Source: a virus (lineage: Duplodnaviria; Caudoviricetes). Taken from it: a DNA stretch of 61,298 bases. Below are positions 1-61,298 of the stretch, one piece after another; positions within the stretch are counted from its first letter, which is position 1; each line of letters starts with the position of its first letter. Location: positions 1 through 61,298 of the IMG/VR virus record IMGVR_UViG_3300049794_000017, one strand, 5' to 3'. A program made the translations under genes and the position numbers. The notes below the pieces were generated by a model. The model was not told the origin of the DNA. It saw only the letters and a list, made by a program, of their open reading frames with translations, and did no database searches.

Positions 1-22
1 GGGCCCGACTCCCGCGCCGGCC
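1..22. repeat. Terminal direct repeat (circular assembly overlap), copy 1
   Basis: GGGCCCGACTCCCGCGCCGGCC is identical to 61277-61298. Confidence 0.95.
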
Positions 23-519
23 GACGGCTCAGAGGATCTTCCTGTGTCACCGATCGGCGTGACCACGCCCGCGGTCAGGTCAACCGATTCTCGTTCCTTG
101 CGCACCTCGGCGATCACCGCTGCAGTGGGCTTGCCACCGGTACGCTCCAGGACTTCCTGCCACACCGCGGCCCGATTCGCCTCCGGCACCTTGGCCAGTT
201 CACGTGCCTGCGCCTCGTTCTTGATCTCAGGACCAGTTGGTCCCATCGCGATGACGGTCTCGGCTGCCTGAATGGTCCGGTTGATGTGCCGGACGCTCAG
301 CTCCCAGCGGTCGCGGCAGTAGATCTCGAACGTGGGGTGCGCCTCGCGGTACAGGCGTCCGTCGCGGATCGCGAACAGGGCCAGCCCGACCTCGACGAAG
401 GTGTCGAGACCAGCCTCGACGGCGGCTTCGCACTCGGCCAGTCGCGCCCGGTCCTCGTCGCTGAGCGCTTGCGTGACAACCGCGGTCGTGTCGTCGGACA
501 TCAGGTCGCCGGGCATCAT
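1..519 (-). CDS. 5' part of a ~357-aa phage protein that spans the circular junction (continues at 61276-60722); DUF3102-like N-terminus
   Basis: ATG at 519 overlaps the TGA of the upstream gene. Reads MMPGDL...LAECEAAVEAGLDTFVEVGLALFAIRDGRLYREAHPTFEIYCRDRW, with no stop to position 1, and is in frame with ORF 60722-61189 once the 22-bp overlap is removed. Not in the ORF track. Confidence 0.85.
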   Translation of the reverse strand, partial: MMPGDLMSDDTTAVVTQALSDEDRARLAECEAAVEAGLDTFVEVGLALFAIRDGRLYREAHPTFEIYCRDRWELSVRHINRTIQAAETVIAMGPTGPEIKNEAQARELAKVPEANRAAVWQEVLERTGGKPTAAVIAEVRKERESVDLTAGVVTPIGDTGRSSEPSAGAGVGP

Positions 520-971
520 GGCCGGCTCGCGTTCTTGGCGATGTACGCCAGCAGCTCGGGCACCGGGCGGAACCACTCGCCGTGGGACCGGGCACCGGCG
601 AACTGGGCGTGAAGCCGCGTCTCGCCGCCGGAACCGATCCCGGGGATGGTCCCGAGTAGTCGAAGGATCGATGGTGCCGCGGTCTGCAACTCGGCCCTGC
701 GACGGATCGGGCAGCTCGCCACGCCGATTTTGATTAGGCCGCTGCCCGCCCGGATGAAGTAGACCGTCCTCGGGTCGGCGGGCGGTGTGGCGCGCACGCC
801 AAGCCGCTGGTCCAGTTGCGCCAGCTCCTCGACGAAGATGTTCCGCCAGATCTGGCCGGCGGACAGTCCGCCGATCAGTCGCCCGTCTCGGGGAAGGATC
901 TCGAATACAGAGGCGGTCGCATGGAACGCCCTGTTGATCTCGTGCTCGATGTCGGTGCGGAGTGGGCTCAT
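516..971 (-). CDS. T5orf172/MUG113-type GIY-YIG domain protein
   Basis: VYFIRAGSGLIKIG...RRAELQT...ETRLHAQF...GEWF motif pattern. Confidence 0.8.
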   Translation of the reverse strand: MSPLRTDIEHEINRAFHATASVFEILPRDGRLIGGLSAGQIWRNIFVEELAQLDQRLGVRATPPADPRTVYFIRAGSGLIKIGVASCPIRRRAELQTAAPSILRLLGTIPGIGSGGETRLHAQFAGARSHGEWFRPVPELLAYIAKNASRP

Positions 972-1237
972 ATCGATCTCCCGTCACGGTCGACGATCTC
1001 GACGTTGCGGACCGCCTCGGCCTCTTCCGGTGTCGCGAAGCGCACGCCGCGTTCGGCGAACAGCGCGACGATCGCCGGGACGTCGCGGTAGTTCTCCAGC
1101 AGCAGGGCCGGCACCCCGATGTGGTCCATCAGCGCGGCGAGCACGTCATGCAGGGTCTGGTCGTCGACGGCGTCGTCGATCAGCGCGTCGGCGATCCTGG
1201 GGAACAGCTCGTAGCTGTTGCCGTGGTATGTCATCAC
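968..1237 (-). CDS. Hypothetical protein
   Basis: 4-bp overlaps with both neighbours; GC3-rich codons. Confidence 0.7.
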   Translation of the reverse strand: MMTYHGNSYELFPRIADALIDDAVDDQTLHDVLAALMDHIGVPALLLENYRDVPAIVALFAERGVRFATPEEAEAVRNVEIVDRDGRSI

Positions 1238-1611
1238 CCAAACCCCCGCCTCAAAGTGGGGTCCGTGGACCCCCGCGGGGCGGGGGCGCCCGCGTCGCGT
1301 TTGACGCCCCCGCCTATGACCCCTTCATCGGGGTGATCTGGGATGCCGACGCCAAGGAACTCGGCCAGCAGTAGCGCGGTGGCCACCGTGCCGTAGCTCT
1401 GGATCTGGTCGTGCGCCCGGCGGGCGTCAGCGTCGGCGGTGCGCCCGGCGTGGTTGGTTAGTGCCCGGATCTCGGCCTGGCTCGGGGTCAGGCTCGGCTC
1501 GCGGCGCAGCTCCCGGTCCACCTGGTCGTAGAAGCGGACCTTCGCGTCCTGCAGCAGCCGCAGGCCGGCCAGCATCCCGGCCAGCGCCTCCTGCACCGCG
1601 GCGCGTCTCAT
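1234..1611 (-). CDS. Hypothetical protein
   Basis: ATGA-coupled within the operon. Confidence 0.7.
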   Translation of the reverse strand: MRRAAVQEALAGMLAGLRLLQDAKVRFYDQVDRELRREPSLTPSQAEIRALTNHAGRTADADARRAHDQIQSYGTVATALLLAEFLGVGIPDHPDEGVIGGGVKRDAGAPAPRGSTDPTLRRGFG

Positions 1612-1886
1612 GACCGCACCGCGCGAACAAGCCGCTCGGCTTCCTCACTCGCACTGACCTCTAGCAGGTCGACGATCGCCAACAGCCGGTCCTCCGGCGA
1701 TAGACCGTCGCGTAGCCCATCCCAGATCCGGTTCACCCAGCGTTCGCACACCTCGGCCGGCTCGTCGAGCTGCTCCGCGACCTGCCAGCTGACCAGGTCG
1801 GTCCGGGCCTGCCTGAGGACGGCCTCGATGCGGCGCCGGTCGGCGTGGTTGTCGCGGTTCTCTTCGGGGGTTCGCTCAGTGGCCAC
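1608..1886 (-). CDS. Hypothetical protein (possible HTH)
   Basis: GGAGG RBS, coupled; helical segment VSWQVAEQLDEPAEVCERW. Confidence 0.65.
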   Translation of the reverse strand: MATERTPEENRDNHADRRRIEAVLRQARTDLVSWQVAEQLDEPAEVCERWVNRIWDGLRDGLSPEDRLLAIVDLLEVSASEEAERLVRAVRS

Positions 1887-2361
1887 TACGCACCTCCCGG
1901 GCCGGTGTGCGTTCGAACGGGTGGGCCAGGATCTCCACGTACAGCGGCCCCAGCAGGGTGGCCAGCCCCAGCATGCTGGTGTCCTTGGCGACGAACGGGA
2001 TCTCGGCCCGGGACACCAGCGCGGCCACGTCGTGGGCCTCCACGGCGACGCTGCAGCGGCTGCAGATCGCCCACCAGCCGCCCATGTCTTCCAGGCCGCG
2101 CTGGCTCCAGTAGCCCATGCTGATGAACCGGTAGAGCCACGCCGGGTCCTTGTCGGAGCACACGTCGCAGACCATGTTCACGGTGACCAGCTCGGCCAGC
2201 GGTACTGGCAGCGGCGCGTGCGCGGGGCCCGTCCACCCTTCAGCGGAGTGGGTGTGTTCGAACCGGTCGGGCTGGCCCGCGACGCGGAAGCGTTCCAGGG
2301 CGTAGCGGCACACGCCGCAGTAGTAGTAGTGGTCCAGCGGCCGGTCGGTGTGGACGCTCAT
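1876..2361 (-). CDS. Hypothetical Cys-rich (Zn-binding) protein
   Basis: Start MSVHTD coupled to the upstream TGA; three CxxC pairs. Confidence 0.7.
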   Translation of the reverse strand: MSVHTDRPLDHYYYCGVCRYALERFRVAGQPDRFEHTHSAEGWTGPAHAPLPVPLAELVTVNMVCDVCSDKDPAWLYRFISMGYWSQRGLEDMGGWWAICSRCSVAVEAHDVAALVSRAEIPFVAKDTSMLGLATLLGPLYVEILAHPFERTPAREVRSGH

Positions 2362-2717
2362 GACGGCGGCCAATCCGCTCGCTCGCGTGCGACGTACTCG
2401 GTGAACGTCTCGGACGCCTGGCGCGCATCGTCGACGATCAGCGTGACGTTCTGCTCGGCGGTGTCGACGTCGACGATCCGGCGGGCGCCGTCGCACAGGA
2501 CCGCCGAGATACCGAAGCCTGTCTCCTCGCCGTGCCGGTCTCCCAGCATCTCGTCGAACACGATGCGGGCCAGGTACTGGTTGTCGGTCCACCGGGCCTC
2601 GCCGCGGTCCAGCGCGGTCCGCACCGTCTCGGGCAGGTCGTCGCCGGCCCAGTGGGTGTAGAGGTACACACCCAGCTCGTGGCCGTGGTGTAGGTAGACG
2701 TTCGCGCGGTTACCCAT
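2358..2717 (-). CDS. Conserved phage hypothetical protein
   Basis: MGNRANV...VYLYTHWAG...YLARIVF pattern; GAGGAG RBS. Confidence 0.75.
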   Translation of the reverse strand: MGNRANVYLHHGHELGVYLYTHWAGDDLPETVRTALDRGEARWTDNQYLARIVFDEMLGDRHGEETGFGISAVLCDGARRIVDVDTAEQNVTLIVDDARQASETFTEYVARERADWPPS

Positions 2718-2718
2718 G

Positions 2719-2970
2719 TCAGCTGTACTCCTCACGAATGTGGCGGATCACCGCGCGGGCTTGGACGATTTCCAGCCGCTGGTCTTCGAACCGGGAGCCC
2801 GGGCCGGACCCCTCGCGGTGGTAGTTGATCTCGATCCGTACGAGCATCCCGGCGACGTCTTCGACGAGCTGGTCATCACCGTGCCGGGGACAGTTGGGGT
2901 CTTTGACCAGGCCGCGCACGGTGAGGTCGTCGCTAATGTCCGGTACGCAGGTACACATGGCGTCGCTCAT
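2719..2970 (-). CDS. Hypothetical protein
   Basis: Coupled ORF with CTC...CPRHG motif. Confidence 0.65.
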   Translation of the reverse strand: MSDAMCTCVPDISDDLTVRGLVKDPNCPRHGDDQLVEDVAGMLVRIEINYHREGSGPGSRFEDQRLEIVQARAVIRHIREEYS

Positions 2971-3188
2971 GACCGGCCGTACCGCGGCGGCCGACCGGTC
3001 GGCCCGCTACCCGGCGGCTCAATGCCCATGCGGGCGCATTCAGCGTCGAGCAGTACGACGTACTCGGCGGGGTGCAGCTCGGCCAGTTGGTTCAGGGCGT
3101 GACGGCGTGCTGTCGCCAGCGCTACGTTGCGCGTCAAGACCTCGGGGTGGTCGGCCCGGTAGCGTCTCTGGAAGTCGGCGTCGCTCAT
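2967..3188 (-). CDS. Hypothetical protein
   Basis: ATGA-coupled ORF. Confidence 0.65.
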   Translation of the reverse strand: MSDADFQRRYRADHPEVLTRNVALATARRHALNQLAELHPAEYVVLLDAECARMGIEPPGSGPTGRPPRYGRS

Positions 3189-3457
3189 CGCTGCTGACCA
3201 CCCGTCGTGCTCGTCTCGCGCCAGCCGTCCAGGCGTAGCGCCGCCTCATGGGTGCGGTAGTGGCTGCTGCACAGCACCAGCTCGGCGATCTTCCCGAACA
3301 CGTGCGGCTCGTCGTGGCTGTCGCAGAGATGGCTGACCGTTTTTCTCAGCCGAACCTGCCCGGGCCAGTCGCAGCGGTCGCACTTGTCCCCGGCCTGGCT
3401 GGCCGGCGGCGGCAGCAGCGGCTCCGGTGGCGGGGTACCGCGATGCCAGGCCATCAC
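3185..3457 (-). CDS. Hypothetical Zn-binding protein
   Basis: DKCDRC...LVLCSSHYRTHE motif; GTGA coupling. Confidence 0.65.
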   Translation of the reverse strand: MMAWHRGTPPPEPLLPPPASQAGDKCDRCDWPGQVRLRKTVSHLCDSHDEPHVFGKIAELVLCSSHYRTHEAALRLDGWRETSTTGGQQR

Positions 3458-3924
3458 GCGCTCCGGCTCTCGATGAACACCACGGCGATCGAGCCGGCCA
3501 TCTCCGCACGCTCCTTGGCCTCGACCGCGTGCCCGGAGCACACCGGTGCCCGGTCGAGTTCCTTCCCGCTGTAGCGCGACCGGTAGACCAGCTCCCGATC
3601 CACCTCGCCGGAGCAGGGCGACGCGGACGACGCCACCGCGTAGCTGCAGACCGGGCCGGTGTCGACGACGCCGGCTTCCATCTCCGGCGCCACCGTCTCG
3701 CCGTGCGTCAGGCCCGGCGGCACGTCTGGCTGGCGCCGGTCGAGTAGCGCGATCAGCGGGTGAGGCTGCTCGTCGACGGCCTCGATGTCGAGGATGAACC
3801 GGTCCCCGTCGTCGGCGATCACGCCCACGGTGCGGGAGTCGATCCGGTCGAGCGACCATTCCCCCGGCGGGCCCAGCCGGGCGATCCGGCAGCCCAGCTC
3901 GATGACGAACTCGTCCAGCGTCAC
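3454..3924 (-). CDS. Hypothetical protein
   Basis: Coupled ORF with typical codon usage. Confidence 0.65.
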   Translation of the reverse strand: MTLDEFVIELGCRIARLGPPGEWSLDRIDSRTVGVIADDGDRFILDIEAVDEQPHPLIALLDRRQPDVPPGLTHGETVAPEMEAGVVDTGPVCSYAVASSASPCSGEVDRELVYRSRYSGKELDRAPVCSGHAVEAKERAEMAGSIAVVFIESRSA

Positions 3925-4514
3925 CGGGCACCCCCGGCGGGCGGCTCAACGATGGCCGGCGGCTGCGACAGGGCCGCCGCGGCGGTACGCACCGCCGAGT
4001 GCTTGTGGCCGGCCGGCTGAGCCGCCTCGATCTGGTCGGCCCACCCCTTCAGCCGCAGCCGAGCAGATCCATCGCGACCATGCTGCGGCTGCTCAGCTGC
4101 CCACCGCAGCGTCGCGGCGATCGCGCGACGCTGGCTGCCGGCGAATGGGTCGCCCGCCAGCACCGCCGCGGACACCTGCGTGCGCAGCTGCGCCAACTGC
4201 TCTACGCCAAGCTGCGCCGCTGCGACGTACTCCACCAGCTGGCCGAAGCGTTCGGCCAGCAGGATGGCGAAGACACTGTCGCGGATCTCCGGCGACGCGA
4301 ACTGTCCGTCGAGGTCGTCGCCGACCTCCCGGCCGACTCCCTCCGGGTCGAGCACCGCCGAATCGAGGTCGTGGCCCAGGCCCAGGGTGGCCCAGCCGTG
4401 GCGGTACCGGAAGTAGAACGTGCGGCCGTCGACCAGCGTGCCCTGGTACTGCTCGGGGCACGCCAAGCAGGTCTGCTCCTGCTCGGCGATCGCATGGTGA
4501 GTGATGTGCGTCAT
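3921..4514 (-). CDS. Hypothetical protein
   Basis: TCLACPEQYQG...FYFRYRHG motif seen in phage proteins. Confidence 0.7.
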   Translation of the reverse strand: MTHITHHAIAEQEQTCLACPEQYQGTLVDGRTFYFRYRHGWATLGLGHDLDSAVLDPEGVGREVGDDLDGQFASPEIRDSVFAILLAERFGQLVEYVAAAQLGVEQLAQLRTQVSAAVLAGDPFAGSQRRAIAATLRWAAEQPQHGRDGSARLRLKGWADQIEAAQPAGHKHSAVRTAAAALSQPPAIVEPPAGGAR

Positions 4515-4586
4515 CTCGTGGCCTTCCCGGAGTTTGCCGGGTCGGGCGTGGGCCTCCACTTGCGCGCCACGCCCGGCACCGGGATC

Positions 4587-5846
4587 TCAGCTGTTACGCC
4601 TCGCGGCGACCAGCTGCATCGCGGGAATCGCCCGCGCCTCCAGGTCGTTGGCCACGTCCGCGGACTCCACGGACTGGGCAGCGGACGACACGGCCTGCAT
4701 CACGCCACCGGCGGTCAGTTGGCCGCCCATGATGAAGTGCTCCAGGATCATCTTGGCCTCGGCGTCGCTGAATGCCAGCCGCTTCGCGACGTACGTGATC
4801 GTCTCGGCGGCGTCGCTGATCCGGGTACCGGCCTGCTCCTCCAGCTCGGCGACCTTGGCCTTGACGTAGTCCACGTCGAGGAAGGTCTTGACCGCGTCGC
4901 GGGTCTGCGACTTGACCAGCTCCAGGTTGCGGCGCTGCGTCTCGTCGGACCACTGCACGACACCGGCGTCCATCTTCCCGCCCAGGTGCACGTTCTCCAG
5001 CGCCTCACCGGTGATGGTCTGCCCGTTGCCGCAGACCTGCACCACGATCTGGGGGGCGATGGAGAACCGGCCGTGGCCGGTCTCTGAGTTACGCACCACG
5101 AATCCGGCGAACACGATGGGCTTGCCGCCGACCGTGCCGGGCGTGGCCTCGGGTGCCCACGCGGCGGTGCCGGTGCGCTGCGCGCCGAGGTCGAACGGTG
5201 AGCGGTAGCCCTTGAGCAGTTCGGGGGCCAGCGCCGTCACCTCGGGCGCCCACAGCTTCAGGTACATCCGACGCTCGGACAGGTCGGCGCCACGGATCTC
5301 GGTGCGGACCCCGGCGTCGCGCACACCGGCCAAGGTGGCCAGCAGCACGTCGAGGTTGTCGATGATGCGGTACCCGTCGGACAGGAACGCCCGCACGATA
5401 CCGTTGAACTCGTCGCCCTCGCTGGAGCGCAGCAGCCGCAGCAGGAACTTGCGGCCCTCACCGGCGCGGTCGTAGTAGTCACCCTCGGCGCCGTGGCGGC
5501 CGCCGCTGGTGGTGTGGCCGTGCAGCCAGCCGTTGACGTTGGCGTCGTAGAGGTCCACGGCGTCCGCGCGCATCCGGCGCAGGTAGGGCAGCGGGATCCC
5601 GAGCTTGTCGGCGATGCCGCCGTCGGCGATCTCGGTGACCTGGTAGGTGCCTGCGGTCGGCGTGACGCCGTCCTCGTCCAGCACCACGTCGGTACCGGCG
5701 ACGAGCAGCCGGCCGCGGTGGGCGGTGATCGCGGAGGCCGGGGCCACCACGTCAAGGGCGCGGGCCCGCTGGTCGTGCAGCAGCTCGGCTATGTCGTTCA
5801 GGTTGGCGTTCCGCAGTGTCGCGGGGGCCACGTACGGTTCTGACAT
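4587..5846 (-). CDS. DUF932-like phage/plasmid protein
   Basis: RAFLSDGYRIIDN, GFVVRNSETGHG, VCGNG motifs; GAAAGGA RBS. Confidence 0.8.
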   Translation of the reverse strand: MSEPYVAPATLRNANLNDIAELLHDQRARALDVVAPASAITAHRGRLLVAGTDVVLDEDGVTPTAGTYQVTEIADGGIADKLGIPLPYLRRMRADAVDLYDANVNGWLHGHTTSGGRHGAEGDYYDRAGEGRKFLLRLLRSSEGDEFNGIVRAFLSDGYRIIDNLDVLLATLAGVRDAGVRTEIRGADLSERRMYLKLWAPEVTALAPELLKGYRSPFDLGAQRTGTAAWAPEATPGTVGGKPIVFAGFVVRNSETGHGRFSIAPQIVVQVCGNGQTITGEALENVHLGGKMDAGVVQWSDETQRRNLELVKSQTRDAVKTFLDVDYVKAKVAELEEQAGTRISDAAETITYVAKRLAFSDAEAKMILEHFIMGGQLTAGGVMQAVSSAAQSVESADVANDLEARAIPAMQLVAARRNS

Positions 5847-5888
5847 CGGAGATCCTTTCAGGGTCGGGTAGTTTCTCCGTGCTGGGGC

Positions 5889-6149
5889 TCAGGGCGCTGC
5901 CGCGCTCGGGGCCCCGTTTTTTGCCATGCGGCTCTCGGCCGCCATGACGATCTGCGTGACCGCGGTGTCCAGGACTGGGGCCACGCGGGCCAGCTCGTCG
6001 GTGTCAAAGGGGAGTTCGCCGGTCAGGCGCCGCGAGAGGGTGCTCTGCGACATGCCGGCCCTGTCGGCCAGCGCTTCCTGGGTCAGGCCCTCGCGCGCCA
6101 TGGCAGCCTTGACCTCTGCTGCAACCCGTCTGGTGAAATCCTCACTCAC
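5889..6149 (-). CDS. Cro-like XRE/BetR HTH regulator
   Basis: LTQEALADRAGMSQSTLSRRLTG HTH; divergent from the repressor. Confidence 0.85.
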   Translation of the reverse strand: MSEDFTRRVAAEVKAAMAREGLTQEALADRAGMSQSTLSRRLTGELPFDTDELARVAPVLDTAVTQIVMAAESRMAKNGAPSAAAP

Positions 6150-6253
6150 ATGTGCAACAGTTTCACGCTACAGAGTTAAAGTCAAGGGACCACCCATGAA
6201 ACTCCCATTCAGAAACGTTGCCTTTTACCCGCCAGATGGGTGATACTCACCGT
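6150..6253. promoter_or_regulatory. Divergent immunity switch (promoters plus an operator-like box)
   Basis: AT-richer gap; + strand TTGCCT(6219)-N17-GATACT(6242); - strand TTGACT at 6180-6185; imperfect palindrome TTCACGCTACAGAGTTAA at 6162-6179. Confidence 0.65.
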
Positions 6254-6763
6254 ATGGAGGACCAACCCCCCACCGCAGCGCCCGCGAAGCCGCTGCCCGA
6301 GTTCGTCGCCGAAGAGATCCTTGCCTGGACTGGCCGGCGCCGGATGACCATCGCCGAGCTGGCCCGCCGGCTCGGCCATCCCAACCAGATGCAGCTGCGG
6401 CGGCGCTTGAACCTCAAGACGCCGTTCGACACCGACGAGCTGTCCGCGATCGCCAAGATCCTGGAGATCAAGGTCACTGACCTGCTGCCGAAGGAGCCCG
6501 CCGCTGCGCCTACCGGGTCCAGGCCGCTGGACGTCTACCAGCTGGCGGAGATCTCCGCCTACCTGGGGATCCCCCCGGCCGATCTGCTACGCGGATCTAG
6601 TCCCTGGTATTCCCTGTTCGCACAAACACCTGATCACCCGAATGTGCGACCCCGGGCGCCCCGGCCGATCAGCGGACCTCCCGCTGACGGCGTCCGCCGG
6701 CCGCAGCGCAGGTCAGCCTCGATGCCCGCTGCCGCGATGACCGTCGGCGCCGGGAGGCTCTGA
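6254..6763 (+). CDS. Immunity repressor (XRE/BetR HTH)
   Basis: MTIAELARRLGHPNQMQLRRRL...PFDTDEL; directly upstream of the integrase. Confidence 0.75.
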   Translation: MEDQPPTAAPAKPLPEFVAEEILAWTGRRRMTIAELARRLGHPNQMQLRRRLNLKTPFDTDELSAIAKILEIKVTDLLPKEPAAAPTGSRPLDVYQLAEISAYLGIPPADLLRGSSPWYSLFAQTPDHPNVRPRAPRPISGPPADGVRRPQRRSASMPAAAMTVGAGRL

Positions 6764-6765
6764 CC

Positions 6766-7647
6766 ATGAGTGATCTGATCGACACACACCTGGACTGGTT
6801 GGGTGCCTCCGCGTCCCCGTACACCGTGCGCGACCGCCGCAGCATCCTGCGCCGCGTAGACCGCAAGCTGCCCTTCGGCCTGGAGCAGGCACTCGCCGCC
6901 GAGATCCAGAAGTGGCTGGCCGGCCCGAAACCGCCCGCGAAGCCCTGGTCGGCGAAGACCCGCCACGTGTACTGGCAGCACCTCACCGCGTTCTACCTCT
7001 GGGCGTGCGACCCGCTCACCGTCGACGACGAGCTGGACCTCAACCCGATGCTGGGGGTGCGCCGCCCACCCAACCCGCGGTCACTGCCCCGGCCCGTCAC
7101 CGCCGACCAGCTGGCCCTGATGCTGACCGCCCGCCGGCCCTACCGCACGTACGTGATGCTGGCCGCGTTGGCCGGGCTGCGGTGCATCGAGATCTCCCGC
7201 CTGCAGCGGGAGGACGTCACCGAGAAGACCATCACGATCTACGGCAAGGGCAACAAGCCGGCCGTCCTGGGAACCCACCCGCTGCTGTGGGCGGAGATCG
7301 AGCCGCTGCCGCCCGGGCCGATCGCTCTGCTCGCCAGCGGCCAGCAGGCCAGCCCGCAGGCGGTGTCCTCGCGCACCAGCGAGTACCTGCGCCGCATCGG
7401 TGTTCCGCCCGGCCGCACGCTGCACGGGGCCCGGCACTGGTACGCGACCACCCTGCTGGAGGGGGACGACGAGCACCCCGGTGCTGACCTGCGCACCGTC
7501 CAGGAAGCGCTGCGCCACGCCTCCCTGACCTCCACCCAGATCTACACCGAGGTCACCAACGCCCGCCGGGACGCGGCCATCACCGGCATCAAGCTCCCCG
7601 GCCAACGGGCCGGGAGGGAAACCCAGCCCAAGGAGCAACCACAATGA
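6766..7647 (+). CDS. int: Tyrosine integrase/recombinase
   Basis: Catalytic set: GLR(CIE), GKGNK, HGARH, LRHAS, TQIY. Confidence 0.9.
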   Translation: MSDLIDTHLDWLGASASPYTVRDRRSILRRVDRKLPFGLEQALAAEIQKWLAGPKPPAKPWSAKTRHVYWQHLTAFYLWACDPLTVDDELDLNPMLGVRRPPNPRSLPRPVTADQLALMLTARRPYRTYVMLAALAGLRCIEISRLQREDVTEKTITIYGKGNKPAVLGTHPLLWAEIEPLPPGPIALLASGQQASPQAVSSRTSEYLRRIGVPPGRTLHGARHWYATTLLEGDDEHPGADLRTVQEALRHASLTSTQIYTEVTNARRDAAITGIKLPGQRAGRETQPKEQPQ

Positions 7648-8165
7648 TCACCACCAAGATGGCCGCGGCTGTCGCGGTCGTCGTCGCCCTACTCGGCAGC
7701 GGCGGCCCACCGGCCTGCCAGCCGAAGGGCTCGTCCACCGCGGCGCCGGCCCCGGCGCAGCCCGTCGGCGCGGTGCCCGGCGGCAAGGACTGCGACACCC
7801 ACCCGTCGGCGCCGCGCGTCATCACCTTCGCCGGTAGGGCGGCCGTCGAAGGCTCGACGGAAAGCGTCTGCGACCTGCCGCCCCAGCAGCACCACGTCTC
7901 CATCTTCCTGGAGACCAAGTCGGCCGGCCAGTGGAGCGTGCAGCCCGACCCGTACGGCAAGACGTCCGGCAACTGCTACGACATCCCCGCCAACGGGATC
8001 CCGAAGACCTGCCAGTGGATCATCTCCCGCTGCCAGAACGGCCTGTGGCGCACGCGGGTGACCGTCTTCGGCTACGGGCCGCCGACGACCGGGCACCCCG
8101 GCGGGCTACCGTTCAACTTCGACGTGCCCGAGAAGCCCAGCGCACAACTGAACTGCAAGGCGTGA
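7644..8165 (+). CDS. Secreted or membrane-anchored Cys-containing protein (possible superinfection exclusion/lipoprotein)
   Basis: N-terminal hydrophobic signal AAAVAVVVALLG, Pro/Ala linker, paired Cys. Confidence 0.65.
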   Translation: MITTKMAAAVAVVVALLGSGGPPACQPKGSSTAAPAPAQPVGAVPGGKDCDTHPSAPRVITFAGRAAVEGSTESVCDLPPQQHHVSIFLETKSAGQWSVQPDPYGKTSGNCYDIPANGIPKTCQWIISRCQNGLWRTRVTVFGYGPPTTGHPGGLPFNFDVPEKPSAQLNCKA

Positions 8166-8177
8166 GGGGGACCTGAG

Positions 8178-8459
8178 ATGAGCCACTGGGCGATCGACGT
8201 TCGTTACCCCGGGGTGCCTGACAGCAACTTCCGGTCGGTCCTCAACGAGGACCGGGACACCATCGCCGACCTCGGGTCGATGACGGTCGGCGGACACCGG
8301 ACCACCCTGCACATGCACGTCGAGGCGGATAACGCGCACGCCGCGCTGGAGGCCGGCATCCATGCCGCTGACATCATCGCGGCGAACCTGGGGCTGTCCG
8401 TCGAGCATGCCGCCGCGGCCACGGAACTGCCGGAAACCGGGACCAGCGAACCAGTCTGA
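8178..8459 (+). CDS. Hypothetical protein
   Basis: GAGGGG RBS; ferredoxin-like beta/alpha pattern. Confidence 0.7.
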   Translation: MSHWAIDVRYPGVPDSNFRSVLNEDRDTIADLGSMTVGGHRTTLHMHVEADNAHAALEAGIHAADIIAANLGLSVEHAAAATELPETGTSEPV

Positions 8460-8467
8460 GGACGAGG

Positions 8468-8508
8468 GAACCGCGCCGAGCATCGGGGTATGACGCTCGG
8501 CGCGGTTC
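8468..8508 (+). terminator. GC-rich hairpin, probable terminator
   Basis: GAACCGCGCCGAGC ... GCTCGGCGCGGTTC inverted repeat after the stop. Confidence 0.7.
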
Positions 8509-8528
8509 GTCTTCAGCGAGACGCGATC

Positions 8529-8572
8529 TTCACGCCCGAGAGTGAAAATCTCACGCTACTGCGTGCTAGTGT
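8529..8572 (+). promoter_or_regulatory. Promoter with two operator-like boxes upstream of the RAMP-like gene
   Basis: TTCACGCCCGAGAGTGAA (8529-8546) and CTCACGCTACTGCGTGCT (8550-8567); TGcTAGTGT extended -10-like at 8564-8572. Confidence 0.55.
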
Positions 8573-8650
8573 GGCCGGCATCCGAGCGGGACCCGGTGAT
8601 GTGACGATCAACCGGGATCCCTGAGCACCGACGCCTTAGAGGAGGCACGG

Positions 8651-9277
8651 ATGCCTAAGACCGATGCTAGTGGCCAGACTCCCACTGTTCACCTACGCAG
8701 GCTGGAGTCCGTCGAACTAGCCGTTGATCTCGTGGGGACAACCCCGCTGATCCCGCACCGCTGGTCGCAAAAGGCGATCGCCATGATGCAGGTCAAGCAG
8801 TCCCAGCCGGGGGTACGGGCCAAGCGAGAAGCCAAGGACCCTGAGCAGGAGGCGTATGACTCCTGCTACTGGCTGAAGGATGAGGCCGGGGAGGACGTGC
8901 CGGCGATGCCGGCCACCGCGTTCAAAGCCGCGATGGTCGGCGCCTGCCGCTTCTTCGAGGGGCTCACGATGACTGCCGCCAAGCAGATCTTCTACGTGGT
9001 CGGTGAGGGCCCCGATCAGCTCGTGCGGATCTCCGGTGACATGACGATGCGCACTGATACTCCGCGCAACGCCACCGGGGTGGCCGACCTGCGGTACCGC
9101 AACGCGTTCTTCCCGTGGTCGACGACGCTGACGGTGCGGTTCCTACCCGGAATCCTCACCCCTGACAGCGTTATCGCCCTACTCGACGCCGCGGGCCGCG
9201 GAGGGGTCGGTGACTGGCGGCCCAGTGCGCCGCGGTCCGCCACCGGCACCTATGGGCAGTGGACGGTGCCGGGGTGA
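8651..9277 (+). CDS. Stand-alone RAMP/Cas7-like protein (Vipr-like candidate RNA-guided effector)
   Basis: GAGGAGG RBS; RAMP-like motifs LVGTTPLI (beta1), PAMPATAFKAAM (cf. PxIPGSSLKG), C-terminal Gly loop GGVGDWRP...GTYG; upstream of the GGYNN array. Confidence 0.75.
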   Translation: MPKTDASGQTPTVHLRRLESVELAVDLVGTTPLIPHRWSQKAIAMMQVKQSQPGVRAKREAKDPEQEAYDSCYWLKDEAGEDVPAMPATAFKAAMVGACRFFEGLTMTAAKQIFYVVGEGPDQLVRISGDMTMRTDTPRNATGVADLRYRNAFFPWSTTLTVRFLPGILTPDSVIALLDAAGRGGVGDWRPSAPRSATGTYGQWTVPG

Positions 9278-9960
9278 CACTCAAGACGCTGCCGCTGGCC
9301 GACCTCGTGGAGGACTACGACGTCTACCCCCGCCACGCCCTGGATACCGGGCATGTGCGGAAACTTGAGGAGGCGCTGCGATCCGGCAACGCACTTCCGC
9401 CCATCGTCGTGGCACGCAAGGGGAACCGGATCGTCGACGGCTTCCACCGCAAACGCGCCTACATCAAGGTCCTCGGTCCCACCGGGCAGGTGGAGGTCGA
9501 CGTACGCGGCTATGCATCCGAGGTCGAGCTGGTGCGCGACGCCATCACGATGAACGCGGCGCACGGGCGCGGACTCGACGAGCAGGACCGCACCAAGGGC
9601 GCGTTGATGCTACGACGTCTGGGGGTGGAGACCGCTGATATCGCGGTGGTCCTACACACCACCCCGGAACGTATCGACAAGATCCTGGTCCGGGTGGTGG
9701 AAGTCCGCGACGAATACGGGACCCACGTTGAGCCGGCCAAGCCGGTGGTCCGCCGGTTCGGGACGCCCCGCACGTTGAGTCCGCAGCAGCAGCAGGTGCA
9801 CCGCTCGTCGTCGGGATGGCGCCCGGCGCAGACGGTGACGCAGTTGACCCGGGAGATCGAGTCGGGGGTGCTCGACGTGACAGCGGAGGGCATGCGGGAG
9901 CGGTTGTGGCGGCTGGCTGAGGTCATCACCGCGACTGTTGGGACGCGACCGGGAACCTAG
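9274..9960 (+). CDS. ParB/Srx N-terminal domain protein with HTH
   Basis: GTG overlaps the TGA of the RAMP-like gene; YPRHALD...LPPIVV...IVDGFHRKRA; NAAHGRGL; HTH-like ETADIAVVLHTTPERIDKIL. Confidence 0.8.
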   Translation: MTLKTLPLADLVEDYDVYPRHALDTGHVRKLEEALRSGNALPPIVVARKGNRIVDGFHRKRAYIKVLGPTGQVEVDVRGYASEVELVRDAITMNAAHGRGLDEQDRTKGALMLRRLGVETADIAVVLHTTPERIDKILVRVVEVRDEYGTHVEPAKPVVRRFGTPRTLSPQQQQVHRSSSGWRPAQTVTQLTREIESGVLDVTAEGMRERLWRLAEVITATVGTRPGT

Positions 9961-9965
9961 GCTGC

Positions 9966-10318
9966 GGCGCGGCAGGCGTGGCGGGGCTGGGCGCGGCTTG
10001 GCAGGGCAGGGCGTGGCAGGTTTGGCGCGGCAGGGCTCGGCAGGCAGGGCATGGCTTGGCAGGGCATGGCGCGGCTCGGCTCGGCGAGGCAGGCGTGGAC
10101 CGGCGGGGTTCGGCGTGGCGTGGCTGGGCCCGGCGAGGCCGGGACTGGCGTGGCAGGCTCGGCGCGGCCTGGCATGGCAAGGCTGGGCGGGGCGCGGCTT
10201 GGCGGGCATGGCCCGGTGTGGACTGGCGTGGTTGGGCGCGGCACGGCAGGCGTGGTTGGGCGCGGCGTGGCAAGGCATGGCGCGGCGTGGCGCGGCGTGG
10301 CAAGGCAAGGCAAGGCGG
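9966..10318 (+). ncRNA. GGYNN pentamer array (candidate guide-RNA locus)
   Basis: Parses exactly into 65 GGnNN pentamers (57 GGC, 5 GGT, 3 GGA) plus seven 4-mers (GGCA x6, GGCG x1); starts 5 nt after the ParB stop. Confidence 0.8.
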
Positions 10319-10320
10319 GA

Positions 10321-10362
10321 GATGAGACCGGGGGGGAAGATGAGAACCTCCCGGTCTTCATC
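10321..10362. terminator. Hairpin closing the array, between convergent units
   Basis: GATGAGACCGGGGG ... CTCCCGGTCTTCATC. Confidence 0.65.
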
Positions 10363-10720
10363 GGCGAAGTATCCGCACGATCTCCTCGGTGCTCAATCCT
10401 GAGTCGATCAAGTCGCTGATCTGACGCACCCGCTGCGCTCTCGCCGGAGTGCGGACCGTGACCCGGCCACCACCGGCAAGCTCCACACCGGGCTCGGTAC
10501 TGTGCCCGGCCCTGGTCGTAGTCACGATCTTCTGACATTGCCCCGACTGGTACATCGCGACGATGCTGGGCCAGGACCGCTCCCCGACGCCCAGCGCCAG
10601 CACCCGGTAGCCACGCTGATCGCAATGCAACAACGTCCGACTCATCTCCAGCCGCAGATCGTGTCCGGGTATGAAGATCGCCGCTGGTGTTGCCCCCCCG
10701 GGCCGTTGATGATCCGTCAT
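10358..10720 (-). CDS. Hypothetical protein (weak resolvase-N-like fold)
   Basis: HCDQRGYRVL...SIVAMYQSG...KIV pattern; C-terminal helical DSGLSTEEIVR. Confidence 0.55.
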   Translation of the reverse strand: MTDHQRPGGATPAAIFIPGHDLRLEMSRTLLHCDQRGYRVLALGVGERSWPSIVAMYQSGQCQKIVTTTRAGHSTEPGVELAGGGRVTVRTPARAQRVRQISDLIDSGLSTEEIVRILRR

Positions 10721-10886
10721 CTCCGCACTGTAAGCACGCGGTCGCGTGGTGTCACCGGGCTCGGGAGCACGGCACCTGACGCGATATGGGGGTTCACCCC
10801 TACTGACCACTACCGGTCAGCGTTACCCTCCGGGGAATAAAACACCCGCCCCATGGGTAACACTTGCTGGAGGAGGAGCGATAGAC

Positions 10887-11273
10887 ATGACGAGCACGCC
10901 AATCTCTGCCCACGGCAAGGACGGCCTCGTAACGTTCGACGGGCAAACCCTGACCATCACCCGCAAACACCTGCGGGATCTGCTCGTCGGGATCCTGCGC
11001 AGCAGCTTCCGCAGCGGGGTGCGGCTGACCATCGAGCAGATCGCCGACGTGCGACTGGGTAAGGGCCGCATGGTGCTGGTCGCGCCCGGCGCGATCCGCC
11101 GCACCGGGAAGCCGGCGCAGGCCGCCGACCTGGACTACCCGCTGACGGTTCGGTTCGGCAAGCCGGCGGCCGCCGAGTTCGCGGCGCTGCGTGACGCGGT
11201 GCTGGCCGCCCGACCCGCGCCCCGCCCGCTGCACACCCCGCCCGCCGGATACCCCGGAGGTCGACCGCTGTGA
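10887..11273 (+). CDS. DUF4429/PH-like domain protein
   Basis: GGAGGAGG RBS; AHGKDGLVTFDGQTLTITRK...LTIEQIADV. Confidence 0.7.
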   Translation: MTSTPISAHGKDGLVTFDGQTLTITRKHLRDLLVGILRSSFRSGVRLTIEQIADVRLGKGRMVLVAPGAIRRTGKPAQAADLDYPLTVRFGKPAAAEFAALRDAVLAARPAPRPLHTPPAGYPGGRPL

Positions 11274-11374
11274 GCGAGACCGTCGAGGTGATCGTCTACG
11301 AAGTGATCCGGCCGGACGGGACGGTGCTGTATCAGCTTGTCGTCCCGAGCGGGAGGCCTGCCCATGCCGCGTAG
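11270..11374 (+). CDS. Small 34-aa protein
   Basis: GTGA-coupled; VSETVEVIVYEVIRPDGTVLYQLVVP...; below the ORF-track cutoff. Confidence 0.5.
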   Translation: MSETVEVIVYEVIRPDGTVLYQLVVPSGRPAHAA

Positions 11375-11594
11375 CGCACCGATCCCGCCCGCCGAATACG
11401 ACGGCGAACACCTGGACACCGACGAGAAGCTGGAGGCCGAGGGCTGGGCCGCAGGCCTAGACGTGTGGGAGCAGGTCGGCAAGGCGTACGGCAACTACCT
11501 CGGTGACGACACCTTGGCCAACGCCCAGCTGTGGTCGCTGCGCCAGGCCATCCGCGCCGAACTGCGCGCCGAACTGCTCGACAAGGGAGCCTGA
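11364..11594 (+). CDS. Hypothetical protein
   Basis: GGAGG RBS; acidic protein. Confidence 0.65.
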   Translation: MPRSAPIPPAEYDGEHLDTDEKLEAEGWAAGLDVWEQVGKAYGNYLGDDTLANAQLWSLRQAIRAELRAELLDKGA

Positions 11595-11604
11595 CCCCCA
11601 GACA

Positions 11605-11648
11605 GTTCGGCCCTCGCACCCGAGGGGGGTGGGTGCGAGGGCCGAACC
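11605..11648. terminator. Bidirectional terminator hairpin
   Basis: GTTCGGCCCTCGCACCC ... GGGTGCGAGGGCCGAAC between convergent genes. Confidence 0.8.
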
Positions 11649-11688
11649 ATGTGACCAGGCGGGCAAACCCAGGTGTCGAATGCCGATC

Positions 11689-12630
11689 TTACAGGCCCTT
11701 GCGACGCTGCCACCCCTTCACCGCGGCCTGCGCGTGCGCGTTGTCGCCGATGTGGTGCTCCCCCAGCCAATGCCTCAGCTCGGCCAGCAGCTGCCGGTCC
11801 GCGTCGTCGGCCACCGGGCCCGGCCCGGGCGGTGCCGGCGGGGTGGGTGTTGGCTGCACCGGGAACGGGCCGGGCTGCCCGTGGGTGATAGTGGTGAACG
11901 CCGCGTTGAGTTGCGCGGTGTCCAGCCCGGGCGGTGACCCGCCGGTGGCGTCGATCCAATCCTGGTCGATGACGACCCACGCCTCCTCCATGTATTTCGC
12001 CCAGAATCCGTACTCCACCAACTGCGTGGACCCCCACGTCACCACCGCCAGCGCGGTGGTATCCCGGTAACCCAGGTCCACGGCGTGCCCGCCGCGGATG
12101 CCGCCGTCGTCGGCGACCACCGCCCACGGCCGCCCGGCGCCGAACTGGTCCTCCGCGCTACCCGGCACGAGCAGCCCGGTGTAGACGTGGCCGAACAGGT
12201 ACAGCGCCGCGGCGACCTGGGACAGGTCCCGCACATCCAGCTCAGCGAACGCGAGGATGCGGTGCCCGCCGATGCCGGTCTTGCGCCAGTAGTCCAGCAC
12301 GTCCTGCATGACGGCGCCGTTGTCGTTGGCGCCGGTCTTCGGGTCGTACCCGGACACCGCGCTGTAGGCGGCCAACACGTCCCCGTCGGTAATCTTCACG
12401 GTGGTGCCGTGGCCGTAGGTGGTGGTGGCCTCGATCATGTGGCCGACAGCGGAAATCGTGCAGTCACCGAGGCGGTCGTTGAGGTACATCGGCCAGTCGC
12501 TCACCCGGGTCAGTTCGTCGACGACGGCGGGGATCGGCGGCAGCATGGTGAGATGCAGTGCCGGGCCCAGCATCAGCCGGGGTCGTTCCTGCGGGCTGTA
12601 GGCCGGTTTCCGGCCGTACTTCAGGGGCAT
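11689..12630 (-). CDS. Papain-fold (C1-like) cysteine peptidase in the lysis cassette
   Basis: NDRLGDCTISAVGH (Cys), GGHAV (His), VTWG. Confidence 0.7.
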   Translation of the reverse strand: MPLKYGRKPAYSPQERPRLMLGPALHLTMLPPIPAVVDELTRVSDWPMYLNDRLGDCTISAVGHMIEATTTYGHGTTVKITDGDVLAAYSAVSGYDPKTGANDNGAVMQDVLDYWRKTGIGGHRILAFAELDVRDLSQVAAALYLFGHVYTGLLVPGSAEDQFGAGRPWAVVADDGGIRGGHAVDLGYRDTTALAVVTWGSTQLVEYGFWAKYMEEAWVVIDQDWIDATGGSPPGLDTAQLNAAFTTITHGQPGPFPVQPTPTPPAPPGPGPVADDADRQLLAELRHWLGEHHIGDNAHAQAAVKGWQRRKGL

Positions 12631-12648
12631 GGTCTCTCCCTTGTGGAC

Positions 12649-12948
12649 TTACTTGTCGCCGCCCAGGGAAACAATTTCCCTGTGTAGAGTGACGATCTCT
12701 TCACGCAGCAGCTCGTTGCTTTCCCGTAGCCGCACAATCTCCATCCGCATGCCCTCAACCTCGACCCGCAGTGTCCCCAGGGCGCCCTCATAGATTTCAC
12801 GAGCCCTGGTGTAGGCACCGGCGTCCACCGCGACGATCGCCGCCTTGGCCTGTTCCCGGTTGGCACGGCTGGCCGACAGGTACGCGGCGACCGCGACCAC
12901 AGCGGTCAGCAGGCCAAGCAGAATCTCGACGACTACTGCGCTGCTCAC
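12649..12948 (-). CDS. Membrane-anchored coiled-coil lysis-cassette protein
   Basis: One N-terminal TM followed by heptad repeats. Confidence 0.7.
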   Translation of the reverse strand: MSSAVVVEILLGLLTAVVAVAAYLSASRANREQAKAAIVAVDAGAYTRAREIYEGALGTLRVEVEGMRMEIVRLRESNELLREEIVTLHREIVSLGGDK

Positions 12949-13367
12949 GGAAGATCCCGCGGAGTCGACGGCTTCGGCAGATTGTTGCCAGACGGTTCGG
13001 GCCACCCTGAGACGAGTAACACCACCAGCGCGAACGCCAGCCAGATCACCACCGAAACCCAGCCGCGGGGCAGTCCCTGTATTAGCCAGATGTCCAAATA
13101 GAGCAGCCCCCAAGCGCCCTTCAGTGTGGCCGCTACCGCGAACTGCAGCCGGTCGGCGCGGGCGAAAACGCCTGACGCGCACACCAGTCCCGCCGCAATC
13201 CAGATAGCCCCCCATGCCTGGTAGGGCAACAGCAGGTCGATGAACCGTTGCGGTGCGGAGGCAACCAGCAGTCCGTACCCGTAGGCCAAGTCAAGGATGG
13301 CGAGGAAGGCCAGGAACGCGCCGCGACGCCCAGCGTGATGCGCTGCCCACCGGATCGCTTTACCCAT
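12945..13367 (-). CDS. Membrane protein (holin-like, 4 TM)
   Basis: Four hydrophobic segments; lysis cassette. Confidence 0.7.
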   Translation of the reverse strand: MGKAIRWAAHHAGRRGAFLAFLAILDLAYGYGLLVASAPQRFIDLLLPYQAWGAIWIAAGLVCASGVFARADRLQFAVAATLKGAWGLLYLDIWLIQGLPRGWVSVVIWLAFALVVLLVSGWPEPSGNNLPKPSTPRDLP

Positions 13368-13469
13368 GGCTGTTGTCACCCGTCCCAGTCGCGCTACCTG
13401 GCGGCGGGGGTCCAGGCCGCAGGTTGTGCCCTGTCCCCGATGATCGCAGACCTGCGGCCCGACAGCCCG

Positions 13470-13859
13470 CTACCTGTACGACGGCACCCCGGCCGCGTTG
13501 GGCACCACGATGCCGTCGATCACCTTCACTGGTGTCGTCTTCGGGATCATCTGTGTGCGGACGAACGTTGCGCCGATCGCGGTCACGATGGTCATGATGA
13601 CCAGCTGCTGTTCGCCGGTCAGGTGCAGACCGAAGGCGATCGCCAACGCGATCACGGCCTTGAACCCGCCGACCACCGCGGCCAGCATGCCCTGGTGCAC
13701 CGAGGCGGCGGTGATAATGCCGAACACCGCGACAGCGACGGCGTTGATGACGCCCTGCCGGTCGGCGCTTAGGTGCCACAGGAACGTGCTGCCGCCCATC
13801 ACGATCGCCGCGATAAGAGCCAACCAAACAGCCGGCTCACGGCCCCATAACTTCGTCAT
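13470..13859 (-). CDS. Holin
   Basis: WGREPAVWLALIAA start, 4 TM, FVRTQMIP end typical of actinophage holins. Confidence 0.75.
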   Translation of the reverse strand: MTKLWGREPAVWLALIAAIVMGGSTFLWHLSADRQGVINAVAVAVFGIITAASVHQGMLAAVVGGFKAVIALAIAFGLHLTGEQQLVIMTIVTAIGATFVRTQMIPKTTPVKVIDGIVVPNAAGVPSYR

Positions 13860-14818
13860 GATCCATACCTCCTGAGGTATTCGATTGCTTGCTGAAGAAC
13901 CGCTGTGTCTTCTCTCGCGTAACCCAGGATCGAGTTGCACCGGTGACACAGGATTCCCCTCGCCGCCCCGGTCGCATGGTTGTGATCGACGTTCGGCGCA
14001 GTAAGCACTTCAGAGCAGATCGCGCATCGTCCGCCCTGTTCCTTGATCCTTTTCTGTACCTGTTCGTATGTGAGCCCGTAGCGGGAGAGGTACTTGCCCC
14101 TGCGCGTTCTCTCCAGCACGTGCGGTTGCGATTGCCGCACGTGCGTGCACGGCTTACACCGGTTCGCGCGGTCGTCAAACCTGGAAGGCCGCCGGTGGAA
14201 CTCTGTGTGGCTCTTGACTACACCGCAGTCGTGGCACCTCTTCTGCCCGGCCGCCCGAAGGCGTTCGCAGTCAATACATGAGCGGTGCGTCAGGAAGTAT
14301 TCGGCCCAGTCGGCCGGGGTCACGTACAGTACGTTGCCGCCCAGGCTGCTCGGGCCGGGCAGGCCGACCTTGCGGTAGATCCAGGCGGCCAGCGACGAAC
14401 ACACCACATGCCCCGGGGCCAGGTCGCCCGGGTCGCGTTCCCGCCACAACGCGTCCAGGCGCAGCGCCGCGGCGGCGTCGCCCAGGATCGCCGTCCAGTC
14501 GTACGCGGTGCCGAGCAGGCCGACCGCGGTTAGGCAGACCTGCTCCCGCTGCTCCGGCGTCTTGTCCTGCGCGGCGTTGCTGCACAGGTACCGGTTGTCG
14601 TAGCGGGCTACCTCCACCCAGCCGACCCCGCCGGGGCGTCCCTCGATGCCCCACAGCACCCCGGCCGGGTCGGTGTGGTGCACGATCGCGACGTGGTCGA
14701 CGAGGTTGTCCTGGCCGTGCAGGGCGGCGCCGAGGCGGATCAGCTGGCTGGCCCACCGGTCCCACCACCGCCCGGGTGGGGTGCGTACGGCGATGACGTC
14801 GCCGGGTTGCAGGTTCAC
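13856..14818 (-). CDS. Permuted NlpC/P60 (YiiX-like) amidase fused to an endonuclease VII-family domain
   Basis: N-term LQPGDVI...DHVAI...GTAYD...VCSSL...VTPADW; C-term YGLT...QGGRCAIC...VDHNHATGAARGILCHRCN. Confidence 0.8.
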   Translation of the reverse strand: MNLQPGDVIAVRTPPGRWWDRWASQLIRLGAALHGQDNLVDHVAIVHHTDPAGVLWGIEGRPGGVGWVEVARYDNRYLCSNAAQDKTPEQREQVCLTAVGLLGTAYDWTAILGDAAAALRLDALWRERDPGDLAPGHVVCSSLAAWIYRKVGLPGPSSLGGNVLYVTPADWAEYFLTHRSCIDCERLRAAGQKRCHDCGVVKSHTEFHRRPSRFDDRANRCKPCTHVRQSQPHVLERTRRGKYLSRYGLTYEQVQKRIKEQGGRCAICSEVLTAPNVDHNHATGAARGILCHRCNSILGYAREDTAVLQQAIEYLRRYGS

Positions 14819-16098
14819 GGCGCAGCGTTGACGCCGGAGAGCAGGACGGCGCGGACGGCCTGTTCGGCGGCGGCCTCGATGACGGGCTTGTCGGCGTCGC
14901 TCAGCGCGTCGTGTGCCGACACCACAGCGGCCGTCACGGCCTGCGTCACGGCGGCCAGCTGGGCATCGGTCAGTGTGAGCGTGCCGAGGCTTTCGATGGC
15001 CGCGATGATGGCCTGCGTGTCGTGGCCCGAGGCGATCCCGGTCAGCGCGGTCGTGAGGCCTGCGAGTGCGCCGGTGGTGGCCTTCATCCAGGCCTCATCG
15101 GAGATACGCCGCACCGTGAAGTAATTCGGTGAGCCGTCCGCGTTCACGGTCATACCGGTGTTCGCGGACTCGATGAGCATGTCGCTGTGGAGGGACACGG
15201 GGTCTCCGATCAGTGCGCGGATGCCGGCGACGCCTTCGCGGTGCGCGTTGGTGTCGCAGGTGGATTGGTTGCCGATGATCAGCGTCGAGCCGTACTGCAG
15301 GATCGCCGCCTGCGGATGCCACCGGCCCGAGGTGTCCCCGGGGTACCCGATCGGGTAGTGCACCGCCGGGTTAGCGCCGTAGTTCGACGACACCAGCGGC
15401 CACCGCAACGCGTCCAGCGCGGTGCCGTACACCCAGGGCGGCGCGTACGCCAGGGACCCCTTGCCGGTGGTGGCTTTGATGTAGTCGTGCGCGGTGTTGA
15501 TTTGCGCGATGCTGGGGGCGGTGTTGTATCCGAACGGTTCGTCGTCGCTCATCAACACGAAATCCGGGTCGTCACGCCACCACGGGCACCACCGGTCCAG
15601 GATGGTGAACCACCAATCGATCTGCCCGGTGATGGATCGGTTGCCCCACAGCACGTGGTAGGCGCCGCGGACCTGCATGGTGGTCCGCATCTGGGCGATG
15701 GCGCCGGGGAAGTACGGGTCGGTGTAGAAGTTCAGGCCGTCACTGGACTTGAACCACGCACCGGCCAGCCCGTCGTCGCGCATCCGCGCGAAGTCCATGG
15801 GGCCGCGGGTGAAGTCGTGGTTGGAGAAGTCCCCGAAGAACCCGGTCAGGGGCCCGACAGCGGTGTACCCGGTGGCGACGTGGCTGCGGTCGAAGGCCGG
15901 CGGGCGGCTGCCGCCCATCGGTTCCCGGCCGCCGGACAACTCCAGCCAGCAAGACGGGCAGTCGAAGGACGTGTCCGACGCGGGATTGGCCACGTCCAAC
16001 CAATCCCGCACCGCGCCCACGGATGCGCCGCACCGGGCGTGGTGGCCGCCGACGAACGTGCCCACGTGCACCAGGTCGCTGGCTTGGATGACTGTCAT
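14815..16098 (-). CDS. Endolysin, GH25 muramidase-like
   Basis: GDFSNHD, FKSSDG, DPYF, GAYH, SDDE (DxE), ILQYGS; ~80-aa Cys-containing N-terminal extension; start uncertain. Confidence 0.8.
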   Translation of the reverse strand: MTVIQASDLVHVGTFVGGHHARCGASVGAVRDWLDVANPASDTSFDCPSCWLELSGGREPMGGSRPPAFDRSHVATGYTAVGPLTGFFGDFSNHDFTRGPMDFARMRDDGLAGAWFKSSDGLNFYTDPYFPGAIAQMRTTMQVRGAYHVLWGNRSITGQIDWWFTILDRWCPWWRDDPDFVLMSDDEPFGYNTAPSIAQINTAHDYIKATTGKGSLAYAPPWVYGTALDALRWPLVSSNYGANPAVHYPIGYPGDTSGRWHPQAAILQYGSTLIIGNQSTCDTNAHREGVAGIRALIGDPVSLHSDMLIESANTGMTVNADGSPNYFTVRRISDEAWMKATTGALAGLTTALTGIASGHDTQAIIAAIESLGTLTLTDAQLAAVTQAVTAAVVSAHDALSDADKPVIEAAAEQAVRAVLLSGVNAAP

Positions 16099-16139
16099 GC
16101 CCGAACCATAAGACCGGGGTGAGAACGCGTCGAGAGGAG

Positions 16140-16757
16140 TCATTGCGCTACGATTCGGTAGGCTTCCCCGGCGTCCGCGCGCAGCGTGTTGCTCGTGCTC
16201 GCCACGCTCCACTGCGCGGTGATGACCACGTCCTGACCGATGGTGGTGTCGATCGTTTGCGGCGAGGCCGGGCCGTCCATGGATGTGCTCGCGTTGTCAG
16301 GCGCCGTGGCGCCAGGGATGCGGCTGGTCATCACGAGAACGCCGCTCATCGCGCCCGTCGCGCCGGTGGTCATGCAGATCAATTTGAAGTCGAGAGTCCA
16401 CGGGCGGAACGTGTTGGCCACGCCGGTAATGCCGATGGTGCCAAAAACAGAGCCCACGATGCCGCCCACCCGGGCCCGCAACGTCAGCGTGGGGGTACCC
16501 ACGATGTCACCCGTACCGAACACGCCCAGTTTGTAGACGCTGCCCTGCTTGGAGCTGCCTCCGGCGATGGTCAGCGTGTGGATGATGACTTCGTCGGTCC
16601 GGTTGGTGACGGTGGTGGTGGCTGTCTTGCTGGTGACGCTGGCGCCCTTCAGGACCGTCACGTCCTGCGCGATCCGGTTGAACCACGCGTCCGCATCCAG
16701 CGGCTGCCCATTGATGACAGTCGGGTAGTCGTTGGGAACGGGAACAGGTTGCGTCAT
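16140..16757 (-). CDS. Minor tail protein
   Basis: Thr/Gly/Val-rich beta protein at the end of the tail module. Confidence 0.65.
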   Translation of the reverse strand: MTQPVPVPNDYPTVINGQPLDADAWFNRIAQDVTVLKGASVTSKTATTTVTNRTDEVIIHTLTIAGGSSKQGSVYKLGVFGTGDIVGTPTLTLRARVGGIVGSVFGTIGITGVANTFRPWTLDFKLICMTTGATGAMSGVLVMTSRIPGATAPDNASTSMDGPASPQTIDTTIGQDVVITAQWSVASTSNTLRADAGEAYRIVAQ

Positions 16758-16761
16758 TGCA

Positions 16762-19086
16762 TCACCCCACCATGTCCACACCGACAAGGCCGGTGCCGGC
16801 CACGAATCTGCTACGCGCCTGCCGCGCCGACATCTGCCCCCAGTAGCCGCCGGCCGAGTCGGCGGTCTCCGCCATGCCGGTCACCCAGTACGCGGCGTCC
16901 AATTCGGTGCCGCCCCCGTCGCGGACCCGCACCCGATCGTAGAACTGCAGCCGTGGATCCGCCGGGATGGAAAGCTTCGTCAGCACCTGCTGTGGGCTGC
17001 GCAGGCTGCACAGCACCGCCTGCGCCACACCGGCGGCGAGGGTCCATGTCTGGCGCCACGGGTTGGCCGGCAACTCCAGCGGCAGCTCGACCTGACCGGC
17101 GGGCACGCTGCTGAAGTCGGGCGGCACCGCACCGGTGCCAGACTCGATCCAGTTGCCCGTCGCCGTCACCGCGCTGTTGCCTGCGGTGTCCACCAACCAC
17201 ACGGTTCCCCCGTAGTAGTTCGTGATCGTGAAGATCGCGGAGTGGACGTCGGGGAACGTGGCCGAGCCGCTGACCTGCCCGCTGACGTCTGACCCGGTGC
17301 CGTCCGGTGCGGTGTTGGCGCGGACCGACATGGACGGTAGGTCGATGAACGCGCCGCTGAGCTGCGCGGTGAAGGTGACCGACGTACCGGCCGCCAACAC
17401 GATGGTGTGCGGGGCGGTGAACACGGTGTCAGCGATGTGCAGCAGCACCGGCGAGTAGGGGCAGCGCACCCGGTTGCGTAGGGTGTCGGCACGGTCGTCG
17501 TAGGCCAGGTCGGTGATGTCCGTCAACGATGTGACGGTGCGCTGCACCTGCTGCGCCTGCGGTTTGACGAGCCGTCCGGGCATGGCCACCTGCAACACGC
17601 CGTCCTCGTCGAGCCAGACCGCACCCAGGGCTGCCGCCTGCAGGTTGGTCAGGATCTGCCACGAGTCCTGCGGGTCCACGTTCGCGTTGCCCATCAGCGG
17701 GTACCCGCGGTCGATCACGGCGTTGGGCGTCCAGTAGCCCACGTCGTTCAGCCACAGGTCGGTGGCCGCGGTGCCGGCGGTGATTTGCAGCTCGGACAGC
17801 GCGGCGCCCTGTTCCATGGTGACCTTGACGTTGTAGAACTCGTTGGTGACGTTCAGCCAGGTGTTGGACAGAAACCACGGTTGAAAGGCGACGACGGTGG
17901 TTGTGTTGTCCACCCGGAAGGTGGCCACGCCATTGGCCGAGTCGACGTGCACACCGTAGAAGTGCCACTGCCCATCCCGGACGGGATTGGGGCCAACGGC
18001 GGTGGTGGGTGAGCCGGTCTGCGCGCTCATTTCGGCGGTGATGAACCCGGTGTTGGCGATGCGGACCGTCAGCCGCGTGTCACCGCTGGCGCCGAAGTTG
18101 TCTACCATCACCTCCAACTTCCAGCCCACGGCGGGCGCCTTGGCCCAGAACTCCACCCGCCCCAGGAACTGGCCGTGTGGAGCCTGGCTCAGACCCTGCC
18201 GGTCTTTGCCATTGCGCACCAGCTCGGCGCCTGGCTGGTTGTGTGTGGTGGCCACCCGGATGCGGCCGCTGTAGCCGGCCGGAATAGGTGTTGACCCCAG
18301 CAGGAACGGGCCTGGCTCAAATGTCCACGGCGAATGCCCGAATGAGTCGGCGTCGCCGTTGGCGGTATCGCTAATGTCCGCCTCACTGTTGATACCTGCC
18401 ACCAGGTCGGCGATGAACGGCATCGCGGAGCCGTGCATCGGCATCCACAGCCGGCAGGTGGGCCGCGGCGGAGGGCTGGCGAAGTAGCCGTTCGCGGAGG
18501 CCACGAAGTGGGCCACCCACGCGGACTCCAGACCGGGCCGCTGCTGCCGGTTGGACAGGCCGGTGCTCGTCTGGCCGGCGTCGGCCATGATGGCGGGCAG
18601 GCTCAGCGCCGCCCGCATCGCCTGCCGCCCATCCAGCGCGGCCAGCTGCGCGGTGCGCTGCCCGACGTCGACCGGCATGGCACGGGTGATGCCCTGCATG
18701 CGTGGCACCGACCGCCACCCACCGGCGGTCAGGAACTCCATCGCCAGGCGCAGCCGCCGGTTCATGCGTTCCCGGCCGTACATGGGGGACGCCGTGTTGA
18801 AGCGGGACCAGTAGCGCACCGCCTCCAGCCGCTCGTCGCTGCTGTCCCCGGCCACCAGGTCCACCGACAGGGCCGCCGCGGCGCCACCCTCGACGACACT
18901 GGTTTCGGCCGGCACATCTGATATCAACAGGCGGCTAACGCTGAGGTTGTCGATGCGGCCGGACAGGTCGTCGACGGAGCCGGCGGGGCCGTAGCCGTCG
19001 CTGTCCCAATCCACGTACAGCGCGGCGCGGGTGGTGCGTTCCGGCGCCTCGATCGCGTCCGCCAGGTCTCTGCCGACGTTGCGCAT
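16762..19086 (-). CDS. Minor tail/hub protein with LamG/ConA-like domain
   Basis: VEFWAK...VRDGQWHFYGV; GAVWLDEDGVL; ADPRLQFYDRV. Confidence 0.75.
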   Translation of the reverse strand: MRNVGRDLADAIEAPERTTRAALYVDWDSDGYGPAGSVDDLSGRIDNLSVSRLLISDVPAETSVVEGGAAAALSVDLVAGDSSDERLEAVRYWSRFNTASPMYGRERMNRRLRLAMEFLTAGGWRSVPRMQGITRAMPVDVGQRTAQLAALDGRQAMRAALSLPAIMADAGQTSTGLSNRQQRPGLESAWVAHFVASANGYFASPPPRPTCRLWMPMHGSAMPFIADLVAGINSEADISDTANGDADSFGHSPWTFEPGPFLLGSTPIPAGYSGRIRVATTHNQPGAELVRNGKDRQGLSQAPHGQFLGRVEFWAKAPAVGWKLEVMVDNFGASGDTRLTVRIANTGFITAEMSAQTGSPTTAVGPNPVRDGQWHFYGVHVDSANGVATFRVDNTTTVVAFQPWFLSNTWLNVTNEFYNVKVTMEQGAALSELQITAGTAATDLWLNDVGYWTPNAVIDRGYPLMGNANVDPQDSWQILTNLQAAALGAVWLDEDGVLQVAMPGRLVKPQAQQVQRTVTSLTDITDLAYDDRADTLRNRVRCPYSPVLLHIADTVFTAPHTIVLAAGTSVTFTAQLSGAFIDLPSMSVRANTAPDGTGSDVSGQVSGSATFPDVHSAIFTITNYYGGTVWLVDTAGNSAVTATGNWIESGTGAVPPDFSSVPAGQVELPLELPANPWRQTWTLAAGVAQAVLCSLRSPQQVLTKLSIPADPRLQFYDRVRVRDGGGTELDAAYWVTGMAETADSAGGYWGQMSARQARSRFVAGTGLVGVDMVG

Positions 19087-19538
19087 TAGCAGCGGCCGAA
19101 CCACATTGTGGCGTTGACGTTCACGGCACTGGTGGGTGCCGTACAGCGCAGCCCAAACAGCGTCGACACGCCGGTGTCGGGTCCCCGGTCGCCCCAGTCC
19201 CGGAACAGGGTGCCCCCGATCGGCGTCAGGGTCCAGCGGTCGTACACCGCTGGGCCGGTGGGCTCGACGGAGTAGTTGTACTTACTGGTGAAGCCCGTCA
19301 CGATGGCCCGGCCGGCGGACTGCACGATCGTGCCGGCGGTGCCCGTGCCGTCTGCGGTGTAGGACACCAGCTCGACCCGGACCGCCTTGTCGGTTGCGGT
19401 GACGCCATCCATCGTCACCTCGAAACCCACCATGTCGATTCCGAACGTTGCCGGTGCGATGACCGCCAGCACTGTCTTCGGTGTGGTAGCGACCAGTGCG
19501 ACGTCCGCACCGACCGGGGCGGTGTAGATGGCCCTCAT
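19086..19538 (-). CDS. Virion structural protein
   Basis: Tail module; GAAGGAG RBS; paralogue at 40922-41382. Confidence 0.7.
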   Translation of the reverse strand: MRAIYTAPVGADVALVATTPKTVLAVIAPATFGIDMVGFEVTMDGVTATDKAVRVELVSYTADGTGTAGTIVQSAGRAIVTGFTSKYNYSVEPTGPAVYDRWTLTPIGGTLFRDWGDRGPDTGVSTLFGLRCTAPTSAVNVNATMWFGRC

Positions 19539-19557
19539 GGTTGTGTCTCCTTCACCC

Positions 19558-20595
19558 TCAACCCGCCTCCACCAGCGTGGCGGTGACGTCTCGGAATGGC
19601 AGCAGCCGGTTGGTTTCCGGCAGCGCGACGAAACTGACCCGCGGCACACCGGTGCCCAGCACCCAAGCGCGCACGCCCAGGAACATGTCGAGCATCGGCT
19701 GATCCAGCAGCACGTCGGCGGTGCTGATCGAACCCCGCTCGATCAGGGCGAAACCCAACCGCGGCAGGTAGCGCGGCGCGCTGACCAGCACACGCCCGCC
19801 GGGGAACGCCGTGGTGGCGGTGCTTGACGGCTGGGCGGCAGGCATGACCGGCTGCACCTCCGTCACGTCGACGGGTACGCCAAGCGTGGTCAACGCCCCA
19901 GGTGCGACCCGCAGCTGCGCCCGTAGCGACACCGTGCCGGCCGGAGGGGCGGCCAGCTGCACGCTGTACGAGGTCCACGCGCCCGGCACCGCATTGACCG
20001 GCGTCCCGGACGTGACCACCGCCTCCGACCCGTCGACACGCCGCCACGACAACACCGGCGTCACGCTGACCGACGCGACCAGGCCGGCCAGGCTGACCGC
20101 GCCGCTGAACGTCCACGGCTGCCCGGCCGGCGCCGGCACCCCGAAAAGGCCCCGCGGTGCGTCGAAGTCCAGCACTCCGGACGTCACCGTCGCAGGCAGC
20201 GTCCACCGCAGCGACTGCGGGCCCCGCAGGTACCCGTCTGGGTTGGGCGTGACCGCCTCACTCGGGTCCACCGTGAACCCGGTGGCGTTGCCCTCCGTCG
20301 ACGTCGCCGAGGACTGGTTGAGGCTCAACCTGTTCCGGCGCCCCGGATCCAGCAACGCGAACGGGCCGGGCCCCCGGGCGCGGGTGTAGAACTCCTCCAG
20401 GACGCTGAACTGTTCCGGGGTCAGGAACTCCCACGCCAGGTTGTAGGTGCGTCGGGCACCAGCCGCCCGGGCCACCACCTGCCCGCCGCCCAGGGTGCGG
20501 CGCACCGTCGCCGGAATCGACAGGGTGGGGGTCAACCCGCGCGCCGGGTAGGGCAGCTGAACCACCCCACCCGGGTTACCCAACCACATCGGCAT
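19558..20595 (-). CDS. Distal tail-like protein with CBM-like insert
   Basis: Follows the tape measure; RRTYNLAWEFLT...GPFALLDP. Confidence 0.7.
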   Translation of the reverse strand: MPMWLGNPGGVVQLPYPARGLTPTLSIPATVRRTLGGGQVVARAAGARRTYNLAWEFLTPEQFSVLEEFYTRARGPGPFALLDPGRRNRLSLNQSSATSTEGNATGFTVDPSEAVTPNPDGYLRGPQSLRWTLPATVTSGVLDFDAPRGLFGVPAPAGQPWTFSGAVSLAGLVASVSVTPVLSWRRVDGSEAVVTSGTPVNAVPGAWTSYSVQLAAPPAGTVSLRAQLRVAPGALTTLGVPVDVTEVQPVMPAAQPSSTATTAFPGGRVLVSAPRYLPRLGFALIERGSISTADVLLDQPMLDMFLGVRAWVLGTGVPRVSFVALPETNRLLPFRDVTATLVEAG

Positions 20596-20601
20596 CGGCC
20601 A

Positions 20602-22842
20602 TCACCCCTGGTACGCCAGGCGCTTCTCGCCGGTCCGCACCGTCAGGGCCAGACCCTCCGGGCCAACCGTCAGCCGCAGCGCCGCGAGCAGGTCCCGGAT
20701 CTGCGTCAGCAGCTCGGTGCCGGCGTCACCGCCGCCCGCGCCACTGCCGCCGGCCGGTGAGATACCGGCTGTGATAGCAGCACCGGCCAGGCTCGGCATT
20801 GGGATGGAGATGTCGCCGTAACCGGCGATGCCCTGGGCCACCCCGGCTGGGATCCACTGCCCCACCTGGTCGGCGAACACCTTGCTGGGGCTGCTGATGC
20901 CCAGGAAGCTCTTGGCGCCGTCCAGCGCGCTGGAAAGGGCGTGCTTGACGGCGTCCGCCAGCCACCCAGCGGCGTGCTCGATGCCGTGGATGATGCCCAT
21001 CACGATGCCGTGGCCGACGTCCTGAAACTGATCCCCGATGCTCAGCACGGCGTGCAGGGCCGAGTCGAAGGCGCCGACGATGGCGCCACGGATGCTGGCG
21101 GCGATGCCGGAAAGGAAGTTCCACACCGCCAGGATCGGGTTGATGATGGCCACCCGGATGGCTTCCCAAATCACCCGGGCGGTCGACATGATGATCTGCC
21201 ATTCGGCTACCACCCCGACCCGGATGAAGTTGAACACCGTGACCAGCCGGGCCCACAGCCACTCGATGGGGTTGATGATGGTGACGCGGATCGCCTCCCA
21301 TACGGCGCGGGCGGTATCCAGTAGCGCATTCCAAATGGTTTTGATCGAAACGAGGATGGTGTTCCACACGCCTTCGGCGACGCCGATGATCTGTTCGTGG
21401 AAGTGGTTCCAGATGGCAAGCAGCAACGCCAGGTAGGGGAAGAAAATCACGAACAGCAGGGGCCACCATTTCGCGAAGAAGTCCCGGATCCGGTCCCACA
21501 CGAGCAGGGTGACGTGTTCCACCGCATTCCATGCGGCGATCAGCGGGTCGACGACGGCGTGGTATCCGATGGTCACCGCCGACACGACCGCCTGAAAGGC
21601 CTCGACGATCGCGTTACGCACACCCTGGAAGATCTTGACGGTGTGTTCGTACAGGAATGACCACGCCTCGGGGATCTGCTTGGTGAAGAAGTTGGCAACC
21701 GACTCGGCGGCTACCTTCACCGCGTTGAACGCGCCCTGCACGATCTCCCGGAACAGGGCGCTGTGCTTGTAGGCGTAGATGATGCCGGCGACCAGCGCGG
21801 CGATCGCGAGGATGATGATGCCGACTATGTTGGCGTCCAGCGCCGCGTCTTCGGCGAGGGTGATAACCAGCCACGCCTCGTGGATCGCCTTGACGGCGCT
21901 GATGACGTTGCCCAATGTGCCGATGATCAGGACGGCGGCACCCAATACCTCGACCATCGCCTTGTTCGCCTCGACGAATTTGATCGTGTCGCCGACCAGA
22001 TCAGTCAGCCGGCCGGCGATCGCGGCCAGGGTGGGCAGAAAGGCGGTGAACTGGACCGCCAGGTTCTGCACCACCGGCAGCAACTTGGTACCCAACTCCT
22101 CCTTGAAGTTGTGCCACGCGTTCTGCGCCTTCTTCGCCGGGTCACTGGCGGCGGCGGCCGCCCCACCAAACTCCTTATTCAGTTCGGCCAGGATCAGCTT
22201 CTGCGCACCCATCAGGTCGCCGGACTTCTGCAGCGCCTTCGCCTGGTCGATCTGCTCCTGGGTGAACGAGATACCGATACGCCGCAGCGTCGTCATGCCG
22301 GTGATCGGGTCGTTCAACGCCTTACCGATCTGGATGATCGAGGGCTGCAGGTTCTGGTGCAGCCCCGCCGACACATCCAACGCCGACGCCAGGAACTGGT
22401 TGAAGATGTCGTTCCCGGCGCCGGCCTTGTTGCGGATCTCGACGAACGTCAACGCCACATTGGCGCCGGACTGGATGATGTCGTTCTGCACACCGGTGGC
22501 GTTGGACAACTCCTCCGAATACCGGTGCACCTGCTCGGCGGTGACCCCCGCCGCGCCACCGGTCGACTTGATGACAGCGTCGGTCAGCCGCAACGCCTGC
22601 GCCGCTTCCCGGCCCGCGGCGATGGACTCCTTGACCAGACCGACCAATTCGAACCCGGCGAACGTGGCGCCCAGTGTCGTCACCAGCCGCTTGAGGCCGG
22701 TGCCGAAACTGTCGGAGAACTTCTTCCCCGACTCCTCCCCCGCCTTGCCGGACGCCGCCGGCAGGTCACGTTGGATGTCCTTACCGACCTGGTCGGTGCG
22801 GCCGCGTACCGCAACCCACACATCAGCGAGGGTCCCGGCCAC
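20602..22842 (-). CDS. Tape measure protein
   Basis: IGKALNDPITG, ILAELNKEFGG, Trp-spaced amphipathic repeats, LGISSPSKVF. Confidence 0.92.
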   Translation of the reverse strand: MAGTLADVWVAVRGRTDQVGKDIQRDLPAASGKAGEESGKKFSDSFGTGLKRLVTTLGATFAGFELVGLVKESIAAGREAAQALRLTDAVIKSTGGAAGVTAEQVHRYSEELSNATGVQNDIIQSGANVALTFVEIRNKAGAGNDIFNQFLASALDVSAGLHQNLQPSIIQIGKALNDPITGMTTLRRIGISFTQEQIDQAKALQKSGDLMGAQKLILAELNKEFGGAAAAASDPAKKAQNAWHNFKEELGTKLLPVVQNLAVQFTAFLPTLAAIAGRLTDLVGDTIKFVEANKAMVEVLGAAVLIIGTLGNVISAVKAIHEAWLVITLAEDAALDANIVGIIILAIAALVAGIIYAYKHSALFREIVQGAFNAVKVAAESVANFFTKQIPEAWSFLYEHTVKIFQGVRNAIVEAFQAVVSAVTIGYHAVVDPLIAAWNAVEHVTLLVWDRIRDFFAKWWPLLFVIFFPYLALLLAIWNHFHEQIIGVAEGVWNTILVSIKTIWNALLDTARAVWEAIRVTIINPIEWLWARLVTVFNFIRVGVVAEWQIIMSTARVIWEAIRVAIINPILAVWNFLSGIAASIRGAIVGAFDSALHAVLSIGDQFQDVGHGIVMGIIHGIEHAAGWLADAVKHALSSALDGAKSFLGISSPSKVFADQVGQWIPAGVAQGIAGYGDISIPMPSLAGAAITAGISPAGGSGAGGGDAGTELLTQIRDLLAALRLTVGPEGLALTVRTGEKRLAYQG

Positions 22843-22848
22843 CGCGGC

Positions 22849-23260
22849 TCACCTCCTCTCCAACCCCAACGCGTCCATCAGCTCCAGCTGCTTGCGGTCG
22901 GCCGGCGTCGGCGCCTTCGGCAGCGGCGCCGCCAACATCTCGTCGAGCAGGTCCCGCGCCGCCGCCGGATCCGGGATGTCGCCGACCTGCCCGCCCATCG
23001 CGGAGACGAGCACCGCCGCGAGATGCTGACGCGCCAGCGCCTCCTGCAGCTCCTGCAGGCACAGCACGTACGCCACGTCGCAGCACTGCGCGAGGCTCAG
23101 CCGGCCCGTCGCGCCTCTTGCGCCCGCAGCACGGCCAGCGCCTTGTCGGGTCGCCCTTCGGCTTCCAGGTCCCGGATGACCCGCAAGGATGAGTCGCCCT
23201 TCGACCTCGCCCCGGTGCTGCGACGCCCAGTTGAGGAGACGGAGCGCCGCCGGGTAGGGC
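22849..23260 (-). CDS. Tail assembly chaperone C-terminal extension (gpGT-like, -1 frame)
   Basis: The -1 frame reads PYPAALRLLNWASQHRGEVEGRLILAG...DVAY; lies just before the tape measure. Confidence 0.65.
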
Positions 23261-23582
23261 GGTCGGCGGCCTTTTCGGTGATGGCCACGACCACCCCCAT
23301 GAGGTCTTGCATGGTCTGGCCGTTGTCCAGCGCCGCGGCCCAGAACGTGGACCAGTCCTCGGGGTGCACCAGGCCGCGCAGGAAGTCCTGCACCAACGCC
23401 ATGCCCTGGCGCTTGGCCTCCGGGCTGTCGTCGCCCACCTCGACCTTGTCGGCGCGATCGAGGAAGTCCAGCAGCCCCAGGTCGCTGACCCGGGAACCGA
23501 CGCGGATGGTGTTGCCGAACCAGCCGAAGGTGTCGTCGCGGGTCCGGGCCTTGCCGAGTTCCCCATAGTGGCGGCCCATCAC
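23097..23582 (-). CDS. Tail assembly chaperone (gpG-like)
   Basis: Position between major tail and tape measure; ...AADRPT followed by a low-complexity tail. Confidence 0.75.
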   Translation of the reverse strand: MMGRHYGELGKARTRDDTFGWFGNTIRVGSRVSDLGLLDFLDRADKVEVGDDSPEAKRQGMALVQDFLRGLVHPEDWSTFWAAALDNGQTMQDLMGVVVAITEKAADRPTRRRSVSSTGRRSTGARSKGDSSLRVIRDLEAEGRPDKALAVLRAQEARRAG

Positions 23583-24007
23583 GCGCCACCCTTACTGGCC
23601 CGGGCCGGCTTCTCCACCGGCGCCTCAGCCACGGTGTCGACCGGCTCGTCGGGCTTCACCCGGCGCACCTGCGGCGGCACCATCTGGTCGTAGCCGTACC
23701 GCTCGACCGCGGACACCGGCACCGGGTGACCCGTGGCGTACGCCACGGCGGTGCCGTGCCAGATCTCCTGCGTGGCCACCCACGTGCCGTACTCCACTGT
23801 CTGCGCCGCCTGCAGCTCCTCCGCCGTCATGGCGTGCTTGAGCTGGTGACGCTGCTCCTGCTCGGTCAGCGGCCGGTGGCCGCCGGCGTCCGGGTGCAGC
23901 CGGTCGTACAGGGCGTCGGTGGCCTCCAACTTGTCGGCCACCTTCGGGTGCACCTTGCGCAGCTCCCTGCTCAGCGCCGAAACGCGCCCCTTGATCTCTG
24001 TGGACAT
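23579..24007 (-). CDS. Hypothetical tail-region protein
   Basis: YGTWVATQEI...AYATGHPVPVSAVERYG motif. Confidence 0.7.
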   Translation of the reverse strand: MSTEIKGRVSALSRELRKVHPKVADKLEATDALYDRLHPDAGGHRPLTEQEQRHQLKHAMTAEELQAAQTVEYGTWVATQEIWHGTAVAYATGHPVPVSAVERYGYDQMVPPQVRRVKPDEPVDTVAEAPVEKPARASKGGA

Positions 24008-24026
24008 CGCGTCGCCTTCCTGGTGC

Positions 24027-24605
24027 TCAGGCACGACCGGTACCGGCCGACCACATGTCGAACGGGGCCCCGGCGGCCGGGATCTCGAAGTTGAAAACGC
24101 ACGGGATGGTGGCCTTGCTGGGCACCTTCTTGTAGGCCGACTTGATGTCCGTGCCGTTGATCGTCTGGTAGCAGACGGTGCGTAGGGTGCCGTCCAGCGA
24201 CTCCCAACCCAACATCGCGCGGATCTCCGTGCCGGGCGTGGGTGGTGTGAGCCGGTTCAGCTGGGTGGTGCCCGAACCCGACACCACGGTCAGGGTGCCG
24301 CCGTTGTAGGCCCGGGACAGGTTCGTCAGGGTGTAGTTCGCCAGGGCGAACGTGAACGACCCGGTGCGGTCGGTGGTGGCCCACTGGATCGGGTCGAAGA
24401 ACTCGGCGACCAGCAGCGGCGACAGCTTCGTGGCGTAGGAGAACTCGGACCCGTCCTCGGTGGCGCCCAGGCTGAGCCAGGCAACCGGCCACGCGTCGGT
24501 GAACTTCGAACCCACCACCGTGAACGTGGGCAGGGTCGACCCGATCGGGGCCCAGAGGAGATAACCCGGATCTCTCAAAAGGTTCGGGAGTGCAGTGGTG
24601 GGCAT
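24027..24605 (-). CDS. Major tail protein
   Basis: DPGYLLWAPIGSTLP...WLSLGATEDGSEF. Confidence 0.85.
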   Translation of the reverse strand: MPTTALPNLLRDPGYLLWAPIGSTLPTFTVVGSKFTDAWPVAWLSLGATEDGSEFSYATKLSPLLVAEFFDPIQWATTDRTGSFTFALANYTLTNLSRAYNGGTLTVVSGSGTTQLNRLTPPTPGTEIRAMLGWESLDGTLRTVCYQTINGTDIKSAYKKVPSKATIPCVFNFEIPAAGAPFDMWSAGTGRA

Positions 24606-24611
24606 TGCCGC

Positions 24612-24893
24612 CTACCTTCCTATGCGTTGCGCGGCGTCCTGGATTGCGTGGCTGCGCAGGTAGCGCATGTATCGGTGCGCCACGTCCCAGGAGACGCGCG
24701 CCTCCCAGCCGAGCGGACCCAACACCATCTCGACGTGGATGCTGTCCGCGCCGACCCCGGTGTGGCGCGGCGCGGTCTGCCGGGCGCGGGCGACGACCTG
24801 CGTGCCGTAGCCCTGCAGGGAACGGCGGAACCATTCCTCCCGGCCCAGCGCCAGGATTTCCTCCTGGTGCAGCACGATGTCCTCGACGCTCAT
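24612..24893 (-). CDS. HK97 gp10-like tail completion protein
   Basis: ARARQTAPRHTG...SIH motif; synteny. Confidence 0.7.
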   Translation of the reverse strand: MSVEDIVLHQEEILALGREEWFRRSLQGYGTQVVARARQTAPRHTGVGADSIHVEMVLGPLGWEARVSWDVAHRYMRYLRSHAIQDAAQRIGR

Positions 24894-25318
24894 GCATCCC
24901 CCATCACGGTGATCTGCAGCAGCAGTCGCGACACCACCGCCGGCTCCGGGGCGGCGAACATGGTCGGCTCCCCACCGTCGCCGGTGCTCACACCCGACAC
25001 GGTGCCGACGCCCACCAGGTACGGGTTGGCTTGGAACAGGTCGATGATGGTGTTCGCGATCGGCTCCACCTGCATGTCAGCGGCCCGCAGGTCGTCGCCC
25101 GGCGCGTACACCCGGATCCACACGTCGATCAGGTCGGTTTCCACCGTCGACAGGCCCGGCTCGGCCACCCCGTCGTCCTGCCTCATCCGGGGCAGGCCGC
25201 CGTAGACGCACACGTACTCCGGGTCCGGCGGCAGCACATACACCACCTGAACCGTGGGCATCGCCGCGGTGATCGCGTCGATGACGGCCCGCTTCGCCGC
25301 GTACATCAGGAACGCCAC
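24890..25318 (-). CDS. Tail terminator-like protein
   Basis: Synteny and size. Confidence 0.6.
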   Translation of the reverse strand: MAFLMYAAKRAVIDAITAAMPTVQVVYVLPPDPEYVCVYGGLPRMRQDDGVAEPGLSTVETDLIDVWIRVYAPGDDLRAADMQVEPIANTIIDLFQANPYLVGVGTVSGVSTGDGGEPTMFAAPEPAVVSRLLLQITVMGDA

Positions 25319-25328
25319 GGCCCGCCCC

Positions 25329-26255
25329 CTACCCGAAGCTCGGTCGGGGACTGGGCGCACGGGCGTACGCCGCGTCGACCTCGTCGATGCCGGTGGAGTT
25401 CTCCGACGGGCTGGCCAGGTGCACGATGCCGGCTTCGCTGACCGCGACCCGTTCGCCGCGGTCGGTCAGCGCCGACCGGCTCTGCAGCAGCATCGACTTG
25501 AACCGGATTTTGGAGCCGCGCACGATGTCCGGCGGCGGACAGTCCTGACCGTGCTCGTACTCGACGATGATGTTGCGTCGCCCGTACGGCCAGATCGCGC
25601 CCCAATAAAACCCGGTGGTGGGCCAGAACAGCCCCTGGTCCAGCCGCAGCACCCCATCGTCGCCGGGCGCCACCCGGGCCAGCTGGTCACTGGTCATCGG
25701 GATGTACGCCGAGGATGTGGAGACCCGCACCTGCACCGACCGCACGACCCGGGTCCAGGGCCACAGCAGCTGCAGCCCCGACTGGCCGTGTCCGTCCAGG
25801 ATCTCCCGGCAGAACCGTGGCACGAACGCCTGCTCGGTGATGCGTTCGCACTCGTCCTCGACCGCGATCCGCTTGTCGATCAGGTCCGCGACAGTGAACT
25901 TCGTGGTGTTCCCGATCGCCACCGGGTCGACATTGCGGCCCTCCGCCAGGCCGAAGTAGAACCCGCCCACGATCTCCAACCGGTCCTGATCCAGGGTGAT
26001 CAGGTCCCCGGCCACGGTGGCCGCCCAGCTCACGATCAGCTCGTCGAGCACGTCACGGCCGCCGAACGCGTAGGCATAGAGCTGGTTCGCGTCCGGGCCG
26101 GTCGCGTTACCCGACTCGACCGCCGTACCGTCCAGCCGGGTGATGGTCACCACCACGTTGCCGGTGGCGGCAGTCGGCAGCTCGTCGATGTAGAAGGTGC
26201 GCGTCAGCGAGGCCTTGGCGGTACGCAACACCCGAAGCCTGGCCAACGCGATCAC
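25329..26255 (-). CDS. Head-tail adaptor with N-terminal Ig-like domain
   Basis: EDECERITEQAFVPR...NIIVEYEHGQDCPPPDI...TGIDEVDA. Confidence 0.75.
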   Translation of the reverse strand: MIALARLRVLRTAKASLTRTFYIDELPTAATGNVVVTITRLDGTAVESGNATGPDANQLYAYAFGGRDVLDELIVSWAATVAGDLITLDQDRLEIVGGFYFGLAEGRNVDPVAIGNTTKFTVADLIDKRIAVEDECERITEQAFVPRFCREILDGHGQSGLQLLWPWTRVVRSVQVRVSTSSAYIPMTSDQLARVAPGDDGVLRLDQGLFWPTTGFYWGAIWPYGRRNIIVEYEHGQDCPPPDIVRGSKIRFKSMLLQSRSALTDRGERVAVSEAGIVHLASPSENSTGIDEVDAAYARAPSPRPSFG

Positions 26256-26263
26256 CCCCTCGC

Positions 26264-26350
26264 TCAGCGACCGCGGAACAGGCCTACGAGGTAGGCCAGC
26301 GCGATCACGCCGACCTCGATCACGAGGACCCAACCCTGAATAGCCGTCAT
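26264..26350 (-). CDS. 28-aa membrane peptide
   Basis: MTAIQGWVLVIEVGVIALAYLVGLFRGR; ATGA-coupled. Confidence 0.55.
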   Translation of the reverse strand: MTAIQGWVLVIEVGVIALAYLVGLFRGR

Positions 26351-26949
26351 GACCCCACCTGCACGTTGATCGTGTTCGTGACATTCGTGTTCGCGGACAG
26401 GGTCAGCCGGATGTACCGGGCCGCGCTGGCCGGGTTGACGATCCGCGTCGTGGTCGTCGCCGTGGTGATCACGAACGTGGCCGTGGTGAACGTCGTGGGC
26501 GTGCCCGAGTCAGCCGACGACAACGGGTTCCACGCGCTGTTGTCCAGCGACCCCTCCAGCTGGTAGGTGCACGTCGGCGTCGAACCCACGGCGGTGACAA
26601 TCACGACCGACGCGGGACCCAACGTGGTGCCGCGGTCCACAACGTTGGTGGTCACCCCGTTGCCGGCCTGCGCGTTGGACAGCCCGCCCTGCTCCGAGAT
26701 CTCCAGACCCAGGGCGTGCGCCCGTTCCTGCGCCATCGCCGTGGCGCTGCCGCCACCGACCTCACACGCACCGTTCATCCACTGGTTCAGCGCGGGTAGC
26801 GCGCTGATGGCGTACCCGACCGACAGGGTGACGCCGTAGGTGGTGGACTTCAGTGCCACCTTGCCGGCGACGGCGACGTTGTTCCACGCGCCGCCGGCCG
26901 GCCACGGCCGGACCTGCGTGACGGTCTGCGCCAGCGTCAGGGTGGGCAT
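26347..26949 (-). CDS. Virion structural protein (possible decoration)
   Basis: YQLEGSLDNSAW...ARYIRL beta-sandwich, downstream of the capsid gene. Confidence 0.65.
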   Translation of the reverse strand: MPTLTLAQTVTQVRPWPAGGAWNNVAVAGKVALKSTTYGVTLSVGYAISALPALNQWMNGACEVGGGSATAMAQERAHALGLEISEQGGLSNAQAGNGVTTNVVDRGTTLGPASVVIVTAVGSTPTCTYQLEGSLDNSAWNPLSSADSGTPTTFTTATFVITTATTTTRIVNPASAARYIRLTLSANTNVTNTINVQVGS

Positions 26950-26957
26950 CGCTTATC

Positions 26958-27293
26958 TCAGGCCTTGGCCTTGGCGTCGGCCGGGGTCTGTCGGGCGGTC
27001 GGGGCCGCGCTGCGGTCCTGTGCGGCCGCCGCGCGGGCGTGCGCCGCGTCGGCCTTCGCGGCCTTGTCCGCCGCGTCCTTGCGGTCGTTGCGGGTTTCCG
27101 CGTACATGTCGAGGGCCGCCTCCACGACGTCCTCGCCGTTGGTTTCGGCCCACGCGTCCAGGTGCTTGGCCATCAGAACCACCCTCTGATCCGGCTGCGG
27201 CTCTTCGTCGACGACGTCGGGCGGGGTGCCCTTCGCGTCGACGTCGGTGATGGGCCTGGTGTCCGTGGCTGTCTTGCTGTCTGCAGGTGCCAT
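26958..27293 (-). CDS. Hypothetical head-module protein
   Basis: RBS; RSAAPTAR tail typical of the post-capsid gene. Confidence 0.7.
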   Translation of the reverse strand: MAPADSKTATDTRPITDVDAKGTPPDVVDEEPQPDQRVVLMAKHLDAWAETNGEDVVEAALDMYAETRNDRKDAADKAAKADAAHARAAAAQDRSAAPTARQTPADAKAKA

Positions 27294-27451
27294 CCCGTGC
27301 TCCCTAGGGGGATTGGAGTCAGTCCGCGAGCGCGCGGACGGCGATGTGATAGGGCTCGGTGGTGCCGCCCGTGGCCGTCACCCGGAAGTACCGCGCCGTC
27401 AGCGCCGTGCCATGGATCGTCTCCTCCGGGGTTGGGGGATGTGCGCGACGT

Positions 27452-27479
27452 AGCCGGGCGGCCCGCAGACCGCCCGGCT
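27452..27479 (-). terminator. Hairpin after the capsid gene
   Basis: AGCCGGGCGG / CCGCCCGGCT stem. Confidence 0.65.
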
Positions 27480-27486
27480 CTCGAAC

Positions 27487-29058
27487 TCAGGTGCCGTCGT
27501 AGACCGGCGGGGCCAGGGCCGTGCCGTTGATGTTGATCGTGGCGTTGGTGAACCGGCGGAAGGAGTACGCGAAGTAGCCGTACAACACGAGCAGGACTCC
27601 GAGGTTCGCTGCGGCCGGCTGCTCCGCCCGGATGAACACCGGCGCCGCCGGGTCCTCCCACAAGTGGCATTCCTGCGAGGGCACCACGTAGATCTGATCC
27701 TGGTTGCCGGTGGTCTGCAGGGTGCCGAGGCAGACCGTGGAGATGTTGTTGTCCACGCACACCCGCAGGCCGTTGGCCAGGGTGCCGCGGATGCCCTTCG
27801 CGTAGCCCAGGCCGGCGTTGACGCCCAGCGCCTGCACCGGGTCGGGCGGGTTCTGGGAGTACATCATCGGCCAGGCGGCGGAGATCGCCGACAGCAGCTT
27901 GTACCAGCGCCGCGAGTGCATGACGACCGTGTCGGGCTGCGCCCAACCCAGCAGCACCGACTCCACCGACGCGGCACCGGCGACCAGTGCGCCGTACGTC
28001 TGCGCCGCCGTGGGCGAAGCGGTGGTGAATGACTGCGACGCGGACACCGCGGCCAGACCGGTGGTGGCCTGGGCGATGAGGGTCGCGTCCAGGGTGGTGG
28101 CGTAGCGACGGAACAGATCATCCATCGTGATCTCTTCCACACCGGTGCCACGGTCGATGGCCTGCCGCGACAGCGTCTGCTGCCCGGCCGCCGTCTGCAC
28201 GTTCTCCGTGAGCAGCGTGTCGTCGATCGACCCGTCGGCCACCGCATTGTTCTCCGCTGCCTGCAGGGCCACCGCGGTCTGGCCGCCACCGGCGGCCGGC
28301 CCGATCCTGCTGATGTTGACGGTCATGCCGTTCGGCGGCAGGTCGTGGTGGTTGCACACGTCCGCGAACGGGCGCAGGTTCGCCACGGCCGGGGCGTACA
28401 TGTCGGTCAGGTACTGCGGCACCGTCAGGCCGGCGAAGTTGCCGGTCGCCGATGCGGTGCGCTGCAGGTACTGGCCGCGTTCGACGCGCTCCTCCTGCAT
28501 GTGGCGGACCAGCCGCTGCTCCGCATCCATGTCCCGGTACAGGAACTGCTTGACGACGTCCCGGACGAACCCGCCACCCTTGCGGTCCATGCCCACGTGG
28601 TAGGTGCGTTCCTCCGAACCGACCCGAGCCACCCGGTCGTACGCAGGCTTACGGGCATCGGCGGTGACCGGATCGGCGCTGCGCTCGCGCAGCAGCAGCT
28701 CGACGTTGTCTTCGCTGTCCTTGATCGCCTTCGCCCGGGCCTGCTTGTGCCGGATGCTCTCGATGTTGACCTTGGCCTGTGCGCGGGTCCGCATCGCGGC
28801 CTCGATGTCGGCGTCCTCGTCCTGTGTCAGGTTCGGGCGGCCGTCGTTCTTCGCCTTCGCGAGGATCATCTTCGCCTCGGCGCTGGCCCGCTCGTACCGC
28901 TTCTGCTCCTGCTCCAACTCGACGTCGATCGACATGACCAGGTCTTCGATGGTCGGCGCGCCACCCGCGACCTCGCGGATCGGGCAGCCGTTCTTTCGGT
29001 AGCCGATGATCCTCGGCTGGTAGCCGCGCACGGCGAACCGCGGCGTGGTGGCAGGCAT
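27487..29058 (-). CDS. Major capsid protein, HK97 fold with N-terminal coiled-coil delta domain
   Basis: GLTVPQYLTD, AGQQTLSRQAIDR, VVMHSRRW, YGYFA; follows the protease. Confidence 0.9.
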   Translation of the reverse strand: MPATTPRFAVRGYQPRIIGYRKNGCPIREVAGGAPTIEDLVMSIDVELEQEQKRYERASAEAKMILAKAKNDGRPNLTQDEDADIEAAMRTRAQAKVNIESIRHKQARAKAIKDSEDNVELLLRERSADPVTADARKPAYDRVARVGSEERTYHVGMDRKGGGFVRDVVKQFLYRDMDAEQRLVRHMQEERVERGQYLQRTASATGNFAGLTVPQYLTDMYAPAVANLRPFADVCNHHDLPPNGMTVNISRIGPAAGGGQTAVALQAAENNAVADGSIDDTLLTENVQTAAGQQTLSRQAIDRGTGVEEITMDDLFRRYATTLDATLIAQATTGLAAVSASQSFTTASPTAAQTYGALVAGAASVESVLLGWAQPDTVVMHSRRWYKLLSAISAAWPMMYSQNPPDPVQALGVNAGLGYAKGIRGTLANGLRVCVDNNISTVCLGTLQTTGNQDQIYVVPSQECHLWEDPAAPVFIRAEQPAAANLGVLLVLYGYFAYSFRRFTNATININGTALAPPVYDGT

Positions 29059-29115
29059 GGTGATTCCTCACGTAGCAGGTATGGATTCCTGCTTCGCGTT
29101 GCTTCACTGCGCTAC

Positions 29116-29250
29116 CCGGTCTGACTGCCGGCGTGCGTCGCTCAGCCGCCGCCGATCTGACCGTCGGGGCGTCCGCGTAAGCCCACCGGGGCGTCCTGCA
29201 CGCCGCGCCGGGTCTGACTGCCCGGACACAGAGCGGTCTGACTGCCGCTC
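29116..29250 (-). ncRNA. Four stem-loops with a conserved C(A/G)GUCAGA loop in the capsid leader
   Basis: Loop TCTGAC(T/C)G on + at 29120, 29156, 29213 and 29237, each closed by a different perfect 4-6 bp stem. Confidence 0.65.
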
Positions 29251-31183
29251 AGTCGTCGCCCAACAAGGCCTCGATTTGCGTGATCCTACGCCCCGCCGGC
29301 GCCGCTGCCGCCACGCTGACCGGCTCGCGCACCTCGCGCCGCCCGCCGGCCGCGTCCTGCGGCGCCTCGTCGTCGTCAGCCAGGCTGACCCCGCAGTGGC
29401 TGCAGAACTGCGCCCCGCCCGCGTTGCGGGCCTCACACGCCGGGCAGATCAGGGTCTCGTCCAGGGCGGACTCGTCACCGAGGTAGGCCGTGTCGTCGTC
29501 GTGCTGCTCGGACATGGCGGCCTTCGCCCCCCGCCGGGCAGCGCCTGGCACCGCGGTCCGCAGGCTCGCCACGTCGGTGCGCCGGGCCAGCCGCTCGAAC
29601 GCCGCCCGGGCGAACCCGGCCGGCAACGCGTCGATATCCGCCATGAACTGCTGGCCCCGGGCGGAGATCGACGTGTACGGGTTCGCACCGTAGTTGACCG
29701 CCGACACGTCGCCCCGGTCGATGTCGTACTCCAGGATCCGGAACGTCATGAAGTCGTCCGACCAGCCACCCTCAACGATCATGAACGCGAACGACTGCTC
29801 ATCAATGAGCTCGTCGTCGACGGCGGAGAGCAGGATATGCACGTCGCCGCGCTCCGCGTTGACGAACGCGTCGTCGGACATGCCGTGGTCGTCGGCACCC
29901 AACTCCAGGGTGCCGTTCGTGGTGCGGGCCATCGTCACACCCAGGTGGTTGACGAGGAACGCCACGTCCGGGCTGGACGCCAGGGTGGTGTCGGCGGCGC
30001 CGACCTCTACGTACTCGTCGTAGGGGCCGAAGTAGTCCCACATCTCGTACTTGTGCTTCTCGCCGAACACGGTGGCGTAGCCGGCGAGGTGGACCAGCTC
30101 CCGGCCGTTGCGTTTGACCGTGGCCACCCGCTGCAGCTTCGACGGGAACGACTTGAGCCGGGCCGCCCCGACGTCGCGGGGCATCGACGCGCGGACCACC
30201 CGCAGCTGCGTCTGGTAGCGGGCCGACGTGTCCAGCACCGGCACCGACCGGCCCTCCTGCGCCAGGGAGTGCGCCTGGCGGGCGGCCGCCTCGGCCCGGG
30301 CGGTCGCGGCTTCGGTGCGGGTCGTCGGCCCGGCCGCGGTGGCCCTGGTGTGGATGTCCATCGCGATCTCCTCACGTGCTGACGTGCTCGTGCTGCTGCG
30401 GCGCACCGCGGCGGATGCTGCGGCGTCGCGCCGCGCCGGTGCAGGCGCCGCCTCGCGGCCGGCGTATCGGAACCCCGACAGGTCGAAGCTGCGAGTCATC
30501 ACGTCGGGCCGCTCCACGTCGGGCGCCTTCGGCGGCGCCTCCACCCGGTCCGCCAAACCCAACGCCACAGCCTCCCGGGCGAACATCCACGTCTCGGCCC
30601 GCATCAGCGCCCGCCACTCCGCCTCTTCCCCACCGGCCCGCAGCCGGTACAGGTCGGCGACGTTGGCTGACTGCCGGTCCAGGAACGTCGACATCTTCGC
30701 CATGTCCTCGGCGTTGCCGTCCTGCACCGCCGACGCGTCGTGGATCATCATCTGCGACCCGGGCATCATGACGATCTCGTCGCCGCCCATCGCCACGATC
30801 GACGCCGCCGACGCCGCCAACGCATCCACGAACACCTGGATCCGGGCCGGGTGGTGGTTCAGCGCGTTGTAGATCGCCAACGCGTCGAACACCGACCCGC
30901 CCGGCGAGTTGATCCGCACCCGGATCAGCGGCGCGTCGATCTGCTCCAGGTCCCGGGCGAAGTCCTCCGCGTTGACCCCGAACGACCCGCCGATCTCGTC
31001 GAAGATCAGCACCGTGGCCGGCTCGGCGGACCCGTCGGACTGGTTGCGTACCGCATACCACGGCAGTTTCAGGCGCGGCATGTCGGCCGCCGCCGTCCCG
31101 GTCTGCTCCGCCCGCTGCACGAACCGGGCCGTGGTGCGGGCCACCCGGCTCTGTAGCCGGCGCAGGTGAACGCTCTCGGTCAT
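29249..31183 (-). CDS. Prohead protease: ClpP-like + HK97 U35/S78 protease + Zn ribbon
   Basis: INSPGG, ALAASAAS, MMIHD, ETW; FLVNH, SFAF, DVSAVNYGANP; CPAC...FCSHCG. Confidence 0.88.
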   Translation of the reverse strand: MTESVHLRRLQSRVARTTARFVQRAEQTGTAAADMPRLKLPWYAVRNQSDGSAEPATVLIFDEIGGSFGVNAEDFARDLEQIDAPLIRVRINSPGGSVFDALAIYNALNHHPARIQVFVDALAASAASIVAMGGDEIVMMPGSQMMIHDASAVQDGNAEDMAKMSTFLDRQSANVADLYRLRAGGEEAEWRALMRAETWMFAREAVALGLADRVEAPPKAPDVERPDVMTRSFDLSGFRYAGREAAPAPARRDAAASAAVRRSSTSTSAREEIAMDIHTRATAAGPTTRTEAATARAEAAARQAHSLAQEGRSVPVLDTSARYQTQLRVVRASMPRDVGAARLKSFPSKLQRVATVKRNGRELVHLAGYATVFGEKHKYEMWDYFGPYDEYVEVGAADTTLASSPDVAFLVNHLGVTMARTTNGTLELGADDHGMSDDAFVNAERGDVHILLSAVDDELIDEQSFAFMIVEGGWSDDFMTFRILEYDIDRGDVSAVNYGANPYTSISARGQQFMADIDALPAGFARAAFERLARRTDVASLRTAVPGAARRGAKAAMSEQHDDDTAYLGDESALDETLICPACEARNAGGAQFCSHCGVSLADDDEAPQDAAGGRREVREPVSVAAAAPAGRRITQIEALLGDD

Positions 31184-31582
31184 CAATGATCCTCTCCGGC
31201 CAATGGGCACTTGTCTCGATCGGCCGGGACAATTGCAGCGCCCGCCGTAAGCCTCGATTACTTGAGTCCGCTGCTGCTGCTCGCGTTTGGCGTTCGCCTT
31301 GTCGCGGAGGATCGATCCATTAAGGGCCTGGTAACGGGCAGCGGTGAGTTTCTTCTGCGCCCGAACAAGCTCCGGATTCGCGGCCTTGTAGGCAGCCTTC
31401 GTGGCGGCCTCCCGCTCCGGGAATGCCCGTCGCCAGGCAGCAGCCCTCTGCCGGTTCGCGGGAGCACACTTCCATCCGCCCCGGCCGCTACTCATCCTGA
31501 TGACATCGACGCGCGTAGCGCAGGCGGCGCAATCAGCCGTACGTGCTTGTGCATCGATGTCACTGAGTCGGTGGGTGGACAC
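31184..31582 (-). pseudogene. Truncated HNH homing-endonuclease remnant in frame with the protease
   Basis: Zn-finger/basic N-terminus then VIEAYGGRCNCPG, ending before any HNH core; lower GC. Confidence 0.55.
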
Positions 31583-31994
31583 GGTTGCCCCGAAAGTCGG
31601 TGTCTGCCTCTTCGGCCGTCCCCAGTTCGAAGATTATGTATGGATCGGCTCCGGGTTGATGATGTGGCGCGTACGGCTTGTCCCCGGCGATGGTGAAGAA
31701 CTCGCACGCCTCGTGCCGCTCCACCAGCAGACACTGGTCGAGCAGCCACCGCCGCCATGACCGCAGGTCGAACGCGGCCGGGGGCACCAGCATGTAGTGG
31801 TTGACGCGGATCGGCTCGTGCGGCGGGTAGCTGTTCGTCGTGGCGACATTGATCACCAACGTCAGGCCTTTGCTGCCCTGACCGCGGTCGAGGTCTGAGA
31901 GCCAGAAACGCCAGCCGGACCGGTATTCCAGGGCGTCGACCAGGTCGGCGAGGATGGTCGGGAATGGCGCCTCCTGGCGCATGACGTCGGCCAT
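31560..31994 (-). CDS. Conserved actinophage hypothetical protein
   Basis: VNHYMLVPPA...WRRWLLDQCLLVERHEACEFF. Confidence 0.75.
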   Translation of the reverse strand: MADVMRQEAPFPTILADLVDALEYRSGWRFWLSDLDRGQGSKGLTLVINVATTNSYPPHEPIRVNHYMLVPPAAFDLRSWRRWLLDQCLLVERHEACEFFTIAGDKPYAPHHQPGADPYIIFELGTAEEADTDFRGNRVHPPTQ

Positions 31995-32010
31995 CACATG
32001 CTCCTCGGGT

Positions 32011-33282
32011 TCATCGCGGCGGCCTTCCGATCGGCACCGGGGAACGCGGCGCGGCGTCGTCGAGCACCCACGCATCCACCCAGTCGCGTAGCTCCGCCGG
32101 CACAGGCCCGGCCAGCTTCTCCGGCGGCGACACCGCCATCTTCGGCGGGAACAGCGTGTTGAACTCCTTGATCTGCTCCGCGGTCAGCGGCGGCCGGTTA
32201 CGCAACGCCCGCGCCTCCGTCACCGTCAACGTCCGCGAGTCGATCTCCAGCTTCATGACCTCTGCCTGCGTCTGCGGATCCATCCGCAGCAACGCGTCAG
32301 TGTTCAGCTTCACGTACCGGGGCCGGGGCAGCATCGCCGAGAGAGTGGACTCCCGCCGGATCACCGCCGGCCCCAAATGCATGATCAGGAACTCAAGGTT
32401 GCGTTGGGAGATATTGGCGTACGTGATCGACTGGCCGCTGATCGCTGCCTCGATCAAGTCCGCCGGGCAGCCGAAGAACCGGCAGATCTCCGACACGCTG
32501 TGCTTACGGCCCTCCAACCACGCAATGCCGGCCTCCGACGCCTGGATGAAGTCGTACTCCCAGTCCGCGCCGTACACCATCAGGTCCCCGTTGCTGATCA
32601 CGTCCCGGTACCACTGCTTCGCGGTCGTGATCTCCTTGTCTTTCAGCACCTTCGCCTTGTTGCGCATCCGGGCCTTCGGGACCGCGCCGCCACCGAACCA
32701 GTCCAGCGCGAACTGCTGCATCGACGAGGACTCCCCGATCGACCATGCCGCGTAGGCGATCGGCGACAGGCCCACCGGCAGCCCGGCGATCGGGAACTGC
32801 CGCTCATGCCACACCTTCGACGCCGGGTACTCCTTGCCGTCGACCTTGTAGATCGGGTCGATCTGGTTACGGCGCTGAATCACCGTGCACACCCGGATCG
32901 GGAACAGGTCGATACGCGCCGGCAACCCTGCCCCATTCGTCTCGGTGATCAGCCCGATGGCGTTGCCGGAGCCGTCCAGGTCGTGCTGGGTGGCCCACAT
33001 CCAGTGGTGGTACGGCCAACGCTTCCCGCCCGAATCCACCAGGATCGGCGGCCTGGGCAGCTCGTAGGCGATGCCGTCGATGTCGCGGAACACATCCACC
33101 GGGAACGTGCTGATCAGGTCGGCGCGTAGCCGCATACACGCCCACACCGCCGAATTACGCAGCGCGGTGTCCTCGTTGACCAGCACCGACCCGGTGCGGG
33201 CGGTGCCACGCGGCGGGATCTGCCCCTCCGGCGTCACACCCTGGAATTCACGCTTCCAGGGTGGCCACCACTTCACTGCCAC
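32011..33282 (-). CDS. Portal protein (HK97 family)
   Basis: ALRNSAVWACMRLRAD, GLSPI, EICRFFGCP, ITYANI, DALLRMD. Confidence 0.93.
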   Translation of the reverse strand: MAVKWWPPWKREFQGVTPEGQIPPRGTARTGSVLVNEDTALRNSAVWACMRLRADLISTFPVDVFRDIDGIAYELPRPPILVDSGGKRWPYHHWMWATQHDLDGSGNAIGLITETNGAGLPARIDLFPIRVCTVIQRRNQIDPIYKVDGKEYPASKVWHERQFPIAGLPVGLSPIAYAAWSIGESSSMQQFALDWFGGGAVPKARMRNKAKVLKDKEITTAKQWYRDVISNGDLMVYGADWEYDFIQASEAGIAWLEGRKHSVSEICRFFGCPADLIEAAISGQSITYANISQRNLEFLIMHLGPAVIRRESTLSAMLPRPRYVKLNTDALLRMDPQTQAEVMKLEIDSRTLTVTEARALRNRPPLTAEQIKEFNTLFPPKMAVSPPEKLAGPVPAELRDWVDAWVLDDAAPRSPVPIGRPPR

Positions 33283-33292
33283 GGTCGCCTCC

Positions 33293-34897
33293 CTAGCCGA
33301 GTGACCTGCCGATATCGTACGAGCCCCCCGCCCAATCGACGTCCTGCCCGGCCGCCAACGCGCAGGTAACCGCCTCCAACGGCGACCCGTCGATCGCCCC
33401 CGCCGCCGGCTGCCAACACCACTGGGCACCCGTGAACTTCTGCGTCGTGCCGGCCACCGCCGTCGTCAACTCCGTCTGCCCCAGATGATGCACCCGGGCC
33501 GGATCCGGCAACTGTGGCCCGAACTCCCGCTCCGACACGTCCGCCATACCGGTCGCGTCGTACAGCCGCCCACACGCCGCCGCGTACTGAGGCATGTTCA
33601 ACGGCACCAACTTCACGTCATGCCCCGCCATCGTCAGGGCGTTACGCAGCGGCACGATCAGCGACGACGCCTCACCGTTGGCCCGGATCCCGATCGCACA
33701 CGCCCCCCACGACTCGACCAGCGCCACCACCCGGGCCACCGCCCAGTCCACCCCGGCACGCCGGTCGATCAGCTCCAGGTGGTAATCGTCATCGACCCGC
33801 TTGGAGGTCATCGCGATGGAGCACACCTCCCGGGACTGGTTGCACGCAACCCCGAGCGCGACCGGATCCAGCGGCTCCGAATGCGGGTCGTAACGCTCCG
33901 ACCACACCGCCTCGGTCACCACCTGCCACCGCGGCGTCGACTCCCGAGGTATCCAACCCAGGATCTCCGCCTCAAAGTCAGCCAACCCGCCCCGAGCCAC
34001 CGCCGCGTTGTAGTCCGCCCGCACCTTGCGCTCGGACACCGTCTGATTCAAACCCGGCATCGCCAGGCGCCACGTGGCCGGATCCCCCGGATCCATCCCC
34101 GGCGGCGCCGCGAACTCGCAGTAGAACACGTCGGAGGTCAGCCCGGCCTCTACCCGGGCCCGACCATCCATCATCTTCGAATGCAGATACGGCCACTCGT
34201 GCGGCAACACCCGCGACGGGCCCGGCACCATCGACGTCAGCAGCAGCTGCGCCCAATCCCGCGTCATCATCGTGGGACGCATCGCCGTCTCGATCCGGTT
34301 GTCCCGGTGCGCCCACGCCTCGTCGATCACACCCAGATCGAGGCTGTCACCGGTTCCCCCGGTCCGTCCTGTGGTCGAGCCGGGATACCACTCCGCCCCG
34401 TTGTTCCACAGCAGCGCCTCCTTGTTCTGCGTCAGCACCGCGTTGAACAACCCGGCGAACCCGGCTGCCTTCAGTCGCGCCAGATGCACCCGGCGCCACT
34501 TCTTGCGGGCCTCATCCGCGGTCTGTGCCGTGTACAGCACCCGCTGCGGATCCGGCCGGCGCAGCCTGATCCCATACTCGGCGAGCACCCAATCCACCAA
34601 CGCCTGGCCGAACCCCAGACACCGATGCGTCATCACCGGCAGCAGCCATTCCGTCTTCCCGGTCACCTGCCGGGGCCCGATGATCCGCACCTCCCCATAG
34701 GCCAGCAGCCCCGTCTCCGGATCAATCTCCAGGGCGCCGTCGGCCATGTACTGCTGATGCGGCATCAGGGGCTTGCCCATCGCCCGCGCTATCTCCGCCA
34801 CCTTCGGGCCCAGCGTTGGGCGCCCCGGGGTCCGCGGCGTCCCGTACAGGGGTCGACACCATGTCGAGGAACCGCTGGACAGCGTTGACGTCATCAC
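33293..34897 (-). CDS. terL: Terminase large subunit
   Basis: LMPHQ, GPRQVTGKT (Walker A), LGVIDEAW (Walker B), DGSPLEA. Confidence 0.9.
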   Translation of the reverse strand: MMTSTLSSGSSTWCRPLYGTPRTPGRPTLGPKVAEIARAMGKPLMPHQQYMADGALEIDPETGLLAYGEVRIIGPRQVTGKTEWLLPVMTHRCLGFGQALVDWVLAEYGIRLRRPDPQRVLYTAQTADEARKKWRRVHLARLKAAGFAGLFNAVLTQNKEALLWNNGAEWYPGSTTGRTGGTGDSLDLGVIDEAWAHRDNRIETAMRPTMMTRDWAQLLLTSMVPGPSRVLPHEWPYLHSKMMDGRARVEAGLTSDVFYCEFAAPPGMDPGDPATWRLAMPGLNQTVSERKVRADYNAAVARGGLADFEAEILGWIPRESTPRWQVVTEAVWSERYDPHSEPLDPVALGVACNQSREVCSIAMTSKRVDDDYHLELIDRRAGVDWAVARVVALVESWGACAIGIRANGEASSLIVPLRNALTMAGHDVKLVPLNMPQYAAACGRLYDATGMADVSEREFGPQLPDPARVHHLGQTELTTAVAGTTQKFTGAQWCWQPAAGAIDGSPLEAVTCALAAGQDVDWAGGSYDIGRSLG

Positions 34898-35708
34898 TCT
34901 TCTCCGTGGTCAGTGCGACGAGGGTAGCCCGCAGCTCCTGCGCAAGACGCGCACTCGTCGTCGGCCCCGCCTCACCACCCCGCTTATCGATGACCTCCGC
35001 CAACCACAACGCCATCGCCGCCAACGACGCCCGGGCGCCACCCTTCAACGTGTCCGCCAACCCCGCCAGATCCCCACTGACCGCCGCCAACATCGACGTC
35101 TCAATCCGGGCCGGCTTCGCCGCCGCCTCCCGCAGCAAACGCAGCGCGATATCCACCGACCCGCGCTGTTCGCTGATCTCACCCAGCTCGTCGAGCAGGT
35201 ACATGCCCAGCCGGTCGATATCGGCCAGTGCCTGCGTCAACACGTCGGTGTGCCACTGCGCGCCGTCGAGCAGGCTCAGCATGGCCCGGCACTGGTCAAT
35301 GTCGGTGTTGCCCTCACAGTAGGCGCGCACACCGATCACAGCACCATCCCGCTGCGCCACCTCCCACGCCCGGCGGAACGTCTCCGACCCCGCCCATTCC
35401 CGATCCTCCGAGGCTCGAACTTCAGACCCCCCCGGGGGGGTATCCACAAAACCACCCGTGGGGGGTGGTGGCGTTTGTTCAACCACCACCCCTGCCGTCA
35501 AATCCACCCCTGCCATATCCGGCCCCATGTCCGGCAGCGGCACCCGGCCGGCATTATTCAGCTGTGCATTCGCCCACGCCAAATACGCCCCCCACATGCC
35601 ACCCACCGGCGGACGCTCCACACCATCATCACCCAAACCCTGACCATCACTCACAGTCACGGCAACCCCCTCACACGCAGTGAAACCTATGCACCCACAC
35701 CACACCAC
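34722..35708 (-). CDS. terS: Terminase small subunit (true start uncertain, probably internal)
   Basis: C-terminal half LAAMALWLAEVID...ARLAQELRATLVAL is typical of actinophage TerS; overlaps terL. Confidence 0.65.
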   Translation of the reverse strand: MVWCGCIGFTACEGVAVTVSDGQGLGDDGVERPPVGGMWGAYLAWANAQLNNAGRVPLPDMGPDMAGVDLTAGVVVEQTPPPPTGGFVDTPPGGSEVRASEDREWAGSETFRRAWEVAQRDGAVIGVRAYCEGNTDIDQCRAMLSLLDGAQWHTDVLTQALADIDRLGMYLLDELGEISEQRGSVDIALRLLREAAAKPARIETSMLAAVSGDLAGLADTLKGGARASLAAMALWLAEVIDKRGGEAGPTTSARLAQELRATLVALTTEKSDDVNAVQRFLDMVSTPVRDAADPGAPNAGPEGGGDSAGDGQAPDAASAVHGRRRPGD

Positions 35709-35976
35709 TGCATACCCATACAGGGGGCAGAGGCAGGGGCTACGTCACGCATAAGACAACGAACACACAACACATGGACTTAGCTTGATGTCATACCAAA
35801 AAATCATGGCTTGACCAGCACAAACGTCAGATATTCGGTCGAATTTTAGGAAAATCTTGAACGATGCGCTTCGCGCTTGGCCGAATTATATCTCTCCCCG
35901 TCTATATGTTGTGGATCTATGCGGCACGGCCCCATGCATATATGCATGGCCTCGGACCTGCGGTTATCACGGTGGG

Positions 35977-36291
35977 TTAACCGGCCTCTGACCTGGGCAA
36001 ATGGAGATCAATACGGGATCCTCGTAGGTCGTCGGGGAGCAGGATCTCGCCGGTGTAGTTGACCAGCGCCCAGCGCGTCCCGTCGGGCAGATGGTCGTCG
36101 TCGACGATGACCGGGATCGCCAGCAGGCCGCCGAGTTGGGCGGGCCACCATGCCGGACGTGGCGTGGCGGACGGGACCTGCTCGCGCATCTCGGCGGCCA
36201 GGGTGCTGGTGACCCGCAGGTGCGCGCTGCCGTAGTCGCCGGTCTCGTGCCTCCGCCGGACGATCGCGGTGATCTCGGCGAGGTCATCCAT
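35977..36291 (-). CDS. Hypothetical protein
   Basis: Coupled ORF; LLAIPVIVDDDHLPDG. Confidence 0.65.
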   Translation of the reverse strand: MDDLAEITAIVRRRHETGDYGSAHLRVTSTLAAEMREQVPSATPRPAWWPAQLGGLLAIPVIVDDDHLPDGTRWALVNYTGEILLPDDLRGSRIDLHLPRSEAG

Positions 36292-36904
36292 CGGCCGGCT
36301 GCGCCTTGATCTTCAGGCGGAGCATCCGTGCCCGGGACCACGCGTCGAGCGGGTCCAGCATGGCGTCGGGGCGTAGCCACTCGGCCAGCTGCTCGCGGCC
36401 GTACACGCCTTGCGCTAGGTAGATGTCGTGGGCGTGCTGCGGGCAGACCCGGATCCGGTCGCCGGGCTGCCGGTCGCGGCCGCCGAGCCGGCCGTATTCG
36501 TCGGCGATGAACAGCGTGGGCGCGAGGTTGTCGCAGTTGGGTGCGATGCAGAACGGCAGCGATGCGCGGTCCAGCTCGCGCAGCAGGTGGTCGGCCAGGC
36601 GGATGTCGGTGACGGCGGCACCGGGGCAGCCCTGGCCGTACAGGTCGCCGTCGCGGCTGATGTAGGCGTTGAGGTGGCTGCCGCCGTGGTCGTTGACGAG
36701 GTTGTAGTGGCGCAGCTGGTAGGTGACCGGGTCTGGGGGCGACGAGACCGGGCTGGTGATGTCGTCGAGGGTCCACGGGATCGGGATCGGCGGCATCACG
36801 TTGTATGCGTAGGGCAGGTGGCCGGCCCGGTGGGGGACGGGGTGGCGCCGGCCGTGCCAGGGGCCGCCGACGAACAGCGGCTGGTCGCTGCTCACGTCAG
36901 CCAT
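36284..36904 (-). CDS. Hypothetical protein
   Basis: LFVGGPWHG motif; GGAGG RBS. Confidence 0.7.
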   Translation of the reverse strand: MADVSSDQPLFVGGPWHGRRHPVPHRAGHLPYAYNVMPPIPIPWTLDDITSPVSSPPDPVTYQLRHYNLVNDHGGSHLNAYISRDGDLYGQGCPGAAVTDIRLADHLLRELDRASLPFCIAPNCDNLAPTLFIADEYGRLGGRDRQPGDRIRVCPQHAHDIYLAQGVYGREQLAEWLRPDAMLDPLDAWSRARMLRLKIKAQPADG

Positions 36905-37062
36905 CGATGACGCCTCCCAGCGCGGGCCGCCCGTCGACGGGCTTCGTGGTCTTGTAGATCCGCGCCTTGCCGGAGATCACGATGTACTGATCCGGGCGCA
37001 GCGCGGTCGGCGAACCGGTCGACGACCCGAGCGTCGCTAGCCACTGCTGGGCTCGGTCACGG

Positions 37063-37326
37063 TCACTCACCGGACCTCCCGGACTGCTCGTGGACCATGC
37101 ACACGTCCCACGGGTGGTCGTACCCGCAAGCGCACTGCTGTGAGTAGGTGCGGCTACCGCTCGGCAGCTCGTCGGGATGCGGCAGCCGGTCGATGCGCTC
37201 TTGGAGCGCCTCCACGTGCGCGATCAGCGTCTGCGTGAGCTGGTCAAGGTGCGACCGGTCCTCCGGTAGCTCGATCCAGAAGTCCATGTATTCCTGCTGG
37301 CTCAGCAGCTGCTCGCCGTCAGCCAT
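37063..37326 (-). CDS. Hypothetical protein
   Basis: GAGGAG RBS; CACGYDH...VCMVH. Confidence 0.65.
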   Translation of the reverse strand: MADGEQLLSQQEYMDFWIELPEDRSHLDQLTQTLIAHVEALQERIDRLPHPDELPSGSRTYSQQCACGYDHPWDVCMVHEQSGRSGE

Positions 37327-37795
37327 TGGTCTTCTCCTCCTCGCCGCTTCGCGTCGGCGCCGACAGGTGGCCGCGAGTCGGCTTGCGCTCGGCGCGGCGG
37401 AGCTGGCCGGAGCCGAAGTCAGTCGGGAACGGCGGACCGTCCGCGGACTCCTCACCGATCACTAGGCCGGTGGCGTCGCGGTTGATCACGGCTCGCGTCG
37501 GCGCTGGCGCGTCCAACAGCCCGGCGGCTGCCCGACGAGCGTCACGTTCAGCCTTCGTCTCCCAGTGCCAGTCCGGCAGTAACTGCCAGCCGGTTGGGAA
37601 GTACCCGACAGCATCGGTACACAGCACGAAGCACGGGATGCACAGGATCTTGTCCGGGCCATGCGCGCGGACCACGTCATTCCAGAACACCGACTCCGTA
37701 AACCAGACGATGTTGTCGAGCGTGCCGCAGTCGGCGCACGGGCCATCGCCGCGCAGGTGCTCCGGCACCGCCACGCTCTCCGGAAGATCAGCCAT
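37319..37795 (-). CDS. Hypothetical Zn-binding protein
   Basis: PCADCG...W...LCIPCF. Confidence 0.7.
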   Translation of the reverse strand: MADLPESVAVPEHLRGDGPCADCGTLDNIVWFTESVFWNDVVRAHGPDKILCIPCFVLCTDAVGYFPTGWQLLPDWHWETKAERDARRAAAGLLDAPAPTRAVINRDATGLVIGEESADGPPFPTDFGSGQLRRAERKPTRGHLSAPTRSGEEEKTNG

Positions 37796-38381
37796 CGGCG
37801 TACTCCTCATCGGTCTCGCCCAGCTCGGCGGCGTGCTGCCGGCTCTCGGCTTCGAGCCGGTCGAGCCAGGCCGGACGTTGAGCTTGATCGGGTTCTGTTC
37901 CGCCTTCGGCGGGGCGCTGCGCGTCCCCGGTACCGTCCAGGGCGGCGAGAAGCTCGTTCCGCGACAGCGCGAAGGCGTCGGCCGGGTCGAGGCATTTGCG
38001 GCTCCACTCAGCCACCAGCGCCCGTACCCGCTGGACGGTGGCCCGGAGCCGCTCGACCTCGGCGAGAGTTGCCTCCGTCGCCTTGCCCCACGATGCGCGG
38101 TACTCCTCGAACGCCTGCTGCGTCAACCGGAGGTCTTCCTCGGCCTGGCACTTCGGCGCCGAGTGCCCGATCTTCCCCAGCGCCCGGTGCAGCGCGCCAG
38201 CCATCAACAGGTACGTGCCGACCCAGCCGGGCTCGCCGGGGATATCGCCGTACGGTGTGGCGTGCGCGTCGATGTCGAGAATGTGCTGCCGGAGGTCAGC
38301 TTCGGCGGCTTCGGCCCGCTCAGCGCGGGCGGTAGCGGCGTCCAACTCCAACAACAAGATCCGTTCCGCCTTATCAGCCAT
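37788..38381 (-). CDS. Hypothetical coiled-coil protein
   Basis: RBS; Ala/Glu-rich. Confidence 0.65.
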   Translation of the reverse strand: MADKAERILLLELDAATARAERAEAAEADLRQHILDIDAHATPYGDIPGEPGWVGTYLLMAGALHRALGKIGHSAPKCQAEEDLRLTQQAFEEYRASWGKATEATLAEVERLRATVQRVRALVAEWSRKCLDPADAFALSRNELLAALDGTGDAQRPAEGGTEPDQAQRPAWLDRLEAESRQHAAELGETDEEYADG

Positions 38382-38523
38382 CGGTGCTCTCCCGGGACTC
38401 GTAGGTGTCCACAGCGAAGAACTCGGAGCCGATCGACAGGTGCGCTGCAGGTTACGCACGGCGGTGTCGCGGGAGGCTGGGTTCTCCATTCCGGCGACGG
38501 TACGCGCGGGTCGCGACGCTACG

Positions 38524-38754
38524 TCAGATCTCCTGCAGCGTCAGGCCGATCGCGGCCATGGCGGCTTGTGCCCGCACCGCTGCAGTGCCGACACCGCCAC
38601 AGTTGATCCATTCGTTGGTGGCGCGTAGCGCGTTGGTGACGTGCGGAACCGGCAGGGTGATGCCCCAGTTGGTGGTCTTCGACGTGGTCTTCGACGTGGT
38701 CTGGGTGACGGTGGTGAACGCGCCACCCACGAGCGGCTTGACTTGCGTGGTCAT
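38524..38754 (-). CDS. Hypothetical protein
   Basis: ATGA-coupled to the thermonuclease. Confidence 0.6.
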   Translation of the reverse strand: MTTQVKPLVGGAFTTVTQTTSKTTSKTTNWGITLPVPHVTNALRATNEWINCGGVGTAAVRAQAAMAAIGLTLQEI

Positions 38755-39149
38755 GGCGTGGCTCCCGGTCGGGGCCATGGCGGTACCGGCTTGGCGCCCT
38801 TGCCGTCCCACGCGGCGGCCCACCCGTCGGTGATGAGTTGGGTGACCAGGTCGGTGCCGTCGGGCAGGGTGACGGCGGCGTCGTAGCGGCCGCCGTACTT
38901 GTCGGGTTTGAAGGTGTGGATGGTGACCCTGGTCGGTGCGGGCGCGACCTGCGCGAGCAGCGCGGCGAGGTGCGCGCCGGCTTCGGGTCCGCCGGGCTGG
39001 GCGAGTTCGCGGGCGTTGCAACCCAGCAGCCGGATTTCCTCGCCGAACAGCATGACGTGCCAGCCGAGGTCGACGGACACGGTGATGGTGTCGCCGTCGT
39101 GTACGGCGGTGACCATCGCGGCGTAGGTGTATGCGGGCTGGGCGGTCAT
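38751..39149 (-). CDS. Thermonuclease (SNase family)
   Basis: VHDGDT, IRLLGCNARE, DKYGGRY. Confidence 0.85.
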   Translation of the reverse strand: MTAQPAYTYAAMVTAVHDGDTITVSVDLGWHVMLFGEEIRLLGCNARELAQPGGPEAGAHLAALLAQVAPAPTRVTIHTFKPDKYGGRYDAAVTLPDGTDLVTQLITDGWAAAWDGKGAKPVPPWPRPGATP

Positions 39150-39392
39150 GCGTTGGACGCTACGCCGGGGTCGCGACCCTACCCCCCAGGTCGCTTGCCG
39201 CGGACCGATCCCACCGAAGCCGGGCCGCGAGTCCCGTTGCGCAGGCCTCACCGGCCTGCCGGCGGCTGGTGAGGTTTGGTGCTGTGGCGAGGCGGGTCAC
39301 GATTACCCGCGTTCGCGACCCCCGCGAGGGGGCCGGCCGGCAACGCATCCCGGAACCTGCGGTGGTGCTGCAGGGTGTGACCCTGTGGGAGG

Positions 39393-39465
39393 TGGCGGAG
39401 GCGGGACTTGAACCCGCGGCCTCGGGCTTATGAAGCCCGCGCGCTGCCGACTGCGCTACTCCGCT
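39393..39465 (-). tRNA. tRNA with CAT anticodon (Met/fMet-like), CCA not encoded
   Basis: AGCGGAG TA GCGC AGTCGGCA GCGC G CGGGC TTCATAA GCCCG AGGCC GCGGG TTCAAGT CCCGC CTCCGCC A folds as a full cloverleaf. Confidence 0.9.
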
Positions 39466-39671
39466 ACGCGAACCCCAGCGCGCCCGGCCGGGGTCCGCCC
39501 TCATTGGCGTGAGGCATTCAGGCTAACAGCGGCCTGCGACAATCGGCGGTGCGGCACCGTCGGCCTCGATCAGTCGGCGGTACGGCCTGGGCAGCGCGAT
39601 CCCGTGCCGCCGGATGAGGGTGAGTGTGAAACTCTCGCTCGGCCTGGGCCCCACGATTAGTGAATCGCGAT

Positions 39672-39986
39672 TCACCAGTTGCGGCTCTGCGGGCGGGGCG
39701 GCAACGCACGCCGTGCGCCGCGGCTCTGGTTGCAGAGGCGCCCGCACACCGGGCAGGGGTTGTGGAGGCGGTTCACGCCGGCGCCCATGGTGCCGTGCGC
39801 GGGCTGCAGGTTGCTCAGGTCGTCGAAGCCGGGTTTCCCGCGGGGCCAGTCCCGGGCGGTGATGATGTGGTCGGCGGTCGCGGCGCCCCGGTGTCCGCAG
39901 ATGCGGCACAGGTCGTCGACGGCCAGCAGGATGGCCCGGTTGTGGCGGTACCGCCAGCTGCCGGTGCCGGAGCGGCCGGATCTCAT
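39672..39986 (-). CDS. HNH endonuclease (HK97 gp74-like)
   Basis: CRICG...ADHII...SNLQPAH...CNQSRG. Confidence 0.85.
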   Translation of the reverse strand: MRSGRSGTGSWRYRHNRAILLAVDDLCRICGHRGAATADHIITARDWPRGKPGFDDLSNLQPAHGTMGAGVNRLHNPCPVCGRLCNQSRGARRALPPRPQSRNW

Positions 39987-40897
39987 CCGGGCTGTCCGGT
40001 GATGCCGGCGGCGCCGCCCTCTGTGATGCCTCTGGCGGCCGTGCCGGGCTGGTCGGTGCCGTGGGACCCGGAGGTGGCGTCTACCTCCACGGTGGCCCGC
40101 ATGCCGGGCGCGTCGGGCCCTTTCACGGCGGTGGTGGAGTCCAGCACGGCCCAGGGGGTGGGTGGTGCTCCGCCGAGGGTGATGGTGTTGGCGGCGGTGC
40201 CCGCGTCGACCAGGTTGAGCGCGACGAGGACACCCAGGGTGTCGGCGGTGGTGGCAGTGTCGGGTAGGGCCGGGGTTCCGCCGGCCAGCACGCTGATGGT
40301 GTCGGCGAGGGGGGTGGTGGCGGCGGCTGCGAGGGTGTTGGCGGCGGTGGCCGCGTCGGACAGGGGGACCGCGGCGGTGACCACCAGTGTGTTGCCGGCA
40401 GTGCCCGCGTCGGGCAGCGGTGCGGCGGCGGTCACCGTCAGCGTGTCGGTGCCGGCGCCGGGGTCGGCGACCGCGATGGGTTGGGCAACCGCCAGGGTGT
40501 CCGCGCCGGTACCGGAGTCGCCCAGCGCGGCGGTGACCGCGACGGTGAGTGTGTCGGCCGCGGCGCCGCTGTCGGCCAGGGCCGCGGCTGCGACAACGCC
40601 CAGCACGTCGCTGCTTGCCCCGGTGTCGGCCAGGGCCACCGCCGCGGTCGTGGTGAGGGTATCCGCACCGGCCCCGGTGTCGGTGAGGGTGACCGGCATC
40701 ACGGTGGTGAGGGTGTCGGCGCCGGCCCCCGAATCGGACAGCGCGAGGGTGACTGTCACGGTGAACGTGGAGTCGTCGCCGATCCCCGTGTCGAACAGCC
40801 CCGACGCGTGGGGTTGCAGTTGCCAGGCGGGTTTAGGGAACAGGTGCCGGCCGACCGACGTGGGGCTGGCGTACGGGCGTGGGGTCGGTCCAGGCAT
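39983..40897 (-). CDS. Repetitive Ala/Thr/Asp-rich virion-associated protein
   Basis: About a dozen ~17-aa repeats of LxDxGxGADTLxVx. Confidence 0.7.
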   Translation of the reverse strand: MPGPTPRPYASPTSVGRHLFPKPAWQLQPHASGLFDTGIGDDSTFTVTVTLALSDSGAGADTLTTVMPVTLTDTGAGADTLTTTAAVALADTGASSDVLGVVAAAALADSGAAADTLTVAVTAALGDSGTGADTLAVAQPIAVADPGAGTDTLTVTAAAPLPDAGTAGNTLVVTAAVPLSDAATAANTLAAAATTPLADTISVLAGGTPALPDTATTADTLGVLVALNLVDAGTAANTITLGGAPPTPWAVLDSTTAVKGPDAPGMRATVEVDATSGSHGTDQPGTAARGITEGGAAGITGQPG

Positions 40898-40921
40898 GGC
40901 CTACTCCCCTCGCCTTACCGG

Positions 40922-41382
40922 TCACTCATTCCAGGTGATGTGTCCCGCGCAGTTCACCGCGACGGCGAGGGTGACGACGATGCCGATCCGGGCGGAGATC
41001 GGCAGCACAATGCCGCGACCCAGCGGGTATTGCAGGAACGGGCCCAGGCCGACGGGTGTGTAGTAGTCCTGGTAGATGAGGTTGCCGGCGGTCGGCTCGG
41101 CGGTCCAGACCGCCGCGAGCGGACCGGTCAGGCAGGTCACACCGGCAGTCGGGTCGGCCAGGTCCTGCGGCATTGCCGTGCCCGCCACCCCACCGGTGCC
41201 GGCGGATGTTTGCCGGTTCAGCTGCACCAGCCCCGGCACCGCGGCCGCGTTGGTGCCGTTGAAGCTCACCGACCATTCGATGACCTCGGCCCGGGTGGTA
41301 GCCGGTGCGGTGATCTGAGCCAGAGTCTTGAGTACACGGTGCCGCTGGTGACCCCGGAGAACGTCAGCGTGTGGATGGACAT
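40922..41382 (-). pseudogene. Frameshifted paralogue of the 19086-19538 structural gene
   Basis: MSIHTLTFSGVTSGT then a shift at ~41332-41339 to LKTLAQITAPATTRAEVIEWSVSFNG. Confidence 0.65.
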
Positions 41383-41395
41383 GGGTAATACGTCC

Positions 41396-42202
41396 CTACG
41401 TCATCGAGGTGGTGGCCGCGCGGCCCTGGGTCTGCTGGCTCGGGTGTGCGGTGGACAGCCACCCATTGACGAAACAGTCGATTCCGCCCGCCGTGGCGGA
41501 GAAGAACGCCGTGGCGCCGTACACCGCCGACTGGTGTACCACCTTGTAGGCGACGTCCAGCCCCAGGTTGACGCCGGCCACATTGCTGGAGGCGACGTGC
41601 GTGCCCATCTGCACCCAGCCACCCGGCTGGTCCACATTGTTCGCCCAGCCCGTCACGGTCGGCGGTGTCGCCCCGCCGGTCATCCGGGTGCCGAAACAGG
41701 CAACCAGCAGCAGTGACCCCTCACGGGACAGCGTCGTGCTGCCCGTGCTCAGCGACGTCACCGCACCCGATGTGTCGAAGTTGGTTGACCCGCCGGGGTA
41801 CAGCTGCTGAATGTTCTGCGGGTCGGGTGGCACGCTGCTGAAAACCGGTTGGGTGTCGGCGATCTCGGCCATCAGCCACGCGTGTGGTCCGTCGATGCCG
41901 GAGGCGTCCTGGTAGGTGGCGGCGGGCCAGCCGTCGACGGTCAGGTATTTGAACTGGCACAGGGTGCCGGGGTTGCCGACCTGCGGCGCCCCCGTGCCCT
42001 GGAAGTTGCCCAGGTAGTCGCTGGGCGTGACGAAGTTGCACCACAGCGACAGGCCGTTGCCGTTACCCCCGCCAACCTCGAACAGCACCAGCGCGTTGTT
42101 CGCTGACGGAGCGTTCGGCAGCGACGGGAAGATGCTCTGACCGTTCGTGGCGCCAGTTCCGCCGGTGTTGACCTGGACGATGGAGGCGTCGGAGAACGGC
42201 AT
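41396..42202 (-). CDS. Virion-associated beta-rich protein
   Basis: IVQVNTG...PNAPSANNALVL pattern; Gly/Thr rich. Confidence 0.65.
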   Translation of the reverse strand: MPFSDASIVQVNTGGTGATNGQSIFPSLPNAPSANNALVLFEVGGGNGNGLSLWCNFVTPSDYLGNFQGTGAPQVGNPGTLCQFKYLTVDGWPAATYQDASGIDGPHAWLMAEIADTQPVFSSVPPDPQNIQQLYPGGSTNFDTSGAVTSLSTGSTTLSREGSLLLVACFGTRMTGGATPPTVTGWANNVDQPGGWVQMGTHVASSNVAGVNLGLDVAYKVVHQSAVYGATAFFSATAGGIDCFVNGWLSTAHPSQQTQGRAATTSMT

Positions 42203-42214
42203 CGGCGACCCCGC

Positions 42215-42754
42215 TCAGTCCAGGATGGTGACGCCGGCTACGTCGTCCCACAGCGTGGTGAGCGTGAACGCGATGTCCGTATCCGGCGGCATCTTGCGGA
42301 CCGTGCCGGTGGCGCCGCCGACACCGTTACCGGCCTGGGTGATCGTCAGCGTGGTGGTGGTCGGCACCGTGACCGCCACCCATCCGCCGTTGGCGTTGGT
42401 GTTGACCGCGTGCCCGGCCACCTCGATGCAGTCCGCCGCGGTCAATCCGTGGACCGCGGTGGTGGTGATCACGATCGGGTTAGCATTCGTGGACGACGTG
42501 ATCAACACCGGCGGGCCGTAGCCGCCGGCCACCGTCGCGTTCGTGGCGCACCCGTAGGCGAACCGCGGCACATACGACTCCACGTTCGTCAACACCGACA
42601 GGGCCAGCCGCTGCCGCTTATTGAACTTCTCCGGACCCATCCCGCCGACAGCCTCACCGGCAACAGCCGTAGCCGCAGCGATCAACGCGAGGCGAACCCG
42701 CGCCCGGAACACCAGATTTTCAGCCAGCGCGCTCTGGTCAGACAGTGAGGCCAT
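42215..42754 (-). CDS. Virion-associated protein with FCCH-like beta domain
   Basis: ITSSTNANPIVITTTAVHGL...NTNANGGW. Confidence 0.65.
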   Translation of the reverse strand: MASLSDQSALAENLVFRARVRLALIAAATAVAGEAVGGMGPEKFNKRQRLALSVLTNVESYVPRFAYGCATNATVAGGYGPPVLITSSTNANPIVITTTAVHGLTAADCIEVAGHAVNTNANGGWVAVTVPTTTTLTITQAGNGVGGATGTVRKMPPDTDIAFTLTTLWDDVAGVTILD

Positions 42755-42760
42755 GGCTAC

Positions 42761-43474
42761 CTACGGGGTTGCCTGCGCCGGCCAGTGCCCCAGGGTGTCC
42801 CACGGGTTCGGCACGTCGTCATCGGTGATGTAGCGGTAACCCGCCCGGGTGGCCTGCGAATGCGCCACGACGGTCGGCAGGTCCACCGCCGCGGTGGCGT
42901 ACACCAGGTGCCCGAACGCGTCGACCGGGTAGCTACCCGTCCACGCTGGGGGCGTCCACGCGAGGTAGGTGGCGGCGGTGCCCTCGAACACGACCAGGAT
43001 GTCGGCGCTCTTGGTGGCGCCGTTGAGTTGCCAATCGGTGGCGGCCGCCGACCCCGGGTTACCCACCACCAGGCGGGAGCCGACCGGCTTACCCAGCACG
43101 TAGGTGTAGATCGACCGGTAGTAGGCCGAGTCGGTCGAAAGGTTGCTCATCTCGTCGACGAACACGCCGTCCACGTCGTACCAGGCGTAATACTGATCGA
43201 TCTCCGCCTTGACGGTGGCGATGGCCCGCGCCGCGTAGCTGGTGTGCACGTACCCGACGACCCGGTGCTTGAGGTTACGGGCGTGGTTCACGGCGCCGGT
43301 GTAGTCCGACACCACCGCCGTACCCGGGCCGGACGCCGGGTTCATCACCGCAACCGAGCCGACACGGGTCTGCCCCGGCTGGGCCTGCCGCGCCCACGCC
43401 AGCCACGGTGTCGCCGGGTCCCAAATGCTCGGATAGACGTAGCCGGGCCACAAACACTTCTGGTCGGTCGCCAT
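42761..43474 (-). CDS. Spherulation-specific family 4 / GH135 glycoside hydrolase
   Basis: YVYP, NPASGPG, GYVHTSY, VDGVFVDE, VGNPG, DILVVFEG. Confidence 0.85.
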   Translation of the reverse strand: MATDQKCLWPGYVYPSIWDPATPWLAWARQAQPGQTRVGSVAVMNPASGPGTAVVSDYTGAVNHARNLKHRVVGYVHTSYAARAIATVKAEIDQYYAWYDVDGVFVDEMSNLSTDSAYYRSIYTYVLGKPVGSRLVVGNPGSAAATDWQLNGATKSADILVVFEGTAATYLAWTPPAWTGSYPVDAFGHLVYATAAVDLPTVVAHSQATRAGYRYITDDDVPNPWDTLGHWPAQATP

Positions 43475-43484
43475 GACGTCCCTC

Positions 43485-44159
43485 CTACGTGAACGACAGC
43501 GTCGCGGTAGCGGTCCAGGTCTGCCCGGATGCCTTCGTGCCCTGCGCCGAAAGCGCCCGGTTCAGCAACGGCGCGGTGACCGTGTTGCCGCTGGCGGTGC
43601 CGTTGTCGATGCCGAACTCGGCCCAGGTGAAGTTGCCGTCGGCGGTGCCGAACGTGGCCGCCCACGCGCAGGTCTTCGGGATGGTGCCGCCGACCGTCGG
43701 GGCGCCCGACACGAGTTGGAACCACCGGTGCGTTGAGCCGGCGGCGGCGGACAGGTCCGTGTCGGTCACCGCGTTGACCGCGGTGACGCCGTCACCGACG
43801 CCGATGCGGGTGTGGGTGGCGTCGTAGACGGCGGTCGCCGCCGGGACCGCGGTGAGGTTGGCCAGCACCCGCGCCCACCCGGCCTGCAGCACCGCGTTGC
43901 CGACCGTCTCCGTCGTCAGGTACGGCCGCACGCCCAGCCGGCGGAAGTCCGCGCCGGTCGGCTGCAGCGTCTTCCACGGGACGCCACTGGACACCGGCAG
44001 CTCGTGCAGCAACTTGCGCTGCGCCCACGCGGTCTGTTCGGCGTCCCACCGGTCGACCCGCCACGTGGTGGTGCCGAACCCGCCCTCACGCAGCGGCGCT
44101 CCCGCGCTGATGCCCATCGCGGCGACACCGCTTCCCCGGTCGCCGCTCATCCGACTCAC
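43485..44159 (-). CDS. Virion structural protein
   Basis: RIGVGDG...ATFGTADGNFTWAEFGI...LLNR. Confidence 0.7.
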   Translation of the reverse strand: MSRMSGDRGSGVAAMGISAGAPLREGGFGTTTWRVDRWDAEQTAWAQRKLLHELPVSSGVPWKTLQPTGADFRRLGVRPYLTTETVGNAVLQAGWARVLANLTAVPAATAVYDATHTRIGVGDGVTAVNAVTDTDLSAAAGSTHRWFQLVSGAPTVGGTIPKTCAWAATFGTADGNFTWAEFGIDNGTASGNTVTAPLLNRALSAQGTKASGQTWTATATLSFT

Positions 44160-44542
44160 CCGACCGTCTTCGCAGCGATCTGCAGGGTGGTCGGCGGGTT
44201 CGTCAGGTACGTCACCGTCAGCAGCCCGGCGTTGACCTGACCGGGCCCCGGATCGAACCGGTTGGTGCCGTCGTTGGGGATGAAGATCTCCTGTTCGTCG
44301 GTGGCCGCAAGCGTCATCGTGATGTCCTGGTCATTGCCGTACTGGCTGAGGACCACGTTGTTGAGGACGACGTTATTCGCGCCGGCCGTCGTCTTCGCCC
44401 GCAGGATGGTGCCGCGGCCGCTGCTGATCGGGATCAGGTCGCCACCGTTGGTCGCGGCGGCCCAGCCGGCCGACTGGCCACCAGCCGCCCCGGCATACGA
44501 CGAGCCAATCGGTACGTACGTCACACGTGCGAGCGTCGCCAT
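44156..44542 (-). CDS. Virion structural protein
   Basis: GGAGG RBS; AAATNGGD...F...RF pattern. Confidence 0.7.
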   Translation of the reverse strand: MATLARVTYVPIGSSYAGAAGGQSAGWAAATNGGDLIPISSGRGTILRAKTTAGANNVVLNNVVLSQYGNDQDITMTLAATDEQEIFIPNDGTNRFDPGPGQVNAGLLTVTYLTNPPTTLQIAAKTVG

Positions 44543-44560
44543 GGTCGATCCCTCCGCGAC

Positions 44561-44785
44561 TTACGATGCGCAGACGGCGTAAGCGTAGAGCCATAGCTCC
44601 TGGTTGCCAGACAGGCAGGCGAATACAAGATGCCACGCGTCGCCAGTATCGCTTGGATAGCTCGCGACGAGCGGGAACAACGGCTGGTAGCCCCCATAAC
44701 CCCCATCGCCCGACGGGTTCTTGAGCTTGAGATACCCGCCGCCGCCGAGCACGACTTTGCCTTCCGGCGCAGGCACTGCGAACAC
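44561..44785 (-). pseudogene. Fragment resembling the C-terminal domain of collagen-like/fibre proteins
   Basis: PEGKVVLGGGG...W...YAVCA; no clear RBS or N-terminus. Confidence 0.4.
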
Positions 44786-44915
44786 CGGATCGAGTCCTGC
44801 ATGCCGCGAGCGTAGACCCCGGCCGTTCCCACGCCAGGTCGCCTCGCGGTTCGGCTAGCGCGGAGCGCTCACCCGGCCCTGGGAAATTCAGCCCGCGTCA
44901 GCGGAATCTCGACGG

Positions 44916-45107
44916 TCATGTCCCTGCCCGCCCGTGTCGGCGGACGTAGTTCTCCAGCGCCCGTGTGATGACCTGGTTCAGCGGTTCGCGGCGCTGCCGC
45001 GCGACCTCCATGGCCTCCTCCCATACGGGGCCGATGCGGACGCTGCGGGTCGGGTGGTGGCCCGTGGCCGGCCGACCTGGCCGCCGCTTCTCGTTCTCCT
45101 CGGTCAT
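44916..45107 (-). CDS. Ribbon-helix-helix DNA-binding protein
   Basis: GRPATG...TRSVRIGPVWEEA...LNQVITRALENY. Confidence 0.8.
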   Translation of the reverse strand: MTEENEKRRPGRPATGHHPTRSVRIGPVWEEAMEVARQRREPLNQVITRALENYVRRHGRAGT

Positions 45108-45115
45108 AGCGGAAA

Positions 45116-45182
45116 TGTAGCACACAATCTGACCGAAAGGACTAGCCGTGTAGCACACAATCCCTAGATTGTGTGCTACACT
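45116..45182. promoter_or_regulatory. Divergent promoter with three 14-bp operator copies
   Basis: TGTAGCACACAATC at 45116 and 45149, inverted at 45167-45180; TGcTACACT extended -10 on +. Confidence 0.75.
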
Positions 45183-45184
45183 TA

Positions 45185-45774
45185 CGTTAGAACAGAGAAA
45201 GACAACTCCACAGAGAATGAGCCACCAGAGGAGAAACCACAGGGGCCGGAGAGAGAGACCTCCGGCAAGCCGGAACCGGATGAAGGAGCAAGACCGATGC
45301 CTGAAGGCGTCGAGGGAAGCGGAACCTGAGGAACGGCGACGGTGAGAGTCCGCGCCAAGCTTGAACCACAGCTTGAGAAACGGCGACGGTGAGAGTCCGC
45401 GCCAGGATCCGCTTCCCCCGAGGCCTTCAGCAACATCGAAGGAAAGAACGCTCCAACCCACCAATGAAGGAGATCGAGGTCACGATTCCGGCCGAGAGGG
45501 CAGCAGGAGCCGAAGCCAAGTGAAGAAACGTGAGTCCAGGTGAGCGCCGAGCAGGCGCAAACCACCTAGGCCGGTGACGAGTCCGGCGCCCCTCAGAGCT
45601 AGCTCGACGAGATCCGGTGAGAGTCCGGGTGGCAACAGACGAGTAGTGCCACGCACCGCGGTCAGAGTCCGTAGTGGGGTGAAAGACGGAAAGCAGCCGC
45701 TCGGCGCTCTCCTGGACTCACGTCAGCAACATCGAAGGAAAGAACGCTCCAACCCACCAATGAAGGAGATCGAC
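45185..45774 (+). ncRNA. Putative structured purine-rich RNA or long leader
   Basis: No convincing ORF; five CGGT(G/C)A(C)GAGTCCG hairpin motifs; 25-bp and 51-bp direct repeats. Confidence 0.45.
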
Positions 45775-45933
45775 ATGGAACGAATCATGAACCTCACGAT
45801 CGAGGTCACGATTCCGGCCGAGTACGCGGACAAGACCACCGACGAGATCGCGCTGGGGATCGAGCAGGCGATCGAGGAACACACCAGGCTCCTGGTCTGG
45901 ATCACCGAAACCACCAAGCCCGCCAAGGTCTGA
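45775..45933 (+). CDS. Small 52-aa protein
   Basis: AAGGAG RBS; MERIMNLTIEVTIP... Confidence 0.7.
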   Translation: MERIMNLTIEVTIPAEYADKTTDEIALGIEQAIEEHTRLLVWITETTKPAKV

Positions 45934-46053
45934 GCCCGCACGGTGACGCCCCGGAGACGGGGCGTACGCCGCGGGCGCTCAGCCCCGACCAACCCCACGC
46001 GTAGAGCGCGACAGCCGCGCTCCGCGACCCCGACTTCCCTTTGGAGGGAAACC

Positions 46054-46737
46054 GTGAACGCTCGCACCATCAAGACCATCCGGCTGCTGTCCGCCGGCAT
46101 CGCCGCCGTCGGCGCGATCGCCAGCTACGGCACCCAACACAGCCTGCTCATCGGCTGGGGCGCCGGCCGCTACTCGGCCGCGATGATCCCGGCCACCGTC
46201 GACCTGCTCGCGATCATCTGCGCGCTGGTCATCCACACCCCCGGCGTCGACCCGGCCGGCCGCAAGGTCGCCTACCGGGTGCTCGGCCTGGCCGGCGCGG
46301 TGTCCATCACCGCAAACGCCATGTCCGGCCACACCATCGGGCTGCGCGTGGCGCACGTCTGGTGCGTCATCGCCTACCTGGCCGCGGAAGCTGTGGCAGC
46401 CAAGGCGAAGGCCGCCAGCGGCACCCGCGAGATCGACGCGGTCCGCGAGGCGCTGGCCGCCGCGCAGCACGCCATCCGGGAGGCGGACGCCCGGGCGGTC
46501 GCCGCCGAGCAGGCCACCGCGGCGGCGCAGGCCGAGCACGCCAAGCAGCTGCGGGCGCACAAGCGCCGGCAGGCAACCGCGGACCGCAAGGCCAACGCGC
46601 AGCCCACCGCGGCACCAACCAACACCACCGCGCCGGCCGTCAGCCGGCTCTGGACGCCGGGTAGCCCCGGCGACCTGGAGGCCATCTACGCGATGCCCGC
46701 GGCGCCGGTCAGCCCGGCACCCATCAACACCCGCTAG
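46054..46737 (+). CDS. DUF2637/SpdA-like membrane protein
   Basis: GGAGG RBS; ASY...L...G...AAMIPATVD, 4 TM, SITANA, coiled-coil tail. Confidence 0.7.
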   Translation: MNARTIKTIRLLSAGIAAVGAIASYGTQHSLLIGWGAGRYSAAMIPATVDLLAIICALVIHTPGVDPAGRKVAYRVLGLAGAVSITANAMSGHTIGLRVAHVWCVIAYLAAEAVAAKAKAASGTREIDAVREALAAAQHAIREADARAVAAEQATAAAQAEHAKQLRAHKRRQATADRKANAQPTAAPTNTTAPAVSRLWTPGSPGDLEAIYAMPAAPVSPAPINTR

Positions 46738-46915
46738 TCCGGTCCTGGGGAGGCTCCGGACCCTGGGGCGCCGCCGGACAGGCAGCCGACCAGGCGGCGG
46801 CGATCGCGCTGACCGGGACCGCCGCCGACCACGGGACGATCGCGCTCAGCCCGCACCACTCGCAGCACACGAGCAGCCCACCGCCCGGCAGCACCGCGCC
46901 CACGAGGCTGTTCAC
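46724..46915 (-). CDS. Hypothetical protein
   Basis: GTGA-coupled; CEWCG. Confidence 0.5.
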   Translation of the reverse strand: MNSLVGAVLPGGGLLVCCEWCGLSAIVPWSAAVPVSAIAAAWSAACPAAPQGPEPPQDRTSGC

Positions 46916-47109
46916 CGGCCCTCCAGCTTGGTCATGCTGATCGTCATCCAGTGACTGCTCAGGCACCCCTCGCAGGTGTAGGCGATCTCCTGCGTCTGGA
47001 CGATGGTGCCCACCAGCTCGACGTTGGTGACGGTGCCGCAGTCGCACAGGCACACCAGCACGGTGTTGCCGCCGACGCCGCGGACCTCGATCAACTCCAG
47101 CGACCTCAC
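46912..47109 (-). CDS. Small Zn-ribbon protein
   Basis: CDCG...CEGC; coupled. Confidence 0.6.
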   Translation of the reverse strand: MRSLELIEVRGVGGNTVLVCLCDCGTVTNVELVGTIVQTQEIAYTCEGCLSSHWMTISMTKLEGR

Positions 47110-47432
47110 GCCGGCTTCCCGTAACGCCGGTACCTCAGCCGCTGCCAGAATCTCGCCGGCCGCCACACACACCCGACGGTGTGCATGCCGCCGTGCGGGC
47201 CCGGGCGGTAGTCGCACGCGTCACAGGCCCAGCCCACCCGCCAGAGCCGCCCGCAGTCGTGGCAACGCCACAAGTCGCCGTGGTCGCCGTCGACCTTGGT
47301 CTGGGTGAACGGTCGCGGGGCGGGGGCATTCGGAGTCGATGGGGCCGGGGGCCGGTAGGTCGCCTCGTACACCGGCGGCGCGCACTCGTGCACTGCCGGC
47401 AGGTTGCGTTGACGCAGCACGTCACCCATCAC
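47106..47432 (-). CDS. Hypothetical Zn-binding protein
   Basis: HECAPP...GDLWRCHDCGRLW. Confidence 0.65.
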   Translation of the reverse strand: MMGDVLRQRNLPAVHECAPPVYEATYRPPAPSTPNAPAPRPFTQTKVDGDHGDLWRCHDCGRLWRVGWACDACDYRPGPHGGMHTVGCVWRPARFWQRLRYRRYGKPA

Positions 47433-47806
47433 GGCCTCCAGCCCTTCATCCAGGGCAATACCCGCGTGTCCATGGTCAGGCCATCCTCGGACGCCACCAC
47501 ACCCGGGAACCTCTGCTCGTAACCCGCGTTCAGCGCGACGGCCTCACGCTCCAGGGCCGCATCCAACTCCTCGCTGGTGAAGACGCCCTTCTCCAGCAGC
47601 AGACCGGTCAGCGCCGTGACCTCCACCCGCAGCAGGATGCTCAACTCCCGGTGGTCGGACACCGCGTCGCACTCGGGGTCACCCTTGGCCCGGGTGCCCA
47701 GCTGCCAGCCGGTGAACAGGACCCGCCACTTGGTCAGGATGTTCAGCGCCCGCCAGGTGCGGTCCTGCTGGGTTGTCTCGTCAGTGTGCGACTGCTCAGC
47801 CGTCAT
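47429..47806 (-). CDS. Conserved hypothetical protein
   Basis: LTKWRVLFTGWQLGTR...LRVEVTALTGLL. Confidence 0.75.
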   Translation of the reverse strand: MTAEQSHTDETTQQDRTWRALNILTKWRVLFTGWQLGTRAKGDPECDAVSDHRELSILLRVEVTALTGLLLEKGVFTSEELDAALEREAVALNAGYEQRFPGVVASEDGLTMDTRVLPWMKGWRP

Positions 47807-47818
47807 GGTCTTCCCCTC

Positions 47819-48211
47819 TCACTTCTCGCGATACACATTCCGTGCCCGACGCTGCCGCTCAGCAGCCCGCTCTCGCACCTGCTTGGGCGTCGGCCTCTGA
47901 GTAGACACGGGCTGTTCTCGATCAGCCCCAGCCTCTCCATTGTGTTGGACGTTGTAACGCGGGTGCTCGGCCTTGATTGCCTCTTCTTCCGCTTGTAGAG
48001 CTTCCCGGCGACTGCCGAAATGCTGGACGTCAACGCGCGCGACGGCGGTCCACCAGGGCTTGTCTTCGCCATGGCGGCCCAGCCGTGTCAGCAGCATCGA
48101 CGTGATACCGACATAGAGCAGGCTCCCGTCTATTCCGAAGAAACGGTAAAGAGCATGCGGTCTCACGTCTGACGGGGACGCAGGTCCCGGCGGGCTTCCT
48201 GTGGATCTCAT
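47819..48211 (-). CDS. GIY-YIG endonuclease
   Basis: ALYRFF...LLYVGIT...RLGRH...KPWW...EEEAIKAEHPRYN. Confidence 0.85.
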   Translation of the reverse strand: MRSTGSPPGPASPSDVRPHALYRFFGIDGSLLYVGITSMLLTRLGRHGEDKPWWTAVARVDVQHFGSRREALQAEEEAIKAEHPRYNVQHNGEAGADREQPVSTQRPTPKQVRERAAERQRRARNVYREK

Positions 48212-48243
48212 GCTGCGCGCCCCTCGGGTGGGGTCGGTGCTCC

Positions 48244-48460
48244 GGGGTGGTTCACCGGAGCCCTACCCGAAGGGGGAGGCACTGGACCAGTGAACCACTG
48301 CAGGTCAGAGGCGGTGTCCAATGTGGATGGACCACTTGTCGGGTGGACCACCCCGTTTCCGCAGGTCAGAGGGTGGACCACTTTACTGGACCACCTGAAC
48401 CACCCCGAGAATCGGGGATATATGTGTGGTCCACCCCTTGGACCGCAGGTCAGAGGCCGT
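48244..48460. repeat. Iteron-like repeat cluster, candidate replication origin
   Basis: GCAGGTCAGAGG at 48300, 48361 and 48445; many (GT)GGACCA(C)/GTGGTCCAC motifs in both orientations, directly after the helicase gene. Confidence 0.6.
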
Positions 48461-48461
48461 G

Positions 48462-49916
48462 TCATGGATACCATTCCCGCTCCTCTTCCACATCTTGAGA
48501 TGCCTCATCAGGGAATAATTTGCCCTGTGCTGCGGCTGTCGGGAGTAGCTCAAACGACTGCCGGTGCTCCTCGATCGCCCGGTGGATCCGGCTTTTCGAC
48601 GTATGCAGCCGGGTGGCCAGATCCCGCTCGGACAGCTTCTTCCCGGCGTCATCGCACGCTGAGACAATCCGTAGCCACAGCGCCTCATAGGTGTCAGACA
48701 TCATCGTGAATGGCCAATCCCCGCCGCGTTGAAGCGCATCCGGCCACTCGCGTTCGTCACGCTGCCCGCGCCAGTGATCCAGCTCGCCTTTCGCGCCCAG
48801 GAAGACTCCGAACTCGGGCCACCGTAGCCACAGTGACGCGCCGTACGGGCGTTTAGGCCGGCGGCCACCATTGGATGCATGAGGGGTGTGCGCTTCCAGC
48901 ACAATCGCGCAGCCGTGATCGTGGCGGATCCGGTCGAGATACGCGGCGACGATCGCGGCCGGGCCTTCCTCGGTAGGCGGCCCAGCGACCATCTTGTAGC
49001 TGGGCCCGGTTACCAGGATGTCCGGATCGCGGTTCTTCACGATGTCCAGCAGCCGATCCCCGTCTTGCCGGTCTCCGAGGTTCAGCCCCGAGCAGATCTC
49101 GATGAACAGACCGCCTCCGTATCGACTGCCGGCCGCCAGACGAAGCCCTCGGAACTCGCGACGCAGCTGCCGATAGGTGTTCTCCATGTCCAACAGCAGC
49201 ACTCGCAGTGGCGGGAACTCGGCACCACCGAAGGGGTGGATCCCAGATGCTGCCTGTACGGCGATCTGGCGCAGCAGAGTGGACTTTCCTTGCCCCTCGC
49301 CTCCCGTGAGGATTACGCGGTCGCCGCGTTCAAGCAGCCCGGGGATGACCCAGTCGTAAGCCGGATCATCCCCGGAGAGGAACGCGTCCAGCTCGACCGG
49401 GTGTGGGCTGACAGGCTCCGGATCGTGACTGGCCACGCTGAGCGTCGCCATGTCGCCTTGAACCTGGGTGACCAGGCGGTCCAGGGCGTGGTCGACGTCG
49501 GCGCCCATTTCAGCGACGGCCGCAGCCTGCTGGGTGATGCGGGTGCCCGCCTCCCAGATGCGTCGGATCCGGACCCAGTCAGCCACCTGCCGGGCATGCG
49601 CCGGATTGGCCACCAACGGGGCAGCCTCGTACAGGTCGTGGACGTAGAGGGTGTCCTGGGGCTCGGACCAGCGGTCCCCGGCCGCTTTGACTCGGGCCGG
49701 CACGGTGACCTGATCGGGTGCCACCCCGTCGTCGGCCAGGGCGCACACGGCCCGCCAGATCGCGCCATGGCTGGCGACGTAGAACGGGTCGGGGGGAAGG
49801 GCCGCGCGGACGGCGGCGACGATTTCCAGTTTGCCGAGCAGGCAGGACCCGAGCACGGCACGTTCCGCGGCCGCGTCGAACATCAGCGGTGCGCGTGTCT
49901 CGCCTGCCCCGGCCAT
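48462..49916 (-). CDS. Replication protein: DnaB-like N-domain + AAA_25/RepA helicase + HTH
   Basis: AERAVLGSCL; WVIPGLLERG...GGEGQGKST; LLLDMEN; RPYGASLWLRWPEFG. Confidence 0.85.
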   Translation of the reverse strand: MAGAGETRAPLMFDAAAERAVLGSCLLGKLEIVAAVRAALPPDPFYVASHGAIWRAVCALADDGVAPDQVTVPARVKAAGDRWSEPQDTLYVHDLYEAAPLVANPAHARQVADWVRIRRIWEAGTRITQQAAAVAEMGADVDHALDRLVTQVQGDMATLSVASHDPEPVSPHPVELDAFLSGDDPAYDWVIPGLLERGDRVILTGGEGQGKSTLLRQIAVQAASGIHPFGGAEFPPLRVLLLDMENTYRQLRREFRGLRLAAGSRYGGGLFIEICSGLNLGDRQDGDRLLDIVKNRDPDILVTGPSYKMVAGPPTEEGPAAIVAAYLDRIRHDHGCAIVLEAHTPHASNGGRRPKRPYGASLWLRWPEFGVFLGAKGELDHWRGQRDEREWPDALQRGGDWPFTMMSDTYEALWLRIVSACDDAGKKLSERDLATRLHTSKSRIHRAIEEHRQSFELLPTAAAQGKLFPDEASQDVEEEREWYP

Positions 49917-49923
49917 GGCCGGG

Positions 49924-50109
49924 CTACTTCTGGGCGGTGGTCGGCTCGGTCTCCATCCGTCCGGTGCCCAGCACCAACTCGTCGGCCAACACCTCGGCGT
50001 TGCGGATCAGGTTCGCGTTACCCGCCCGCAGCGCGTCCATTTCGTTGAGCAGCAGCCGCACCGCCATCGCCGGGTCGCCGCCGCAGTCCGGGTACCCGGC
50101 GGCGTGCAT
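49924..50109 (-). CDS. Hypothetical protein
   Basis: GGAGGAG immediately before MHAAG; could be the tail of the upstream broken gene. Confidence 0.45.
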   Translation of the reverse strand: MHAAGYPDCGGDPAMAVRLLLNEMDALRAGNANLIRNAEVLADELVLGTGRMETEPTTAQK

Positions 50110-50459
50110 CTCCTCCCGCCAGGCGGTCGAGGGTGGGCGGATCCAGCTCCCGCAGGCCGTCGAGTTCAACGGCGGCCGCGATCTCGTCCTCGTACTGCCC
50201 GGCCCACATCCGGCCGTAGCGGCGCGTCATTTCCGCCCGGGCTTCCGCGCGGGTGCCGCCGATCCGCACGTACCGGCCGGACACGTCCAGCCCGGCCGGC
50301 CCGCTGACGATGCCCGGGGTGATGGGTGACCGGGAACTCCCAGTAATTCGGCGGCGGCGCGAGGCGCTGACCGGCGCCGAACGTGAAGATCCATTCCCGG
50401 GGCTCGTGCGGGTTGGGCGTAAGGGCATTCGCCTCACGCCCGGCGTCAAGTGTGCTCAC
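50018..50459 (-). pseudogene. Frameshifted conserved phage protein
   Basis: WIFTFG in one frame; RYVRIGG...EAR..M...YG..W..QY in the +1 frame; extra C near 50324. Confidence 0.55.
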
Positions 50460-50637
50460 GGTTACGCTCCTTCTCCGGTTCCTGGCCGGTCCACGCCCGG
50501 CGGTGCAGCGACCGGGCCACGATGTGGCCGGAATCGAGCACCTTGCCGGCGGCGTCGAGTAGGCCCATGGCCCGGTCGACGAACAGCTCCAGCCGGTCTA
50601 CCCGGGCCAGTAGATCCCGTTCCTGCTCCGGCGTCAT
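50446..50637 (-). CDS. Hypothetical protein
   Basis: MTPEQERDLLARVDRLE; coupled. Confidence 0.6.
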   Translation of the reverse strand: MTPEQERDLLARVDRLELFVDRAMGLLDAAGKVLDSGHIVARSLHRRAWTGQEPEKERNREHT

Positions 50638-50891
50638 CGCGTCGCCTCGCCCCGCAGGATGCTGGCCACCGCGCGGCACATCGCCCGCGCCACGAACGCT
50701 TGAAACCAGGTCCCGGTGCCGCGGCGGTGGCCCAGCTCGTCGAGCCAGTCGGCTACGGCGGTGATGGCGATCCGGCCGGCTTCCATGCGGCCCGCGCCGG
50801 TGGTGCCGTGGGGGCCCCGGTTGCGGCTGGCATGCTCGGCCAGCGCGGTGGACACCCGCGGCGCAAGTGGCGCCATGCGTTGTACCGTCAT
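50634..50891 (-). CDS. Hypothetical protein
   Basis: MTVQRM start; ATGA-coupled. Confidence 0.55.
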   Translation of the reverse strand: MTVQRMAPLAPRVSTALAEHASRNRGPHGTTGAGRMEAGRIAITAVADWLDELGHRRGTGTWFQAFVARAMCRAVASILRGEATR

Positions 50892-51058
50892 GCCGGCCTC
50901 CGGTGCCAGCGATTCCAGTGCGTCTCCGCGCGGGCCATCGTCTCGGCCCACGTCGGGTATGGGCCGTGGCGCAGCCCGTTTCCGCCCATGCACGTCCACG
51001 TCCAGCGCAGCGGACCAAGACGCCAGACCCGCATCCTCGGCTCAGCAACGAATGTCAT
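50888..51058 (-). CDS. Small Trp-rich protein (56 aa)
   Basis: MTFVAEPRMRVWRLGPLRWTWTC...YPTWAETM; ATGA-coupled at both ends; not in the ORF track. Confidence 0.55.
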   Translation of the reverse strand: MTFVAEPRMRVWRLGPLRWTWTCMGGNGLRHGPYPTWAETMARAETHWNRWHRRPA

Positions 51059-51480
51059 GAGTCGCTGCCGATCTGCTCGGTCAGCCGGGCAATCTCCGCC
51101 TGCTGGTCCCGCAGCCGCCGCTCCATCTCAGGGCCCGTCAGCCGCGTCGTGCGCAGCACCGCTGACGTGACGCCCACGCCGACGATCCAGGCCAGGGCCG
51201 CCACGATACGGATTAGCAGCGTCAGCGGCCAGAACGCCGCGCCGGAGATGGCCACCCCGACGTCACCGCCGGTGCGTTGCCGGACCGCCCCGCGCGGGGC
51301 GCGGCCGTGGCGCGGCTCGAAGGGGTTGAACCTGTCGCACGAGCAAGGGCACCCGTCGCCGCAACTGTGATGGCCGCATCCGTCGCACGCATCGCGCAGC
51401 ATGTACCAGCGCAGTGTCGGCGGGACGGCCACCAGCCAGCCCACGAGGTACGCGGCGGCGCCAAGCATCAACCACATCAC
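51055..51480 (-). CDS. Membrane protein
   Basis: Two TMs, AAFWPL, C-terminal coiled coil. Confidence 0.65.
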   Translation of the reverse strand: MMWLMLGAAAYLVGWLVAVPPTLRWYMLRDACDGCGHHSCGDGCPCSCDRFNPFEPRHGRAPRGAVRQRTGGDVGVAISGAAFWPLTLLIRIVAALAWIVGVGVTSAVLRTTRLTGPEMERRLRDQQAEIARLTEQIGSDS

Positions 51481-52133
51481 CGCGCTTCCTCCTGCCGGTC
51501 ATCGCGTGGTGCGCGGCGGCGCGGGTTGATCGCGAACCCCAACCCGTCATCGGGCAGGATCGTGCCGCGGCCGGCCGCCTTGTGCGGGTCGATGCGGGCC
51601 CCGTTGTCCCGCCTGGTGTCCGGCCCAGTCGTCGCCCCCCAGACCTTCGTCGCGATCACCAACTGCCACGTCTGCATCTGGTGATCGGTCTCGGGCATCG
51701 CCGCCAACACCCCACACAGCACATCGCGCACCAGCCAGTGGCAGATGCCGCGGGCCTGTTCGTCGTCGGCCACCGCGATCGGATGCTCGATCCACGTGTA
51801 ACCCCCGATGTGGTTGGTCGCGACGTCCGCCGCGATCCACAACAGGGACCGGGCCATGTCGTGGCCCGGCGCCGCCCGCACGCCCAACTCGACCAGGCTG
51901 AACTGGTGGCTGTAGGCCCGTAGCGGCCCCGCCACCGGTGCCGCGCCGGGCACGTCCGCCGTCGTGGTGACGGTAGCCAGCATCTGATGCTGGTGCCCGT
52001 GTTCACACGACGTCTTCAGGTTGATCAGCCACTGGTCGACGACGGCCGGGTGTAGCTCGGTGACCGCGTCCAGGGCCAGCCGGGCAGCGAAGGCCCGGTC
52101 GGTGTCCATGGTCAGCACGATGGGGCCACTCAT
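51477..52133 (-). CDS. Hypothetical protein
   Basis: MSGPIV start, coupled. Confidence 0.65.
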   Translation of the reverse strand: MSGPIVLTMDTDRAFAARLALDAVTELHPAVVDQWLINLKTSCEHGHQHQMLATVTTTADVPGAAPVAGPLRAYSHQFSLVELGVRAAPGHDMARSLLWIAADVATNHIGGYTWIEHPIAVADDEQARGICHWLVRDVLCGVLAAMPETDHQMQTWQLVIATKVWGATTGPDTRRDNGARIDPHKAAGRGTILPDDGLGFAINPRRRAPRDDRQEEAR

Positions 52134-52447
52134 TGCCCGTCCGCCTCTGCCAACTCGGCGGCCCGCTTCAGGCACAGGATCGCGTCCTCGTCTTCGGCGT
52201 AGTCCGACCAGTGGACGATGCAGCAGCCGGGGTGGTGGTAGTCGGTCTCCAGCACCGCATCGACATAGGGTGTCCACCGGTACAGGCTCACGTGGCCGAG
52301 GCTGACGTCATGCACCGCCCGCACAATGCAGGTTCGGCCTCCATGGCCGTGTTGCCGGTCGAAGTCGACGCCGTCGCGGCGTCGCTGGAAATGACCAACC
52401 TCAGCCATGCGCTCATCTGCGGCCCGTAACGCCTCGCTCACCTTCAT
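52130..52447 (-). CDS. DUF6197-like hypothetical protein
   Basis: LRAADERM...G..CIVRAV...W.D. Confidence 0.6.
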   Translation of the reverse strand: MKVSEALRAADERMAEVGHFQRRRDGVDFDRQHGHGGRTCIVRAVHDVSLGHVSLYRWTPYVDAVLETDYHHPGCCIVHWSDYAEDEDAILCLKRAAELAEADGQ

Positions 52448-52854
52448 GCGTCCACCAACTCTCCGGCCGCCAACAGCGACCAATCCACGTCCGACTCGCC
52501 CACACCCAGGCTGGTGCAGGCGTCTTTCCACAGCGCGTCAAGCCCGCCGTGCAGTCCGCGCTCCGCACTGTCCAGCACCGCGATGTCATCACTGATCTGG
52601 CGGGCGACGATGAGTGAACGGCGATGCAGGGCGCGTGCCGCGACCCGTTCGCGGCGGGACAACTGGGGCTCCGGTGCCAGCTCGGCCCACAGCGCGGCCC
52701 GCTCCTCCTCCGTGTGCTTCACCGGCTCCGTGACCGGCCCGGTGTCCCGGGAGCTTTTACGCGTCCGGTTCGCCAGCGCCGTCAACCCGGCCACCAGCAG
52801 CCCCACGGCGGCCGCGCCCCCGCCCGCGATCGGTATCAGCCACAACAGGTTCAT
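52444..52854 (-). CDS. Membrane-anchored hypothetical protein
   Basis: N-terminal TM. Confidence 0.65.
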   Translation of the reverse strand: MNLLWLIPIAGGGAAAVGLLVAGLTALANRTRKSSRDTGPVTEPVKHTEEERAALWAELAPEPQLSRRERVAARALHRRSLIVARQISDDIAVLDSAERGLHGGLDALWKDACTSLGVGESDVDWSLLAAGELVDA

Positions 52855-52860
52855 GAGCCC

Positions 52861-53016
52861 CTACTTCGTCTTGGAGACGACGGTGGGCGGACCATCGAGC
52901 ACGATCATGGCCTGCGCGTTGTCCCAGTGCGCCGGGCCGCCCTCGGTCTGCACGTCGCCTTCCCAGTAGGTCACGTACCGGGTGCCGTTGAGGACGATGT
53001 TCAGCGCCTGTTTCAT
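52861..53016 (-). CDS. Small hypothetical protein
   Basis: MKQALNIV...; ATGA overlap with the stop at 53013. Confidence 0.55.
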   Translation of the reverse strand: MKQALNIVLNGTRYVTYWEGDVQTEGGPAHWDNAQAMIVLDGPPTVVSKTK

Positions 53017-53403
53017 CGCCCACGCCGCCGCTTCGGCTGCGACCCGTCGGCCGGCTCGCCTTCGCCGACCGGCCCGTCTGTCTGCGGCTCTGGCTCCGGC
53101 TCTGTGTCGAACAGGGTGTCCGGCGGGTTGTCCCCGCCGGTGCGCTTGCCATAAGACGACGTCGATGATTCCGCGCACGATGGCCGCGTCTTCGCCGTCG
53201 GCGACTTCGATGATGTCGAACTTGACCTTCTCGGCCCGGTTGCCGCCGTCCTCGTAGTCGATGTTCGCCGTGGACGCGGACACCACACCCACGACGGTGA
53301 ACCTGGCCATCGGCTCCTTGGCGAGCCGGTCGGCGATGACCTCCAGCCCGTTGTACTTGCGTTGATCCTTCTTGAACGTGCCCTTGATATTCACGGCCGT
53401 CAT
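53013..53403 (-). pseudogene. Frameshifted conserved actinophage protein
   Basis: MTAVNIKG...NGLEVIA...IID then a shift at ~53160 to SYGKRTG...TLFD. Confidence 0.6.
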
Positions 53404-53411
53404 GGCTTCCT

Positions 53412-53696
53412 CTATTCGGACTCGATGTGAGGCGGGTCGTCGTCGACCGCCTCGGACTGCGGCGTCCACTCGGGCGCCAACAACATCACCTCGTTGACCG
53501 TCTCGACCGTGCCGTACTTGAGATGGCTCTGCCGGATCGGCTTGAGATGCCCGTCGACGGTGGCCTCCGCGACGATGCGGCGGGCGGCGGCCAGGTCGTA
53601 CCGGCCGGCCTCCTCGAGGATCGGGGTGTAGCCGCGTTCGGCCGGCGCCCACCAGGCCTCGTGTTCGTTGGACCAGATGACGTAGCTCGCGCTCAT
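53412..53696 (-). CDS. Conserved hypothetical protein
   Basis: YVIWSNEHEAWW.P...GYT...AGRY. Confidence 0.7.
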   Translation of the reverse strand: MSASYVIWSNEHEAWWAPAERGYTPILEEAGRYDLAAARRIVAEATVDGHLKPIRQSHLKYGTVETVNEVMLLAPEWTPQSEAVDDDPPHIESE

Positions 53697-54004
53697 GGCC
53701 GCGCCCCCGGCGGGCCCAGCGGGGGAAGAGGCGGCAGCGGCGGCATGGGTGGGCCGGCGCCGTTGCTGGGCAGGATCAGGCCCAGTTTCATCCGCCGGGC
53801 GTTCGCCGCGGCTTCCGCCAGTTGCTTGCCCAGGGGCTCGATCGCGTTCGTTACCAGCGGCTCCGGCAGCAACAGCTGAAACTGGGCCAGGCCAAGCGCG
53901 AACGTCACGAGGACCCACGGCTGCCCGTCGGGCCCGGGCGCCGGTTGCGCCCCGAAGTTCAGGCTCACCGCGTCGGCGATGCTCTGCGGTTCTGGTTGGG
54001 TCAT
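53693..54004 (-). CDS. Hypothetical protein
   Basis: GAGG RBS; Pro-rich tail. Confidence 0.6.
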   Translation of the reverse strand: MTQPEPQSIADAVSLNFGAQPAPGPDGQPWVLVTFALGLAQFQLLLPEPLVTNAIEPLGKQLAEAAANARRMKLGLILPSNGAGPPMPPLPPLPPLGPPGARP

Positions 54005-54510
54005 CGTGTTCCTCTCGGGTCGATGCGGCGCGGTGCGCGTTGCCGTACGGGTGGGCCGGAGCCGCGTTGCGCGCGTATCTGCCGCACACGCTCCAACGGA
54101 TGATCGGGCGGCGGCTCCGATCGGGGCATCACGACCGGCCCCAGCTCTCGGGCCACTTGGCCGATTACCTCGAACCGGTAGATGCCCGGTCTTTCCGGTA
54201 GCGGCCGCAGCAGCTCGGGTGGCACCTCGAACAGGTCCTCCGCGCCCTCTTCGGTGGCGCCGAGGCTGATCCACCCCGCTGGCCAGGCGCCGACCTGCGG
54301 CGGCGGCAGGACCGCCTCGTCGAGGTGCGCCGCGTAGGAGTCCATGAGCCGCGCCCAGACGGCGGCCTCAAGGGGCGAATGGCCGCCGCCGAACTCCTCT
54401 GCCTCCTGAGCGTCCGAGCTGGATCCGGGCACCCAGTGCATGGCGTCCGTAAACCAGCCCTCCTCGTCGACCTCACGCAGCGCCTGGTCAATCTGGTCAA
54501 GGATGTCCAC
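54001..54510 (-). CDS. Hypothetical protein
   Basis: DILDQID...DAMHW...GWISLGATE. Confidence 0.6.
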   Translation of the reverse strand: MDILDQIDQALREVDEEGWFTDAMHWVPGSSSDAQEAEEFGGGHSPLEAAVWARLMDSYAAHLDEAVLPPPQVGAWPAGWISLGATEEGAEDLFEVPPELLRPLPERPGIYRFEVIGQVARELGPVVMPRSEPPPDHPLERVRQIRAQRGSGPPVRQRAPRRIDPRGTR

Positions 54511-54772
54511 GCCGCACCCACCTCCCGATCGGCATCTCGTCGCACCGCCACCGCACCATCGCGTCCTCCCACGCCTGCTGCACCGGCGGCAACCAATGCC
54601 GCCAGTCCTCACGGTCCCCGAAGCACCACAGGCAGAAGAACTCGCCGGAGAACCCGTGCAGGTGCCCGGTGCCGGCGTAGGCGCCGATCTCCGGCTCGGT
54701 GGGCGGACGGGACTGGCAGACCGTGACCGTGGGCTTGCGTTGGACCTCCGGACGTAGCGCAGTAACGGTCAT
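54497..54772 (-). CDS. Hypothetical protein
   Basis: ATGA-coupled. Confidence 0.55.
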   Translation of the reverse strand: MTVTALRPEVQRKPTVTVCQSRPPTEPEIGAYAGTGHLHGFSGEFFCLWCFGDREDWRHWLPPVQQAWEDAMVRWRCDEMPIGRWVRRGHP

Positions 54773-55110
54773 GGCCCCTCCGGACTGTCCACATCGGTCT
54801 TTCCGGAGTGGTCACCGTCGATGTCCACAGTGGATGGCCGCCACTCATACTGGGCGCCGCGTATCACGTGCCTCATCGTCGCGATCTGCTCGTCCGTGAC
54901 TGCCGACTCGCTCACCTTGACGTAGCGACCCTCCGCGCCCTCGAACAGGCCCGGCACGAGAAGAAACTCCGGCAGTGGCCACCGATGTTCGCGGCTATCG
55001 AGGATCCGGTCACCGGGCAGCGGGCCGCCCACCGTGCGTACCAGAAGCTGCTCGTACTCCGGCACCTCGCGCAGCAGCACGAACGTGACATCGCGGTCCG
55101 GGTTCACCAC
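54769..55110 (-). CDS. Hypothetical protein
   Basis: GGPLPG...WPLPE...Y.KVSES...HVIRGAQY. Confidence 0.65.
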   Translation of the reverse strand: MVNPDRDVTFVLLREVPEYEQLLVRTVGGPLPGDRILDSREHRWPLPEFLLVPGLFEGAEGRYVKVSESAVTDEQIATMRHVIRGAQYEWRPSTVDIDGDHSGKTDVDSPEGP

Positions 55111-55712
55111 AGCGCATCACCCCTCGCGACCCTCGACGACACCGGCTCGACCGGCACCGTGGTGCGCCAGATGTAGATCACCGCCCCGGGTGTCGGCAGG
55201 GCCATCGGGTCCGTGTCCGGGTACACCTTCGCGAGCCGGCGGTACTGCCAGAACTGCGCGTCGTCGTTCATCACCCCGGCGTCCTTCAGCGCATCCTCCG
55301 TGCCACGCAATAGCTTCAGCACGTCCGGCGTCGTGATCATCCGGCCGCCGGCCTCACGCTTCAGGCTGCCCGGGCGCGGCCAGGTGAATACCACGGTCAT
55401 CTCCAACGGTCCGGTCAACGGGTAGCCCTCCCGCATCGCGGTGCAGCCCGGCTCCGGGCACTGGCAACCCACCTGCTCCCGGGCCGCGTCGACAACCGCC
55501 TGCCGCCACGTCGCGCCCGGGCTGTCCTTGCGGCGCGCCGCGTCGTCAGTCATGTTGATCCGGCCAGTGAACTCCCGCTGCCCGTCCGCCCCCTTGCGGT
55601 AGACGGCGAACGGCTTCTTGCTGCCGGCGGTGCCCGGCTTACCCCACACCACCAGTGCCAGATCCGGACTCGGCTCTGCCTCGCGGTAGAACCGGTTGTC
55701 GGCCGCGTTCAC
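55104..55712 (-). CDS. rusA: RusA-like Holliday junction resolvase
   Basis: GKPGTAGSK, WRQAV, F..PRP, PDVLKLLRGTEDAL...DDAQ. Confidence 0.85.
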   Translation of the reverse strand: MNAADNRFYREAEPSPDLALVVWGKPGTAGSKKPFAVYRKGADGQREFTGRINMTDDAARRKDSPGATWRQAVVDAAREQVGCQCPEPGCTAMREGYPLTGPLEMTVVFTWPRPGSLKREAGGRMITTPDVLKLLRGTEDALKDAGVMNDDAQFWQYRRLAKVYPDTDPMALPTPGAVIYIWRTTVPVEPVSSRVARGDALW

Positions 55713-55942
55713 TTCGACCCTCCGACGCAAATGTCGTGCACGGCGACCGCCGCGCCGGTGTGCCACCCGGCCCTGCGGTCCTCCGGCGCGGTGCCGACAT
55801 ACACCAGCGACACGCTGGTGCCGACCAGCGGTCCATCGCACACCGGACAGTCGTAGGCGTCCAACGGATGCCCGAGCGGGATCGTCTTACCCGTCGCCAC
55901 GATGTGCACCCGGGCGTCACCCGGTACGCGGACGGGGATCAC
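55709..55942 (-). CDS. Small Zn-binding protein
   Basis: CPVCD...VHDIC. Confidence 0.6.
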   Translation of the reverse strand: MIPVRVPGDARVHIVATGKTIPLGHPLDAYDCPVCDGPLVGTSVSLVYVGTAPEDRRAGWHTGAAVAVHDICVGGSK

Positions 55943-56289
55943 CGGGCCACCTCCGGCGCCACCACGAGCCGGTTACCGCGGCGCCGCACCCAACCACGCG
56001 CCGCCTCCAGCAGCCGCCGCCCGTGGCGGTCCTTGCAGTACACCCGGTGAATCCACACCCACACCAGCGGCCACAAGATCGCACCCATCCAATCCAGCCA
56101 CATACGCGGCGGGGACAGCATCTCCGTCGTGACGAACCCGGCCATCGCGGTCGGACATACCACCCGCCAGACCCGGCGTACCCACACGACCTCCCGGCGC
56201 ACTATCGACAACAACGCCATCACGTTCGCACCGGTCGACCACGCGTACATGGCCACGGTGCCGACGACCAGCACCACATCCCGCATCAC
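55939..56289 (-). CDS. Membrane protein
   Basis: Three hydrophobic segments; basic tail RLVVAP. Confidence 0.6.
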   Translation of the reverse strand: MMRDVVLVVGTVAMYAWSTGANVMALLSIVRREVVWVRRVWRVVCPTAMAGFVTTEMLSPPRMWLDWMGAILWPLVWVWIHRVYCKDRHGRRLLEAARGWVRRRGNRLVVAPEVAR

Positions 56290-56861
56290 AGACTCCTCAC
56301 CGCGTCGACGATCGGACGCTCCCACCAACGCAGCGGACGTTCCCGCGGCGGCCCCTCGCCGGTGCCGCCGCACGTCGGGCACGGTCGGTCCGTCTCCCGC
56401 CACCCCTCGGCGTCTCCGGGCAGCTGCGGCAGTGGGGACATCTCCCACTCGGTGCCGGACCCGCCGCAGTCCTCGCAGTCGGTCTCAACGACCACCGTCC
56501 TGACCCGGGTCGCCACCAGGTCGTCGGCGGTGACCTCCCAGTGCCGGCCGGCGAACGTGATCCCGCCCGGCTGGAAAGCGCCCACCGCCAGCCCGCGGGC
56601 CAGGTGGTTGAACGTGTCCGCGGTGCCGCCCTCACCCTTGCGCGGCTTGGACCGGAACATCAACTGGTCACCGCGGGACGCGACCGCCTCCGCCGACTGC
56701 TGCGCCCACACGACGCGGGTCCGGTCGCGCTGCTCGCTGGGCATCGCCCGCAGCTGCGCGATCCACAGCGGCACCGCGGCCTCCAGGCTGACCAGCAGCA
56801 CGTCGCCGTTCGGGCTCTCGTCCAGGCGGGCCTGCATCTCAACGTCGTGGCGGCGGCCCAT
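56286..56861 (-). CDS. Hypothetical protein with DnaJ-type Zn finger
   Basis: AVPLWI...GD.LMF...FNHLARGLA...PGGITFAG; CEDCGGSG/CPTCGGTG. Confidence 0.7.
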   Translation of the reverse strand: MGRRHDVEMQARLDESPNGDVLLVSLEAAVPLWIAQLRAMPSEQRDRTRVVWAQQSAEAVASRGDQLMFRSKPRKGEGGTADTFNHLARGLAVGAFQPGGITFAGRHWEVTADDLVATRVRTVVVETDCEDCGGSGTEWEMSPLPQLPGDAEGWRETDRPCPTCGGTGEGPPRERPLRWWERPIVDAVRSL

Positions 56862-57307
56862 CAATCCTCGACCTCCAGCCACGCGAGCAGGTCAAAGAGC
56901 GTCGGCGCGAGGTAGTCGACCATGCGGTACATCAGCTCCGGCTCGACCTCATCCCCCAGCAGGACCGCGGTGCGCTTGCCGACGCCCACAGCCCAGCCCA
57001 GCTCCAGGTGCGCCGACTTGCCGCACGGCAGCACCAGCACGAATGCGTCGGCCCGTTGCATAGCGTCGAAGTCGGCGTCGAAGCCCTCGACGGCCCGCGG
57101 GTGGTCGAGCATCTTCAGGTAGACGCCGACCGGCTCCGACCGGGAGAACGGTGTTCCACCGATCTGCTCCCATCCGAACCCGGCCCCGCCCGGCGGGTTG
57201 CGGAAGTCGTAGCAGTCGATGCCGGCGGCGCGCAGCACCGCGATGACAGCGGGCTGCATCGGGCAGCGCCAGGACGACGCCACATAGACGTACCTCGGCC
57301 GGCTCAC
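56861..57307 (-). CDS. Nucleoside 2-deoxyribosyltransferase-like protein
   Basis: YVASSWR...YDFRNP...D..AMQRAD..VLVLPCGKSAHLELGW. Confidence 0.75.
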   Translation of the reverse strand: MSRPRYVYVASSWRCPMQPAVIAVLRAAGIDCYDFRNPPGGAGFGWEQIGGTPFSRSEPVGVYLKMLDHPRAVEGFDADFDAMQRADAFVLVLPCGKSAHLELGWAVGVGKRTAVLLGDEVEPELMYRMVDYLAPTLFDLLAWLEVED

Positions 57308-57816
57308 CGTGACACCGCCTGCGGCAACAGACCCTGATTGCGGGCCTTACGCAACGCCGACTGCAACGACAACGGCTTCATGTTCAACCGCTCAGCAATG
57401 ACCGCGTCGGTGTTACCCGCCGACCGCAACAACAGGTACTCCTCCACCACATCAGCCAACGGCAACCCGCCCCGCCGGTACGGGTAGTTCGTCAACGTCG
57501 CGTCCTTCTTGCACACCGCCCAGCACGCATCACACAACCCGCGCCCCGCGATCGGGCGGTCCTTCAGACACCGCACACACGTGCCCTCAGGGTGGCCACG
57601 GCGGGCCCGGTGCCGCCGGGCCGCACCCGGCGGCGGCGCCACCTCCACCAGCCCATCAAGGATGAACGACCCGGCCCGGCACGCGTCGGCAACCAGCGCC
57701 GCCAGCCGACCCGGCTCCAGCAACATCAGGTTCCCGGGGCGGAACACGCACGTAGAACACTTCGCCGACAGCAGCCGGGCCCTGCCGGTCGCCGGGTCGG
57801 ACACGTCGACGCTCAT
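57304..57816 (-). CDS. Apparent fusion: Cys-rich domain + Zn finger/HTH
   Basis: KCSTCVFRPGN; CVRC...GRGLCDAC; DAVIAERLNMKPLSLQSAL. Confidence 0.6.
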   Translation of the reverse strand: MSVDVSDPATGRARLLSAKCSTCVFRPGNLMLLEPGRLAALVADACRAGSFILDGLVEVAPPPGAARRHRARRGHPEGTCVRCLKDRPIAGRGLCDACWAVCKKDATLTNYPYRRGGLPLADVVEEYLLLRSAGNTDAVIAERLNMKPLSLQSALRKARNQGLLPQAVSR

Positions 57817-57944
57817 GACGGTGACCTCCGTCCCTGGGTGCGGTGCTGGTCCGCGAAGACGCCGTGGCCGCGTAGCAGGTCGCTGATCTCGGCGATGCTC
57901 TTGCTGCTGGGTACCTCGGTGCGCGAGGCGTAGCGGGTGGCCAT
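57813..57944 (-). pseudogene. Short or truncated ORF
   Basis: MATRYASRTEVPSSKSIAEI resembles the N-terminus of a longer phage family; only 43 aa. Confidence 0.4.
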
Positions 57945-59098
57945 CAGTCGCCTCCCGGCACGCCGTCGTCGCCGGAGATCGCGCCTCGCGGAAGCCCCAG
58001 CAACTGCTCCAGGTACACCACCGGCTCCGGGTTAGTCAGCGCCCGCTCCAACGTCTCGACCAGCTTCAACGCCTCGTCACCGGTCAACTCGTTCGCCGAC
58101 TTCAGCTGCCGGTCCGCCGGGCGCTGCACAATGCTCGACGAGATCCCCAACCGGGTCGGCCGGTCGCTGATGCCCAGATCCTTGAACCGGGCCAGGATCC
58201 GGTTACGCAGTTGAGGCGCCAAGGGGTCAACCTTGCCTGCAGCGACCGGCTCGGGTGGCGGAGTCTGCTCCGGCGGGTCGGTGGCCGGCGGCGCGGTGTG
58301 GGTGATCTCGTCGGCGGTGACCTGTGGCGGCGGGAACTCCTCCTCCTTGGTCACCTCACCCCGCTGCAACGCCGTCCTGATCACACCCAGCTGCGCCAGG
58401 TCGTACTCCGTCCACGCCCCCGACTTGCGTGCCAGCTTGCCCTCCAGCTGGTCGACGGTGATGCCGACCGACCCGTACCAGCCGATGCAGTTCGCGATCC
58501 GCTGCGGCAGCGGCACACCGTTGGTGCTGCCCGCGATCGTCGCCGCACACAACTCGATCGCCCGTTCCCTAAACCACACCGGCAGCACCGCGAAGATCTG
58601 CTCGCGAACCCGGCGGGCGCCCATGTTGGCATTGTTCTCGTAGATGTCGCGCAGCTCCGGCAACGCCTGCCGGGGCTTGTCCTTGACATCACGGGCGTGC
58701 GGCACAATGAAGATCGCCGACGCGCGGGTATTGCTCTGCAGATCCCACGCGAAAGCCAACACCTCCGACTGCCCAGCATCCAGGTCGCGGCGCAGCTCGG
58801 CGACGCTGTACTGAATGTTGCCGAAGCACCGCGCCAATTCGCGGGCCAGGTGGATGGAGGGCCCGGTGACCTGCTGCCCGCCACGCGGATACCGGTAGAA
58901 CGACCGGTCCGCCAGGGTCTTCTGCGCGCAGGCCTGCTCCATCTCACTGATGGCGTTGGCGATGATGCGGGGACGCTGCTGCGCCACCACGATCGCGGCC
59001 TGCACCTCCGCGACCGCGCGGGACTGCTCGATCGCCGTGCCCTGCCCCAGATGCGTAGGCACCGGGGCCGCCTGGTGGCGCTCGACGGCGGCGGTCAT
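57944..59098 (-). CDS. Probable single-strand annealing recombinase
   Basis: AVAEVQA...YRYPRGG...GPSIHLARELA...GN...AWDLQSN; next to the RecE-like exonuclease. Confidence 0.65.
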   Translation of the reverse strand: MTAAVERHQAAPVPTHLGQGTAIEQSRAVAEVQAAIVVAQQRPRIIANAISEMEQACAQKTLADRSFYRYPRGGQQVTGPSIHLARELARCFGNIQYSVAELRRDLDAGQSEVLAFAWDLQSNTRASAIFIVPHARDVKDKPRQALPELRDIYENNANMGARRVREQIFAVLPVWFRERAIELCAATIAGSTNGVPLPQRIANCIGWYGSVGITVDQLEGKLARKSGAWTEYDLAQLGVIRTALQRGEVTKEEEFPPPQVTADEITHTAPPATDPPEQTPPPEPVAAGKVDPLAPQLRNRILARFKDLGISDRPTRLGISSSIVQRPADRQLKSANELTGDEALKLVETLERALTNPEPVVYLEQLLGLPRGAISGDDGVPGGD

Positions 59099-59451
59099 GA
59101 CTGAACCGCCCATCCGCTGATGAACTTGCGGAACTCCTCCGGATGGTCATACAGGCCGGAGAACATCGCCATGCCCAGGAAATCGTGGGTTCCGATGTAG
59201 CGGGTGCCGTCGTGCTTGTTCACGTCGGATGCGAATGACGCCCAGGCGTGCGGCATGTCGCCCCGGTTGGCGTACTCCATCGCGCGCTCGACGCACCAGG
59301 CCAGATGCGCGCGCCCACCCATCTCGGTGGTGGTGTCGGTCTCGTCGTCGGTCATGTGGCCAGCTCCGCAATCGCCGCCCATCCCGCCCTGGCTGTATCC
59401 GTCATAGTCGCTGCGGTACTTCTCGTAGGTGCCGTCGTCGTCAGTGCTCAC
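59095..59451 (-). CDS. Hypothetical protein
   Basis: HLAWCVERAMEY...A.ASF.SD..KH. Confidence 0.7.
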   Translation of the reverse strand: MSTDDDGTYEKYRSDYDGYSQGGMGGDCGAGHMTDDETDTTTEMGGRAHLAWCVERAMEYANRGDMPHAWASFASDVNKHDGTRYIGTHDFLGMAMFSGLYDHPEEFRKFISGWAVQS

Positions 59452-60314
59452 CAGGACTCCGTTTCATACTGCCGCTCAATCCACGGGGGAAGACTCACCC
59501 ACGGGACCTCTGTGTCCTCATCGCCGTACCCCGGCCACCGCCCGGACTCCACGCAATCCCGGTAGCGCTCCAACGCCTCCCGGTTGCGTTGCCGCCCGAT
59601 CCGCATCGCCACCGGGTCCGGCGACACCAGGTTGATCAGGTGGGGCGGGTCCTTCTCCTGGAAGCACAGGACGAACACCGCGTCCTCAGCCAGACCCAAC
59701 GCCTTGACCAGGTCGACGTACCAATCGCCCTGCAGGTGGTACCCGTAGCTCGCGATGGCCCGCTGAACCGCGTCGGGTGCCGCCGACTCGCACGTCTTGT
59801 AGTCCGGTATCACGAGCCGGGAACCGGCTTTGACACCCAACCAGTCCAGCATCGCTCGCCGCCACACCCCGGTCGCCGGGTCCTGATACACCAACGTCTG
59901 CTCCGGCTGGCCGTAGCCGGGGTCGAACAGGAACTTGGCCCACCGGTGTTCCCGCACCGCGGCGGCCATCGCCTTCGCCCGGTCCAGGTCTTTGGTGAGG
60001 ATCGGGGTGAGGCCGGCGGCGTGAGCGTCGGCCTTCGCCTTTTTCGCCAGGTTGGTGCGCCAGTCGTCGGCCTTTACCTCGGCGATCTCGGCGCCACGAC
60101 CAAGGACCAGGCGGTGGGCGACGTGGCCAAAGTCGTAGATGTCTTTCGGCTTCTCTGGGTGATCAGCCCAGTATCGGAACGCGGCCGGGCAGGAGGGCGG
60201 CAGCAGCAGCCGGGCGCCGGAGGACGACAGGCTGCCGCCCTCCACCGGATCCGCGTGGTATTCCGCGGCCGGCAGGTTGTAGACGCCCGGCGCGGTGATC
60301 TGCTCCGCCATCAC
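59448..60314 (-). CDS. RecE/exonuclease VIII-like PD-(D/E)XK nuclease (DUF3799)
   Basis: EYHAD...LSSSG...FGHVAH; RAMLD; DYKT; YGYHLQ..WY; QEKDPPH; WPGY. Confidence 0.85.
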   Translation of the reverse strand: MMAEQITAPGVYNLPAAEYHADPVEGGSLSSSGARLLLPPSCPAAFRYWADHPEKPKDIYDFGHVAHRLVLGRGAEIAEVKADDWRTNLAKKAKADAHAAGLTPILTKDLDRAKAMAAAVREHRWAKFLFDPGYGQPEQTLVYQDPATGVWRRAMLDWLGVKAGSRLVIPDYKTCESAAPDAVQRAIASYGYHLQGDWYVDLVKALGLAEDAVFVLCFQEKDPPHLINLVSPDPVAMRIGRQRNREALERYRDCVESGRWPGYGDEDTEVPWVSLPPWIERQYETESW

Positions 60315-60582
60315 ATCGGCCTTTGTCGCTCAGGCTGATCGGGATCTTGTCGGCGATAAGTGCGGTTACTGCCGACACGCCTCATAGAGCGTCGTCGTTT
60401 GACCCCACACGCTTCGCAGCATGTGATCGCGTCTGAGCGAACCGGCCAGAAGACCTTGGGCCGGCCGTCCTTGTCCAGGCAGACCGGACATTCCTTGGCG
60501 ACGGTGCCGTGGCCGCCAGATAGAGATCCACGGTCTGGCCCTTGTGCATCTGCCGGAACCGCTGTACTGCAATGTGTGGCAT
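60311..60582 (-). pseudogene. Frameshifted Zn-finger ORF
   Basis: AAGGAG RBS + MPHIAV...VDLY, then a shift at ~60520 to KECPVC...F.P.RSDAITCCEAC. Confidence 0.5.
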
Positions 60583-60721
60583 TCTCCTTTTCCCCTCTGC
60601 TGGTCGGGCCCACCTGGTCGGGGCCGTCCTTTGTGGGCCGGTGGGATTCGGACCCACTGCCGGCGCCCCCCTGGCCGCCGCGCGAACCTGCCGGTCGCCT
60701 TGCCTAGCGCTCCAGTTCCAC

Positions 60722-61276
60722 TCACTCATGGCCCTCACCTCCCCCGGCAGGCCAGCACCTCGCGCACGGCTTGCCGTCGTACCCCTCGACGACCTCCATC
60801 AATGGCCGGATCGAACCGGTACGGGTCGACCGCCCACACTTGGTTCCGCCGCCCGGCAGCGGGTCGTGGAACTCGACGCCCTGCCGGGCCGCCGCGATCC
60901 ACACCACCGGCGGCGTCCGCAACTCCCGTACCGCCGCGATGAACGCGTCCAGCTCCCGGCTCAACTGCTCCAACGCGATCAGCAGCGGCTCGTCGGCGCG
61001 TTCGGCGACCGTGCCCGGCTCCAGGAAGTCGCCGGTCACCAGCCGCAGTTCGCCGCGGGCGGTGTCCAACGCGGCACGGGCCGAGGACCGCCACGACCGG
61101 TACCGCTGGGCCGGGTCCTCATCGGCGGGCGCCTCACCGGTCGCGTTACCCGGGGTAGCGGAGTCGACGACCCCGCCCGGAGTCGGCACGTCCGGCCAGG
61201 TGTCCTCCCGCTCGTCCTCGGCGGCGGTGACGCCCTCCGGCTCGTCGTCCTGCTGGGGGGAAGAGTCGGCCGGCGC
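60722..61276 (-). CDS. 3' part of the junction-spanning gene that starts at 519
   Basis: Open from 61276 (APADSSPQQDD...) into ORF 60722-61189; C-terminal H...TKCG...PCARCW Zn motif. Confidence 0.8.
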   Translation of the reverse strand, partial: APADSSPQQDDEPEGVTAAEDEREDTWPDVPTPGGVVDSATPGNATGEAPADEDPAQRYRSWRSSARAALDTARGELRLVTGDFLEPGTVAERADEPLLIALEQLSRELDAFIAAVRELRTPPVVWIAAARQGVEFHDPLPGGGTKCGRSTRTGSIRPLMEVVEGYDGKPCARCWPAGGGEGHE

Positions 61277-61298
61277 GGGCCCGACTCCCGCGCCGGCC
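61277..61298. repeat. Terminal direct repeat, copy 2
   Basis: Identical to 1-22. Confidence 0.95.

Follow-up and report, generated by a model that had tools for sequence, protein, structure and literature searches.

The tract at positions 9960-10318 of the window, the name used here for the whole 61,298-nt stretch of DNA that was analysed, is very probably a staggered vrRNA array of a VIPR (Viral Interference Programmable Repeat) system in a temperate actinophage-like genome, with GGCA units separating the guides. VIPR systems are the subject of bioRxiv preprints dated April to October 2026. As described in the text of one of these, the Vipr protein is a minimal RAMP composed of an RRM core, a G-loop, and a thumb, which polymerises on vrRNA with one protomer per repeat, and the vrRNA consists of 9-16 GGY/NN pentamers (10.64898/2026.04.26.720920). 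In the preprints' account of the Escherichia coli phage SUSP1, Vipr holds each GGY while leaving the two variable bases accessible. These NN form pairs with double-stranded DNA in which every third target base is skipped (the 1-nt skip rule), and genes of competing mobile elements, both phages and satellites, are silenced as a result. VIPR has been proposed to be older than CRISPR. Seven VIPR types (I-VII) are distinguished, and their varied array architectures include "staggered arrays with overlapping vrRNAs" (10.64898/2026.04.26.720920). According to the legend of Fig. S18 of the same preprint, neighboring vrRNAs of staggered arrays overlap by 1 nt (10.64898/2026.04.26.720920). VIPR and its staggered architecture are already described in the preprints, and the window locus adds another member, unannotated until now and originating from a high-GC temperate phage. 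The preprint supplements may already contain the window-type architecture, the ParB-like accessory gene, or the mycobacteriophages discussed below. The original prediction, made from the letters of the tract, had proposed that the NN dinucleotides carry the information, that targets are read as NN-x-NN-x, and that a filament assembles on the repeats, all of which matches the published VIPR mechanism. Its sequence-only reasoning was largely right, and the system and architecture that it approached were already in the preprints.

The window is the genome of a whole temperate siphovirus-like phage with a GC content of ~68%, and its gene set includes a terminase, portal, capsid, tape measure, integrase, and repressor. 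No close relative was found in the phage collection by megablast of positions 1-25000 or by tblastn of the endolysin-like protein. The capsid protein has 28% sequence identity to capsid proteins of Mycobacterium phages. The region around the array is organized as follows:

6218-6763, + strand, repressor-like gene
6766-7647, + strand, integrase gene
7644-8165, + strand, open reading frame
8651-9277, + strand, vipr gene, encoding a predicted RAMP-family, Cas7/Csm3-like guide-binding protein
9259-9960, + strand, ParB/Noc/KorB-like gene, a candidate vap accessory, with a stop codon that includes the first G of the array
9960-10318, + strand, GGCNN-type array, at the 3' end of the + strand unit formed by vipr, the parB-like gene, and the array
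10321-10362, + strand, terminator-like hairpin closing the vipr-parB-array unit, located between convergent genes
10358-10810, - strand, open reading frame convergent with the array

The array begins 683 nt downstream of vipr, on the same strand. The hairpin at 10321-10362 has an RNA folding energy of -28.9 kcal/mol (z = -2.75), and was missed by a simple terminator scan because it is not followed by a T run. A strong hairpin is also located 3' of the last array in the related loci L156, L171, and L173, and is absent from this position in L158, L159, L168, L169, and L167. The VIPR unit adjoins the repressor and integrase genes, and thus would fit a function in the exclusion of rival phages from a lysogen.

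The VIPR identity of the locus was reached through a profile match to the PDB and then through the literature on the name of the matching protein. Profile A1 of the window protein family matches PDB entry 36pp_D, annotated as "SUSP1 Vipr protein", with E = 4.9e-10; the similarity between the single sequences of the window protein and SUSP1 Vipr is weak (E = 0.012). The AF2 model of the 8651-9277 product has a pLDDT of 88.6, and its top Foldseek matches are Csm3/Cas7-type RAMP subunits, with E values down to 7.7e-07. The protein matches phrog_4652, a group of unknown function, and belongs to a family of at least 971 members, all of them without a name. The start codon of the gene is uncertain, and the database gene call gives a protein of 181 amino acids.

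In SUSP1 Vipr, as the preprint on its structure describes it, residues H17, R138, D177, W178, and R179 hold the GGY, and K33 contacts the backbone of the target strand (10.64898/2026.04.26.720927). In the order H17, R138, D177, W178, R179, and K33, these residues align to H36, R150, D188, W189, R190, and K41 of the window protein. The G-loop sequence GVGDWRP of the window protein is aligned with D177, W178, and R179 of SUSP1, and the thumb residue Arg150 with R138. The N-terminal part of the pairwise alignment, which contains H17 and K33, is weak, and the pairing of H36 with H17 comes from a weak HMMER segment. All six residues are invariant in alignment A2 of the family, and three of them, K41, R150, and R190, in A1 as well. 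The Vipr profile match, the predicted RAMP fold, and the aligned GGY-holding residues together identify the tract as a putative vrRNA array and 8651-9277 as its vipr gene, encoding a Vipr homologue of the RAMP family.

Arrays of this kind are widespread among viruses. A pattern scan located (GGCNN)8GGC in viral contigs at 137 loci or more; their GC contents span 39-73%, their NN are variable, and many of them contain several arrays. Searched by tblastn, the window Vipr is present in 34 of the 137 loci listed. Profile A1 detects Vipr in 58 of the 80 loci with 2-kb flanks and in 13 of the 57 loci with 300-bp flanks. In genome contigs, five related loci were found with alignment A2 as the query and none with the single protein.

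The array is an uninterrupted GG-led run of 73 GGCNN-type units on the + strand. We parsed it by a greedy procedure and by a Viterbi procedure allowing 4-, 5-, and 6-nt units, and the two parses agree. The tract had been proposed to be split by the 4-mers GGCA at 9971, 10015, 10039, 10088, 10152, and 10245 and GGCG at 10201 into blocks of 8, 4, 9, 12, 9, 8, and 14 pentamers, preceded by one leading unit. Both parses return the same 4-mers and the same blocks, and the seven NN strings given for the blocks were confirmed letter for letter against the window. An additional GGCG is located at 10314, at the very end of the array. The parsed array has the following parts, all on the + strand:

9960-9974, array leader, containing the 6-mer GGCTGC, GGCGC at 9966, and the first GGCA junction (parse)
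9975-10018, block B1, 8 units and a GGCA junction, putative vrRNA 1 (both parses)
10019-10042, block B2, 4 units and a GGCA junction, probably a remnant, too short for a guide (both parses)
10043-10091, block B3, 9 units and a GGCA junction, putative vrRNA (both parses)
10092-10155, block B4, 12 units and a GGCA junction, putative vrRNA (both parses)
10156-10204, block B5, 9 units and an atypical GGCG junction (parse)
10205-10248, block B6, 8 units and a GGCA junction, putative vrRNA (both parses)
10249-10318, block B7, 14 units, ending in (GGCAA)3 GGCGG (parse)

The 6-mer starts at 9960 with a G that also completes the TAG stop codon of the upstream gene. In block B4, GGA or GGT replaces GGC in three units. 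The first 18 nt of B7 duplicate positions 10225-10242 of B6. B7 also has a partial periodicity of 10 nt. The motif (GGCNN)4GGC has 27 matches in the window, all of them on the + strand within 9975-10316, compared with a chance expectation of 0.00 from 100 dinucleotide-preserving shuffles; GGCNNGGCAGGCNNGGC has 3 matches compared with 0.01 expected. No second array of the GGCNN kind is present elsewhere in the 61-kb genome. An Rfam search of positions 9000-11500 at E <= 1 returned no match, including no ribozyme, and there is no conserved spacer between the blocks. Units with GGA, of which there are several in the window, depart from the GGY consensus.

The 64 block units contain 14 distinct NN. 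Neighboring NN were said to mostly differ, and they do: they are equal in 5 of the 57 within-block adjacencies, compared with 5.4 +/- 2.2 for shuffled NN, and two of the five equal pairs belong to the AA AA AA run of B7. Since the equality of adjacent NN is at the level of the shuffles, the tract is not a slippage microsatellite. The interpretation of B7 as an "expanding or unprogrammed end" was half right, as its (GGCAA)3 terminus is a feature of 3' ends across the family. Among 224 arrays, 25 end in GGCAAGGCAA and one starts with it, and this bias towards array ends makes the (GGCAA)3 end of the window array a family trait.

The GGCA 4-mers have the form that is expected of overlapping guides. 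If the final unit of one guide is GGCAG, and its last G is at the same time the first G of the next GGC, the 1-nt overlap produces exactly a GGCA 4-mer. Every GGCA of the window directly precedes the GG of the next unit, in agreement with the staggered arrays of the Fig. S18 legend. The 4-mers are also specific: in 240 distinct arrays, 73 of the 76 4-mers are GGCA and two are GGCG, compared with ~36% GGCA if a G were lost from any G-run, as calculated from the frequencies of GGCAG, GGCGG, GGCTG, and GGCCG units. The junction units in the Viterbi parses are GGCA (92), GGCG (10), and CGCA (9). Non-empty internal blocks (n = 79) have a mode of 9 units; 59 of them contain 7-16 units, 17 contain 1-6, and three contain more than 16. 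Arrays that have no junction are mostly 9-15 units long. The last unit of in-phase runs is GGCAG in 26% and GGCAA in 19% of cases, compared with 7% and 11%, respectively, at internal positions. Separators are constant within a lineage and differ between lineages at the same spacing, with CGCA, GGCT, and the 9-nt GGCGTTCAR (locus L007) as variants.

Comparison of related phages shows how the arrays change. Eight cluster-F-type mycobacteriophages encode a Vipr that is 57.7% identical to that of the window, and they form two groups, each with identical DNA on the flanks of the arrays. Their blocks, lettered by content, are arranged in the following orders:

Brocalys and Pippy, A-B-C-D-E
Donkeykong, A-B-C-F-G-D-E
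Saal, H-B-I-J-E
SwagPigglett, H-B-I-K-E
ByChance, H-B-K-E
Quico and Florinda, L-M-N-O-E

All differences between these arrays involve whole blocks, with GGCA at the borders of each gain or loss. Block C consists of two units, and B2 of the window may be likened to it. The specificity of the junctions, the size of the blocks, the composition of their ends, the lineage-specific separators, and the cassette turnover together make the separation of guides by GGCA the best reading, and GGCA units most likely mark the end of one guide and the start of the next. The proposal that the 4-mers are guide separators is thus partly supported: GGCA specificity, guide-sized blocks, and cassette turnover agree with it, and the GGCG at 10201 and the 4-unit B2 do not match it. 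These two features and B7 are the exceptions to the pattern in the window. Four of its seven blocks are within the published range of 9-16 units; B1 and B6, with 8 units, come to 9 when the junction unit is included, and B2 is outside the range. The comparative data provide independent support, derived from genomes alone, for an array architecture for which the preprint text reports no small-RNA confirmation. The phages of Mycobacterium smegmatis offer a tractable model for the study of VIPR processing and targeting.

The product of the 9259-9960 gene matches phrog_1033, a ParB-like group, with E = 6e-10. It is composed of a ParB/Srx N-domain followed by helices (AF2 pLDDT 77), and the top Foldseek matches of the model are Noc, ParB with CDP or CTPgS, the pNOB8 ParB-N domain, and KorB. 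The motif DGFHRxRA is invariant in seven homologues. A parB-like gene also follows vipr in loci L156, L158, L159, L168, and L173, where the arrays are located before or after it. By tblastn, the gene is found in 3 of the 137 array loci listed, and it is present in 6 of the 35 loci formed by the window and the 34 Vipr-bearing loci. VIPR operons include an accessory (vap) gene with a DNA-interacting domain, of which vap1-6 have been published, and the 9259-9960 gene is a candidate of this kind; according to the preprint text, vap genes are said to act on DNA (10.64898/2026.04.26.720920). The ParB/KorB-like protein is probably a DNA-acting accessory factor. The string "parb" has no occurrence in the main text of that preprint, and its supplementary tables may list such a gene (10.64898/2026.04.26.720920).

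We hypothesize that vipr, the parB-like gene, and the array are transcribed as one + strand unit, which would end at the 10321-10362 hairpin. Each guide would end in GGCA, and the first G of the next guide would occupy the place of the fifth base, shifting the 5-nt register by one. The shift may stop one Vipr filament and start the next, and it probably exposes the junction to cleavage. The window array would provide approximately five or six usable guides, namely B1, B3, B4, B5, B6, and the first part of B7, with B2 as a remnant and (GGCAA)n as a common 3' end. We speculate that B1, B3-B6, and the part of B7 are guides against rival phages of an actinobacterial host.

A further proposal is tentative and may well prove wrong: the register shift could itself be the punctuation of the array, dispensing with a tail, ribozyme, or Cas6, and could be combined with a ParB/KorB-like protein acting as a possibly CTP-dependent clamp at VIPR-bound sites. 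The Vipr filament would then determine how long each guide is and where it stops, cutting would take place at the exposed junction, and arrays would evolve by gain and loss of cassettes at the junctions. The ParB/KorB-like protein would be recruited to VIPR-bound sites, where it may spread or lock the silencing.

The tract could be a VIPR array, but with 4-mers that are tolerated slippage or degeneracy. Vipr would then load onto all of the tract or any part of it, and something else, for example a protein ruler or host RNases, would define the guide ends. The degenerate GGA and GGT units, the one GGCG junction, and the 4-unit block of the window are consistent with such tolerance. It also agrees with the text of the preprint, in which small-RNA sequencing confirmed only the ribozyme-interspersed and single-vrRNA architectures, staggered processing having no experimental confirmation there (10.64898/2026.04.26.720920). 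We consider slippage unlikely because it does not account for GGCA making up 73 of 76 4-mers compared with the ~36% expected, for blocks of guide size, for one type of separator per lineage, or for the gain and loss of whole blocks exactly at GGCA.

The remaining explanations place the function of the tract outside a guide RNA. The array is located directly 3' of the ParB/Noc/KorB-like gene, a position that might suggest a duplex DNA site bound by the neighboring protein, such as a centromere-like or parS-like repeat or an iteron array. Partition sites often adjoin parB, and a ParA partner is usual. A DNA site is, however, very improbable: the parB-like gene accompanies only 3 of the 137 listed loci and 6 of 35 when the window and Vipr-bearing loci are considered, Vipr is present in 58 of the 80 well-flanked loci, and the window ORF scans show no parA gene beside the array. 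Moreover, vipr is on the G-rich strand of the array in all 71 of 71 loci, a strand rule that would be predicted of an RNA but not of a double-stranded site. That the tract is a low-complexity coding sequence, with open reading frames such as 9938-10402 on the + strand and 9652-10308 on the - strand, or a functionless degenerate microsatellite, is hardly credible. All six frames are nearly open across the tract, and depositors have annotated coding sequences over equivalent arrays, as in Donkeykong gene 48 and at the 5' ends of Brocalys gene 45 and Saal gene 51. The open frames result from the GGCNN composition, in which only NN = TA makes a stop. Related arrays often contain GGCTA, which gives TAG (125 of 3791 units), and each 4-mer changes the reading frame. 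The similarity of adjacent NN does not exceed that of shuffles, and the element is conserved beside Vipr across contigs of 39-73% GC. The staggered vrRNA array remains the reading that we prefer, and SEA-PHAGES genomes carry coding sequences mis-annotated over such arrays.

Several other interpretations of the tract were set aside before the VIPR identification: RNA binding by a TRAP-like ring, a G-quadruplex or i-motif DNA, a Rho rut site on the C-rich strand, Chi-like arrays, a terminase pac site, and the coding sequence of a pentapeptide-repeat protein. TRAP-binding RNA contains (G/U)AG triplets separated by spacers of 2-3 nt, each repeat being bound by one subunit of an oligomeric protein. 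It thereby resembles the window array in the periodicity of a triplet and a 2-nt spacer, but TRAP is a closed 11-mer ring that functions in attenuation, and the spacers hold no targeting information. The protein of TIGR-Tas systems is Tas, which has a Nop domain. TIGR-Tas systems, as presented in the preprint text (10.64898/2026.10.21.760802), share with the window tandem guide arrays that are associated with phages and built of short periodic units, but their period is 18 nt, compared with 5 nt in the window, where the protein is a RAMP.

The Cas7/Csm3 filaments of class 1 CRISPR systems have in common with VIPR the RAMP fold, the helical filament on a guide RNA, and the thumb that breaks the pairing at periodic intervals. 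The window differs from class 1 CRISPR in that it has no repeat-spacer units of 60-79 nt, no cas1 or cas2, and no contiguous spacer, the information being located in two of every five nucleotides. A CRISPR array, in which direct repeats of ~23-50 nt alternate with spacers, was rejected on the 5-nt period and on the 22 window open reading frames scanned, among which there is no cas gene, apart from the RAMP-fold Vipr. The Type II VIPR of SUSP1 (PDB 36pp) has a homologous protein, including the DWR of the G-loop and the thumb arginine, and the same kind of repeat. The vrRNAs of SUSP1 are described in the preprint text as separate ~100-nt RNAs that all carry an invariant tail with a pseudoknot at the 3' end (10.64898/2026.04.26.720927); the window, in contrast, has no tail between guides, only 4-nt junctions, and a single hairpin after the last block. 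The closest known counterparts are the staggered VIPR arrays, in which, as in the window, a Vipr RAMP is encoded beside GGY/NN pentamers, on the same strand, in a phage or prophage. The difference is the ParB-like accessory of the window, which is not named in the main text of the preprint.

The gapped matching that had been suggested as a check of the blocks, carried out here mostly as exact matches, returned no target of the window blocks above controls. Searched with skips of 0-3 against 0.43 Mb of fetched loci and the window itself, the blocks gave nothing above shuffles, so there is no self-target in this local scan. Exact NNx patterns of B4, B5, and units 1-10 of B7 have no match in viral contigs; B3 has three matches, in unrelated contigs of 40-45% GC, and B6 has eight, in contigs of 33-60% GC. 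In metagenome contigs, B4 has no exact match, and B1 plus AG has 15, six of which are in one conserved argininosuccinate-lyase-like gene (47-52% GC) and are read as chance matches to a conserved motif. With up to three mismatches allowed, B4 has 3 matches in 401 genomes of Mycobacteriaceae, the family of Mycobacterium szulgai, compared with 14 for the backwards control. An apparent excess of 3-mismatch matches in the shuffled-guide comparison was rejected, as it vanishes when the B4 matches selected from these genomes are removed. The target calls of the preprint accept agreement at 80% of the NN, according to its text.

No match of the window blocks to 48 distinct vipr genes was above shuffles, and no target was found for the mycobacteriophage blocks D and B. 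A set of 365 guides compared with 0.95 Mb of sequence shows no general excess at skip 1 relative to the other skips (0, 2, and 3) or to reversed guides. One clear case of the skip rule nevertheless appears to be present in the clade of the window. In a prophage of M. szulgai (L140), a 12-unit guide agrees with the vipr gene of L169 at all of its first 20 positions and at 22 of the 24 overall. The NNx pattern of the match falls on codons, and of 840 shuffled guides compared, none has two or fewer mismatches.

The 12-unit guide RNA (vrRNA) at L140:2809-2868 is encoded by a Mycobacterium szulgai prophage. At 22 of 24 NN positions it agrees with a vipr gene carried by a different viral contig (L169:7830-7864), and the 20 opening positions are matched without exception (20/20). 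The target site encodes the peptide EGDDQLVPIVGD, and the base skipped by the guide is the third position of the codon. The guide matches the vipr gene of the window at 17/24 NN positions and that of its own prophage at 16/24 only. The predicted guide looks like a natural anti-VIPR guide.

Patterns of the NNx type, with two paired bases and a skipped third, can also pick up conserved coding sequence. The pattern of window block B1 plus AG matches six metagenome contigs of 47-52% GC (L200, L205, L207, L208, L209, and L212) at approximately positions 601-626. In each case the site lies in an argininosuccinate-lyase-like gene and corresponds to its conserved LTLLKAQPT motif, where the skipped bases vary in the manner of third codon positions. 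We judged this candidate B1 target to be a chance match to a conserved motif.

The closing units of block B6 in the window array (10225-10242; GGCGT GGTTG GGCGC GGC) recur 24 nt further on, at 10249-10266, where they form the start of B7. The duplication takes in the junction, which suggests that arrays lengthen when block-sized pieces slip or recombine unequally. Arrays of interest at other loci are:

L007:1995-2353, array with blocks of 6-13 units, on the same contig as L157
L171:7644-8495, very long staggered array (consecutive vrRNAs overlapping by 1 nt) of 19 blocks and 18 GGCA junctions
L154:2129-2320, array of Gordonia phage Ecliptus, downstream of a Vipr homologue
L155:2117-2322, array of Gordonia phage Pipp, downstream of a Vipr homologue

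In the L007 array, a constant 9-nt GGCGTTCA(G/A/C) stands between the blocks in place of GGCA; the punctuation is different, with the spacing unchanged. The Vipr encoded downstream of this array is 59% identical to that of the window. The L171 array lies downstream of a Vipr homologue with 47% identity. The viral contig L173 carries GGCNN arrays at 8016-9831 (- strand) and 10642-11647 (+ strand), which flank the pair of vipr and ParB-like genes. This arrangement may represent either two VIPR units or a set of arrays that is inverted.

The VIPR unit of the window is located in a lysogeny module, and is directly preceded by:

6218-8165, repressor-like gene (phrog_4583), tyrosine integrase (phrog_1), then an unassigned ORF

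The 485 nt immediately before vipr (8166-8650) contain no long ORF and no repeats. On the other side of the unit, the ORFs at 10358-10810 (- strand) and 10746-11273 (+ strand) have no Pfam or PHROG family match. The former is convergent with the array, and the two share a hairpin at 10321-10362.

The VIPR system of Ecliptus is positioned within the tail-gene region, adjoining the tape measure gene. The Vipr homologues of Ecliptus and Pipp show 38-40% identity, and their arrays contain numerous GGT units and GGCA junctions.

In mycobacteriophages, hypothetical coding sequences have been deposited across vrRNA arrays, for example gene 48 of Donkeykong (L152:680-1066), and deposited genes start inside arrays at L138:3626 (gene 45), L150:1033 (gene 51), and L153:1033 (gene 40). 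The annotated starts of these three vipr homologues are approximately 170 nt upstream of the first homologous sequence. Both the coding sequences over arrays and the vipr starts within them are probably annotation artefacts, likely arising because the GGCNN composition is stop-poor.
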